From contig OX638150.1 of the NCBI GenBank assembly GCA_951804945.1, forward strand, positions 59,768,001 through 59,832,000: DNA of 64,000 bases. The letters are read 5' to 3'. The notes under the pieces are model-generated. The model was not told the DNA's origin. It was given only the letters and a program-made list of their open reading frames with translations, and made no database searches. The first letter of the stretch is position 1; each line of letters starts with the position of its first letter. This DNA is from Podarcis cretensis. Lineage: Eukaryota. Positions 1 to 64,000 of this stretch are shown here, in pieces. A program made the translations under genes and the position numbers.

Positions 1-615
1 ACAAGTCATAGTTCCAAAACTTGACTGCGTCCCTCATATGGGTTTCCTAGACTTGGCAGGTCGTTTTTTCTTTGGTGGATGACTTCATAGGTCAGCCATT
101 CTTCTAGGACCCCACCCTGCTCTCCAGTTAAGGAATCTTTTCACACAGACAGGATGACTCATCAATGGGATGGCTGTTCTGACACCATAAAGGTACTTGT
201 GTTAGACAGGAATTTCCACATTCTCTAGAGGTATGTGTGCAAGTGCACCTCTAATTCAAGACTAGGTGACTTGTACAACTAGCCATTAAGCTGTAGTTGA
301 CTTAACTGGGGGGGGGGGGGGCAAGCTTGAATCTATTTGGAGACACTTTGGTTCACATGCAATGTTTTTGTCTTAACTATTAATTTGTTCAGAGAAAAGT
401 ACTAACTACAGCTTTATAATTTCTAGATGTGCAGAATTAGTCGTTCCTACAGTATTGCTCTGCATTCTGGTCAGACAAGCTGCATGTATGTAACCTGAAG
501 CATATGTTAACCCGAGGTACCACTGTAAACCATTAGCTATGATTTAGCATGGTATGCTAACACTACCATTGTCACATGCTCTCATTTGTTTTTGAGGTAG
601 CTTATAAAATGAATA

Positions 616-832
616 CAGTGGTACCTTGAGTTACATACACTTCAGGTTACATATGCTTCAGGTTACAGACTCGGCTAACCCAGAAATAGTACCTCAGGTC
701 AAGAACTTTGCTTCAGGATGAGAACAGAAATCATGCAGCGGCGGCAGCAGGAGGCCCCATTAGCTAAAGTGGTGCTTCAGGTTAAGAACAGACCTCCGGA
801 ACGAATCAAGTACTTAACCCAAGGTACCACCG
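616..832. mobile_element. Tc1/mariner(Tigger)-type MITE
   Basis: TIRs CAGTGGTACCT...AGGTACCACCG flanked by TA. A partial related end lies at ~485-527. Confidence 0.85.
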
Positions 833-1457
833 TACAGCAGTCGCAGCTTTATAGTTTGTGTCATTTTATAGCTATATATTTTGGTTGCTTTGTCAACTAA
901 GTATCAGAAAACTATACTATGACTTTCACAGCTGATGTTTTAGAGATGATACTGTAATAGTATCTGAATATTATTACTAAGACTGTAGTCCTAACTTTGC
1001 TTACCTGCGAGTAAGGCCTATTCAGTCAGAATTACCTCAGAGTGGACTTGTGTGCTGTAAATTGTCCTTGTTTGCTAGTAATGTTTTGGTGATTGGAGGA
1101 CGCATTTAATTATCCCAATAAATGACTGATGCTAGCAGCCAGGGACTCGAGCAGCATTCTTTGGGACCCCCAACCCCCGCTTGCCTGCTATTCATCTTCT
1201 CTGAATATAAGTGTTTCTTAGAGCAATGTGAACCTTCAGCTTCAATATACTATTTATCTTTCCTCTGGAAAAACACTGTCTTTCAGCATTTGTCTGCTCT
1301 TTATTTTTTAAAAAGTGGATCACTTAAGTGGTCCAGGCCTTCGCCAGGATTAGAGAACCACTTGTTCTAGAGCAAAAAGGTTGATGAACTCCATCTTCGC
1401 TCATACTTAAGACCTCTAAGCTTAACTCCCCCCCCCAAAAAAAAAAAGCCCCAGCAA

Positions 1458-1588
1458 CATTGGGTTACATAGAGTGAGTGCTCGTCCTACTCAGAGTAGA
1501 CTCATTTAAGTTAATAGGCCTCACTAACTAAGATTCATTAATTTTAATGGGTCTACTCTGAGCAGAACTAGCATTAGATACAACCCAT
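1458..1588. mobile_element. Old palindromic MITE
   Basis: Inverted arms CTCAGAGTAGACTCATT and AATGGGTCTACTCTGAG with GGGTT/AACCC ends. Confidence 0.6.
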
Positions 1589-2934
1589 TGTTCCTATGTT
1601 ATATGTCTGTCTTGGCTGCAAATGTCTGTAACCTATACGGTACAAGATTATCTTTCTTGTCCTCATCTTACATTGCTAAAATATTTTGGGTTGTATCCAA
1701 GGTGAAGGGGGGAAACAATTCTAGCAATTCCCCATTCCCCAAGTCCTAAATACAGTACTGAATTATAAGATTCTCCAGAACAGATGGGGCAGGGAGGAAG
1801 AAGGGAGAATTTACCAAAATTGTTTCGCTCTGCTGGTAAGTGACACAGTTGGACACACCCCTCTTTGTGGAAGATTTAACCTTTAAGATTAAACCTCTTA
1901 ATATTTTTATCATTAATGAAAGGATTTGAACTTCTACCAAAAAATTATAATTCACAAAATTAAAAACACCTTTTTAATTGATTTAAAACTTTCATTTGGT
2001 TAATCTTAAACAGTGGGCTGGGACCTACTGATGGGCCCTGGGCCACTTTCAGGGAGGCCACAGCATGCCCAGTACTTGAACTACTCTCTTGGCATACCAT
2101 AAGCTTTTGGTTGAATCAGTGTCAGCACAGCCACCATTTTTGCATGCTGAATAAAAGTTGCCAGGGATGCAAGTTAATAAATATAATAGCAATAATTAAC
2201 TAGGAATAGAAAGAAAGGGAATTGGGTAGAAGTGAATGTAGAAACAACAGAATGGAGGAATGGCTGTTGGAGATAAGATATGAGCTGAGTGCGAAAGGAG
2301 AATGGGAGAAGAAATTACAGGAGATGAATAAAACCACCTTTAAAAGGCATGTATAAAAGGGGGAAATACCAAAGAAAACTTATTTCCTGTTTCTGCTTAA
2401 AATTTGGAAATGGGTAAGTTGTGATACTCTAGAGCAAATGTCAGTACTTATTTTAGGAGAGCTGAGCTATGGAACTCCTTGCCACAAGAAAAATACTGTA
2501 GCCATATGTTTCATATATCACTTGTCATTAGAACATGATTCCCAACTAATTATGTCAAACTGTGCTTATACCTGCCAATATTTTTTGACTAGCTGTGCAG
2601 CTGAACATGCTTGCAAACCTCCCTGTGATTGGGAACACTACCTTATCACTGTTTCTGTTTCTGATACAGAGGAGTGAAACATGCATGTGCCTCACCCTCC
2701 CCCCCCTTTAAGTTTAAGTCCTTATGCATTGTTTTGAAAACTGGGACAAAGGATCAAACAATATTATAGCTTACAAAAGCAAAGTTGCAAGATGTACTTT
2801 GGAATTCTAATTATTTTGTTTGTTACGGCCCTATGTACTTTTATAGAGATCTACAGTACTTGAAAACTTTCAGAAAGCTTTGCAGCTTCTATACATCTCA
2901 ACAGTATTGTACCTGAAATCATTTTGCTCTCGGA

Positions 2935-3306
2935 ATGAAGAGGATCAGGCAGACAGCTAAAGCTGAAAATCCAGTTCTTCAAACACTACAGAGGACAAAA
3001 AAGCAGAAAACTGGTTTTTACAACACTCTGTTTGATACATCTCATCCTTTTACCTTGATGGACTGGGGAAGTCTGCCGCACCACGTAGTCTTGCACATCT
3101 TCCAATGCCTGCCTCTTGTTGATCGTGCCCGTGCATCTTCAGTTTGCCGGAGATGGAATGAAGTGTTCCATATTCCTGATCTCTGGAGAAAGTTTGAATT
3201 TGAGCTTAATCAGCCTGCTACTTCATACTTGAAGTCTACTCACCCAGATCTTATTCAACAGATTATTAAAAGACATGCTGATCATTTGCAGTATGTCAGC
3301 TTCAAG
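2935..3306 (+). CDS. FBXL21: FBXL21 first coding exon (N-terminus and F-box)
   Basis: Translates MKRIRQ...[51 protein letters not shown]...LQYVSFK, an F-box of the FBXL21/FBXL3 family. The LPHHVVL and [10 protein letters not shown] motifs favour FBXL21. Donor AAG|GTAAAG at 3306/3307; 372 nt, phase 0. Confidence 0.95.
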
Positions 3307-3847
3307 GTAAAGAAGCCTCTTTTGTGTTCTAGTAATAATTAAGAATATTTTATGTACATTGAATTTTAGATTATGTATTTGTCAATTTTAAAGAAACTTA
3401 CTTGTTTAGGCTAGTGTTTACTGTTTTTTTTAAGTGTAGAAATATCAAATAGAAATGTGCTGGCAACTGCAAGTTTTCTATGTCTCCAATTCTTATCTTC
3501 CCAGGGAAACCAGTGTTAAGAGATAATGTGGGCATCTCCTGGATTCAGGATACTTTTTGTTGTTGTTAATTAGGTAGGGTTTACTTTTCAAATGCACCTT
3601 CAGCATTATTTCTTTACCAATTTCAGTAAGTGAAGTATAGTGTATTTACCACCTACTTGGAGCATTTCAGGTAGAAATGAAAAGTAGAGAGCCTGAAACC
3701 AAGGAGATTCAATTTCAGATTTTGGACCAATCACAATCTCTTGGCTTAACCTACTTCACGGTGTTCTTGTGAAGGTAAAGGAATAGATTTTCTACATCAC
3801 CTTGAACCAATTTGGAGAAAGGGTAATACTGTAATAGCTTCAGGTTA

Positions 3848-4154
3848 CAGTGGTGCCTCGCAAGACGAAAAGAATCCGTTCCGCGAGTCTCTTCGTCTAG
3901 CGGTTTTTTCGTCTTGCGAAGCAACTCTATTAGCGGCTAAGCGCTATTAGCGGCAAAGCGGCTAAGTGGCTATTAGTGGCTTAGCGGCTTAGAAAAAGGG
4001 GGGCGAAAAAAATCGCAAGACTCGCAAGACGTTTTCGTCTTGCGAAGCAAGCTCATAGAGAAATTTGTCTTGTGAAGCGCCTCGAAAAACGGAAAACCCT
4101 TTCGTCTAGCGGGTTTTTCGTCTTGCGAGGCATTCGTCTTGCGGGGCACCACTG
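3848..4154. mobile_element. Tc1/mariner-type MITE (second family) in an FBXL21 intron
   Basis: TA|CAGTGGTGCCTCGCAAGACGA ... TCGTCTTGCGGGGCACCACTG|TA; CpG-rich. Confidence 0.88.
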
Positions 4155-4854
4155 TATTCTTATTATTCTTATTTAGTCACTTGTCACTTGAAGGTGTCTA
4201 AGTGACTTACATTAAAGAAAAATATATGCACATATATAATGCTGTTGGAAAAAGGGAGAGATTATATAATAGATTAACATTTCACATTACATACAAAAAC
4301 AAACCAGCCCTATAAACAGTAACAAAAACATTGGCAGTACTCAAGCAATAAACAAAGCAATACTTGCACCCACTAATTAGCAGATAAACAAATCTCAAGC
4401 CCTTCGCTGGTCTAGAAACCATTCACTTCAACCAAACAGTTCCTCTCCCACCTCCCCACCAAGAAGTCTGGCATCAGGTGGTCACTGTCAACCTGCCTTT
4501 GGATTAAACTGAATCACTCCAGACAGCCTGGAAGGTACACTTCCTTCCAGCAGGTTTGGAGTGACATAGACTGCTTGCATTCCTTTTTCAAACACAGGGA
4601 TGCTGTGTTTTATGAAATCAGCACTAAACTCTGTGTCATGCATGCAATACATAGTTGCTGCTTAAGAATCTCTGGGAAGCATTAATGAAGTTGCAGTACA
4701 GAATTTTGGACAGGTGTGCTCACTAAGAATCAAAAGTGCTTTGCAATAACTTCAATGCGCAAGTACAAAGCAGCACATGGCTCTCTACATTGCATAATGA
4801 ATATAATTCAATGTAATGTTGATTTTCACTAAAGTATTGTGTGTTGCCTTTCAG

Positions 4855-4977
4855 GTTGATAGTAGTACAGAGTCTGCAGAAGCAGCTTGTGACATCCTAT
4901 CTCAGCTGGTGAATTGTTCTATCAAGACACTTGGCTTGATTTCAACGGCAAAACCAAGTTTCATGAATGTTTCCAAG
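4855..4977 (+). CDS. FBXL21: FBXL21 coding exon 2
   Basis: Acceptor TTTCAG|, 123 nt encoding [41 protein letters not shown], donor |GTAATA. Confidence 0.95.
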
Positions 4978-5450
4978 GTAATATTCCATAGAGTTCTGAA
5001 CTTGAAATTATGTCTGTAAATAAAATGAGGTGGGACCTGTTCTAAAAGTTAGGTTTACTCTGCATCTAATGAATTTCTAGGGTAATTAGGGGTGAGGTTG
5101 GGCAAAGTTGCTAATTGCAGTGGCACGGTATTATTGGGACTTCACTACCAGATTTTTATGCAGGATGTAAAATGAGCATGAGCTTCAGGTTTCTTTTAAA
5201 ATAACATTTGATTGCTCAATGTCAAATTTTTGACTTCCATTAATTTATTTATTGTAATTTCCAGTACTCAGCCAGTCAGCAAATGGAGTTAGGAGCTTCC
5301 ACTTCATAGTGGCCTGTCTGCCAGTTATTTTTTATTTTGTTTGTTATTTCCATACATTTTTCCTTTGAAAAAAACAAGATTTGGGGATAAAATTTTAAAA
5401 GTCGTATAACTGCATGCCAATGTTTTCCTTCTCTTTTTTTGTCTGAATAG

Positions 5451-5622
5451 GCTCACTTCGTATCAGCTCTTACAGTAGTATTTGTCAATTCCAAGTCATT
5501 ATCTTCCATCAAGATTGAAGACACACCAGTAGATGATCCATCCTTGAAGGTCCTTGTTGCAAACAATAGTGACACTTTAAAATTGCTCAAAATGAGCAGT
5601 TGCCCTCATGTTTCACCAGCTG
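5451..5622 (+). CDS. FBXL21: FBXL21 coding exon 3 (not in the ORF track)
   Basis: Polypyrimidine tract then GAATAG|, 172 nt encoding [57 protein letters not shown](G), donor |GTAAGT, phase 1. Confidence 0.95.
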
Positions 5623-6714
5623 GTAAGTAATCTGAGAAAACAAAAAGTAATATAAAAGTAGCAGTTCATGATTAATTCCTTCAATTAACATTTTATTTAT
5701 TTAAAAATCACCTTCATAATTATCAAGGTTCCCTCTTACTTTACCAAGTTTATGAAATTCTTTTATCAACTTTAGTCTTTATTACAGAAGAAATAAACTG
5801 TATATATCATTATTAGCATAGCATCTGAAAGAGGATTATGGCTTGTTTCACTCCAGAGATGATTTAGCCCTTATGGTTGGGTTGCAGCAAAACACAAACA
5901 TTCCCAAAGCAAGAGCCATCTGTGTGTTGACAATGAACTATTAACTTTGATTTATTAAGCTACGTGGATGCTGCCATAGTCTCTGCTACTCAGATGAAAT
6001 ACTTGTAGGCCCAGCATAATGTTTGGAAACTGAAAACAATTAAGAAAATCACAGCTTTATTCTCCATAGACTTCAAATTTTGGTGAATAAATTTCACTAA
6101 TTGACTATGTTAAGATTTGAGTCCTTTATGCTTGCTTTGTTAATATACTGACAAGTACTGCCTTTCATAGGTGTCAAATCCTTTTGGGTAAATAAAATTG
6201 TTGTGAAGGTTTTTGTTCTTGAAACATACTGAGAGAAAATATGCATACAGACAGCAGACTGTACAAAAAAGTTACATTTTGAAATGCAATTATTTTTCTC
6301 AGTGCTTTCCATTGTGATTGGAACTTCCAAAAACAGTTCTTTACAAGCATTATTTCATATCCTAGACCTCAATCTAGAATGATTGCTAAAATATCCGCTG
6401 AACAATATACAAACCTTCTTACCAATAATCCTCATTTAAAACATACATCATAATAATACATAAATAAGTGATGCATTCAAACAGATATACATGGCAGGCA
6501 AAATCCTAGCCCTTATTATAGGCTACGTACATAATGGCACTATCATATGAAGCTTCACATAAAAGTTGTTAGATAACAGCCTAAGAACTTGATGCTGGTT
6601 TCTGATAATTGTGATGTCCTGGAATTGGGAATGTTTTTCAGCATGGTAGAGGTAAACTAAATTAGAGTCTTTCTTTGTACTTAACTTTTCTTTCCTTCTT
6701 TTTGTCATTCCTAG

Positions 6715-7358
6715 GAATTCTTTGTGTTGCTGACCAGTGTCATGGCCTTAGGGAGCTCGCTCTTAATTACTATCTACTAAGTGATGAACTGTTACTGGCT
6801 CTTTCAAGTGAGAAGCATGTTAATCTTGAACATCTCCGTATAGATGTTGTGAGTGAGAATCCTGGACAGATTGAATTTCACACTATCAAAAAACAAAGCT
6901 GGGATGCTCTCATTAAACACTCCCCCAAAGTCAACATTGTGATGTACTTCTTCCTATATGAGGAGGAATTTGATGCATTCTTCAGGGAGGAAACACCTGT
7001 AACTCATCTTTATTTTGGCCGTGCAGTAAGCAAATCAATGCTCGGACGTATTGGACTGAACTGCCCAAGGTTGATTGAATTGGTTGTCTGTGCTAATGGC
7101 CTACAGCCCTTGGATGATGAACTCATTCGCATTGCTGAACGCTGTAAGAATCTAACTGCCATGGGGCTTGGTGAATGTGAAGTTACATGTCGAGGCTTCA
7201 TTGAGTTTGTAAAGATGTGCGGAGGCAGGCTTACCCAGCTGTCCATTATGGAGGAAGTGCTTATTCCAGACAATGACTACAATCTGGATCAAATTCATTC
7301 TGAAGTTTCCAAACACCTTGGAAGAATGTGGTTTCCTGATATGATGCCAACATGGTAA
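6715..7358 (+). CDS. FBXL21: FBXL21 last coding exon (LRRs and CRY-binding tail)
   Basis: Acceptor CCTAG|, continues phase 1 as [19 protein letters not shown]...[11 protein letters not shown]. The four exons sum to 1311 nt = 436 aa plus stop, with an intact frame. Confidence 0.96.
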
Positions 7359-7908
7359 AAAATCAATGAGGCAAAAGACCGAATAGGTCAGAACTGGCTG
7401 TACAGGGTGTTGCTTTCTATGCAAATAAGGAATCTTAAATATAAACATACTGAATTATTTTCCTCAGTTAATTGCATACCGGCAGTACTATGCCAATCAT
7501 AAAATGGAATAGAGTATACTGAATAGTGTATACATTGAAAGTATATCCATTAAGTGCTTAGTTTATCCTCCAGTTAATTGGAGTATTTTTAACAGATTTG
7601 TATAAGCACGTGGTTTAGTACAAGTTACTTTTGTACTAGTATTTTTGGTGTGGCTAAACACTTTGGCCTTCTTGGTAAACTTCTGCCTAATGGGTGTCTG
7701 GATTTTGAGTTAAAGTGCTGTTTCTCCTGTTACTGTTCCTTTAATTAAAACCAGTGGTTATATACAACTTGTAAACAACAACAGCTTATAGTATGATGCC
7801 TGAGGCCTATATTTGTATTAGTATTGTGACAATGCTCAAGCTACAACAGGACAACTGTGTAAATGCACTATTTCACTGTTTCTCTCCCCCCCCCCCAACC
7901 CCCCTAAC

Positions 7909-8053
7909 CATCTGAATGCAGCCCTGTTTAGGGAAGCATTTAATGTTTAACAGACTATTGTATTTTAATATTCTGTTGGAAGCCGCCCAGAGTGGCTGGG
8001 GAAACCCAGCCAGATGGGCAAGGTATAAATAATAAATTATTATTATAATTATT
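7909..8053 (+). mobile_element. LINE (probably L2) 3' end just downstream of FBXL21
   Basis: GCAGCCCTGTTTAGGGAAG...GAAGCCGCCCAGAGTGGCTGGGGAAACCCAGCCAGATGGGC...AATAAA(TTA)n. A reverse-complement copy lies at 41757-41935. Confidence 0.7.
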
Positions 8054-9764
8054 ATAACCAGTTGAAAAATTGCTTATGTAACTGTATAGAAAACATTGGT
8101 CAATACATGTCCGAGAGCTTACGGTTTTTCTAGTTACGGGTGGGTGGTGGCACTGCAGATGGCAGCCATAGTGATCACAGCAAAGGCAGTTCGGAAACAT
8201 CTCAGCCTTCCGCCACTTGTAAATTAAGTTATCCTCTTCAGCAATCACTGCCCGTACATGTGCTGTAAGCACAGCTTGAAGCGTGGTAGAATTGAAAGTT
8301 CACTTTTCTCCAGCAGCTTTTCTCATCTTGCCAGTCTGATACAAGCAATCATTTGATTTTTCTTCTCTGCCGAACAACCCACAGAGACAACTCTTACTAC
8401 TTCCTGTACACAGGATTCCATTATGTAAATAAAACAGATACCAGCATTGAGAAAGGATAAATAATGTATGTCTGTATAGTATTGATGCTACTTATAAGTG
8501 ATGCCTCTCCAGGAAAATAAGTTGTGTTTCTGAATGTTCTGATATTAAAGAGACTGGTTACCCGAACCCATAAGTTTATAGAGATATTTCCCCTGGTTGC
8601 ATTTGTGTGCATGTGTGTGAGAGAGAAATTCCCATCTTTTCTGGTTGGAGCCTCTCAGGTTGTGCTCCCCTTACAGAGAAAAAACAGTTCTTTCTAACCT
8701 CCCAACCTGCTACTGAAGCTCAGGGTTCTTGCATCTTAACAGTTGCCTTGGTACTGCTGCAGGATCTGAACTTATGCAAGTGTAAGCAACTCATTGCTAA
8801 ACAAACAAACACCTTTAGTACAGAGGGGAAAGGAAGAACCATTTGAAAAACTCTATTGGAAAAAGTTTGGCCAGTCTGCCCACTTGTACTATATTTTGGT
8901 ATTTCTGTTTGCTCCTGACATGAAAAGTACTTCATGTTGAAAACAAGCATGTCTAGGAGAAAGGTTTGATCTACTTTCCCAGATGCACCATTTTTCTATT
9001 GGTTTCCATGGGAGAATGTGAAAACTTTCTCCTGTAGTTTGAAGTTGTGCAGATGACGAAATTTTTTCCCTGAATGAAATACAGAGATTGCTAGCCCAGA
9101 GATGTAAGCAAGACTGCTGTGTATTGCACATACCATTGTATGCCACATATCTCAGAAATAAGCAGAAATGGTCATGCTTAAGGGATGCCTGATTAGAGGT
9201 ACAATCAGAAGCTCTGCTCTCTTCATTCAATATTTGATAGTACACACCTTTTCTACTTGGGAAGTAGGTGTTTAACTTCAGCTCAGTTCATGCTCTTTTA
9301 TTTCGTGCAATACTTTATTTGGCAGGCACATTTTATGTGTTGGAGCAGGAATTTGATTGTATACACTTAGTTTAAAGTCCCATTAAATTTAGTGAGATTT
9401 ACGAAGTAAACATACATAGGATTGGCTGCATGATTCTGCCTAGATTGGCAGCTGGGGTTTTAGTAGAGTGGCATAGAAATTACCTAAGCCTCCCACATAA
9501 GATCAGTTCTGATCATTTCCAGCTCTGAGCCTTGGGTGTAACTGTAGGAACCAGGCTTTGCTGATGTCAAGTAGAATGTTACCTTAACAAAATTGTTAAA
9601 CTGTAACCATGCAAATCTGAACAGCTGAAATTGATGTTCAATGCATGTAAGCACTGCGTTACGCATAAACGGTAGAATTTTAGTACAGCTTTTGTTTGTA
9701 ACAATTTATGCACAATTTCAGTGTAATCCTATGGATGTTTACCCAGAAGTATGTGTGTTTAGTA

Positions 9765-10131
9765 AAGGGACGCAGGTGGCGCTGTGGGTTAAAGCCTCAG
9801 CACCTAGGACTTGCCGATCGAAAGGTCGGTGGTTCAAATCCCTGCGGCGGGGTGCGATCCCGCTGCTCGGTCCCAGCGCCTGCCAACCTAGCAGTTCGAA
9901 AGCACCTCCGGGTGCAAGTAGATAAATAGGGACCGCTTACCAGCGGGAAGGTAAACGGCGTTTCTGTGTGCGGCTCTGGCTCGCCAGAGCAGCGATGTCA
10001 CGCTGGCCACGTGACCCGGAAGTGTCTCCGGACAGCGCTGGCCCCTGGCCTCTTAAGTGAGATGGGCGCACAACCCCAGAGTCTGTCAAGACTGGCCCGT
10101 ACGGGCAGGGGTACCTTTACCTTTACCTTTT
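9765..10131 (+). mobile_element. Sauria SINE (subfamily A)
   Basis: GGGACGCAGGTGGCGCTGTGG head with A/B boxes and (ACCTTT)n tail. 15-bp TSD TATGTGTGTTTAGTA at 9750-9764 and 10132-10146. Confidence 0.92.
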
Positions 10132-10966
10132 TATGTGTGTTTAGTATTGTAGCCTTAGCTATGTGTTGTTCACATAAACTAGAGAAAGCAAAATTGTAAG
10201 ATGAGTGAACCAGTTTCCTTCAGTTCATATAAATTGCTCCAGTTTAAAGTACTAATCCACTTTATCACTACAAATGGGAAGGGCATTTTTAAAACTTAAA
10301 AACTAGGGTGCAGTTGGTGAGGTGTGGTTGGAAGAGCAGCAGAGACCAGGGACTTTAAGGTAAAGTGGAAGACAGCTTGTCTCCTGATGAGCTTCTTGAA
10401 TCTCAGAACCATATCTCACTACCTTTATTGCGCAAAACTTCTTAAAAACAAAGCCGACAGTCGTAAGGTTCTCCAAACTTTTAACCAAAGCCATCTGTTG
10501 TACATTATGGAAAGCTATAGAAGTTTAATCCTTGGTATGTAAAACAAAACCAAGTAGAGCCATTTCTACAAATAATTTTTACACTGCTTACTGCTATTTG
10601 AGCAGCGATATATCAACTAATGTATAATGTTGTAAAAACTATTTCAAAACTACGTACATGTAAAGAAAATAAAATGGAATGGAGCTTATTCATTTCAGTT
10701 AAGCAGGGCTAGCATACTGAAAGATCTGCTTCCTATACATGTTGACTATATATAGTGTGTGGGGAAATGTACATTATGAAATTTGATTTTTGACACTTGG
10801 AGAAGAGATTGAGTGTTTCATTTTGCTTTTCAAAAGTCAAGGAAGGTTTAACTTTGCTTTTCACTAAAAATAACTTATCCCCATTGCTGCCATGTAGGAA
10901 TCTGCTTTTGAAACCCAGGGCAGCTTCATATTGCAGGTTCAATGAAAAGTAAAAATTGTGCTGGGG

Positions 10967-11228
10967 AAAGGTAAAGAGACCCCTGACAGTTAAGTCCAGT
11001 CACAAACGACTCTGGGATTGCAGCACTCATCTCGCTTTACTGGTTGAGGGAGCCGACGTTTGTCCGCAGACAGTTTTTCCAGGTCATGTGGCCAGCATGA
11101 CTAAGCTGCTTCGGGTGCAATGGAACACCGAACCCAGAGCAGCGCACAGAAGCGCCGTTTACCTTCCTGCCCGAGCGGTACCTATTTATCTACTTGCACT
11201 TTGACGTGCTTTCGAACTGGCAGGTTGG
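10967..11228 (-). mobile_element. 5'-truncated Sauria SINE (subfamily B)
   Basis: AAGGTAAAG tail and CCTATTTATCTACTTGCAC core on the minus strand; the head is missing. Confidence 0.85.
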
Positions 11229-11997
11229 GGTAGAAAAGTCTTTTAATGTAGCACTAATGTTGTTTTCATTCTGTTCCCAGAAAGAAACAACTTGCACATT
11301 TTAAGTAGAGGAAAGTGATTACAACCTTTTTATTGCCTGCTGCAAAGCTCCAGAATAGACTATTTAGGGATAACTTGTAAGGAACAACTTCTATATAGTT
11401 ATTTATGGGTGATAGCATTTTGCATCTGTATTAAGGTTGTAGATGCAGCTCTCTGTTTTTGCTTTTGCAGATACATTTTGGCAACAACAAGGGTTGGGGA
11501 GCTGTTAACTCTTCCAAATTTTCTGTATGAAGAGTTCTGTAGTTTTAAGTGGACCATACTGAAACGAACATCTGGCTAGAACTGATTCCCCAGGGCTGGA
11601 AAACACTATTTCAGCAGCAGCTAGAGCTCACTGCCATCATTCTGCCTGCTGAATTTCAAGCACAAACTTGCTACTTCAAGCACAAATGTCAGTTTGAGGA
11701 AAGAAAACTACAAAAGTATATAAGCTTATGACTGAAATGTTTAGAAGCAGATGGAACATACAGTGATGAAGGTACTAATACACTGAAACAGTTCAAGTTG
11801 TGTTGTAGTTCCATATGGCTTCCTAATACTAGAATATGAAATCCAAATTTGGATGAGCCTTAATTTGGATCCAAAGCTGCACATCTGAATGCAGAGGTGT
11901 GGAATCTGCAACCCTATAGAAATTTCTGGACTACAATTCCCATCACCTTTGACCATTGGCTAGTTGTTTGGTGCAAATGGGAGTCTTAACAACATCT

Positions 11998-12272
11998 TTG
12001 TTGTTGTTGTTTAGTCGTTTAGTCATGTCCGACTCTTCGTGACCCCATGGACCAGAGCACGCCAGGCACTTCTGTCCTCCACTGCCTCCCGCAGTTTGAT
12101 CAAACTCATGCTGGTAGCTTCAAGAACACCATCCAACCATCTCATCCTCTGTCATCCCCTTCTCCTTGTGCCCTCCATCTTTCTCAACATCAGGGTCTTT
12201 TCCAGGGACTCTTCTCTTCTCATGAGGTGGCCAAAGTATTGGAGCCTCAGCTTCACGATCTGTCCTTCCATC
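11998..12272 (-). mobile_element. Bov-B (RTE) LINE 3' fragment
   Basis: (CAA)n tail, GACTCTTCGTGACCCCATGGAC end, encodes KLRLQYFGHLMRREESLEKTLML. TSD AACAACATCT at 11988-11997 and 12273-12282. Confidence 0.92.
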
Positions 12273-15200
12273 AACAACATCTAGAGAGCCACAAGTGCCC
12301 CATTTTTTAAGACACCTATCCACATCATCTACATCCTGACACTACTTATCAGATATAGCTTGATCACAGTTGTGACTCCAGTGGTTTGTCATCAATTTAA
12401 ATGAATAGCTTATTTGCTCTGGCTTCTCTAAAGAGCAATATGCTTGGGTGAACCGCCCTGAGACCTCTGGCTATAGCGTGGTATATAAATTCAATAAATA
12501 ATAATAAAGCTTGTATTAACAGTTCATTCGATCCTTCAGTATGTAAACTGTAAACCTTCAGAATATAGTTGTAATTGAAAATAGAAATCTACAAGCAGGA
12601 TGCATATGTTGTTGAGGTAAATTGCTAATATACTCACATCAGTCACTAATACCTTTTGTGTTAGACCAAACAACTTGTATGTTCCAGCTGCCACCACAAG
12701 ATGTCGTTTTGGGGGCCTGCCATCAAAGCCATCTGACAGCTCATCCTCACTTTCATTATAATTACTCAGCTGAAGATTGCAGGCTGATTCACAACATCAA
12801 AAATACAAAATGAGAATACAAGATACATAATAAAACAAAAATGAACCAATAAACATTCCCCAGACAAACACACAAATATATTTCCAGTTTTAAAAGTTCC
12901 AAGTGTGTGAGGTCTGTGTTTTATGCGTTCCAGTTCACCAGTGTCTGGAGCAGTTCCAGCCTAGGTTTTGCATTTCTCGTGGACTTTTCTCATGCCCAAG
13001 GTGCATTAGAGCTTGTTCCTAATAAGGGACATCTTTGAGATGCCCTCTGACATTTGTTCCCAATTCATCCTGGGCTTCACTGTTAGCAATAGTGAACCCT
13101 GGTGTGTAGGCAGGTGGATGGGGGAGATCAAGGTTGCAACAATCACCTTAAAAGCATTCACCAAGAAGTAGGTTCTGTCTGTACCCTTAAAGTAGTAACC
13201 TTTGGACTTAACAGGAGTCATGTATTACGTCAATAGGCATGGGAAACCATTAAGGCTGCAGTCTTACAGATAGTTGAGACGTCTGAAATAAGTGGGATGC
13301 ACTTCGAAGTACGTCTGCATTGCACTGCATTGTAAATTAGCCAAAATAGGACTGCGCAATCTAGCTCAGCTACAAACACATCCTTCATATTCCTCTCCAA
13401 ACATTCCATAAACCCTATGCTGCGTTGTAAATAGATGTCTCCCCAATGATGAACATTTGGATGTGCATGCTCACTTTGATCCGCATATGGGCAGTGGGAT
13501 TGTGCAGAATAACCTCCTGCAGTCTTCCAATGCATGAGAAAGTTAAGCATTGGGGCGGGGTATAAACAAACCATAAGAGTAAGCTGTTACAGGTGGTGTT
13601 TGTGGGGAACAAATACTCATAAACCATATGCTCTGGAACAGAATGGGCTCAGAGGGAGCCATAGGCCCAAGTGCCAAGCATTCCACCCATTAGCAGTCCT
13701 TGCTGAACACACACTTTTGCTTTCCCTTTTAAAAGCATCCTCAGATAACAAGCCGGAGGTGATAGTCTCCAAGGTAACTGGTACCCGTGGGAAAACAAGC
13801 AGAGGTTTTCTGCTTCACACCCGTACATCAGCAGCCTACCCACCAATGCACAACCTTATATTGTGGGCAGTCAGGGAGCAGGCCGTGTGAATGCACACAT
13901 GCACAGTGTGTGTGGGGGGGGTCATAATTGGGAAGGGGCTGTAGGACAGTGGCTGGCTTCTGCTACACACATTTGAGCTCTCAGGCCCAATTTACATTAT
14001 TTCCAGTTAAAGTTTCCATGTAGGAGGGCTAAGAACAGCCGCTAAGAGCTTAAAGAGCCAAAGTAGACAAGACCATGCTTGATGGATTCAATGCTTTGAT
14101 TCAGATATGATGCTAAGCACGGTCTGTCACTACATGAGGAAACCCTGGGCTTACATGCTCCCATCACATGCCCTGATTTCCTCTCATCCGTTTGAATCAA
14201 GAGCCAAACTGTGGTCTGCTATTGCATCTGAAGTGGGGGGAACTGATGCAGAACGTTATTTAAAAGCAGTTGACTCTCAAAAGTAAGACTTCTTCCAATA
14301 TGTTATGGTTTGCCAAACAAATTACCCAAACACATACAGCTGCTAAAGGAAAAAGGACACTATATATTTATGTATAATCTGGCCCTCATTACTGAACATT
14401 TCATTTGGCATTTCAGAGTAAATGTTGGATGTAACTTCTTCCTCTGCTCCACAGAGTCATCCCATTTCAACCATGCATACATCCTTCCTTTTTAGCAATT
14501 GAAAACCCACCCTTTCATCTCTATCCCTGTTTTACATCTTTGCGGGCCTTTTCTTTATGCTATCAATTACTTCAGCATGTTCCCCTTTGGCCTTTTGACA
14601 GAGCTGGCCTAACCATACAGCCATAAGAGTCCCACATAAGTGGGTGCTTGCTGAACTAGAGCCAATGCATGAATAGAGTAAAGCAGAGGTGATTTTTTGT
14701 GGCTAAAGGTGAATATTATTTATGTAGAAGAATTAGTCTGTCGTGCACCATTTTACTTCTATTCAAGACTCTCAGCAGTCGCTACATGTATTTTAAGATT
14801 CTTCATCATCTGGCAGCTACGTGATCTAGCCAATCTGGAATGATATTAATTCACATTGATGTCATGTACCATGTGGTCGTGTCATGTGATGGCACCAGAA
14901 AGATAGCAGTCTTCCTGTTGTGACTTTAATTGTGAGAACTTTCTCACCCTGCTACAAAGTAGGCTTAATTATCATCAAAGCGGAGTAAGTACATTTCACA
15001 GAGGCGGAGATTTCCCCTGCCCCCAAGCCACACACACTGCCCATTTCAGAATCTAGTTTTTTGTGCAACATTGTTGGGTACATTCTGCACAAAATTTCCA
15101 GGGACCCTGCAGACTAGGAATAAAGGCAGGCAGCTGCAGGTGAACTTATGAAGATGGCAGAGCACCGGGCAGGAGCAGCAGGCAGGGGTGATCAATGAGC

Positions 15201-16401
15201 AGAATCTGAGCCTCTTAGAGGAGCTGGGCAAAGTCACTGGCAAAAGCTCGACATTGATGTATTTCAACAGCAGGATTTCTTAGTGTCCTCTGCTGTTGTA
15301 AAAATGCAAGGTGCTGTGGCTGAGAACAAAGTCATTAGGCAGTCCCTGCTCTCTCCCTTGTTTTCTGCAGACATAATTGATGCTTGGAAAGGAAGGCGAT
15401 GATTAGCTCTCGTCTCCTTGCTTCACTTTTCCTGTGTTGCTTTTGCCATCTGCCTATGAGCATTTCAGTGGATGCCTTGGTACAAAGCTTTCTATTTTAG
15501 ATACAAGCCAGGTACTCCTGGCGCTGGGATTCTTTGAAGCAAAAATCTTTTGAAAATAAGGGACACCAAAGTTTTTTACTGCTGCAGGCATGGTCTTCAT
15601 TTTGCAGTCTGAGAAACACTCTGGCTATATTCAATAATCGTCAACAGGGGGAGCAACATATCTCCGTTTGTACTTCATTCTACATTTCCCACTTTCTTTT
15701 CCTGTTTGGATTTTAAATGATTTTTTTTATATTCTCTGCATGATATGTCTCCTTTCCTGTTTCATTTCAGGGATAGTGACACAACACTGGAGTACTTAAA
15801 ATTAACTGTCATGCATTTTTTGCCTCACAAAGGCACAACATCAAGTCCATCAGCATGCTGCCAAATACCTTCCAGTACTGATAATTAAAACATACCTTTG
15901 CAGGCCAGTTTTTTTTATTAGCCTTTTTGGCCATAACTGAACTGTGATAAAAGCACATGAGAAGTTTTAATTTAAAAAATGCTGTCGTAGATGTTGACCA
16001 AATGTATTATTTATTTATTTGATTTACGAATCATTTCTCAGGGGGCACTCAAAGCGATTCACACTATAAGCCATTTACAGTGTGTTGCTATATAAGGCAC
16101 AGGTCAACAAAAGCGCTTTGCAATAAATTGCTAGATATAAAACACAGGTCTGCACAGTTGTAAAGGTGTACTTCTCTGCCCACTCCAATAAAGAAAAATA
16201 AAAATGGGTGACGTGGCCCTACTCTACCCTCCTAGAGGAAGAGAAGTGCCTCTCTAGAGGTCAGATATTGGGGGTGGCAGAACAGAGTATGTCTCCTGGC
16301 TCTTTTCCCTAATGGCTGCTAGAAAAAGCACCTGCCTTCCAGCCCTGAAGTGTCCCCTTACCCTGGACTATTGGGAAGCTGTTTCACCAGGTGATCATCC
16401 C

Positions 16402-16567
16402 CATAGCTGTCAACCTTCTCCTTTTTTTGCGGGAAATTCCCTTATTCCAGCGCCATTTCCCGCTGCTTCCCGCTGCTATCCCAGATTGTTAGATATCCCG
16501 TAGACTGTCCCCGGGACAGGTGAGGCTGCTGATCCCTTATTTTCAAATCTGGAAGTTGACAGCTATG
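16402..16567. mobile_element. hAT-type MITE
   Basis: TIRs CATAGCTGTCAAC/GTTGACAGCTATG; 8-bp TSD ATCATCCC/AGCATCCC. Confidence 0.82.
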
Positions 16568-16628
16568 AGCATCCCTCATGTGGGAGGATGAGGAGGGGAA
16601 AGGGGATTAGGGAAGTTTGTCTTGGACC

Positions 16629-16985
16629 CAGTGGTGGACCTACATTTTGGGGGACCTGAAGCCTGAACTCTCATGATGGGGCCCTTCACTATTAGCAATG
16701 AGATCTGGGTAATACTGTTACCTTTTCCAATGGGGTTGTTCCACAACGGATTTCCACACCTTTACAACATATGTGCTACTGACTGTCAGACTTTGGAATT
16801 GTTGAAATATATACCAAATCACACACAGAGACAGACACACACCAATATATCAATTTGAGCTATGTGACTCATATTGGGTCTACTAGACCCAAAATTTTAA
16901 AGCAATGTGGACTAAAGTCACTTCCTGCATTCCTCCAGGATAAGGGGCCCTGAATCTTAAGCTTCATTAGTTTTATCCACCCCTG
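16629..16985. mobile_element. Older hAT-type MITE
   Basis: CAGTGGTGGA...TCCACCCCTG ends, GGGGCCC subterminal motifs, degenerate 8-bp TSD CTTGGACC/TCTGGACC. Confidence 0.65.
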
Positions 16986-17099
16986 TCTGGACCCCCATCA
17001 CCACAATGGGCAGGGAAAGGAAAGTGCCACCACTGGAAGAGAGGAACCTTGTAGGGGGAGCTCTGAGTTGTCCCATGTTGTGCTGCATTGCGTTGAGCT

Positions 17100-17686
17100 C
17101 AGGGCCGGATTTAGGTTCGATGAGGCCCTAAGCTACTGAAGGCAATGGGGCCCTTTATATGTCCAGCTGTCCTTTGTCAACAACAAATTGCCGCTGTTTT
17201 TTGTGTTGAGTATATGCTATATGGCAATTTATGGACCTAATAGGTATCTAAAACCATTTGCACATAACAAAATATGTATTTTATCAAAGTAATTGTTGAA
17301 CTGAAATACAGTGGTACCTCTGGATGCAAACGGGAACCTGCGTCCGCGGGTTGCGATTCGCTGCTTTCGCACATGCGCATGACATCATTTTGACCGTCTG
17401 CGCATGCGCTAGCAGGGAAACCCAGAAATAACGTGTTCCATTACTTCTGGGTCGCCGCAGCACACAACCCGAAAATACTCATCCCGAAGCTACTTCAACC
17501 CAAGGTATGACTGTACAATTAAGAAGTATATTAACAGTGAAATACATCATAGGAGCCTACACAACACAAAACACTGTTGCTGTACGTAGGTTTTATTTTG
17601 TTTTTTTATCTTATATTTAGGAAATGTACATCCAGTCCCCCCCCCCTTTAAATAAGCTATAGCTTGTTTACGTAAATCTGGCACTG
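17100..17686. mobile_element. hAT-type MITE containing a nested mariner-type MITE
   Basis: TIRs CAGGGCCGGATTTA/TAAATCTGGCACTG. Perfect 8-bp TSD GTTGAGCT at 17092-17099 and 17687-17694. Confidence 0.85.
17309..17513. mobile_element. Tc1/mariner-type MITE (third family), nested
   Basis: TA|CAGTGGTACCTC...AGGTATGACTG|TA. Same family as 19703-19939, in opposite orientation. Confidence 0.82.
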
Positions 17687-19702
17687 GTTGAGCTGCTTCA
17701 GCCAAGGGAGGCCCCTACCCGCCCTGCCGGTGCCAGTTGCATTTAAAGCCAGTGCCCTGTGGGTGGTGGCCAGGGCAGGATGCTATTTTGCCCCACCCAA
17801 CCTTCTGCCTGGGGCACATGCCCCCTCTCTCCCTGCTTGATCCTGGCCTAAATGTACCTGTGGGAGCCCACATCAGGCATTGCATTCACCATGTGCATGC
17901 TTCCAAAGCAGCCTTCACTAAGGAGGGGAATGATGCACTTTAGTCAGAGGCAGTCAGGTAAACCTTTACCTGTGCATTTCTACATAGCTATGGTTTTCTA
18001 CACACCTAAACCTTATATTCCTATGCATGCACACCAATGAGCCAGTGTGGTGGAACGGCAAAAGGTCAGGCTAGGGCTTAGGGGGAACCTGTTTTCAAAT
18101 TGCCCATCAGTTTCAAAATTTACTGGGGATCCTTGGACCAGCCTCCGTCTCTCAACTCAGCCTACTTTACAGGCTGGTTGTCATGGGAAATATGATGGGG
18201 ACCACGTATTCTGCCTTAAGCTCCTTGGAAGGAAGATGGAATATAAATACAATGAATGAAAAAGTGCCCTGTGACACACTGATTCAGCAGGGTGAGCCAT
18301 TGTTCAAATCTTAGTATCTTGCAGATCTCCCCCAGTTTTAACACCCTGCCCCCACCGCTGTTTGTACAGCTGGTAGATGCTTTGCTGCCAGATGTTCTTT
18401 CCTTTTGGTTCAAAAGGTGGCCTCGTCTCGTGCAGATCACTTCAGCGGTGCAAAATAATAAAGGGTCCCCTTGTTACCGAAGGCTGAAGTTGCAGAGAAT
18501 ACAGCTCGTTCCAGTTCCATCGCTGGTGCCTCTTGTTTTGATCTTCTGCCTGACAGACCTAACAGACCTTGGCATGCATTGTTGGCCCAGAAGCAGTGAA
18601 AACTGAATGAAGTCAGTGAGAAAGTTATTTGAATATCTTTGCTTTGTTTTAGATGTACTTGCACTGCGCTCCACTTCTATGAATAGTCACACTACACTGA
18701 ATTAGCTTAGTGAAGCAAGTGTCACTGGTCAATGATCATGAATAGGACCACTTCTTCATAGCATGAATGAGGTGACTAGTCGCTTTAAGGAGGTTTATCA
18801 AGTGGCAATCATGGCAGTTTATGCATTTTCCAGTATTGCAGCTATGCCTGGCAGCTTCCAGTGGCTGTAGGGAGCATTGCATGGGACTCAACATACAAGC
18901 CACTGTTTTGTTTGGAATAGAAAACTCTCAGGATGTGTCTACAGACTTCTTTCGAAACTCCCCCATGGGCTATGAGCTCTACAACCTGGTATATGCAAAG
19001 GGGAAAATGTGCTAAGAGGAAGGCACATTTGACAAACCCTCACCGTGATCAACTCCTGCCTGGAAACTGATGTCCGCACTGTGGAAGGATGTGTGGATCC
19101 AGAATTGGCCTCTACAGTCACTTAAGGACTCACTGTTAAGACTGTGTTCATGGAAGATGTAGGGATATCGCGGAGTGGGGAGTGGGGTCCGGAGGGAGCA
19201 CACTTCCCCGCCAGCAGGCAGCCACAATCTGCCTGCACGCGTGACCTTGGGGTGCAGGGCAAACCCCCCCCCAGACAAGCCACAGCTGTCTGGTACATCG
19301 TTCCACCTATGTCTGACCTTTTGTGGTCTCAGAAGTCAGCGGTGTCCTGTCTGTAACTTTTTCCCTGAGACCTTTTGTCTCCATTCGTCCCCCCGTGCAA
19401 GGGGAAAATGACGCTGTGGAACAGGTGCCAAAATAGCTTTGTACCACCCCACGATCTCGGGACGGAAGATGTGTAAAGGTCACAGCCCAAAAATTTATTT
19501 GCCTGGCTTGCATATTTGTCTCAATAAAAGGAGGCTCCACAGGAATGGTGGTAGCTCGCTCGCTCGCTTCAGACCACCTGTGCGCAGCTCACATGATGAT
19601 CAACCCCTGTCTTGGGCCTTCACTTCATAAGACAATCTTACTCGGCTATGAGCGATCACCAAAGATATGCAAGATTGGTTGGCATCCAACTATATTGGGA
19701 TA

Positions 19703-19939
19703 CAGTCATACCTTCAGGTTGCGCATTTTCAGGTTGCATCCCGCGGCAACCCAGAAGTACCAGAAAGGGTCACTTCCGGGTTTCGCTGCTCAAGCATGCA
19801 CAGACACGTAAAATGATGCCACACGCATGTGCAGAAGTGGCAAATCGCGACCCACATGTGCACAGACGTGGGTTGCATTCCATTCAGGTTGCAAACGGGG
19901 CTCCGGAATGGATCCCGTTCGCAACCTGAGGTACCACTG
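19703..19939. mobile_element. Tc1/mariner-type MITE (third family)
   Basis: TA|CAGTCATACCT...GAGGTACCACTG|TA. Confidence 0.82.
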
Positions 19940-21889
19940 TACAATGGAAGTGTGCAACTTTAGGGGTGAAGTCAAACTGTTGGAAGATTGCAGCGTCTGC
20001 TGTGGCTGTAGAGACTGATACGGGACAGACATGTTTTGTTGCAGCAGGGGCAGATGAAGGCATCTAGTTGCATGCTGATGATGTACCGTGGTTTTCCTTC
20101 TCTTTGTGCTCCTCCCAGCAGTCCTTCCTCCTCTGGTTACTGCTGGTTACTCTGGTTACTCCTCTGGTTACTGCGTGACCTGGCAGTCTGTGAGATCTGT
20201 GGGGAAGTTAAGTGTGCCTAAATTCTAGGAACTTCAGCTTGTCAGAAGCTGCATTTTACTGAATCAGGTATTTGGTCTAACTCAATATTATCTACGCTAC
20301 AGACAAAGGTGTCTCCAGACCTGTCTGGAGATGCCAGGAATTGAACTTAGAACCTTCTGCATACAAAAAAGATACTGTATGGTTCAGCTATGGCCCTTCT
20401 GTAGAATTCAATAGGACATTAACTGTGTGTTAAAGGCTATTTGATGTCCATGGGACTGCATCTTCAGTCAGACTGTTTGCTCAACTAGCCCCAGGCCATG
20501 ATTTTTCACCTGTTCCTTCTAAACTGGAGTGACCAGGAAAAGAACCCTGGAGCTTGCGCATGTCCCCCATGGTCTCAGCCACTGAAATAAGGTTCATGGC
20601 TCCATAACAGCCAATAATTCTGTGTGCGATCCCTCCCACACTTATGTCCTATGGAGCTCAGTGAGGCTTGCTTCCAAGGAAACACACACCAGATTGGGCT
20701 GCATTTCTCCTTTCCTTTTGTTGTCCTCTGATTCATATTTTTTTCCCTGCCTGCAAGAGATTGATTGCAGCTTTAATGAAGGGCCTGCTCTGTAGGAGGA
20801 CAGTGGCGCTGTTGATTTGCTAGATTAGCCAAACTCAATTTATTTCCCAGGAAAAAAGTATTGGTATTTCCTTTATACGTGGGTTTAATTTCCTCACTTT
20901 CAACATGGATTAAGAATCAGCCCTGTCACGTCCAAGTTGCTCTGCCTCGTCTCCCTGTGAGTGGCTAAATGCACATTTTTATCCATTTTAAACAACACTA
21001 TGATCCACCAGTATCTTAAAGCTAAATCATGATATGAATAACATGCGGAGCCGGTCACCAACATTAACCATGTATGATGAGATCACTTCCAGTAAACCCT
21101 TGAAATATAGTAATGTGAGAAACATCTGGATGATGTGCACTTGCACTGCGCTGCACTTGATTTAAACTTGGAAGCCTTGGACCAAGGGGGATGATGTATT
21201 TATTCATAACTTATGCTCTTTTCTGGAGGTTTCCATGCAATCGACTCATTAGACATCAAAAGCTGGGAACGTCTTGGACTTCTTGGTTCACATTATTTTA
21301 CAATTCCCATTCTGCTTTAATATATTTTCTAAGTGGGCCCATTACATATCCCACTGCTTGTACTGCAAGGAGTCCAAATAACTGACTTCCAAAAGATGAA
21401 GCATTGCAAAAAACATGCAAGTAGCAGGCATTTGCTGACCGTGTTCATGTGAGGGTAAGTTAAAGGAAGAGTTTATTGTCCTAACTCCTTGAGTCTTTAA
21501 CAGATGTGGCTTTTCTTCAAGACCCCTTGCTGACCTCCCACAGGTTGAACAGACCATGCCACTGCTGCCTATCACACGCTCAGCTGAGGGCTTTGGAACA
21601 GGAAGTCACAGACACAGATTTTTGAGCCATCATTGAGATAAAGTGGGAAAAGATGAACTGGACTTAGCTTTCGGTTGACCACAAAATAGGGTTCAGGAAT
21701 GTTCATAACTTGCAATTCCCATGGGAGAATGATCTCTGAATTTCCACGTTTTATGTGGAACAGAGCTGAAGGGCTGCACAATATCTATCAGGAGCAGGGC
21801 CTTTTCATTTTGGACACCAACCTAGGCTGCCAATCTCAGAAACCAGGCTGAATCTTACTGGGTTGAATCTTACTGGAGGTATAAGGGAT

Positions 21890-22465
21890 GTTAAGGGAGC
21901 AGCAGTACTTCTGTACATCGTGCTCCTTCTAGAGTAGTTTGTCCGCTTTTGGACTCCACCCTGCACTCAGCTCACACCTTTGTCTCCTAGAAGCCAACAG
22001 CATGTGACAGTGGCCACAACCTTGGAAACAGCTTCAACTGGCTGGCTAAATCAGGTTAAGGTAGCTGATGGGTCTCAAATTCTTCCCCTGCGTGTGAAGA
22101 CAGGCTCTGGCGGATGGAGTGGACAAGACCAATACTGGGTCCAATGGTCAAAGAGGTGGTTTCAGTGGAGGGAAATTAGGGGACAATGGCGCTTGTCAAC
22201 CTAGGAAGGTAGCATATCTAGGAGAAGAAAAAGTTTGATACTAAACCTCCATTGCCTTGTGGGTATACTAATTCATGATAAAAATCTATACCCGCTGCCT
22301 TGCGGAACATCTTTAGGAGAAGGTAAGGCTAAGGAGTAAACTCTACACAAAGCCGGAACGGAGTTCCTAAGATGGTTGGATGGTGTCTTGTATGCCTCCT
22401 TCAGCAGTTTAACTGCACCCCTAGAGGTGCACTCCATTGTCTCTCAAGACAGATGGATGCCAATA
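21890..22465 (+). mobile_element. Probable RTE-clade LINE 5'UTR-derived non-autonomous element
   Basis: Contains CTAGGAGAAG-AAAA..TGATA.TAAACC and ends GACAGATGGATGCCAA, resembling RTE 5' regions. Family assignment is from memory. Confidence 0.45.
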
Positions 22466-23535
22466 TCTCTTTAGGGGCATTTGATCGACATTACTTATTT
22501 TAATGATAGGTTTTAATTGCCATTTTCATAATAGCTTGGGTTGTTGAGGTATCATTTTTTCACAGCCAGTATTCTTTCAAACACCCAAACATTTCATGCC
22601 ATCTATGTGTGCAAATGGGATGATGAGCTCAAGGTTCTTTCATGTTGTGCTTTAACTTTCTTTATGTACCCATTATTTAACTATCTAGTGAAAAGTATAT
22701 ACTTCTGGCTTATGCTGTTCTTCTGTGTTCTGCATGGGCCATGCGAGACTAAGGTTGGCCTCCATATTCTAGAAGGAATTGCTCCAAAGGGCAACGAGGT
22801 CAGTGTTGTATCTGTGTGATTGTTGCTTCCAAACAGAAAAATGTACACAATATATTAGAGGAATGGCAGTGCAATGCATTGGTTACCATGGGAATTATGA
22901 TGTTTAGCAAACTGTACTATGGAAAGTTCTTAGTCAACGGCCAAAGGCCATGAGGCTTATTTAGTACAGATCCTGGCACTTCCTTAACAAACCTGCCTTC
23001 TGACTTTTCTTTTCTTAAATGTGGAAAATACTGAAAGCTTTTCTTTTCAAGTACTATACTTAACAGAGGGGAAACTTGCTGAAAAGACAAACGGTATATT
23101 TTCATTTGTACCTTTATACAAATGGGACAAATTAGATGTTCATGGGAGTGATTCTTTACATTTCAGCCAATGAGGTTTGTGCATGGTTTAATGCAATGGA
23201 TAGTGTTATTTTAATGCATGGAGTTTAAGCTTTGTGTGTGAAACTGGTGCAGACGAATCACATCAAGCCAGCTTCCTCCTCACCCTTCCACCTGCACTTT
23301 GAGAAGTGGCCTGTGATGGATCACGATAGGTGAATCTATCAGTTTGGGTTTCTCTCAGTTTCTTAGTTCTGCACATTTCTACATAAATTTGAGAATTTTT
23401 ATTTATAACATGCTCATGAAAAACCACCAGCAGTTTAGTTCAGTTTTCTCCCAGTATACACATAGTAAAGCATATTTTCCCTAATATTTATATTTCCCCT
23501 ATTATAATATATTTTGTATGTTATCTTTGCTAATA

Positions 23536-23777
23536 CAGTGGTACCTCTGGTTACGAACTGAATTCATTCCGGAGGTCCATTCTTAACCTGAAACCGTTCT
23601 TAACCTGAGGTATCACTTTAGCTACTGAGGCCTCCCACTGCTGCCACGCCGCTGCCGCATGATTTCTGTTTTCATCCTGAGGTAAAGTTCTTAACCCAAG
23701 GTACTACTTCTGGGTTAGCAGAGTCTGTAACCCAAAATGTTTGTAACCCGAGGAGTTGGTAACCTGAGGTACCACTG
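23536..23777. mobile_element. Tc1/mariner-type MITE (family of 616-832)
   Basis: TA|CAGTGGTACCTC...GAGGTACCACTG|TA, with internal TTCTTAACC repeats. Confidence 0.87.
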
Positions 23778-24809
23778 TATGTGTATTTTTATGCAAACTT
23801 CCCCTTTGTATGTGAATTTTTGTACACATGACTTGGCTGCAAAATTCAGAGAAATGTGAAATTTCAGAAGATGGCTGTATTTTGGTTTGCAGAGAGTTTT
23901 GAACACATCAAATTCAGTAGGTTTGCCTTTTAATGCAAAGCAAATGGAATTTCTCCCCCACGCCTACGCTCTGATCCATGTAGTAGGAACACAACCCTAT
24001 ACCGTTTACTCCTTTGTATTTATATTCTGTGTACTCCACAAGACTCTGTGAAGCTTCTATCCATAAAAATATATCAAACAAAACAAAATACAGAAGCTGC
24101 TAACTACGTTATCCTGCAGGAGGTGGAGGCAGTGGAGAAAAATGAGATAAAATGTATAAAATAATTTTTTTTAAATCTCATAAGAGTTTTACAATAAATG
24201 CAAATGATTTAACAGGAGTTATTTTTGCCGCTTCATTGAGTTTTACTGTTTACTATATTGGCTGTTTGCAGAACCCTGCTATAATCTACTAACAGTTGGA
24301 GGTATATATATTTTAACCAGGAAATGGACAGAGCAGCCCTAACGATGATCAGAGAGGAGGAGCTACTGCCGCATTGGAGGGGGAGGGTGCCTTTTTTGCT
24401 GCACTAGCTTCAGGCTAGCATGACTGAAGGTGCTGAATCAGGTCCCCTCCAGGAGTTAGACAGGCATATGATCCAATGGATCAATGGCCAGGCCAGTCCT
24501 GCTCTGGCCCCACCACTGGATCTTACCCATTTCAGGATTTTACCCTGGTGGTATCCTCCCACGCATTTGGGCATAGTCAGGCCTCTGCTTCACAGGGAAG
24601 GGGAAGGCAGCCTAAGCAAGCATTCTGTGATTAAACTTCCTGGCATGCATCAAATGTGTTCCCAGCCATGTGTACCAGCCCATGCACACACTCTGATATT
24701 TAAGTGTTCTAGCTTAAAAATAGCATGCTAATCCTCCCTATTGTTACCTTAGAATTTTTTGAAAAGTCAGCAAGCTTTGGGTCCCTTGGGTAAAGCGTTC
24801 CAAATATCC

Positions 24810-25060
24810 CGAGTCACCACTGCAAAGGCCCTGCTCCACAGAGACATATATACCCCAATTCTAAGCTGAGTATGTTCTTATGCTTGGAGAGGTGTATGAG
24901 AGATCCAGGCTTAAAGGTGAGCAACAGCACCTGAAATGCTCCCAAAACCTTATGATAGGCCAATGCAGTTGCAAGGGACTGGTTAAATATGCTAACTTCA
25001 GCAAATTGTAAAAAACAAACCAACAGACCACCACATTCTGTGCCAGCTGCAGCTCCACCC
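24810..25060 (-). mobile_element. Degraded L2 ORF2 C-terminal remnant
   Basis: Frames read LQLHWPI and FQVLLLTFK, matching the L2 motif LHWLP..FK.L.LTFK. Confidence 0.55.
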
Positions 25061-26406
25061 CATGAAAAGTCAGTATGGAGGAGCACAGACATTTTTTCCT
25101 GTACAGAGAGCAGGAAAATAATTAGATATGAAGCAGCCCCAAAGAATAGAGTCTGCATGAACAGGCAAGGTTGAAGAATGACAGATCTCTAGCAGAAACC
25201 TGGCACAGCAAAGGTATAATTACAAAGCTATGAACAAAGTAATCCCAGATTAATCATTCTATTTAATCATGACCCATCCTTAAAAAAATAGTAGTAGTAG
25301 GATCTGGAACATGTAATTCCACGTATGTGGTGATTTTCGAAAGCTTCATAAAATTAGGGCTGCGCACATAACTGTGGGGCCGTTGGCCAAGGTTGGGACA
25401 ATTTGATTAGTCAAATGAGGTTTGGTTAGGCAAACTGAAAAAGGCAATACTTTTAAATAAATCATGGGTGGGGAAAGACAGGGCACTGAACTGTCAAGGG
25501 GAAAGCATGTGGGTAGCAAAGGCATGTCTGGGATCGCTTGATGAGCCTTCACAATATAAGGATTGGTGCTTTTTTGCTGTTGATTTGTTTATATGCAACA
25601 CAACAAATCAGAGGCGCTTCCTACATTTGATGGGCCAACTGCATAACCTCTGAAAGGAGAATAACATGAATAAATATATGGTCTCCTTGGTGCCCATACA
25701 CATTGCTAGTCAAAGTATTAGACTAATAAGGATTTGTATTATATTATGGAGCCGCTGGCGATCCCTAGCACTGACCATTAATTACAATTGATGGACCCAG
25801 GACCATTTTTGACTGGAGGGTTTGCAGTCATTGGAGATTACTTTTCTCTCTGTGTTGCAACATATTCCCTTTGCACGCTCACTTAGAAGTAGGTCCCATT
25901 GTGTCCAGTGGAGCTTATTCCACAGAAACAAGGCAAGTAGGAAGTAAGCCCCATGGAGTTCTGTGGGAGTTCTTCCCAGGCCACATGAGCTGCGCAGGTG
26001 GGGGGCTGTGTTGTGGTCCTTTCTTCCCAGTGCTGCACACTGCTGCTGGTTACTAAGAGGAGAGGGGAGTGGACAGCAGGGCGCAGGTGCAGTGATGGAG
26101 AAAACCCAGCGCCCCCACCTCTGAGCCTATCCCAAGCTCATCACTGCCTTGCCGCCACCTCCCACACCTTGGTAACTGGCAGAATGGCATGACATTGGGA
26201 AGCTAGGATAAGCTAGGGAAGCCCAACAACACAGCTGTACCAAACCCTATTGCTCCCAGGTAAGGATGGGCAAGTAGAGCCATTTCTGTTTCTCTTGCTC
26301 TCTCGTTTTTCCTGTCCTCAGATCAGTTCTCCACCTCATTTCGTGATTTTTAAAAGTCCCCATAAAATTTAGTGCAAATTTCTCCTAATGTACACATTTA
26401 TGCAAA

Positions 26407-26507
26407 TCTGTATCTGAAGAAGTGTGCATGCACACGAAAGCTCATACCAAGAACTAACTTAGTTGGTCTTTAAGGTGCTACTGGAAGGAATTTTTTTATT
26501 TTGTTTT
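26407..26507 (+). mobile_element. Short Penelope-like insertion
   Basis: 12-bp TSD CATTTATGCAAA at 26395-26406 and 26508-26519. The body resembles squamate Penelope terminal-repeat sequence (recognised from memory) and carries a hammerhead motif. Confidence 0.7.
26410..26447 (+). ncRNA. Minimal type I hammerhead ribozyme motif
   Basis: Helix I GUAU/AUAC; core CUGAAGA (26414-26420) plus one extra A; helix II GUGUG-CAUG-CACAC; GAAA (26436-26439); palindromic AGCU mini helix III; cleavage triplet CUC, cut after 26443. Confidence 0.75.
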
Positions 26508-26718
26508 CATTTATGCAAAGCAATTTCCCCCGACGTAATGCGTTTCTCTGTGTTATTTTCACGGGTATATATGCATTTGTATGGGCACTTTATATTAGTA
26601 TATGCAGTTTTGCAGGCATTACCTGAGTGGGCAAATGCACCGCAAAATTCGGAGAAGTGCTCATTTGGAAAAAATGCTTGTGTTTCCATTCACATCTTGT
26701 TTTGTGATATGTGAATTA

Positions 26719-26960
26719 CAGTGGTACCTCAGGTTAAGTACTTAATGCGTTCCGGAGGTCCGTACTTAACCTGAAACTGTTCTTAACCTGAAGCACCACT
26801 TTAGCTAATGGGGCCTCCTGCTGCCGCCGCGCCGCTGGAGCATGATTTCTGTTCTCATCCTGAAGCAAAGTTCTTAACCTGAAGCACTATTTCTGGGTTA
26901 GCGGAGTCTGTAATCTGAAGCGTATGTAGCCTGAAGCGTATGTAACCCGAGGTACCACTG
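26719..26960. mobile_element. Tc1/mariner-type MITE
   Basis: TA|CAGTGGTACCTC...GAGGTACCACTG|TA, 242 bp. Confidence 0.9.
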
Positions 26961-27112
26961 TAGGTACGTTCACTTTCAAATGCAAATGGAATAGAATTTC
27001 TCCCTGCTCTTTAGGCCCAGCTGAGTGTGTGCAGATATACTCCCTAAGTCTTACATTAATTTCATTTGGAGTACTCTCTCTCTCCAATAAGAACATGGCA
27101 ATTAAACATATG

Positions 27113-27354
27113 CAGTGGTACCTAGGGTTACATACGCTTCAGGTTACATACGCTTCAGGTTACAGACTCCACTAACCCAGACATAGTACCTTGGGTTAAG
27201 AACTTTGCTTCAGGATGAGAACATAAATTGTGTGGCAGCGGCACAGCGGCAGCAGGAGGCCCCATTAGCTAAAGTGGTGCTTCAGGTTAAGAACAGTTTC
27301 AGGTTAAGAACAGACCTCCGGAACGAATTAAGTACTTAACCCGAGGTACCACTG
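27113..27354. mobile_element. Tc1/mariner-type MITE, inverted relative to 26719-26960
   Basis: CAGTGGTACCT...GAGGTACCACTG|TA, 242 bp, near reverse complement of its neighbour. Confidence 0.9.
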
Positions 27355-29292
27355 TATCTCTCATGCGCTTTATCTCTCATAGCCAGTGTCTCCTTTGTCA
27401 CATGCTTTTATCAAACGTGTTCCTATAGCCAGCTCTGCAGCCCCTCCAAGTTGTGTAGGGTACACCATTATCAAAACCTTAAACTTGGCCCGGTAATATA
27501 TTGGCCCTCTCATACCATTTGATCCGTTCCTACAATCTTGACCTGTGGTTGAGTCTAAAGCAGAGCAAAGATCTGCCATTTCCCAGTGAGAGGGAAGCTT
27601 CAGCCCATTTCATATGGAAAAAAGTAAAATCATCTATATACATTGGATGGGAGTGGCTTCTGTGGACTGTAAAAAAAAAAAAAGAGGTGGGAGAAGAAGC
27701 TGTGAAAAGGTTCTATACCCAAGGGATATAGACAATTACAAATGACAGCGTACTGGAAAGTATTTCTCCAGCCAAACAATCTGTAAATTTAGTCTGACTC
27801 ATCTGAAACCAGACTAACAAGATGAGTTACCTCTTGTAATAAAAGAGTCCAACACATAAATATTCTTTTCAAGTAGCCACATTACTCTATGCGTAAAACA
27901 TGTTTCAAAGCCTGCTGTGGGTATTTTCCATGAAAGTACAATCTAAGCACAATAATCCCAAGCTACTTTTGCTATGTAACATCTGCTCTCAATTTTCATG
28001 TGATTTATGTTACCATATTGAAAATAATATATAGGCTGAAAACCTAGCCTTGTGTTAAATAAAACCAAAAATTAACAAAATCCTTCATATTACTTCTTAT
28101 GCACCAAATGTGTGTGTTTTGCACATTTACAGTCTGTGTGTTGAGGTGTGTGTGTGTTTTGCTTTGCGACTTGTGTTCAATTAACTTGTGTTAATTGAAA
28201 TTGTTAGATAATTTTATGACAAGCTTTTGCATATAAAAACATTAAGGGGGCATATTTTGACATCATGCTTCAGTGCTGCTACTGCTGAGGGTCCTGTTTA
28301 TTTAGTGCAGCGGTGTGTGTTAAGAAGACTGATGCAGAGTGTTTCTGCAACAGCCTATAATCACTCTAAAGTCAACTTCACCATACATAGTTTATAATGA
28401 TTTAATGCCAGCTTACATGTCATGCCTTCCCCCAAGGAATCCTGGGAACTGTACTGTAGTTTGTTAGGGGTACTGAGAATTATTTCCAGGAGATCCTAAC
28501 CCAAGGAAGAAGAGTTCCTTGGAGAGAGAAGAGAAATGATGATTAAACTAGTAGTGTAGATATGCCCTGGAAAGGACATAGAAAGAGAATATGTTTGTTA
28601 TGTCTGCTGTCATGATTTCTTCATCCTCTTTCTTTCGTCATAGTCTCATATTGTTTATATTCAGCAGCCTTTACTGCTGCCACATCATGTTCTAATATTA
28701 TACAAAGAAATTGCTTACATCACTTCCTAAAATGGACACATGAGTTACCGTCTCACATTTACCCTTAATGGGTTCAGTTGGGGATGTAAATTAAAAGCAG
28801 TCCTTCAGATGCAGACTTCAATAGCACCAAGTCTTCTATTCTTGGAATGCAAATGGGTTGAGATTATAGATTGCATAATAACACGATCTGAATGTTTGTC
28901 TTGTTTTTTTTTTCTTTTTTAAACAAAAGACATTTATTAGACAGCGCTATGACATGTGCTTATGCTGAAAATAAGATGAAGGCATTCATGTGGTCCCGTG
29001 GCATTTTCCCAGAAAGTTGGGATTTAATGTTCTGTGTCCACAAATGAAATGAAAGGAACACATTAAATGGGAAATGGATGAGTTTCTCCCAATTGCTGTG
29101 TTACCAAAAGCTTCTGTACTGCGTTAGCAGTGATGTACTGAAATCCAAAGCACAATGGCTTCATACATTTAAAGCTCATTTCTGACTTCCATCCAAGAAT
29201 TCTGGGAACTGCAGTTTGTTAAAGGTGCTGGAAATTTTAGCTCTGGGAGGAATAAACTAGTTTTCATGATTCTTGGATGTGCATGCTCTTTA

Positions 29293-29649
29293 AGGTAAAG
29301 GTAAAGGTAAAGGTACCCCTGCCTGTACGGGCCAGTCTTGACAGACTCTAGGGTTGTGCGCTTATCTCACTCTAAAGGCCGGGAGCCAGCGCTGTCTGCA
29401 GACACTTCCGGGTCACGTGGCCAGCATGACAAGCTGCATCTGGCGAGCCAGCGCAGCACATGGAAACGCCGTTTACCTTCCCGCTGGTATTTATCTTCTT
29501 GCACCCGGGGGTGCTTTCAAACTGCTAGGTTGGCAGGCGCTGGGACCGAACGACGGGAGCGCACCCCGCCGCGCGGATTCGAACCGCCAACCATGCGATC
29601 AGCAAGTCCTAGGCGCTGAGGTTTTACCCACAGCGCCACCCGCGTCCCA
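29293..29649 (-). mobile_element. Sauria SINE (subfamily A), nested in a MITE
   Basis: (AAAGGT)n tail and complete head. TSD TGCATGCTCTTTA at 29280-29292 and 29650-29662. Confidence 0.92.
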
Positions 29650-31212
29650 TGCATGCTCTTTACGTGTGCTTTAAATGTATGGTGTGTACACCACCAGTCT
29701 TAGTATCATTTGTGAATGCACTCCTGGCATGTGTGTCGTTTATTAGCCTTTTGGGCTTGCTACATCAAGAACTACCTGAGCCAGCTCTCAGACACCATGC
29801 TTTAAGCTTCAGTTTTGCACTGCAAGCAGCAGACTGATACATGGCAGCTGGCCCAGCTGCAGCAAGTCTCCCCAGAAGCAGCTTCACTGCCACTTAGTGG
29901 AAGCAGGAGAGGCAAGGTAGGGTTGGGGCCATGTGGAAGCCCTGATGGGAGCACCAGTTTGGCCAATGCACCCGTGAAGCCCCAACCTCACCAGTAACTC
30001 ATCCCCTCTTCCATTAAGCAAAAATTATGCTGTTTCCAGGTGACGATGGCTGCGTCCTGTGTGTGACTTCCTTTTCATGATACTTCCCCCCAAAGAGTGT
30101 AAGCTTCACTCGGGTCTTGGATGGCATATTTTATGGTATCGGGTTTATAATTCAATGGAAGGAAGTTTGTATCACTCTCCATTTTTATTCAGAGGCTATA
30201 AACCTCTAGCGATTATTGCGCAAACGCACCAGCTTCTGGAAATATGTTCGTGCATTCCGTTCCTCACACTGTTTTGTTTTGAGCCACATGTCCCTTAGGT
30301 CACCTTTGGGAATTAAATCAAGGCAGGATGGGTTCCAGTTGCGGGGGGCGGGGGAATAAGAGCTTTGTAAACCTCCCATCCCCATCATTCAGCAGAGGTT
30401 TGTACAGATGATTTATATTAATGGTAATGGAAATTAAGCATGTAGAAGCCACAGGACTAAGACAAGGAACTTGTGTCAAAAAGTCCAGACAGTAAATTTA
30501 TAGTAGAATGTGAAGAATTCCATCAGAACACATTTCAAGATTGTCTTTTGTACAAACTGACATAGTGCCTTAAGTGCTCAAGGACACAAAGCCTGAAGTA
30601 GTTTCTCTCATCAAAAAGGAGAGACTTTATGAAGCGGAACATAAGCTACATCTTATTAGGCATGAGAAAGTCAAATAATATTTTTCAAATTACATAGAAG
30701 GAAAAAGCTTTGGCATTTCAAGTGAATATTATTGCCAATAGAATATGAGCTATTGTATTGGATATTATTTGCTCATATAAAATATAGGTGGTGGTTAGCA
30801 GAGGGAACTGGATAGATTTTTCTTTTGTCCCTTCACAAATCTCAACAGAAAAAATGGGGGGGGGGGGTGGTTGCCAGGATCTGGGTTTGATCAGATATTA
30901 AAGGATTGCTCTGGGACTAAAACTCAGAATCAAAATCCAAAACCAAAGTGGGCCAGGCCATTTTTCTTTTGGACTTGATCAGAGCTTTGCTTTTCCATGT
31001 AGGGTGGCACTTTCATAGAAGGGAATCTACCACCAAGAACACTCTGCTCTCTAGGTCTGGTTAACATAAAATGCCAAACCATGGTTTTCTAAACATATCA
31101 TAAGTAAACCACAGTTGTCCCCCAGATAGCAAGCAAATGTTGGCTTGTTCCTCTGAAGTTTTCATGCTCTTTTCTTGTAGTTTTGTAGCTTAGGGAGTGG
31201 CTGGGGTGGAGT

Positions 31213-31215
<3 letters not shown>

Positions 31216-31245
<30 letters not shown>
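31216..31245. repeat. Poly(A) run of about 30 nt
   Basis: Read directly. Confidence 0.9.
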
Positions 31246-31247
<2 letters not shown>

Positions 31248-31850
31248 TTAAGGAGAGGTGGTGGGTTCACATGTAACACCAAGCCATAGTTAAACCAAGG
31301 TCCATGAGCCGATAACAAACCATGGCTCCATATCATGGTTTGTTTGTAGTGAACAAGGCATCGTTAAGCCAATGGGCAGGGTTCAGCCCAAATGCTAAGT
31401 CATGGTTTAATAAACCGCAGTTCAGTAAACCAAGGCTTAGCATTATGTGCAGAAAACGTCTGCACAGATGTTACCATTCAGGTAGACTGAGACCAAGCAT
31501 GCCTTTGGCCTAATTGAGGAGATTAGATTTATAGGAAGAGGTGCTCCCTAAACATTGTGACATGCATGTGGGAATAAGCACATTAAGTAGAACAAAATCT
31601 AATAAAGTGCCAAGATAGTGTTCTAGGATGGGGCCTCTTTTTCCTTCCAGGTTGGAGGGGGCCTGGGCAAAGTGTTTTCTAGAGGACCCCCTCCTCTGTC
31701 AATAGGCCCAAGTGGCTCCCCTACAACTCCCCAGAGTGACGCTAGGTGAGGGGCATTGTGGGAAATCAAAAGGTGGCTAGAGCCAGCCTCCTGGCAGTAC
31801 TCAGGGCACCAGGTCACACACACAATAAATAATGGGCTCTAGAGAAAGTA

Positions 31851-32313
31851 AGGTCCATATAGTTAAAGCTATGGTTTTCCCAGTAGTGATGTATGGAAGT
31901 CACAGCTGGACCATAAAGAAGGCTGATCGCCGAAGAATTGATGCTTTTGAATTATGATGTTGAAGGAGACTCTTGAGAGTCCCATGGACTGCAAGAAGAT
32001 CAAACCTATCCATTCTTAAGGAAATCAGCCCTGGGTGCTCACTGGAAGGACAGATCGTGAAGCTGAGGCTCCAATACTTTGGCCACCTCATGGGAAGAGA
32101 AGACTCCCTGGAAAAGACCCTGATGTTGGGAAAGATGGAGGGCACAAGGAGAAGGGGATGACGGAGGACGAGATGGTTGGACAGTGTTCTCGAAGCTACC
32201 AGCATGAGTTTGACCAAACTGCGGGAGGCAGTGGAAGACAGGAGTGTCTGGCGTGCTCTGGTCCATGGGGTCACAAAGAGTTGGACACGACTAAACGACT
32301 AACCAACAACAAC
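31851..32313 (+). mobile_element. Bov-B (RTE) LINE 3' fragment
   Basis: Encodes RVPWTARRSNLSILKEISPGCSLEGQIVKLRLQYFGHLM; (CAA)n tail. TSD AGAGAAAGTA at 31841-31850 and 32314-32323. Confidence 0.93.
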
Positions 32314-33862
32314 AGAGAAAGTATTGGTAGTGGACCCTGCCACTATGCTGCGGCCCCAACAGCCTCCCAAGGGTGCTAGGTGCTGACACCAGCTTTCTTT
32401 CTTTTTCTTTTTCTTTTGAAACCAAATTTATCTGAGGGAACTTCACTTTCAAGATATGATGAGCACTGCAGCATAACTTTAGTAAAGTATTCATGCAGGA
32501 GCCATTTTGCTAAGAGTTTGATTGATTTGCTTGCAACAGGAAAAAGAAACACTCCTGCAAAATCACTTTGGCGTTTTTAGTGAAAACGTAGAAGGAAATC
32601 ATATGCTGCCTCCCAGGGAACGGTAGCTGTCATTACCAAAGAGGGAGCCACTTGTCATGAGCTCATGTCAGTGTGTGGCAACCTCCTTGCACTTAACATC
32701 TGGAAATTATTTATGAGAAAAATCTTATTAAGTCCTAGGCCACCGTGGCAATGCTAATTTAATTCATTTCTACCCCTTTTGGATTCACCAGCTAACATTC
32801 TGGCAACAGAATTCAAATGCAAGGAAGAGATGCCAACAACACGGAAGTTAGGAAATAAATGTTATTTGAACCCACAACGTATATAAGTACTAAAAGAATA
32901 CAGCGTAATGGTTAATCAAGAAACCATATGAAAAGGAAACAGATTACGGAACTGGAATAGGTGGGGAAATGTCTCTCAAATGACTTGTCCCAGGGAATGG
33001 AATGCGAAGAGCTCATAAAAAGAGGAACTGGCCTAGCTTTTGCTACATTTGGAAAAACGAGGAAAACTTGGAAGGCAAAAACATAATGAAAAAAACAAAA
33101 TCCCGTATAGATGAGCTATTTGCTGTGCTGATATTGGCGTGGGGGCCAGCTTCCTAATGCCTGAAAGAAATGAAAAATAAAAGTTAGGGTTGCTTAAATC
33201 CTCAAGAAAACCAATGGGATTTAAATCTGCACATAAGCAGTGCCAGGGCCATTCATTTTGGTGGTGTCCTACTTACTAGGAACGCTGTCCAGAGGTTGCA
33301 GCAAGTTATGCATGCTTAAGACTCATGGCATTAGGATATGCACCTGGAGGTTGCAACCACTGATTTACACTGAGGAAAAGCAAAAGAAAGGTGGTGATGG
33401 CAAAGCAACTGTGATTTCACAAATGCACAAACATGCACACAAATGGCCTCTATGCTGTGGCCAAACACCAGGAAGGAAATTGGGAAGGATTTTCAAATGC
33501 CTTTCAGCTAACAAGGATAAGGGAGGGAGAACAGGTAGGAACTCCATCCTCATCTTCAGGTTCACCAGATGCTGATCAGCCTTGGTCTAGATGGCAGCAA
33601 TCGACTGCATACAAGGCATTTTATTGCCTAGCCAACATTTTGAATACCATCAATAGCACCTCTTTATTTAAACATATTCAGACATAAATCATAGTAGGGA
33701 AACACCTGGCTGCTTCTCTGGACTACATATAGCTGACAGCAGTCTTTATAAACCAGATCTCCAGAATGCTTATGTTTGTTTTGGATTAGGACCTGCCTAA
33801 GTCAGTGTGCTGCAAGTCAGAAATGCATGAAATTCCCACATGCCAGCACTACACTCTACACC

Positions 33863-34242
33863 TGAAGAGAATGGGAACTGGTAAAGAGGAGACTGAAAGG
33901 AGCTATGATAACCATCTTCAAATATCTCAAGGGCTGTCACATGGAAGATGGAGCAAGCCTGTTATCTTCTGCTCCGGAGGCTAGGACTGGAACCAATGGA
34001 TTCAAGATACAAGAAAGGAGATTCCAACTAAAGATCAGGAAGAACTTTCTGACAATAAGAGCTGTTCGACAGTGAAGCAGACTCCCATGAGAAGTAGTGG
34101 ACTCTCCTTCTTTGGAAGTTGTTACGCAGAGGTTGGATGGCCATCTGTCATGTATGATCTAGTTGAGAGTTCTACATTGCAAGGCATTGGACTAGATGAC
34201 CCTTGGAGTCCCTTCCAACTCTTCAAATCTATGATTCTATGA
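33863..34242 (+). mobile_element. CR1 LINE 3' fragment
   Basis: ATCTTCAAATATCTCAAGGGCTGTCA...GGACTAGATGACCCTTGGAGTCCCTTCCAACTC, ending in the ATTCTATG-type repeats characteristic of CR1. Confidence 0.88.
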
Positions 34243-34304
34243 AACATCGATCTGGAAACATTGTGTTGAAAATGATAGCAGGTCAATGGCTTCTTTATTT
34301 TTTA

Positions 34305-34665
34305 AAGGTAAAGGTACCCCTGACTGTTAGGTCCAGTCACGGACGACTCTGGGGTTGCTGCGCTCATCTCGCTCTATAGGCCAAGGGAGCTGGCGTTTGT
34401 CTGCAGACGGCTTCCGGGTCATGTGGCCAGCATGACTAAGCTGCTTCTGGCGAACCAGAGCAGCGCACAGAAACACCGTTTACCTTCCCACCGGAGCAGT
34501 ACCTATTTATCTACTTGCACTTTGATGTGCTTTCGAACTGCTAGGTTGGCAGGAGCAGGGACTGAACAACGGGAGCTCACCCTGTCGCAGGGATTCAAAC
34601 CGCCGACCTTCCAATCAGCAAGCCCTAGGCTCAGTGGTTTACACCACAGCGCCACCCATGTCCCC
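34305..34665 (-). mobile_element. Sauria SINE (subfamily B)
   Basis: Complete element. TSD TCTTTATTTTTTA at 34292-34304 and 34666-34678. Confidence 0.92.
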
Positions 34666-36271
34666 TCTTTATTTTTTACATCTGTGCTTATCAGGAATGT
34701 GGATAATATACTGTAAACACCAGTTTCAGCTTGAGGCCAACATGTAATACAATGAGCTTTGGACCAAATGTGGCCGAGGCTGTCCAATCTCTACAAATGG
34801 CCCAAGTATTCCAGTAACTGACCATCAGTCTTATTCAGTATCTAATGACTGATAACTCTTTCAAGCCCATTTTTGTGTCTTGTTCCAGCCAACACACATG
34901 GGCCCTTTCAATGTATTTCCATGCATCCAATCAGTTTTCTAATTGATTAAACATGTGTCTAGACTGAGATACAACACCTCTTGAGGAATGTAGCACATTG
35001 TGCACTGCAAACCATTACATGCTGTTGAGTAGTTATTTGGAACTATGCTGACCTGTTCGTGAGATCCTTTCAACATAGGCAAAACCACTGAAAAGATCAA
35101 AACACGTCAAAGATGGTCCTGACTTTTTACCTCTTCTACTGTCTAGGAAAGTCCTAGCAAAAGAGGATATGGCAAAGAATGACGTCAGCTCTTCATATAG
35201 TTCGAAAAATTCAAACCATATGACTTCAAACGCCACAGTCTCTTGTGGCATTGTCAGGCAAGAAAAGCAGAATCTAATTTGCGTGTTCTGTTTATTTTAC
35301 AATTTAACGGACACAAAAGAACCTTAATTAGCACATCTCAGAGGTATAATGAACTGCAGAAGTGATGGTTCAGTTTGCCAACATACCATTCAGAAAGCGA
35401 TTTTGCAGGTTCAGATGAGTAAAAGTAATAAACACCAAATCTGTCTGTTTTGATCATGCAGTGAAATATAGATGAATTCTACTAGAATTCTCTGTCGGTT
35501 ACATCATGCTATTCATGTATCGTATATAAGAGTTGATGACTTTTTAAAAATGTAACCGTAGAAATTTATTTTCCCTTGGTATAAGAAAAAGACTGCAGCA
35601 GTCTGCTATACTGACACTTTCTGGGACTTGGGTTATACACTTTTTTAGGGTGGGGAAAAAACACAGTGCAGTAAGACCTACAAGTTCCACATGGAAATGT
35701 AGCTTATTATTCTCAGTATGTATAATACATTGCTTTATGGAGTCACCAGATTGCCAGCAGTGGATGGAAAGGGAGGGTATGTACTTGTCAAACATAATAG
35801 GTGAAGTATGGGGAATATTTTCTAAATTATATTGTGGGACTGAAATGCTTTCTGACCATGGCAGGTGGGTGTCAAGGATAAAAGCACTTAGATAACTTCC
35901 TGATGAACAAACTAGTTCTAATCACAATTATGCTGGTTGTAACTGAGGTAGCAAAGGATTTAAAATTGACCTAAAATTGTCTTGCCCCAGCTACACACAA
36001 AAAGCCTGAGGTCAATGCTCCTACCTCCATCTATCTTATGTTGACTTGGGTAGAAATTTGTTTTATTGTTTAATGAGACCATTTCACAACTAGGGAAATT
36101 ATGTTTATACGAGCCCATTATGTGGCTGGTGGAGTGGGGTGAGGGAATGTTATGTGCCCAATGGCTGGGCTCACTTGTTTAATCAAAATCAATGAACCCT
36201 TGTCTTAAAGTAAGAGACAATGCCCTAATAAATTGGAATAGGTTCTATTATTCTAAGTAACTCCCAGATGC

Positions 36272-36636
36272 AAGGGATGTGGGTGGCGCTGTGGGGTAAA
36301 CCACAGAGCCTAGGACTTGCCGATCAGAAGGTCGGCGGTTCGAATCCCCGCGACGGGGTGAGCTCCTGTTGCTCAGTCCCTGCTCCTGCCAACCTAGCAG
36401 TTCGAAAGCACGTCAAAGTGCAAGTAGATAATAGAGGTACCGCTCCGGCGGGAAGGAAAATGGTGTTTCCATGCACTGCTCTGGTTCACCAGAAGCGGCT
36501 TAGTCATGCTGGCCACATGACCCGGAAGCTATACGCCGGCTCCCTTGGCCAATAAAGCGAGATGAGCACCGCAACCCCAGAGTCGGTCACGACTGGACCT
36601 AATGCTCAGGGGTCCCTTTACCTTTACCTTTACCTT
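36272..36636 (+). mobile_element. Sauria SINE (subfamily B)
   Basis: Complete element with (ACCTTT)n tail. TSD TAACTCCCAGATGC at 36258-36271 and 36637-36650. Confidence 0.92.
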
Positions 36637-37197
36637 TAACTCCCAGATGCCCCCAGCAGCAGATTCTGAAAGGCAATGGTGGCAACCCTTAGCCATTCTT
36701 CCTTAGCTCTCCAGCCATTCTCTTCAGTAGCCTTTGCTCGGGTTTAGCAAAGGGTGCTATCTCATCACTAGGGTGGAAATAAGACTGTCCAGTCAGGCTG
36801 TGAGGCACCATCATGCTCTTTGCCTCAGGCTTCAAAATGCCTTAGGCCAGCCCATGAAAGCACCATTACCTAAAGAAAGAGAGACTCAATATTACTACCT
36901 GGTTAACCATTAAACCATTAAACAATGGATTGGTTACGAAAAATGTAGCACATTTTATGAAAACACAGCTGATTAAGAGAGCAGTGAAGGAATAGTTCTA
37001 ATATTCTTTGTCTTCCCAGTTCTTTTATAAGGAACTTTTACAAACCTCCTAAACAGGCTTCTCTGTGATTTCTCTTCCTTATGAGCAGCATCTTTCCCCA
37101 ATTATCTGCTTAACCATAATCTACAAAATCAGTCTTGTTAAATTAAACCATATGTTTTCCGAATTCAAAGATAGGACTTAGACTGCATGTGTCGACT

Positions 37198-37199
<2 letters not shown>

Positions 37200-37230
<31 letters not shown>
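37200..37230. repeat. (CA)n microsatellite
   Basis: About 15 units, read directly. Confidence 0.95.
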
Positions 37231-37232
<2 letters not shown>

Positions 37233-37701
37233 GTTCCTGTGGCTAGCTGAAGTTGTTCTCAATGTAAGGCCCAAGGGTGAAGAGAAGGAGATGGCTGGCT
37301 GCCATTTTTCCACTCTCGGAGCCTGGACCAGCCTTAGAAAGTCTAACATGATGATGTAATGGAGCAAAGGAAAGAGCTCTGCATTAAACATCTCAGTGTC
37401 CAAAAAAATAATTAAATAAATAGACACTTGGCACCCCAAAGCTCAAACACATTGAGGTTAAAAAGGATCCAGACTTACACTATAAACACACCGTGAAGGA
37501 AGGTTGCTTGGAAATTAGTGCAATTTTTTCCTAACATATAGGTGCCAGAGACATGGCACTTGAGACAGTATGGGTGGGCCCCCAAAATCAAAATGGCACT
37601 GTTAAATGACACACACCCATTGCTAAGAACAGGGCAGGTGTCACCCCCTGGCATCCATGAGTCATTGGCAGGGTCAATCCTAATGCCTGTCCTCAGTCCC
37701 T

Positions 37702-37702
37702 A

Positions 37703-37742
<40 letters not shown>
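37702..37742. repeat. (TAA)n microsatellite
   Basis: About 13 units, read directly. Confidence 0.95.
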
Positions 37743-38131
37743 TGACCTAGCATTTTAAGTAGTGCTGGATAGACAGCTGGGTCGAGCTGACATTTTTAAT
37801 TTTACATAGTGCTCCTGGTGTAGCATCACTCTGAGGGGTTGTGGAATATGAGAATGGTAGCCAGATCCAACCATCCAGTGCTACTTGGATAACTGCTACT
37901 GCCACCAGAAAATCCTGCTGGCACCCACTGATAGAGAGGAGCTAAAACCATAAAGCACTTTGCCCAGGAGCCTTGCAATCGAGTGCTTGACAAAACGAGT
38001 GCCTCCTCCAAATTGTCATTATTTTGCAGGAGGGATTCAAGCCCATACCAGAACATTAAAGCGATCAAAATGTTCTGTCGCCCTAGTTTAACATATACAC
38101 TTAAAAACAAAGTCTTTTGGTGGGTTTAGAA

Positions 38132-38267
38132 AAGGCATAGGCAAACTTGGCCCTCCAGATGTTTTGGGACTACAGTTCCCATAATCCCTGACCACTGGTC
38201 CCGTTAGCTAGGGATCATGGGAGTTGTAGTCCCAAAACATCTGGACGGCCGAGTTTGCCTATGCCTG
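38132..38267. mobile_element. Palindromic hAT-type MITE (136 bp)
   Basis: Arms AGGCATAGGCAAACT..CCAGATGTTTTGGGACTACA.TTCCCAT and ATGGGAGTTGTAGTCCCAAAACATCTGG..AGTTTGCCTATGCCTG. 8-bp TSD GTTTAGAA at 38124-38131 and 38268-38275. Confidence 0.9.
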
Positions 38268-38671
38268 GTTTAGAAAGTGATGGGGGAATGCACTGAAAAG
38301 TGTAGGATGGCCAAAAGGCCAATGCGAATATGTGCAGGTACCCTGTAAGGAAAGTAGTACAGATGCAGGATGAATTCTGAACTGCCCCAGAATCCAATCA
38401 GAAGGAAAGCTTGATAAAGGCTGGACCACTGCATGAGTGCTGTGCAAGCAAATGGGGGCACATGCTGAACAAAAGGTTGTCTGGAAGACTGCTATGTCTT
38501 TCATTGCCAGATGGTGAGAGCAAACATCTAAAACAGTTGACAGCAAAGCAGTACTTTAAGACAGAAGTCCAGGGCCTGCTCAGCTGAATGAACAGGAGTT
38601 GGGAAGAGGGAATGCAACAGGGCTGGCTTACGGCATTAAATGAAGTAATGCATGCTATCATCTACCTCCTT

Positions 38672-38798
38672 CTACATCATACATTTAAAGCACATGACCA
38701 AAGAATCATGGGAACTGTAGCTTGTTAAGGGGGTTGAGAATTGTAGCTTCTTTGGAGGAAGCTATGACCTTTAAGTGTGCTTTAAATGTATGGTGTAG
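38672..38798. mobile_element. Old palindromic MITE (same family as the host element at ~29160-29687)
   Basis: Inverted arms CATACATTTAAAGCACA and TGTGCTTTAAATGTATG. Confidence 0.6.
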
Positions 38799-40039
38799 GG
38801 TGTGACCATTAAGACCATTATTAAGTCCAGAATCTCGATTTACCTCACCGCACCACTGCATGTACATTGAAGAATAAATAATAGTTTAAAATGCATTGAG
38901 GACCTCTAAACCTTATGGAGGAGCAGGCATTTACAGCTGCAGCCCCACTCTTCTGCAACATCCAGTTCCAGCCTGAGGTAAGAAAAACTGTAGCCGAGGT
39001 CTGGGATGACAGACTCTGTAGAGACTCCAGAATGCTTGAATATGTGGACAGCTCTGTAGTGCACCTCTGCTGCAATGTAACATTGTTCAGATGGTCTCCA
39101 TAAAATCATTCTTGCCCAAGCTGTGACGAATGTCATTTACTTTCCCCACTCCGGCCATCCATGCTAGTGAAAAAAATGAATTCAAATTGGAAAGCAAACC
39201 CTCCTAAAAGCGAGAGTCAAAATAGTGCAACACCGGGAAGCAGCCTTTTTTTGCTATACGTATTACAAAATGGCTAACAGCCAAACACCGTGGCCGATTA
39301 CCGCACTAACATTAGGCACCCATAAAACATTGACATCAGTGGACGCAAAGCAGAAACATGTTATCTGTTTCAAACGTTGCCTGATCAGCTCCAGATATGG
39401 CTTCTTTCCAGAGCTGACCTAGAATGTTCCATAGCTAGTGCTGGAGATTATTATCATCTGGAGGCAGCTGAGGGTATCCATGTTGCCTTCCCCCGTCCCC
39501 CTTAAAATTTAGAAAGGTATATTAAAGAAAGGGGGATAGAAGAAAGCCACCAGTACTCTGAATTTGACATTTTTACAGTGCTCATAGTAAGCTAGCTGCC
39601 TTGCAGAACTCAGAGGTGACAGGTCCACACCCATACAAAGACTAAGGACAGGGCCCAACGATGAGCATTCAGATAGTAAGTTACAATGCTCAGAGCACTA
39701 CAGTCCCTCAGTAACCCTCACAACAATCCTCTTAGGCAAGGTTGAGGAGCTCATGGCTCTCCAGATGTTGTTGGGTTCCAGCTCCCATCACCTCTGGCTG
39801 CTGGCCTTACTGGTTGGGACTGATGGGGCCACAGGGCCCTATCTTTGCTGTAAGATATGCCATATTGCAGGTAGGAGACTGAAGCTGGGAGGCAATGGGT
39901 TGTATCCAATGCTGTTGCTAGAGACATTCATTTACACAATGGACCTTCCCACCTCCTCTCCTCTCCCCTGCAGTGCTGGGCTGGGGGTCCTCCCAGAACA
40001 GATTGTGGAGCACACAGGGAGAGCAAAGGAAGGGGAAGT

Positions 40040-40290
40040 CTTGTTGAGGCTGCCTTCACTATTCTACCTCAGGACTTCCGGACCTCCATGATGACCATGG
40101 GGCTGTCTCAACACACAGGGCAGGGCAGGTTCTTGCTCTAGGTCAAAGAAGGGTTGTCTGGAAATAGGTGTGATGGATATCACAATGAATTTATGACACT
40201 GATCCCCCACTTGCAGGTGTAGTGGACCAATCTGGAAGGTCCACCACAGAGACAAATGGAATCCGATGATTTCTTGAACTACCTAGGGGT
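40040..40290 (+). mobile_element. Degraded L2 endonuclease-region remnant
   Basis: CAGGACTTC..ACCTCCATGATGACCATGGGGCTGTCTCAA (QDF..SM.TMGLSQ) is typical of squamate L2. Confidence 0.5.
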
Positions 40291-41756
40291 ACTTTTCAAA
40301 TGGATAGAGCAGACAACTCTGTTGAAGCATGTGTTGCAATGAGGAATAGTTAGGTATGGTAATCCCTGAGCATCTTGACATGTTATTTCCCTGAGCATCT
40401 TCTCCAGAGCCTATTCTGCACCTTGGTGTGCCACAGTTCTATATTCCCCAGGCTCATTGCCTGGATCATACAAGTGCCCATGTGACTCTCCTTTTGTATT
40501 GCTAAATCCTGTGCTGGTTGATTTGTGCCTATTTTCAATGTGCCCTTTTGAGATAAAGGGAGCAGGGAAGGAGGAGAGGAGCATGGAGAAGGTGTGTGCT
40601 CTCTCTCACAATTTACTGAACGTTCTTTAGCACTGACCGGTAACAAGCAACCAAAACCATACCTGTCTCATCACAACAGACCAGTCAGCCTTCACATCTA
40701 GGTAGATCTTCAGCTTCTGCCAGAACTTTGCAACCAGTTATTGTTTTGCCAGATAGTACACACACACATACACACATACACACACACACAATCTTTTTGG
40801 GAGCTACGACCACCCACGTTGAAGCTGACATGCTAAGGAAACCTACCCATGAATCATCTTAAACTAGCAACAGCTGCTCTTTCTTTCTTTTCACAATAAA
40901 AAGTTCAGCTTGAAAAGTCTAGCTGCATCTTTCCAGCTCACATGAGCCTGACAGAACAGTCTTACCAAACTGTGTTCTCTATGGCATTGTAAGCGGTAAA
41001 GAAGAACTACATGACTACGTCTAGCAGCACAACACACATCTCATCAGTGATGCAGGCTAAGGAGAAGTGAACATGCAGATGGAGCTACTTTAAACATTTT
41101 TAATGCAGGCGCTCCCTCAACTGAAGTTTTCAAGGGAAACAGTTTCAATGGAAAAGCCAATTATTCAGTGGGATAGAGAGAGCTGTTTTCTCCTTGGATT
41201 CAGCTGGGTGATCAGCTGTCACAACCCCCCACCCAACAACACATAGACTTCCAGAAGTGCACTCTTCTTCCCCATCAGAATTATGACATTTTTGAATTGC
41301 AGCTGAAGAGATTGAGTCTACACTCCTTTGTGTGCTTGCTAGGAAGCAAGCCCTGTTGATCTGTGTCCAATTGCCATCAGCAGCTGGCAAGCATGAAAGA
41401 GCCTTTTCTGGTGGCTTAACTTCCAAGGGCTTGATTGTGAACACACTTAAAAGCCTACCTGCTATGAGGAACCTGTGTTATTAGGGTTCCTGATTAAATA
41501 AATGTGTTTTGAAGGTCCCTTGAGATCTTTGATGTCAGACAGGAAGCTACCAAGGTAGCACATCAGCATCTGCCTTTGGAACTCCCTGACTAGAGAAGGT
41601 AGACCATCTCCCTTCTTGTCCTTTTGCCAGCAGGTGAAGACCTGCTTGGGGAGGACTGACTGCTTTTAATGAAAGGGCTGGTGCCATGGTGTTTTTACTG
41701 TAATCATCTGTATCTTTTTAATAGATCTTGGAGGGAAAGAGAAAGAGAGATTTTAA

Positions 41757-41804
<48 letters not shown>

Positions 41805-41935
41805 TTATTTATACCCTGCCCATCTGGCTGGGCTTCCCCAGCCATTCTGGGCAGCTTCCCAAAAAATATTAAAATACTGTAATACATCAAACATTAAAAG
41901 CTTCCCTAAACAGGGCTGCCTTCAGATGTCTTCTA
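41757..41935 (-). mobile_element. LINE (probably L2) 3' end with an expanded (TAA)n tail, inside an older L2-like remnant (~41500-42050)
   Basis: Reverse complement of 7909-8053; (TAA)~15 tail. Confidence 0.7.
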
Positions 41936-43397
41936 TTAATTTTTAAGTGTTTTTAATGACTCCTCCTCCCTATGTTTTTAGCTGTTCTTATTTTTTCTGT
42001 AAACCATCCTGAGTCCCTCTCATGGGAAAAGGTAGGATATAAATAAATGAAAAGTTTTAGTATGGTCACTAATTTATGTTGGGTGGGATTTAGCTAAGTT
42101 GTTGCATGCGTGGCATGAGGTCCACTCACTCACCTTCCCTCCCTCTCCCCCCCCCCCCACATGCCCCTGCATTGCTGCCTAAATCTGCTCCGGAAGGTTG
42201 AGGGGAAACCCCAGAACAGGTTTAGGAGCTGTAAGGTGCTATTTACATGGAATTTTTACTTGATGGGATAATCGCTTGTTGCTTTCTTACACTTGCTGGT
42301 GGTGGATTGTTGTTACACCAAAGGCATCGCACATGAAATCTGATTCTGAAGATTAGAATCCAAGTTCTCTATGTAGCTCATGGTTAAGAGATATCACATC
42401 AGAATTATCTGGTGCCCATGATGGAGAACACATGGATGCGGTAACCCAGAGGCCAAAAATGTCTAAGAAAGCTCCATGATCCTGAAATGGGCTAGGTGTT
42501 ACAAAACCTGGGTAAGCCCTAAGGACCATGCAGGTGTACCTCATCTGATGGCCAGAAATCACAGGGAGAAAACTTTCTTACCAGAAGTGAAAACTGAAAC
42601 AAAAATAAGCATACTTTGTGGAGGATAAAAATAGAAGATAAAAATACTTTGTGGAAATCACTGTGATTGGACATACTTCATTACTCCTGGACACTCTTTA
42701 TATCCATTCATGTTTTCTACTTTATTTTAGTGTTTATTTCAAATTCAGTGGTGACTACTGCTCTGCTCTCCCCACTTGCAGAAACCCATGAAAAAGGTCC
42801 TAGTTATTCTCCCTAAATGGCTACCAACTGTGAGGCTGTCCTACGCAGTTCACATAACAAGAACAGCAGTATGCCTGAGCAAAATGTTCAGTTATTTGCT
42901 CTTCATATTTTGCTTACGAAAGGAAAAAAGAGGGAGTGCTTTCCAAATAATAAAGCTTTGTCATCACTAAAGGCTTCTTCTGTTTGGCCCCGTGATACCT
43001 TTGGGAGAAATTAGCTTCCTGACTTGTACTGGAACAGCTGCTATTTCTTGGCTGCTTCTTGGTTTGAAAATGTGTATAAAAGCATTTTTGTGTCTGCGTG
43101 TGAATAGTCATTATTTCCAGCATATTCAAGAACTTGGGACAACGAAAAAGGTATTCCCAAATGATCATGCAGAAAACAATTGTTTGGTTTCATACTCCTA
43201 GAGACCAATTGACAATTGCAACAGAAATTTTTTAAATGTTCGTCAATATTGCTCACCCACATTTCATTTACCTTCCCTTTGTCTTGAGGCAGGAATGGCC
43301 ACTCCTCTTGGGATCTAGTAGATCTACTGCCACCTATGTTGAATTCCTCACTACCAAATATAAGTGGAGGCAGTAGAGGTGAATGTTCAGAAGCATA

Positions 43398-43987
43398 AGA
43401 CACAAGATTTATCCATCCGGGAAGAATGGCAGATGAAGTTGATGGACTACATGGAATTGGCGGAAATGACTGGCAGAATCCGAGACCAGGGAGAAGAGTC
43501 GGTTGAAGAAGACTGGAAAAAGTTTAAAGATTATTTACGGAATTACTGTAAAATTAATGAATGTTAGGAAAATGTTGGAATGAAGTTATATGGCTTTAGT
43601 AGAAATGTTATAAGGAATTAAGGATAAATAGATTAATAGAGTATTAAAGGAAAAATAAGGTTAGAATGTGTTAAGATAATTATAAGATTAAAAATAGAGG
43701 AAGATGGAAAGGAATTGCTGAAAAAATTAATAGAAGTGGAATACAAAAAGGGAGGTGTGAGGAGGTCGCGGAAACAAGTAAATGAAAGATAAGTTATTGA
43801 AAGTATTTGATGTGTTTTAAATTGTGTTTGTTTTGTTTTGTTAGTTTAATGTTAGTGTTTTGTTAGTGTAATGTAGTGTTTTTTTGTATTGTATTGTATT
43901 GTATTGTATTGTATTGTATGGTTTTTCTTTTCTGTAGTGTCTAAATTGTTGGAAAAGGTAATAAATATTATTTTTTTATAAAAAAAA
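43398..43987 (+). mobile_element. 5'-truncated L1 (ORF2 C-terminus and 3'UTR)
   Basis: Encodes TQDLSIREEWQMKLMDYMELAEMTGRIRDQGEESVEEDWKKFK, homologous to the end of the full-length L1. AATAAA and A tail; imperfect 17-bp TSD at 43381-43397 and 43988-44004. Confidence 0.88.
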
Positions 43988-43995
43988 GAATGTTC

Positions 43996-44105
43996 AGGAA
44001 CATAGCTCAGTCGGTAGAGTAGGAGACTCTTAATCTCATGGTTGTGTGTTCGAAGCCCATGTTGGGCAAAGGGGTCTAGAGTAGATGACCCTCTGCAATT
44101 CTAAA
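43996..44105 (+). mobile_element. tRNA-Lys(CTT)-derived SINE with a CR1-like tail (not a functional tRNA)
   Basis: TAGCTCAGTCGGTAGAG..GAGACTCTTAATCTCA..GTTCGA..CCCATGTTGGGC matches tRNA-Lys-CTT, but the acceptor and T stems are broken. It is followed by TAGATGACCCT, resembling the CR1 3' end (compare 34192-34203). Confidence 0.75.
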
Positions 44106-44802
44106 TCAAGCTGCTTCGACAAGTAGGAAGCTGAACACTGCTTGACTAAATCTACTACTGCGGCTTTGGTGAAGTCAAAAACTGTTTGTAAGTTGTGTGT
44201 GTGTGTGTGTGTAGTCTACCAGATCACCCTTGTTGACATGCAGATGTACTGTTAGGCACAAAGCAAACACTACAGAAATTATGAATGGTGCATGTGACTG
44301 TATCTTTTGCAAACTGTTTTCCAGTCTTTTATTGTGCTGATGGTCCCACAAGAACTTCATCGTGAGACAGGTCTCACTCTCACTCTCACCTCCCGTAGAT
44401 GGAGAACTTAAGACTGAATTGCCCAAAAGAATGCCTGGTTCACAGGACAAGCCTAGCCTTGGTTTAGTGAGACTGCACAATTGTATAGACTCAGGACAAG
44501 GAAGCCAAAGCCTTGATTACACCTTGTGATTAGTGAAGAGAGAGCTGAACCATGAGTTCCTGTTTGCAAGAGTTGCAAGAGTTCAGCAGGACATTATGGG
44601 GCATGCGCAAACTGGAAATGAAGCAGATGTCTACCTAAAAACTTTTGCAAGCACACAGCATTGAAGGTGGTATTGCATGGAACCACTCAGATATCATCCT
44701 GAGCAGAAGTCATCATTAATAAATAGGACGTGGGGAGGGAGGAGGGGCTCCCTGTCCTACTCTGGCTTCAAAAGCACTGTGGATTAGTAACGGACCCCAA
44801 CA

Positions 44803-45310
44803 TTTTTTAAAAAAAAACAAAACATTTATTTGCTTTCTCAGATTAAAATTTTAGTCATAGATGGAATATAACATAAAAACAAGATTCCAAAGAATCTCTT
44901 GGACTTCCCTCCTCCCCTTTCTGGGTCCTAACGTTAATCATTTCCTCCTGCATCTTTTATGATAATCCAAATTTTTTACATCTCCATTGTGTCCACAGTT
45001 CACCATTCAGCTACAAGTGATATTCCAAACCTACTAACGATGTTAACTGTTTACAATGGTTTTTAAGATAGGTTATAAATTTTCCCCGTTCCCTTATTAA
45101 AATTTTGGTCTTCCTGATTTCTGTCTCTTCCGGTCATTTTAGCCATTTTGGCATAATCCATCAACTTGATCTGCCATTCTTCTCTGGTAGGGACTTTACC
45201 TTCTTTCCATCTCTGGGCCAATAACATCCGCGGTCCCATACAGAGTCTTTTCTGCTCCCTTGGGGTTTCGGAACCTAGAATTCCTAAAAGTAAGACTTCG
45301 GTTTTGTTTG
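44803..45310 (-). mobile_element. 5'-truncated, older L1 fragment
   Basis: Minus strand encodes EVLLLGIL...RMLLAQRWKEGKVPTREEWQIKLMDYAKMAKMTGR, an L1 ORF2 C-terminus, followed by a 3'UTR. Ends are approximate. Confidence 0.8.
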
Positions 45311-45501
45311 TTTTAGGGGGGCGGGACACCTTTTAAAGCACACACACCCTCTTCAGCCTGCCCCTACTGTTCCCGCACAAGCCCTCGGCTGAATGGGAGG
45401 GGTCTCCTCCGTCTTTCATGCCAGGGGGACAAACGACGGCGCGGTTCCGACGCCTCCTCCCTGCGGAGGGCTTCCCGTGGGGCAGTCATTCAAAAGCCCA
45501 A

Positions 45502-46088
45502 GTACTTAAATGCACCTTTCATAAGAAACCAGAGGCATTTCTCTTGGGTATGGTCGGCCAGCTGGTGCTGAGGAAGGATAAAAACTTCTTTTTGTACGCT
45601 ACTACGGCAGCAAGGATTCTTCTAGCAAAGTATTGGAAGACACAAGAGCTACCCACGCTGGAGGAATGGCAGGCGAAAGTGATCGACTTTATGGGACTGG
45701 CAGAAATGACGGGCAGAATCCGCGACCAAGAGAAAGAGACTGTGGAAGAAGATTGGAAGAAATTTAAGATGTATCTTAAGAACTATTATAAAATTGAGGA
45801 GTGCTAAAATGCTGAGGGAAAAGAAGACGTAGAATTGCAGCGGAAAATTGTGTTTGATTTAGGGTAAAATTGAAAAGGAGAATGAATTTATATTTAATTG
45901 GCTAAAAGGGTTGCTGAATAATTGTAAAAAAAAAGGATGCAAAAAGAGGAAGGTATGGGGAAGTCCGAGAAAAGAGGCTTATGGAAATAAGGTTAAGAAA
46001 TTATGATTTCTTGTGTTTGTTTCCATGTTGTTTTTGTTGTGTTTGTTAAAAATTGGAAAATTAATAAAAAATTTTATTTAAAAAAAAA
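45502..46088 (+). mobile_element. 5'-truncated L1 immediately upstream of TGFBI
   Basis: Encodes KCTFHKKPEAFLLG...EEDWKKFKMYLKNYYKIEEC*. AATAAA and poly(A); TSD AAAAGCCCAA at 45492-45501 and 46089-46098. Confidence 0.9.
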
Positions 46089-46119
46089 AAAAGCCCAAAA
46101 GCAAAGCAAAAGTGTTCAG

Positions 46120-46850
46120 GGTCCGCTTCTTATCCGCAAACGGGTGCCGTTAACCCGAAGCGGAAGAAATGGTGGCGGCAGGTAGCGGGTGTGCAAGGGA
46201 CCGGAGATTTCTACCAGACCCCGGCAGGCCGAGCGGAAAAAATGCTCTGGAGTTTGAAGGCAGGCTGGAGGGGCCGGCCGAGAGAGCCGCGAGAGCAACT
46301 TCAGGTGACCCCACCCGCCTTTCCGCCCCCTGGCCTGCCGCCGCCCCACCCCCGAGCGCCGTCCCGCCGGAGGGGCCTGTCTCCGCCCCCTCGCTCCTCA
46401 CGCCCTTATTTAACTCCGCCGCGCAACAGGGGGAGCGGCTCACTTCGCCGTCCGGCCGCTCGGGTCTTCCCCCTCCGTCACGATGCGCTCGGGACTGCTG
46501 CTGCTGCCTTTGGCCCTGGCTCTGTGGGCCAGCGTCTCTTGGGCTGCCACTCGGACCCCTTACCAGCAGATCTTGCATCACAGCCGGCTCCGGGGCAGGC
46601 ATCAAGGGTAAGTCTCTGAGCTTAAATTGGGGGGGGGGGGAGGAGGGAGCGATCTGGTGATCCACCCAGCCCGCGGGATCCGGTGTCTCTTGCAGACTGG
46701 CGGCGACGCGCGTGTGCCTGGCTCGTGCAAAAGGCGGGAGACGGTTTCCACACGTTCGCCTCCGAACGGATGTGCGATGGTTTGGGGAACGCGAAGCAGC
46801 GGCCGCATGATGGGCGGAAGGTGTTTCGCTGCCGCCCTGCTGCCTCTCGA
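46120..46850 (+). promoter_or_regulatory. TGFBI CpG-island promoter with GC boxes, TATA-like and Inr-like elements
   Basis: Dense CpG. CCGCCCC GC boxes near 46323, 46341 and 46383; TTATTTAA at 46406-46413; TCACTTC at 46440-46446, about 40 nt upstream of the ATG. Confidence 0.75.
46483..46607 (+). CDS. TGFBI: TGFBI coding exon 1 (signal peptide; not in the ORF track)
   Basis: MRSGLLLLPLALALWASVSWAATRTPYQQILHHSRLRGRHQG matches the TGFBI motif SPYQLVLQHSRLRGRQHG. Hydrophobic leader; donor GG|GTAAGT, phase 2; lies in a CpG island. Confidence 0.92.
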
Positions 46851-48023
46851 GTTTAGATTAATTTTTTAGATTTCAGTTTAGATTTTGGGTTCCACAGAAA
46901 TGTCTCTTGGTCCAAAAACGCGTCTCCTGTTCCGGTGTAATTCGTTTAAGGGATGGTCGGAGGGGCAAGCATTTGGAAAACGAAGAGAAAATCCCAATCC
47001 ATGGATTAAAAAGCAAGTTTTAAACAGCTGGGGGATCCACTTGGATTATGGTCAATGGGGATCAAATGGCTTGTGGAGATGAGCTGTGTTTCCCAAAAGA
47101 GTGAGGCTCTTTCTCCTGCCAGTTATTTATTCTCTATTAGGTAGGTCTGAAAGAATAGGAGGCAAGATTGTATCTTTTTGTTTTTCCATTTACTGCACGG
47201 GATGGTTCAGGTAGTCTGTTTTCAAGTTACATAGAACTCTTCCTGCTTAGAGAAGACTGCTGTAGGAATTGAAGGTTGGCTACCCTTGAGGCACAGCATA
47301 CTGGCACTAACCCTACACCCACCTTTTATGGACTGGCTGCACATCTCACTCTCTCTTTAAGGAATGCATCCAATATTGTGTTCAGATGACTGAAAGTCAA
47401 TCCAGTTCTTGCCAACATTTGCCTTACATTTAAATGGACAAAGGTTCAGTTAGCCAAGTGTTTGTCAAACTGTTCATTTGTGCTCACCTTTCCAAATTTA
47501 CCCCTGCCAAGCCAATTCTACAGACAAAGTGAAATAAGGCAGAACCATAAATGTGGTTGCTTCTCCCGTCCCCACCAAAAAAAATTAAAATTAAGGTGCT
47601 CAGTATCCAGGCCAGCTATGTTAGTTTGGCACCTGAGGCAGAAAACCCCACTAATGACTCTTTCCCCTTCCTAGCAGTAAAAATGCAAGCAATAATAAAT
47701 TAAATGACACTCAAAATCAACTACCTGAGGTAGTCATCTCATTCTACTAACAGTAGAGCTGGTTAACATTTCTGTCCTAAATGGCATGAACACGTGTAAG
47801 CTCTTTAAGCACAGCTGTTGAAATAGCACATTTTAGGCTCATGCCACTAGTGAATTTAATAAGGCTGATGGCATTAAGGGGAACTTCAGGCGTACTGAAA
47901 CCAAAGAAATGTGAATCAAGCCAAGCTGATACATGCAGGAATGGAAAACCTCCTGGAAGGCTTTGAGTATGAAGGAAACAAATCACTTTAGTCATTTGGG
48001 GGCAAATTCTAAAAGGCCTATTT

Positions 48024-48353
48024 GGGGACGCGGGTGGCGCTGTGGTCTAAACCACAGAGCCTAGGGCTTGCCGATCAGAAGGTTGGCGGTTTGAATCTAC
48101 GTGATGGGGTGAGCTCCCGTTGTTCGGTCCCTGCTCCTGTTAACCTAGCAGTTCGAAAGCATGTCAAAGTGCAAGTAGATAAATAGGTACCACTCCAGCG
48201 GGAAGGTAAATGGCATTTCCATGCTTTGGTTAGCCAGAAGCGGCTTAGTTATGACCCGGAAGCTGTACGGCGGCTCCCTCGACCAGTAAAGCGAGATGAG
48301 CGTCACAACCCCAGAGTCGTCCACGACTGGACCTAACAGTCAGGGGTCCCTTT
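48024..48353 (+). mobile_element. Sauria SINE (subfamily B) in TGFBI intron 1
   Basis: GGGGACGCGGGTGGCGCTGTGG head through CAGGGGTCCCTTT; no clear TSD. Confidence 0.88.
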
Positions 48354-49127
48354 TAAAGTATTTATATAGCTTTTGCTGCACTACAGATCCCATCCTCCAT
48401 GACGGTTGGCTATGCTAGCTGTGGTTGATGGAGGCTGAAGTTCAAGATGTTTGGAGGGACAGATTGAGAAAGGCAGTACTACAATAGGAGCTGATAAGTC
48501 AGAGGGATCCGAGTGTTGATAGAATGCAGTTCTCTAGATGCTCTTTTCATTGGTGTGTAAACAGTCACAAGTGTGGTCTTTTTAGGGGCATTCAATTCGG
48601 AGGATTCTGGTGCAAGTTGGGAAGCAACAGGCAAGCACAGGCTTAGCTGTGAATGGGCTCTGGGGCTCCTTCTCTCAGGGACCTTTATATAGATCGTAAT
48701 ACTTATCCTGTCCCTCACACAAGACACTTCACTTACTACAGTAAGACTAAGTCATCTTGACGACTTCTTTTTTTTTTTAATATTTATTAAGAATTTTTCA
48801 TTTACAGTAAAAAAAAAATGAACATAACATTGCATATCACATATTTTCTTATCACTTCTGGACTTCCTCACATCTCCTGCTCCTACGTTCTAGTTTAATA
48901 CACTTAAAACAACAATTTATTCCCTTATCTCCATCCTTACTGTCAAATTTCGAATATATTTCAAATTTTAGATACGTTTATTCCAATCCTTACAAAAGAA
49001 AATTTAATTTAGCCTAATAATTATCTAAAAAAAAAAAAATAGGTTTTTCATCTTATATTTAAATTATCTTCATGATTTACTTCATCTATTTTGATGGTGC
49101 CAATTTGTCTAAAATCAAGCATCCTGC

Positions 49128-52100
49128 TTAACATTCATACAGTTTACAATATTTTTGCAGGTAAAGCTTAAATTTTTTCCAGTCCTCTTCAACGATTTCT
49201 TCTCCCAGGTCTCGGATTCTGCCAGTCATCTCAGCCAGTTCCATGTAGTTCATCAGTTGCATCTGCCATTCTTCCAGTGTGGGTAGATCTTGGGTTTTCC
49301 AGTGTTTAGCAGTAAGTATCCTTGCTGCTGTTGTTGCATACATGAAAAAAGTTCGGTCTTTCTTTAACACCCCTTGGCCGACAATACCCAAAAGGAAGGC
49401 CTCTGGTTTCTTAAGGAAGGTATACTTAAATACCTTTTTCAGCTCATTATATATCATTTCCCAGAAGACCTTCACCCTAGGACAGGTCCACCAAAGGTGA
49501 AAGAACGTTCCTTCATTTTCCTTACATTTCCAACACTTATTATCAGACAAGTGGTATATTTTTGCAAGTTTGACTGGGGTCATGTACCATCTATATATCA
49601 TTTTCATTACATTTTCTTTCAGAGCATTACATGCAGTGAAATTCAACCCAGTAGTCCACAACTTTTCCCAGTCCTCAAACATAATATTATACCCTATGTC
49701 CTGTGCCCACTTTATTATAGCCGATTTAACCATTTCATCTTGTGTGTTCCATTTTAACAGCAAGTTGTACATTCTTGAAAGTACCTTGGTCTTAGGCTCT
49801 AGCAATTCCGTTTCTAATTTCAATTTTTCCACCTGGAATCCTAATTTTTTATCAAGTTTAAAAACTTCTTTAATCTGGGCGTAGTGTAACCAATCTCTCA
49901 CTTTATCTTTCATTTTCTCCTGACTCTGCAATTTCCAATTGTCTCCTTCTTTTTCTAATATTTCCCAATACTTTGGCCATTTGGCCTCCATATTGAGTCT
50001 TTTTCGGGCCTTAGCTTCCAATGGTGAAAGCCACCTTGGAGTTTTATTTTCCAATAAGTCTTTATATTTTGTCCAAACATTAAACACTGCCTTTCTGACA
50101 ATATGGTTCTTAAAAGCCTTATGAATCTTAGCCTTATCGTACCATAGATATGCATGCCAACCAAACGCATTGTTGAAACCTTCCAAATCCAATACATCAG
50201 TGTCCTCCAGAAGTAGCCAGTCTTTTAGCCAGCAGAAAGCTGCTGCTTCATAATACAGCCTTAAGTCTGGCAGGGCAAAGCCCCCTCTTTCTTTCACATC
50301 AGTTAGTATCTTAAACTTGATTCTGGGCTTTTTGCCCTGCCAGACAAATTTGGAAATATCTCTCTGCCACTTCTGGAAGCATTCTGTTTTATCCACAATC
50401 TGTAATGTTTGAAACAAAAACAACATTTTTGGCAATACATTCATCTTTACAGCGGCGATTCGGCCTAACAAAGAAAGTTTCAATCTTGTCCAACTTTCTA
50501 GATCTCTCTTAATTTCTGACCAGCATTTCTCATAATTATCCTTAAACAGATTTAGATTTTTTGATGTTATATTTACCCCTAGGTATTTCACTTTTTTAAC
50601 CACATTTAACTCTGTCTCTTTCTGAAACCATTCTGACTCTGTATCTGTCAAGTTCTTTCCCAATACTTTAGTTTTCTGTTTGTTTAATTTAAATCCCGCC
50701 ACCCGGCCAAATTCTTGGATCAATTGTAATGCTTTTTTTGTACTTGGCTCTGGCTCCTGTAGGGTCAAAACTAGGTCATCTGCGAACGCTTTCAATTTGT
50801 ATTGTTTCTCTCCGACCTGAATTCCTTCAACCATCCGGTCCCCCCTAATCATGTTCAAGAGCACCTCCAAGACCGAAATGAATAACAATGGGGAGATAGG
50901 ACAGCCTTGTCGTGTTCCCTTTTCAATTTTAAACTCTTCCGTAATCACATTGTTAACTATCAGTTTAGCCTTTTGTTCTGAATAGATTGCCTCTATCCCA
51001 TTTTCAAAGCCCCGTCCCACTCCCATTCCTTCCAGATTTTTCTTCATAAATTTCCAAGAAATGTTATCAAAGGCCTTCTCCGCATCTATAAAAATTAAGA
51101 CTGCTTTTGTATTAATATTTGTTTGTAAAAGTTCCAAAATGTCAATAATATTCCTTGTATTAGCAAACAAATGTCTGCCAGGGAGAAAGCCAGCTTGGTC
51201 CTTATGAATTACTTCATTTAACACTTTCTTAAATCTAGTTGCTAATATGTCTGCAAATATTTTATAATCCACATTTAAACGGGAGATGGGGCGGTAGTTT
51301 TTAAGTTGTGTCTTTTCAGTTTCTGATTTTGGTATCAATGTGATAAAAGCTTCTTTCCACGTTTCCGGCGCCTTCTTCCCCTCCATAATTTCATTGCTGA
51401 CCTCCATCAGTGGTTGTATCAAGTAATCTTTCAATGTCTTATAGTACTTGGAGGTCAGCCCATCTGGCCCTGGAGATTTGCCCAATTGCATGTTCTGAAT
51501 GGCTTGTTCCATCTCTTGTCGTGTTATTCTGCTATTCAGGATTGATCTATTTTCTTGTGACACTTTTGGCAGCCCATTCTTTATCAGAAATTGTTCTATC
51601 TGTGCCTCATTTTGCGGACCTTGAGTATATAGTTGTTTAAAATACCTCTGAAAGCACTTTCTGATCTCCATGGGGTTCTGAACATTTTTCCCTTCAATCT
51701 CTAAATTGGTAACTGTATTCATTTTCTGTCTCCTTTTCAACTGCCATGCTAGCAGTTTCCCACATTTATTTGCCGATTCAAATGTTTTTTGTTTCATTAA
51801 TTTAATTCTCCATTCTATTTCCTGGTTCATCAATTTAGAATATTGTGCTTGGTATAATTTAATTTCTCTCAGAATCGGCTGTGACTTCGGGTTTGATCTT
51901 AATTTCTTCTCCAGTTCTTTAATTTTCTCCAAAATCTTGTCTTTTTTCTCATTTTGTGCCCTTTTCTTTACAGCATTCTGTTGTATCAAGAACCCCCTCA
52001 TCACTGCTTTACTTGCGTCCCAGATAGTTGTTTTTTTCCACTGAAGTGTTCAAATTTATCTCAAAATAGTGCTTCAAAACTTTTTGGGCTTTTTTAACAA

Positions 52101-52870
52101 TCTCCTGATCTCTGAACAAATTGTCATTCATCTTCCACCTAAAGGAGCCGGATGGTAGTAGTGTCATATCCATCTTTACAGCATTGTGGTCGGAAGAGGG
52201 TTTTTGGGCAGATTTCCACCTTTCTGGTCTTCGGTGCCAGGCCTCTAGATATCCATATTTGGTCTATTCTTGTCCATGTCAGCTGGGCTTCAGAAAAGAA
52301 CGTTCCTTCTCTTCCCAAGGGGTTTTTTGTCCTCCAAATGTCAATCAAGTCCATATTGTCAGTCAGTTGAAAAAAAGTCTTAGGTAGTCTGCCATCTTTT
52401 GATATATTTTGATTTTGTGACTTATCCATGTTGGTTGATACCACTCCATTCATATCTCCCATCATGATGATGTTATCATAGTCCAGATAGTCCAGGACGC
52501 TCTCATGCAACTTCTTGTAAAATTCTGATTTCCCCTCATTCGGTGCATAAATTCCTAATATCAAAAATTTCTCTCCTTGATGTTGTATCTCAATTGCCAC
52601 AATTCTTCCTTGTTCATCTTTGAATAAGAGTTTAGGTGCCAGGCTCTCCTTTGCATAAATCACCACTCCTCTCTTCTTTACTTTGTCCGAAGAGATAAAT
52701 TCTTGGCCTAATCTTTTGTTAATTAACACTTTCCTATGGAGCCTGGTCACATGTGTATCTTGCAAATAGATAATGTCCAATTGTTCCTTTTTTAATATAT
52801 GAAATATCTTCCTCCTTTTTTCCGGGGAGTTACAACCATGAATATTCCAGCTCAAAAGTTGCAGAGACAT
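49128..52870 (-). pseudogene. L1 ORF2 (APE endonuclease, reverse transcriptase, CCHC), disrupted by two +1 frameshifts
   Basis: EN motifs SWNIHG, IYAPN, GDMN, RIDQIW and SDH; RT motifs KSPGPDG, GTRQGCPISP and FADD; C-terminal CWKC..H....C. Extra bases at ~52195 and in the T7 run 52031-52037; removing both gives 1246 aa. Confidence 0.9.
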
Positions 52871-52884
52871 CCTGGATAAATCTG

Positions 52885-53937
52885 TTATTGTTCTGGTGGT
52901 GGTGTCTTTTTTTCTGGGTCTCCAGGTTCTGGGGGTGAAGGTACAGCCGATGCTCCAGGCCCAAAGGGTGTTTCAATTCCTTTCTGAAGGTCCTCTCCGT
53001 GAACAATCAATAATTTGTCTCTGTCCTCAAGTGTTTTGATTTTAACCTTCTTCCCTCTGAAAGTGAAAGATAATCCCTGGGGAAATTCCCACCTAAAGAT
53101 GATTGAATTACTCCTTAACAATCCAACCAGTTCAAGGTAGGCGGATCTAAGATCCAACAGTTGTTTCGGGATATCTTTGTAAATTTCAGCCCTTTTATCC
53201 AAAATGTCCAGTGACTTTTCGTAGTGTAAGCCTAATATCTTGTCCCTTTCCTCCTTTGATCTCAAAATTATCAAGCAGTCTCTGGGCTTGTCTTTTCTTG
53301 CAAATTTTCCAAGTCTAAAAGCCGATATAATTCTAAAGTCCTTTTCCTCTTGGATAGGCCAGAACTTGGTAAATTCTTTGGTCAGGAACTCAGCTAAGTT
53401 ACCTTCTTCAACCTCTGGTATTGACCTTAATCTTAAATTACTTTCCCGATTCCGCAATTCTAGCATGGACAGATACGTCTGGTGCCCTTCGACTTGTTTG
53501 CAGAATGGTTTTACCTCTTGTTCTAAATTTTCAACTTTTTGGCTGGTTGCCTCAGCTAATTTGCGATTTTCAATAGTGGCCTCAGTTAATTCTCCAATTG
53601 CTTGTACATTCTGTGCTACCTGTCCAGTTATTTTATTTAGACAGGCTGTGTTTTGATCTATTTTAGCTGTTTGTTCATCAGCTTTCTTGTCCAAAGATTC
53701 CACTCTCTTGTCCAAAGATTCCAATTTTTCATATATTTTCTCTAAAATTGCAGCAGTTGCTCCTGTGGCCATATCTTCCAATTGTAGCTGCTCTGTTCCT
53801 TCTTCCAACGGCAGCACAGGCACACTTTCTTGTCCCCCTGCTGAGGGCAAAGTAGGTACAGAAGATCTACGTGTCTGTAAAGCTGAGGTTAGGGTTGTTT
53901 GTCTAGTTCTTGGTCCTCTTCTTCTTGTACCGCTCAT
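52885..53937 (-). CDS. L1 ORF1 protein (coiled coil plus RRM/CTD), 350 aa, intact
   Basis: Heptad-rich coiled coil (LEKIYEKLESLDKRVESLDKK) followed by RNRESNLRLRSIPE, the typical start of the L1 ORF1 RRM. Ends 14 nt upstream of the ORF2 ATG. Confidence 0.88.
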   Translation of the reverse strand: MSGTRRRGPRTRQTTLTSALQTRRSSVPTLPSAGGQESVPVLPLEEGTEQLQLEDMATGATAAILEKIYEKLESLDKRVESLDKKADEQTAKIDQNTACLNKITGQVAQNVQAIGELTEATIENRKLAEATSQKVENLEQEVKPFCKQVEGHQTYLSMLELRNRESNLRLRSIPEVEEGNLAEFLTKEFTKFWPIQEEKDFRIISAFRLGKFARKDKPRDCLIILRSKEERDKILGLHYEKSLDILDKRAEIYKDIPKQLLDLRSAYLELVGLLRSNSIIFRWEFPQGLSFTFRGKKVKIKTLEDRDKLLIVHGEDLQKGIETPFGPGASAVPSPPEPGDPEKKTPPPEQ

Positions 53938-56884
53938 TCCAAGTTTATCTCTGAGTCAAGGTCAAATTCAGATGTTCCCATGGGAATACAGCAGCCCCAG
54001 AGCACCGTCGAATAGGAGGAAAGGAAAGAGAAAGTAAAATAGTGTCACTGCTGTAAGCCCAAAATCCTCTAGGGGGGGCTTCAAATTTCTTATTGAGAGA
54101 AGCCGGAACAAAAATAAAAATAAACAGGCTAATAAAGTTCAGTTTATCCAAAGACCTTCTGTAGTTAAAATTTAGCAGAGTTGGTGTTAACAGTGTTACA
54201 GTGATTCTGACAAGTACCGGCTGATGATTCAAAGTAGCAAGTTCAAATGCCCTAGATTGTTGCAAGTCCAGTTTTAAAGTAGCTAAGTCTGCAAACTGAC
54301 AGCTCTGTTCCTGGCAGCCCAAGTATCTGGGCTTCACAGTCAATAAATTGTAATCCAAAAGAAGAGGATAAACACAGTCCATATAAAGAGTAAATCATGT
54401 AGTTAACTTGTGCCCTTTCTTTACGTAAAAACAATTTCAATGGGTGCTCAAAACAGTCTATTTAAAAGCCTCTTTAACGACTCCACCTCCAGCTCTTTTG
54501 CTTTGAAGTTTAAATAGCAGTGGAAGACGGACTTCCTGTTCTCCTCGCTCCGCTTTTAGCCAAATTTCCTCAATTTTAGGTTCAAATTGTAAAGGTCCTT
54601 TCTTACTCACGGGTTGTTGCCTTCTAATTCGAAAATTTTTCAGGAAGAAAGGTCAGCGCTCACCGACAGCAGCTGCGCGGCTTCGTTCCGCAGAATAGCG
54701 ATTGACTCACAGCGCCGCAACCCCCTCTACGATCAGAAGCTCCTTACGGGGTCTCCTCTCCGTTTTAGGGGCCGCTTCTGGCACCCGCCGAGTCCCACGT
54801 CCTCAGGCTCTTGCTGCCTGAGGTTTTTCGGTGCGGGTCTCCGCTTTGCCGTAGCGGACGACCCGTTTCTGCGGAGCTTCCTCCTCAGCAAGCAAGGAGG
54901 ACCGCCATTGTCGTTCGCGCCGCCTCCGGAAGTCCATCTTGACGACTTCTATCTAAGTAGTGTGGTTCATTATTAACCCATCAAGGATATGTTGATTTTG
55001 CAGTGTCCCAAGCACAGCGGAATGATGAGGAGTACGTGCCACATACTCTATATTACTTTATTTACACTTCAAAGCTGGTAGATTACAGAAAAACATCTTG
55101 CCTATGCCGGAGCAGAGAAAGCATCCTCTCTCCTCTAAAGCACAGAGAGAACACAGTGAGAACAGTGAAAAACAGGAAACCAGTGTACGTCACATCCAGT
55201 CTCCTTTCCCGTGGGAAAACCCAACAGCACAGACTGTGGAATGTAAACACCTGTCTCGTGACAAGCACTTCGCTGCACAGTGAAGAGAGCAGAAAACCAA
55301 CAGGATAATGCCCACTAGCATTTTTTAAAACAACAACAACACCCACCCACCCACCCACAAATTAACTTAAAAACAAGGAAACAACTGGATGAAATTAAAT
55401 ACACAACTATCAAGGGCAAGTAGTTCTGATAGCCAGAAATGCTCCTTCTATGTCATAGATCAGGTATTTGGAATTGACATTGCTCGTTTCCTGCCTTTCT
55501 TCCAAGGAGTTTAGGGGAGCATTTTATCCTCCTAACAGTTTGGTGGTGCAGGCTAGGCTGAGAGATAATGATTGCCCAAAGCCAACAAGTAAGCTTTGTA
55601 GCTAAGGGAAGATTTCAATATGGGCTTCCCACATCCTATCCCAGCACTGTATCATTGTTAACACAGGGACTAGATTCTGTATCTTGGTTAGATCCTGCGT
55701 TAACCACTGTTTTATCATCACCTTTCCTCACTCATAGTCACCCACACACTTACTCGGTAGTATAAGATTCATTTCACTTTGTTGTTGTCCCATCATGTTG
55801 TGGTGTTGTGTGTGAATATCCCAAACAGATGGGTGGAACTGGTCACTTGAATGCCGACTTTTTAATATGAAATACCAATGCAGTCAGCTCAGTCCACATC
55901 ATTGCTTCATTTTTGCTCTTTCCTTCTTTCTCACACACGTCACTATGAGATTCCTATCACAGGGTGAAGGGGAAAGAAAAGCACTCCTCATGCAAGTAGC
56001 TCATCCTTCTATTGTTTTGCCCCCTGTGGTTACTTGAAGGAAAGGCCCTTTTCACATTACTTGGTGTTTTTCATCGTTATCATCAGTCAGCTTATTCACA
56101 AGCAATGCTAAGCCAAAACCATAGCTTGGTGCAAATGCGTGTGTGCAGGATCCCATAGAGAGCTGCTTTGCTCCTCTGGTCCTGCTGTTGTGATGTAAAG
56201 CCATGGTGTGTTATCTGAGCCAAAGTTTATGGTTTGTCGCATTCCCCACAAACCATGGGCTGTTGCCAGGATTTGCCTTTGAGTTTACAATGGCCAAGAT
56301 CTCCTCTCTGGGAACCTTCACACTTTTGCATTTGTGTCAAGCCGCACAGAAGCCTTCTCCACCCCCAGTCTGTCTCTGTCTCTGTCTCTGTGTAAACTGT
56401 TCCCCATGAGCGTCCTTCTATCCATGAGTGATGAACTTTGATGCAGGAAGGTAGCAGGCAGGCTCTCTTCCAAGCCCCTGTCAATCAGCTGTCCTCCATA
56501 TCCTTTTCCTCATCAAAACTGAAGTAGAGTTAATTTAAATTGGATGAAAATTTCTTCCTAAGTTATAACTCACATTCACTCACACACTCACTCAGGGGAT
56601 CACTTGCCCTAGTGGAAATATACAAAGTTCGAACGCATTCAAAGGAAGGGTGCAATAGAGGTGGAGGAAATCTAACCTGGCTTAGTGAAGAGAAAGGTCT
56701 TTCACATTTCAGCTTCATTTATGATTTATATTCTGATCTCATGGAAATTTAAACTGTGGGGGTAATGATTCCTTCTTTATAAATACAGTGCTTCTTTTAG
56801 GACTTATTATTTACAAGACGTCTTTGAATGCCAGGGTATGTATAGGGAACTCAATATATATATTTTTCTCTCCTTTACCTGTAG

Positions 56885-56983
56885 TCCCAATGTGTGTGCT
56901 GTGCTGAAGCTCATGGGAACAAACCAGAAATACTTGCCAAACTGCAGAATGTGGTACCATAGGAAAATCTGCGGCAAATCAAC
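56885..56983 (+). CDS. TGFBI: TGFBI coding exon 2 (EMI/Cys-rich domain)
   Basis: Acceptor CCTGTAG|, 99 nt encoding (G)[33 protein letters not shown], donor AC|GTAAGT. Phase fits exon 1. Exon 3 was not seen, so the gene presumably continues beyond the window. Confidence 0.93.
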
Positions 56984-59900
56984 GTAAGTACTTGAGTAGT
57001 TTGAAGAAAATACAGTGCTGTGAAGCAGATGGATCTCTGTTGGTTTTGGGGTGCTGTGCGGCAGGTGTCCGGTGTTTCTTGTTACCACCAGGCCAAACAT
57101 AGTTTGCCAGCTTCACAGCTGCCCTGTTTTCATAGTACCAGACGTGCTGTAAAAGCAAGAGGTCTATCAAGCCCCTGAGAAGCACAAGTCACTTTGGGGT
57201 TTCCTTTCTCAGAAATCTGCAGCAAACCATAGTGTGCCATTTCCAACTCAGGTCTACAAACCAGATTTTGACTTTGATTTGCTATCCTGCTTGCAGGATA
57301 AACCAAGATCGGAGGAAGTCAATCGCACGAATGGCAGCACATTATCCTAAATTCTCCCTTTCCCCTTGGGAAGGGTCATTGCTCAGTAGTAAAATGCATG
57401 CTTTGCATACAGGAGGTCCCAGGTTCAAATTCCAACTATCTGCCCCTAAGACTGAGAAAGCCCCCTGTCTAGGGAATTGAAGCCTGTCAATGTATACCAT
57501 ATTGGATTAGAGTGGCCATGCTTCAAGTAAGTCAGTTTCCTAACACTGGTTTACTTCCAGTGTCATTTCTGATCCACCCTTATATAAGAACATAATCTGA
57601 ATCAGGCCAGTGTCCCATCTAGCCCTGCATCTTGTTCTCACAACTAGATGCCTCTGAGAAATCCAAAAGCAGGATTGAGCACAACAGCACTCTTATTTTC
57701 CTGTGGTTTCCAGCAACTGGTACTGCCTCTGGTGCCCCTAAATCATTGCTTTGCAAGTTTTAGGGACCTTCTTAAAACCTGCTTTGTGTCTTTAAATTGC
57801 TGCTCTGACCTGCATCTTCCTGAAAGATGGTGATTATGTGACTCCTTCTGGCAGAATAACAGAATTCCAAATTTGCAAATCAATTTGTACGCCTGGTCAT
57901 TCATCTCCTAAAATAAACAGTCCTTAGATAATGTTGTCTCAATAATGTTCTGTTGACATAAAAATATTTTCTGGGGAAAACATGCAGCCACATATGAGAA
58001 GCCTTTCTCAGAGTGTGGGCATCTACACTACTGGATGTGCAAGGTATCCATTTTTATGTAGTATTTTGAATTCCTGGAGCCTCTTGAGTCTGGAAAGAGC
58101 TAGTGAGAATGGGGAATGGATGTGGTTGTTGTCAGAGGCAAGTTAGTGGACTGGATAGATTACTATTTGCTCTTAACTAAACTTGAGTTTCCTAGTAATT
58201 CATAGCACCTCCATGTAAATCAGACACAAGATTTATCATGATAATCCCTTTTCCTGGGATTATCTCTTTTACTGCATAGCACAGTGGTCTCTTCTCTTCT
58301 TTTGAATTTATTGATGGTAAACTGAGGGGTGCTTTCTGGGGAGATCATTTCCTTGTAGAGAAAATGATTCACACTGTCATGTATGAAAGACATTGCAAGC
58401 CTGTTTTGTCATAATTACATGGGTTTGTGTAGATCAAGCGTATGCAAAACTATCCGGCCTTTGTTTGCAGCCCCTTCAGTCGCACGAGGAAGACTTTCAA
58501 ATCAGTCCGATGCCTGTCCCTGCAGATGCTAGCATTCAATAGACCTTGCATAAAGCACCCTAGGAAAGTGGCCTCAACACGTCCTCTTGGAAGGGGCAGT
58601 CTGCACCTAATTATGAATGTGTGCAGTGCTGGCTGGCTGCCAGGTATGAGTTGAAGCCTGCTAGTCTTCCAGGAAAGGTGTAACCTCCACGGGGTCACAC
58701 AAGCTCCAGGAAAAAATGAAATTTGGGGAGAGTGGGCGGAGGGCGGAATGAAACAGTCTTTTTAAAGTTCAAGGAAGACTCCAGACAGCTAAATTCACTT
58801 GAATGACTGTTACGTTTGTCAGCAGTAACAGTAAGTGTAATTTTCTAGATATGCTTAGACAAATGCAGTAATGAGAGCAACAATTTTCCAGGGAAACAGA
58901 AGTGGGTCAGTGAAAGTTATGTGACCAAGTATCTCCTTAGAGGTGGAAAATGACATTGTCTCACAGCATTTTAAAAACTCAGTATCATATGGTGAAAATT
59001 AAAGGCACAGAGTATTTCTCAGGGAAAGGGTGAAAACTCTATCCCTCACCCCACCCCACCCACTTTTTTTTAACTAGGATTTTTACCCCAATGCAGACTT
59101 AGGACCAATTTGAATGTTACCATAACAGTGTGCTTGCTATTTCTGCATAGTTGGAAACAGGGCCAGCCTAAAATGGAGCAGAAAATATGGCTGCTCCCTC
59201 CACCAGTCAAGGTGCACAGTACCCAAGTCTGGTAAAATTATTTTGAAATCAAATTATGTTGATACAGGAAACCTCACAAGCACCTCTCTCCTTCCCTGGC
59301 AGTAAAAATACAAGAGCAATAAATTAAATAAACTATCTATTTGCTGTCCTTCCATGAAACCTTCAAATCTTCTACTTGAGGTGCTTACCTCACTCTGTCA
59401 TGTGGTTGGGCCAGTCCCAAAGTTCATTGCTGGTGTGGATATTTAGCTTGCAATCCAGCCAAACTTTGTGGATATTAAATATGCAATTCAGCCAACCACT
59501 GTGGAGAGCAGAATCCAGTAACTAGAGTAAGCAAGAAGGAAACATTCTCTGTGAACGGAAGTGGGAAGGCTATACTTTCAACCAATGGCATTAAAATTAA
59601 AAACGTAGAGCAATTTCAAGCAGGCCAGCCACCAACCTAGAGCTGGACTGAGGAATAGAAGAACAGTCAAACAGTATGTGAATAGATACAGTGCTCAATC
59701 TAGCATAGCATTAGGCTTTCATAAGCTCTTCTGTTTCAATGGGCTTAAGCAGACCTAACTTCTTGTTGGGTCTAGGCTGTAGGAAATGATTTCTTGATGG
59801 GATTGTCAAGCAGTACAAGGTACCAGATCTTTATGGTGCTCAAATAGAACTATACTGCTTACAAAAGGAAAGTTGGAATCTGTTTACACTTTTTAAAGTT

Positions 59901-60763
59901 TTGGGGTGATACATAACAGCTCCCCCTCTTGTTCTCCATACCGTCCTATTATCCATGTCTTGCAGTAATCATGACTCTAGGTTGGTGCAACAGCAGATGG
60001 CAAAGGAGGTTGGGCAACATGCTGGATGGAGCGACTTGCAATGGTTCCATCTCCCACTGTATTGAGACAAATGCAAGAACTCAGGGACATGACCTGGCAA
60101 TGCTGGGAACTCCCATCAAGCCAAGATAGCAGCCATATTACTGTTTACATGACCACTGATTCCATAATGATGAACATGTGAGTCAGCCATCCCTTATCTT
60201 GCCAGGGACTGTTTTGTTTCTCACATGTATAAACAAATCAGAAATTGGAGTGAGTTTGGGAACTTGATTAAGAAGTCCCTCTCTGAACTTTCCTTTGTTG
60301 ACTGTTGAGTTGGAAATCCAAAAGGCATAATGTTATGCTTGATAGGATTTCAGTACTGTTTCTTGAAGATGGCCTTCAAAACATGAACTCTTTTACTAAG
60401 TGAGCCTTAGGAAGTAGCCCTGAAACTATTAATAAAAAAGGGTTATGGAATGCAACAGGTAGAAACACGACAAAAGAAATCTGTTTTTGTGCAGAGTGTA
60501 TGTTTTCCTTTCTCCCTCAAGCTTTGCCCTTCCCCAAGTTCCCTGCACCGTCAGTCTATCTTGCATTTTTGGTGTATCCCTGGTCCTTTAGTCAGCACAG
60601 TTTGTGGTTTCTCACTTCCTCTATTAAGCCAGATCGCAGATGGGATCATATGTCCATTTACAGCAAGAGCGAGGTGGGAGGGGGGCTCTAATCTAATGGG
60701 TATATATGATATACCCATTAGCATGCAAATAGTCATGTAAACAGAACTTTAATATCAGCTGCC

Positions 60764-60815
60764 GTGTGTGTGTGTGTGTGTGTGTGTGTCTGAGAGAGAG
60801 AGAGAGAGAGAGAGA
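60764..60815. repeat. Compound (GT)n(GA)n microsatellite in TGFBI intron 2
   Basis: Read directly. Confidence 0.95.
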
Positions 60816-63800
60816 AATAGAGAACTTAATTGTTCTTCAGCAGAATAAACTGGAGATTCTATACTGCACTTCTTTGTTGATGGGAGAAGAGGAGAAAAAA
60901 GGATGGCTCTGACATGAGCCCTTTGCTTCCATTCAAATCCATAATGCAATTACTCTTTGATCCGAGAAGAATGTGGCTGTCCATACTGTGCAGCTGGAGG
61001 GTGTGTCTCCCATCATGTACATATTCTCCTTCAGCACGGATTAGCCAAACGTATTTGTGATGAGCCATTGGGCTAAAAGGGAATTTTATGATCATTCAGC
61101 AAAAATGTTGATACTAGAATCATAGCAGTAATTGTCTGTCTAGCAGGGACTTGTCCAAGCTTTGATGAATTAGTATATTTAGAGGAGAGTGCCACGATAC
61201 GAGCAAACCATTTTAGGGGACATTGAGCTGGCTGTAATTTGGGGGATCAGTTGAGCATTTCCATTCTCCACAATACTGATATGCAGGGGGGTGCTACAAA
61301 GCATGCTAGTCCTGCACTCATCAGGACCAAATTAGGTTGCATACCCCATATAAAGATGCTTCCTGCATTTATCCATATCCATATAGACCCACAGGATTCA
61401 GACCGCATTAGAGCATGCCTGAACAGGAATGTCTTAAAGCACCTTCAATGTGCCAGCAGGCTTGGGTAAATTTCTCAGGGCAGCCTTTCACGCTTTAACT
61501 GTGTTCTTTGGTACAGATACATGATCACAAAATGCATATGCTGTGAAGCATTACACATATATAAAGGCAACTGCTTTCTTTTTACAAGATATGGAAGGAG
61601 CAACTGAGAAATGACTAGGCTTCTGTTTCTGTGTATTTTTAAGGATTGTGATGATTTGTACATTCTTGTACTCATCTGTACTGACATGCTGTTTACATAT
61701 TTTGCACTTGGATAGAAAGAATAACCCACCCAACAAAACAAATAATAATACAACCCCAACAACAAAATTACATGGCAGAAAAGACCTTCTTCCTAGGTCC
61801 CTGCCAAGCTGATCTCCCTAGTGTAGGGGCCGTCTCCTATATCAGGGCTCATATGGGAAGAGATGCTCTTGAGACATTGCCAGTAGCATGTTGAGAGGTA
61901 TATAGTGCACCTGCAGCTTGCTGATGTTCTCAGATGTACTTTAAAAGCAAACAAACCCCTGTATCTCAGTCTCAGTTATTTGGGCCATCAAGTCAAGAAT
62001 ATCTGGAATAAGACGTAGTTCAACATTATATAGGAAGCTGCCCTATGCCATGTCAGACAAATAGTCCATCTAGGTCAGTATTGCTGACACTGACTGGCAG
62101 AGGCTTGCCAGGGTTTTAGACTGGGCATTCCCAGCCCTACCAGGGCTTGACAGAAACTGAACCTGGGGCCTTCTGCATGTAAAGCAGATGCCCCACTGCT
62201 TAGTTACAGCCCTTCCTGAATATTTGGTTCAACTCTATAAAGAGTTCTGTCTATTGTTGTTGTTGTTTTTAAAAAATCTGTATTCTACCCTCCCCTTTTA
62301 TTTTCAGACAAGAAGCTCATTTCAACACTTGTCTACTGTGGAGTCTCAATAGAGTCTAGCGGTTATGAATCACTGGCACAGACACAGCTAATGTAATTAG
62401 AAACATTTGCCTCAACAGGGTTGCCCTCTCTGTGTTTCCCTCTGGATGTCCTATTGCAGAATATTAATTTGGAAGACATTTAAAATGTCTGCAAAGAAGG
62501 GTTGCTGATGATAGGTGTTCTCTCCTTCATACGTGAGGGTGGGAACATCTGCCATCCCAGAGAATATTAAGTCAGAGGTATAGAATGTGGGTTCAGATCC
62601 CTGCTCAGCCACAAAGCCACTTTGGTTAAGCCTATCTGGAAGAGCTGCCAAGATAAAAAAAACAAGTGGCACATTATGACATGCTGTGTGTGAGGTAGCA
62701 CACAGCCAATTCTCACTCCTGTCACTAGGTGCTGTGGGGCTCCACCCCACACCAAGCAATGGCACCATGTGGCACTAAGGCTGTTGGTTGGAACTGTGGA
62801 CGGTTGCAGGCATTCACACAACAGAAACTTGGTGGCCCAAAGAGCCAGTCTCCTGCCCTTGCCTGATTGGTACAATTTTCCATGCCTTCTGCATTTATTC
62901 AGTGTGGGGAACTTTTCATTGAGGGAGATACCATTTTATCTTTCTGTCCTGCTGACATTAGCCTCCAGCCACTTGCTTGCCGGCCTCAAAGTATTTACCC
63001 TCTAGCTTTCATATATGGTACACATAAAGCTCCCTGAATCATGCCTTGTCCATCAAGGTGAGCAACCAAATATGTTTAATTGCTGTTCCTACAGGTTTCC
63101 TGCAAAGCTGTTTGATGCTCAACCATCATCTTTCTTTCTCTGGTCAATACCACTGGTCTTATTCTTGTGCACATCTAAAAGCCCACCCCACATATCACTT
63201 GCATGAATTCTCCTACCCTGCCAGTCCATTTGATGATATTCACGATGGTCCGCAAAGCATTATAACCATCTCCATTCCTACCAGCCTTCTTGGATGTTAC
63301 GTTCTGCAGAGGCGGCTTTCTTAGTAGTTCCACTACCCTTAGAATCATATTCTAAAATGTATGCATAGTTGTATGTGTTGCGTGGCAAGGTCCCAAACCC
63401 TCCTGGGAAATTTAATAAAGACACATGAAACAGTATTTTAGGTTAATGGGTGAAAAAGGCCACAACTTTATTGGTTACAGAATGTGAGTGGTACTTTTTT
63501 TCATAACATTTGAAGAACTACAAAGCTAGAGTATTAACTGTGTTTTGATCCATATATTAAACTGGGAAGTGCAAATCAGAAGGACTTGCTTAAAAATGTG
63601 GGCCATAAAATAAAAAAATCCTTGGGCATCCCCAAAATCAGCTACTTTGAAATATGTAGTTGAAGTGAAGACTTCACCCTGCTGCCTTCATAAGGCGCAG
63701 GACATTCTTTTGGATATTCAGCATTTTGAATGTGCTCTTATGTTGGAAGTAGATCTGATACAGAAGTTGGTTTGTATAATTGTCAGCCTATGTTTGGATA

Positions 63801-64000
63801 AGTTGTGGATAAATTGGCCTTAGAGCAGAGGCAGCTTATGTGACATCATGGTGTTTTATTAACTGTACAGTGAAAGCAGAGCTCTGTTTGGTTAATTATG
63901 TAACTTTCCAGAGTTGGATACTGCAGGGAAAAGGAAGATATTCCCCCCCTGCCCCCACTGATAGATTTATATGTGCCTTATGTTTTGTTTTGCCCGTTCC

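What the first reader, a model, noticed from the sequence alone, without database searches (positions are those of the whole stretch)
26395..26519. A ~100-bp mobile insertion that is essentially just a hammerhead ribozyme
Seen: a 101-bp insert flanked by a perfect 12-bp TSD (CATTTATGCAAA). Three bases in, it carries a complete minimal hammerhead: helix I GUAU(26410-13)/AUAC(26444-47), core CUGAAGA plus one extra A, helix II within the perfect 14-nt palindrome GTGTGCATGCACAC, GAAA, then AGCU and a cleavage site after C26443. Known: Penelope-like retroelements carry minimal type I hammerheads whose helix III is a short palindrome and which are thought to cleave as dimers; an extra nucleotide between A9 and G10.1 occurs in natural hammerheads. 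Inference: this is either a severely truncated Penelope repeat or a member of a tiny non-autonomous ribozyme-only (retrozyme-like) family. Both helix II and helix III are self-complementary, so copies could pair in trans.
Basis: partly seen in the sequence, partly recalled or inferred. Interest (0 to 1): 0.8.

Follow-up and report, generated by a model that had tools for sequence, protein, structure and literature searches.

The report
Short Penelope-type insertion carrying a hammerhead
This is a real, recent 101-bp insertion in a lizard genome, but it is an ordinary short end-piece of a very abundant Penelope-type jumping element, whose built-in hammerhead ribozyme motif sits about 100 bases from the end where copying starts, so the ribozyme comes along as baggage.

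Summary
A 101-bp insert (26407-26507) lies between perfect 12-bp repeats (CATTTATGCAAA). It carries every conserved base of a minimal type I hammerhead (26410-26447). Single contigs from two related species cross the site without the 113 bp and keep one copy of the 12-mer, so this is a true lineage-specific insertion with a real target-site duplication.

The insert belongs to a huge family, roughly 10^5 copy-equivalents by k-mer depth in three species. Some other copies run on 3' of 26507 into a shared AC-rich stretch of at least 27 nt. Some run on 5' of 26409 into a shared sequence. That matches Penelope-like elements (PLEs): frequent 5' truncation, an optional "tail", an AT-rich target, and a dimer-type minimal hammerhead at the pLTR/ORF junction just upstream of the internal reverse-transcription start sites (PMC11167929, PMC4209133, PMC8557442).

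The "severely truncated Penelope repeat" reading is supported. The "ribozyme-only mobile family" reading is not, though I could not plot the 5' ends of copies genome-wide. The monomer cannot form helix III and there is no second copy in the 64 kb, so this copy is probably catalytically silent. The scan has already noted many Penelope-type hammerhead insertions elsewhere in this genome. This is an ordinary member of a known kind.

The parts
26395..26406 (.). Left copy of the 12-bp target-site duplication CATTTATGCAAA (AT-rich target, contains ATT)
   Evidence: One search gives the sequence; the empty-site contigs of organisms B and F keep one copy, with 12 letters fitting both sides of the 113-base skip.
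26407..26507 (+). The 101-bp insert: a solo, 5'-truncated, tail-less copy of a very high-copy Penelope-type family
   Evidence: absent in B and F and present in A. 17,292 contigs of X1 lie on it. Summed word depth is 6.6-8.0 million over 26421-26488, against about 96 in the single-copy flank; there is no other copy in the window.
26407..26409 (+). TCT at the 5' junction. T26409 may be element sequence. TC has no assigned origin (extra junction bases or diverged element sequence).
   Evidence: loose ends: one class of contigs aligns from 26409 and is preceded by a shared ...CTTCTGTTTCAG. Another class aligns from 26410 and is preceded by heterogeneous AT-rich sequence.
26410..26447 (+). Minimal type I hammerhead motif. 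Its pieces are: helix I 26410-13/26444-47 (4 bp), C3-A9 CUGAAGA 26414-20, unpaired A 26421, helix II palindrome 26422-35, G12-A14 and A15.1 at 26436-39, helix III palindrome AGCU 26439-42, C17 at 26443. Predicted cleavage is between 26443 and 26444.
   Evidence: no variant at 10% or more among family copies at 26414-26442, and C26443 is T in about 14% of copies, which still satisfies H17. Cleavage itself was not tested.
26448..26507 (+). 3' module of the family, up to the point where this copy ends. It holds a weak hairpin (26445-26477) followed by a T-rich tract. By inference it corresponds to the stretch between the hammerhead and the first internal RT start site.
   Evidence: depth is as high as over the hammerhead. 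Family variants occur at 26449, 26451, 26455 and 26470. Other copies continue past 26506/26507 with (C)GACTAYGGCAGACCAACACGGCTACC; the fold is no better than shuffled sequence.
26508..26519 (.). Right copy of the 12-bp target-site duplication
26353..26403 (.). The host site is itself part of an older, moderately repeated sequence (roughly 10^2 copies) into which the element inserted
   Evidence: depth is about 20,000-25,000 over 26370-26403 against about 96 in single-copy sequence. A shared upstream consensus stands at 26368 (agreement 0.68). Paralogous contigs replace 26390-26507 by about 30 other letters (table 5c).

Best explanation
The insert is a solo, severely 5'-truncated, tail-less copy of a very abundant Penelope-like (PLE-type) retroelement family of this lizard lineage.

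Inferred mechanism, by analogy with the Anolis element PAc:
1. A PLE RT/GIY-YIG endonuclease protein, bound to a family transcript, nicked an AT-rich site.
2. It began reverse transcription inside the RNA, at the upstream of the family's start sites (template base 26507). Hence this copy has no tail.
3. It copied back through the uncleaved hammerhead.
4. It stopped or switched just 5' of helix I.
5. A second nick 12 bp away produced the CATTTATGCAAA duplication.

In PLEs the hammerhead sits at the pLTR/ORF junction, about 100 nt upstream of the RT start. Any copy truncated to about 100 bp therefore consists of the ribozyme plus the 3' priming module. The ribozyme is baggage of the element and not the reason the piece moved.

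As a monomer it cannot form helix III, because AGCU is four contiguous bases. No partner lies within 64 kb. This copy is therefore probably inactive unless it pairs in trans.

Shown here: the insertion, the duplication, the empty site, family size, the 3' and 5' continuation in other copies, and the motif.
Inferred: the enzyme, the RT start point, and catalytic silence.
For: Insertion and TSD:
- orthologous empty site in two species, a 113-base skip with 12 shared letters.

Family:
- 17,292, 7,923 and 9,455 contigs were laid in three species.
- The ratio of element depth to flank depth is about 0.8-1.2 x 10^5.
- 4,842 of the X1 contigs are at least 99% like this copy, so the subfamily is young.

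Tail:
- loose ends behind 26506/26507 share (C)GACTAYGGCAGACCAACACGGCTACC. Agreement is up to 0.71 in X17.
- In other classes the shared sequence decays into AT-rich sequence after 6-15 letters, which means several 3' end points.

5' continuation:
- loose ends before 26409 share ...CTTCTGTTTCAG in all four runs.

Motif:
- Searches match the PLE min-HHR hallmarks listed in PMC4209133. That paper also says most such motifs occur as single elements 'probably related to truncated PLEs'.

Geometry:
- In Poseidon_Ac the cut is at nt 29/30 and the tail spans nt 85-119 (PMC11167929; sequence).
- Here 26507 lies 64 nt past the cut.
- In PAc, unprocessed RNA is the dominant template and the endonuclease prefers AT-rich sites containing ATT.

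PLE hallmarks (5' truncation, optional 30-40 bp tail): PMC8557442.
Against: - No PLE ORF (RT plus GIY-YIG) with this 3' end was found. The window has none: the big ORFs at 49-54 kb are a LINE.
- I saw no clear nucleotide similarity to Poseidon_Ac. That comparison was by eye only, because the consensus has no reference to hand to an aligner.
- A class of contigs has heterogeneous AT-rich sequence directly 5' of 26410 (agreement 0.36-0.38). Depth is nearly flat from 26421 to 26488. Both would also fit many copies starting near the hammerhead's 5' edge.
- This copy shows none of the tandem or inverted arrangements typical of PLEs.
- No Rfam hammerhead model matches, and cleavage is untested.
Confidence: 0.8

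Rival explanations
1. A discrete, SINE-like, ultra-short non-autonomous family (hammerhead plus about 60-nt 3' module, about 100 bp) with its own defined 5' end at about 26409/26410. It would be mobilised in trans by a PLE enzyme, so the 101 bp would be close to the full unit and not a truncation.
For::
- About 10^5 copy-equivalents, far more than autonomous PLEs usually reach.
- Depth rises only about 20% from 26421-37 to 26472-88, so most copies contain the whole hammerhead.
- A loose-end class at 26410 has heterogeneous AT-rich upstream sequence in all three DNA runs.

(bioRxiv 10.64898/2026.07.22.740005): vertebrate retrozyme families with consensus lengths down to 51 bp and many monomers are described as PLE derivatives.
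Against: -: another class of copies continues 5' with a shared sequence, and many continue 3' with the tail, so 26407-26507 is not the family's full extent.
- The apparent boundary at 26409/10 is forced by the reference copy ending there. Unitig ends are not element ends.
- In PAc the RT needs RNA down to +172, beyond the tail. A copy ending at the RT start should therefore be unable to template new copies.
Confidence: 0.12
2. A retrozyme-type element that spreads through a circular RNA made by hammerhead cleavage and ligation, with this copy being a monomer left by that cycle.
For: The hammerhead is type I with a palindromic helix III, as in metazoan non-LTR retrozymes (PMC7229834, listed). 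A few contigs in X1 show back-joints within the element (tables 5 and 5c).
Against: - The insert runs 34-37 nt upstream of the cleavage site and does not start at 26444, so its template was not cut there.
- There is no tandem array here.
- There is no marked depth step at 26443/26444.
- In PAc no RNA ends were found at the cleavage site.
Confidence: 0.03
3. A host-selected ribozyme (for example one acting on a pre-mRNA), or a chance motif beside a chance repeat.
For: All conserved core bases are intact.
Against: - It is absent from two related species, so it is not a conserved host feature.
- The chance expectation for the motif is 0 in 300 shuffles.
- The 12-mer is shown to be a duplication by the empty sites.
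- It is one of about 10^5 similar sequences.
Confidence: 0.02

Closest known systems
Minimal (dimer-type) hammerheads of metazoan Penelope-like elements (Cervera & De la Pena 2014, PMC4209133; Lunse, Weinberg & Breaker 2017, cited through PMC6765202)
   Same: Type I topology. Helix I of 4 bp and a long helix II. An unpaired base between A9 and G10.1, and a G10.1-C11.1 pair. No helix III hairpin, only a palindrome (AGCU) that can pair between two copies. Occurrence as dispersed single motifs in very large numbers.
   Different: Helix II here is a perfect 14-nt palindrome, so ViennaRNA predicts that two copies pair through helix II as well. I did not find whether that is described for other families. 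The exact sequence was not found in the paper library.
Poseidon_Ac (PAc), the Penelope/Poseidon element of Anolis carolinensis (Frangieh et al. 2024, PMC11167929)
   Same: The same layout is readable: CUGAGGA, one extra base, helix II, GAAA, palindromic ACGU, C17. Internal RT start sites bracket an AC-rich tail 55-90 nt after the cut. The target is AT-rich. Uncleaved RNA is used as template.
   Different: A different family at the nucleotide level. This was compared by eye only, because the PAc consensus has no reference to give to an aligner, so that step was left out. In PAc the start codon is A9-U-G10.1. Here the only AUG lies in the helix II loop (26428-30), and its frame closes after 9 codons in this copy. 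No RT/EN ORF was linked to this family here.
Non-LTR retrozymes of animals (Cervera & De la Pena 2020, PMC7229834; Li, Clavereau & Pollet 2026, bioRxiv 10.64898/2026.07.22.740005)
   Same: Short, non-coding sequences bearing a type I hammerhead and related to PLE pLTRs. Monomer derivatives are common. Reptile families average 176 bp.
   Different: Retrozymes are defined by tandem units and circular RNAs. This is a single unit with its own TSD. It spans the cleavage site and is not bounded by it.

Membership tests
PLE minimal hammerhead (min-HHR) | Conserved core: C3 U4 G5 A6 N7 G8 A9, G12 A13 A14, A15.1-U16.1, H17 | tested here: met
   CUGAAGA, GAAA, A26439/U26442, C26443; the descriptor hit is unique in the window, with 0 hits in 300 shuffles.
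PLE minimal hammerhead (min-HHR) | Extra base between 9 and 10.1; G10.1-C11.1 pair; long helix II; short helix I (PMC4209133) | tested here: met
   A26421, G26422-C26435, helix II of 5-6 bp within a 14-nt palindrome, helix I of 4 bp.
PLE minimal hammerhead (min-HHR) | No stable helix III; palindromic 15.2/16.2 that allows a dimer | tested here: met
   AGCU 26439-42; no intramolecular helix III is possible, and dimer structures are predicted.
PLE minimal hammerhead (min-HHR) | Self-cleavage (as a dimer or with protein help) | not testable with these tools
   This needs in vitro transcription and cleavage assays. The contig data cannot show RNA ends.
Rfam hammerhead families (type I, type III, II, HH9, HH10) | A covariance-model match at or near the gathering score | tested here: not met
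   no hammerhead family is listed, even at E<=10 on 321 bases. My reading, which was not tested, is that these models include a helix III hairpin that this motif lacks.
Penelope-like element insertion | Target-site duplication at an AT-rich site | tested here: met
   a 12-bp TSD proven by empty sites. The target CATTTATGCAAA contains ATT, the PAc cleavage preference.
Penelope-like element insertion | An optional 30-40 bp tail at one end in a fraction of copies (PMC8557442, PMC11167929) | tested here: met
   some copies continue past 26506/7 with a shared AC-rich stretch of 27 nt or more, and other copies end earlier. This copy has none. The full tail length was not measured, because loose ends are shown for 30 letters only.
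Penelope-like element insertion | Widespread 5' truncation from a longer unit | tested here: inconclusive
Penelope-like element insertion | An autonomous partner encoding a telomerase-like RT and a GIY-YIG endonuclease with the same 3' end | not tested
   There is none in the window; the only RT is part of a LINE with an APE-type endonuclease. No access to the rest of the genome.
Penelope-like element insertion | Partial tandem or inverted arrangement (pLTR) | tested here: not met
   this is a solo copy. Solo truncated copies are also described for PLEs (PMC4209133), so this does not exclude membership.
Non-LTR retrozyme | Tandem units bounded by hammerhead cleavage sites; circular RNA | tested here: not met
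   no tandem array. The insert spans the cleavage site. Circular RNA is not testable here.

The most novel reading that the evidence does not exclude
The roughly 100-nt unit (dimer-type hammerhead plus about 60-nt priming module) is a discrete, SINE-like mini-parasite of Penelope elements with its own fixed 5' end at 26409/26410. It would have amplified to about 10^5 copies and still been active after this lizard lineage split from its relatives. The family-wide perfect 14-nt palindrome in helix II would then let dispersed transcripts pair into domain-swapped double hammerheads.
Probability: 0.12. Interest if true: 0.55.

Novelty: new member of a known kind. Interest (0 to 1): 0.2.

Why it matters
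It matters only modestly. The copy is a clean natural example of what Penelope-like elements leave behind. It has a proven empty site in sister species, a 12-bp duplication and an AT-rich target. Its 3' end lies where the Anolis in vitro work places an internal reverse-transcription start, but in a different family. It extends upstream of the hammerhead cleavage site, so it was copied from uncleaved RNA.

It also shows that this family was still inserting after the species split, and that it makes up roughly 10^5 copy-equivalents in three related species. For annotation, it warns that intact-looking hammerheads in lizard genomes are overwhelmingly transposon baggage and not host ribozymes.

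Tried and rejected
- Rfam at gathering score and at E<=10: no hammerhead hit. I do not count this against the motif, because my understanding is that those models require a helix III hairpin.
- Second copy in the window, or a paralogous empty site, by blastn-short and nhmmer and by pattern searches: none found.
- Monomer fold of the whole insert and of its 3' part: no better than shuffles, so there is no evidence for a special structure beyond the motif.
- Literal sequence search in the paper library and in JGI metagenome contigs: nothing. Neither collection is expected to hold lizard repeats, so this says little.
- Earlier-findings look-ups by place and by sequence: blank.
- Lunse et al. 2017 (PMC5785218) is not held. 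It is cited only through the review PMC6765202.
- Computational alignment to the Poseidon_Ac consensus was left out, because that sequence has no reference and long letters may not be typed. Only its layout was read by eye.
- I built no consensus of the family and did not read the short frame from AUG 26428 through its stop.
- Rejected ideas: a SINE with a poly(A) tail (the A-rich end would be at the 5' end of the minus strand); precise deletion in relatives instead of insertion (the boundaries coincide with those of a 10^5-copy family); a host ribozyme (absent in relatives).

Full report
**Observation**

One search shows CATTTATGCAAA at 26395-26406 and again at 26508-26519, with 101 bp between them. 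Three bases into the insert the sequence reads GUAU-CUGAAGA-A-GUGUGCAUGCACAC-GAAA-GCU-C / AUAC (26410-26447).

Every conserved hammerhead position is present:
- C3-A9
- G12-A14
- A15.1 and U16.1
- C17

Helix I has 4 bp. Helix II lies in a perfect 14-nt palindrome. One base (A26421) stands between A9 and G10.1. Helix III is only the palindrome AGCU.

My own descriptor of such a minimal hammerhead finds this one site on both strands of the 64 kb. It finds none in 300 Markov-1 shuffles. The literal pattern is expected 0.00 times. Only 1.3% of random sites in the window are bracketed by an exact direct repeat of 12 nt or more within 150 nt.

Rfam gives no hammerhead match, even at E<=10. I read that as a limit of models that I understand to include a helix III hairpin, and not as evidence against the motif.

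**Is it an insertion?**

Yes. I laid Logan contigs of four public runs on 26200-26700.

- Organism B: one 2,792-nt contig covers 26200-26394 and continues without a break at 26508-26697.
- Organism F: one 2,805-nt contig does the same (record positions 2371-2568, then 2569-2761).
- Both skip 113 bases, with 12 letters that fit either side. This is the orthologous empty site with a single copy of the 12-mer.
- The flanks of B and F differ from the window by roughly 2-4%.
- Organism A has flanks identical to the window (0 differences in 198 nt and 1 in 216). A contig there runs from 26485 inside the insert to 26700, and no empty-site joint was seen, so the insert is present.

The 12-mer is therefore a true target-site duplication. 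The insertion is younger than the split of A's lineage from B and F.

The target lies inside an older, moderately repeated sequence. Depth over 26370-26403 is about 20,000-25,000, against about 96 in single-copy sequence.

**What the insert belongs to**

The same call shows a huge family.

| Run | Contigs laid | Depth over 26421-26488 | Single-copy flank depth |
|---|---|---|---|
| X1 | 17,292 | 6.6-8.0 million | 96 |
| X4 | 7,923 | 2.0-2.8 million | 22 |
| X13 | 9,455 | 4.8-5.0 million | 47 |

This gives about 10^5 copy-equivalents. The tool warns that this figure is not a copy number, so I use it only as an order of magnitude.

In X1, 4,842 contigs are at least 99% like this copy, so it sits close to a young subfamily.

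No variant reaches 10% at 26414-26442, the stretch from the core through helix III. C26443 is T in about 14% of copies, which is still a permitted H17. Downstream, 26449, 26451, 26455 and 26470 vary in 12-51% of the depth.

**The ends of other copies**

Behind 26506/26507 many contigs run on with a shared (C)GACTAYGGCAGACCAACACGGCTACC. Agreement is 0.71 in X17. In other classes the shared sequence fades into AT-rich, heterogeneous sequence after 6-15 letters. The family therefore has several 3' end points and an AC-rich optional extension that this copy lacks.

Before 26409 one class shares ...CTTCTGTTTCAG in all four runs, which shows a longer element. Before 26410 another class has heterogeneous AT-rich sequence.

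The reference copy itself ends at these points, and unitigs break inside repeats. These data therefore cannot give a 5'-end histogram.

**Comparison with what is known**

Cervera and De la Pena (PMC4209133) describe minimal hammerheads in the pLTRs of metazoan Penelope-like elements. These have a long helix II, a helix I of 4-5 bp, a conserved extra base between 9 and 10.1, G10.1-C11.1, and palindromic 15.2/16.2. They are found mostly as dispersed single motifs "probably related to truncated PLEs", with low activity even as dimers. All of these features are met here.

Craig et al. (PMC8557442) list the structural hallmarks of PLE insertions:
- heavy 5' truncation
- partial tandem or inverted copies
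- a 30-40 bp tail at one end

Frangieh et al. (PMC11167929) studied the Anolis element PAc. They report that:
- reverse transcription starts inside the RNA at two sites that bracket the tail (nt 85-119 of the ORF);
- the hammerhead straddles the pLTR/ORF junction, with its cut at nt 29/30;
- uncleaved RNA is the main template;
- the endonuclease prefers AT-rich sites with ATT;
- RNA down to +172 is needed for activity.

In the PAc consensus printed I read the same layout by eye: CUGAGGA, one extra base, helix II, GAAA, palindromic ACGU, C17. There the tail lies 55-90 nt after the cut. Here the insert ends 64 nt after the cut, and the tail of other copies adds at least 27 nt.

I did not align the two sequences by program. 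The PAc consensus has no reference, and long letters may not be typed.

**Mechanism (inferred)**

1. A PLE protein nicked the AT-rich site.
2. It primed cDNA synthesis at template base 26507.
3. It copied back through the intact hammerhead.
4. It stopped just 5' of helix I.
5. A second nick 12 bp away gave the duplication.

In PLEs the hammerhead lies about 100 nt upstream of the start of reverse transcription. A copy truncated to about 100 bp therefore necessarily looks like "just a hammerhead" plus the priming module.

The insert reaches 34-37 nt upstream of the cleavage site, so its template was not cut at this ribozyme.

By analogy with PAc, a copy ending at the RT start lacks the downstream RNA that the enzyme needs. 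If so, it is dead on arrival. This argues against self-propagating 101-bp units.

**Activity**

As a monomer the RNA can form helices I and II (-6.8 kcal/mol for that structure; MFE -7.6) but not helix III. For two copies, ViennaRNA predicts pairing through the 14-nt palindrome of helix II (-32.2 kcal/mol, against 2 x -7.6). That would give a domain-swapped arrangement. This is a prediction only.

There is no second copy within the 64 kb and no tandem array. Cleavage in cis is therefore unlikely.

Run X17 (organism G, guessed to be RNA) holds only the element and not the flanks. That does not show expression of this copy.

**Rivals**

- A discrete, SINE-like short family cannot be excluded. 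The evidence that fits it is the flat depth, the AT-rich class at 26410, and the very high copy number. I put it at about 0.12.
- A retrozyme/circRNA origin does not fit an insert that spans the cleavage site and stands alone.
- A host ribozyme is excluded by absence of the insert in relatives.
- Chance is excluded by the shuffles.

**Limits**

- No autonomous partner was identified. The only RT in the window belongs to a LINE with an APE-type endonuclease.
- Covariation and cleavage are untested.
- I built no family consensus, and I did not read the short frame from AUG 26428 (closed at 26455-57) through its stop.

**Earlier findings and verdict**

Earlier notes of this scan list many Penelope-type hammerhead insertions of various lengths and shapes in the same lizard genome. 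Several were judged ordinary by follow-up agents. My result agrees with them.

This is an ordinary member of a known kind, with a well documented recent insertion.

Noticed in passing
window 26709-27364: A fold-back about 200 bp downstream of the insert. It has two 252-nt arms, 90% complementary, 152 nt apart, built from repeated CAGTGGTACCTCAGGTTAAGTAC-like units. My descriptor finds no hammerhead motif in it. It looks like a different (MITE-like or inverted-duplicate) repeat.
   Followed up: no
window 49128-54382, minus strand: A LINE-type retrotransposon. A 958-aa ORF carries RVT_1 (E 2.7e-37), and an adjacent 243-aa ORF carries an Exo_endo_phos (APE-type) endonuclease domain (E 1.3e-09). 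Two further ORFs upstream (350 and 145 aa) have no Pfam match. The ORF2 region is split into separate frames, so the copy is probably broken.
   Followed up: partly
window 2935-3342, plus strand: A 135-aa ORF with an F-box domain (F-box-like, E 7.9e-15), probably an exon of an F-box protein gene. If that gene continues downstream on the plus strand, the hammerhead would lie on the sense strand of an intron. This was not checked.
   Followed up: no
window 44001-44064, plus strand: A borderline tRNA match (Rfam RF00005, 29.5 bits against a gathering score of 29, with mispaired acceptor and T stems). It is more likely the head of a tRNA-derived SINE or a pseudogene than a working tRNA.
   Followed up: no
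window 26353-26403 and 26508-26675: The sequence the element landed in is itself repeated (about 10^2 copies by depth). It has roughly 30-nt units of the type TGCAAATTTCCCCTAATnnnCA. Paralogous contigs carry a different ~30-nt unit where this locus has the insert.
   Followed up: partly
window 26409-26444 (other copies of the family, run X1): Two single contigs join 26409 or 26411 to 26444 or 26443 on opposite strands. In those copies one arm of an inverted junction begins at the predicted hammerhead cleavage site. The support is too thin (one contig each) to interpret, but it is worth a look in a genome-wide census.
   Followed up: no
window 26455: The only AUG of the motif (26428-30, in the helix II loop) opens a frame that closes at TAA 26455-57 in this copy. 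Position 26455 is one of the most variable in the family (about 44% of depth differs). In the Anolis PLE the ORF starts inside the hammerhead, so part of the family may be coding there. I did not pursue this.
   Followed up: no
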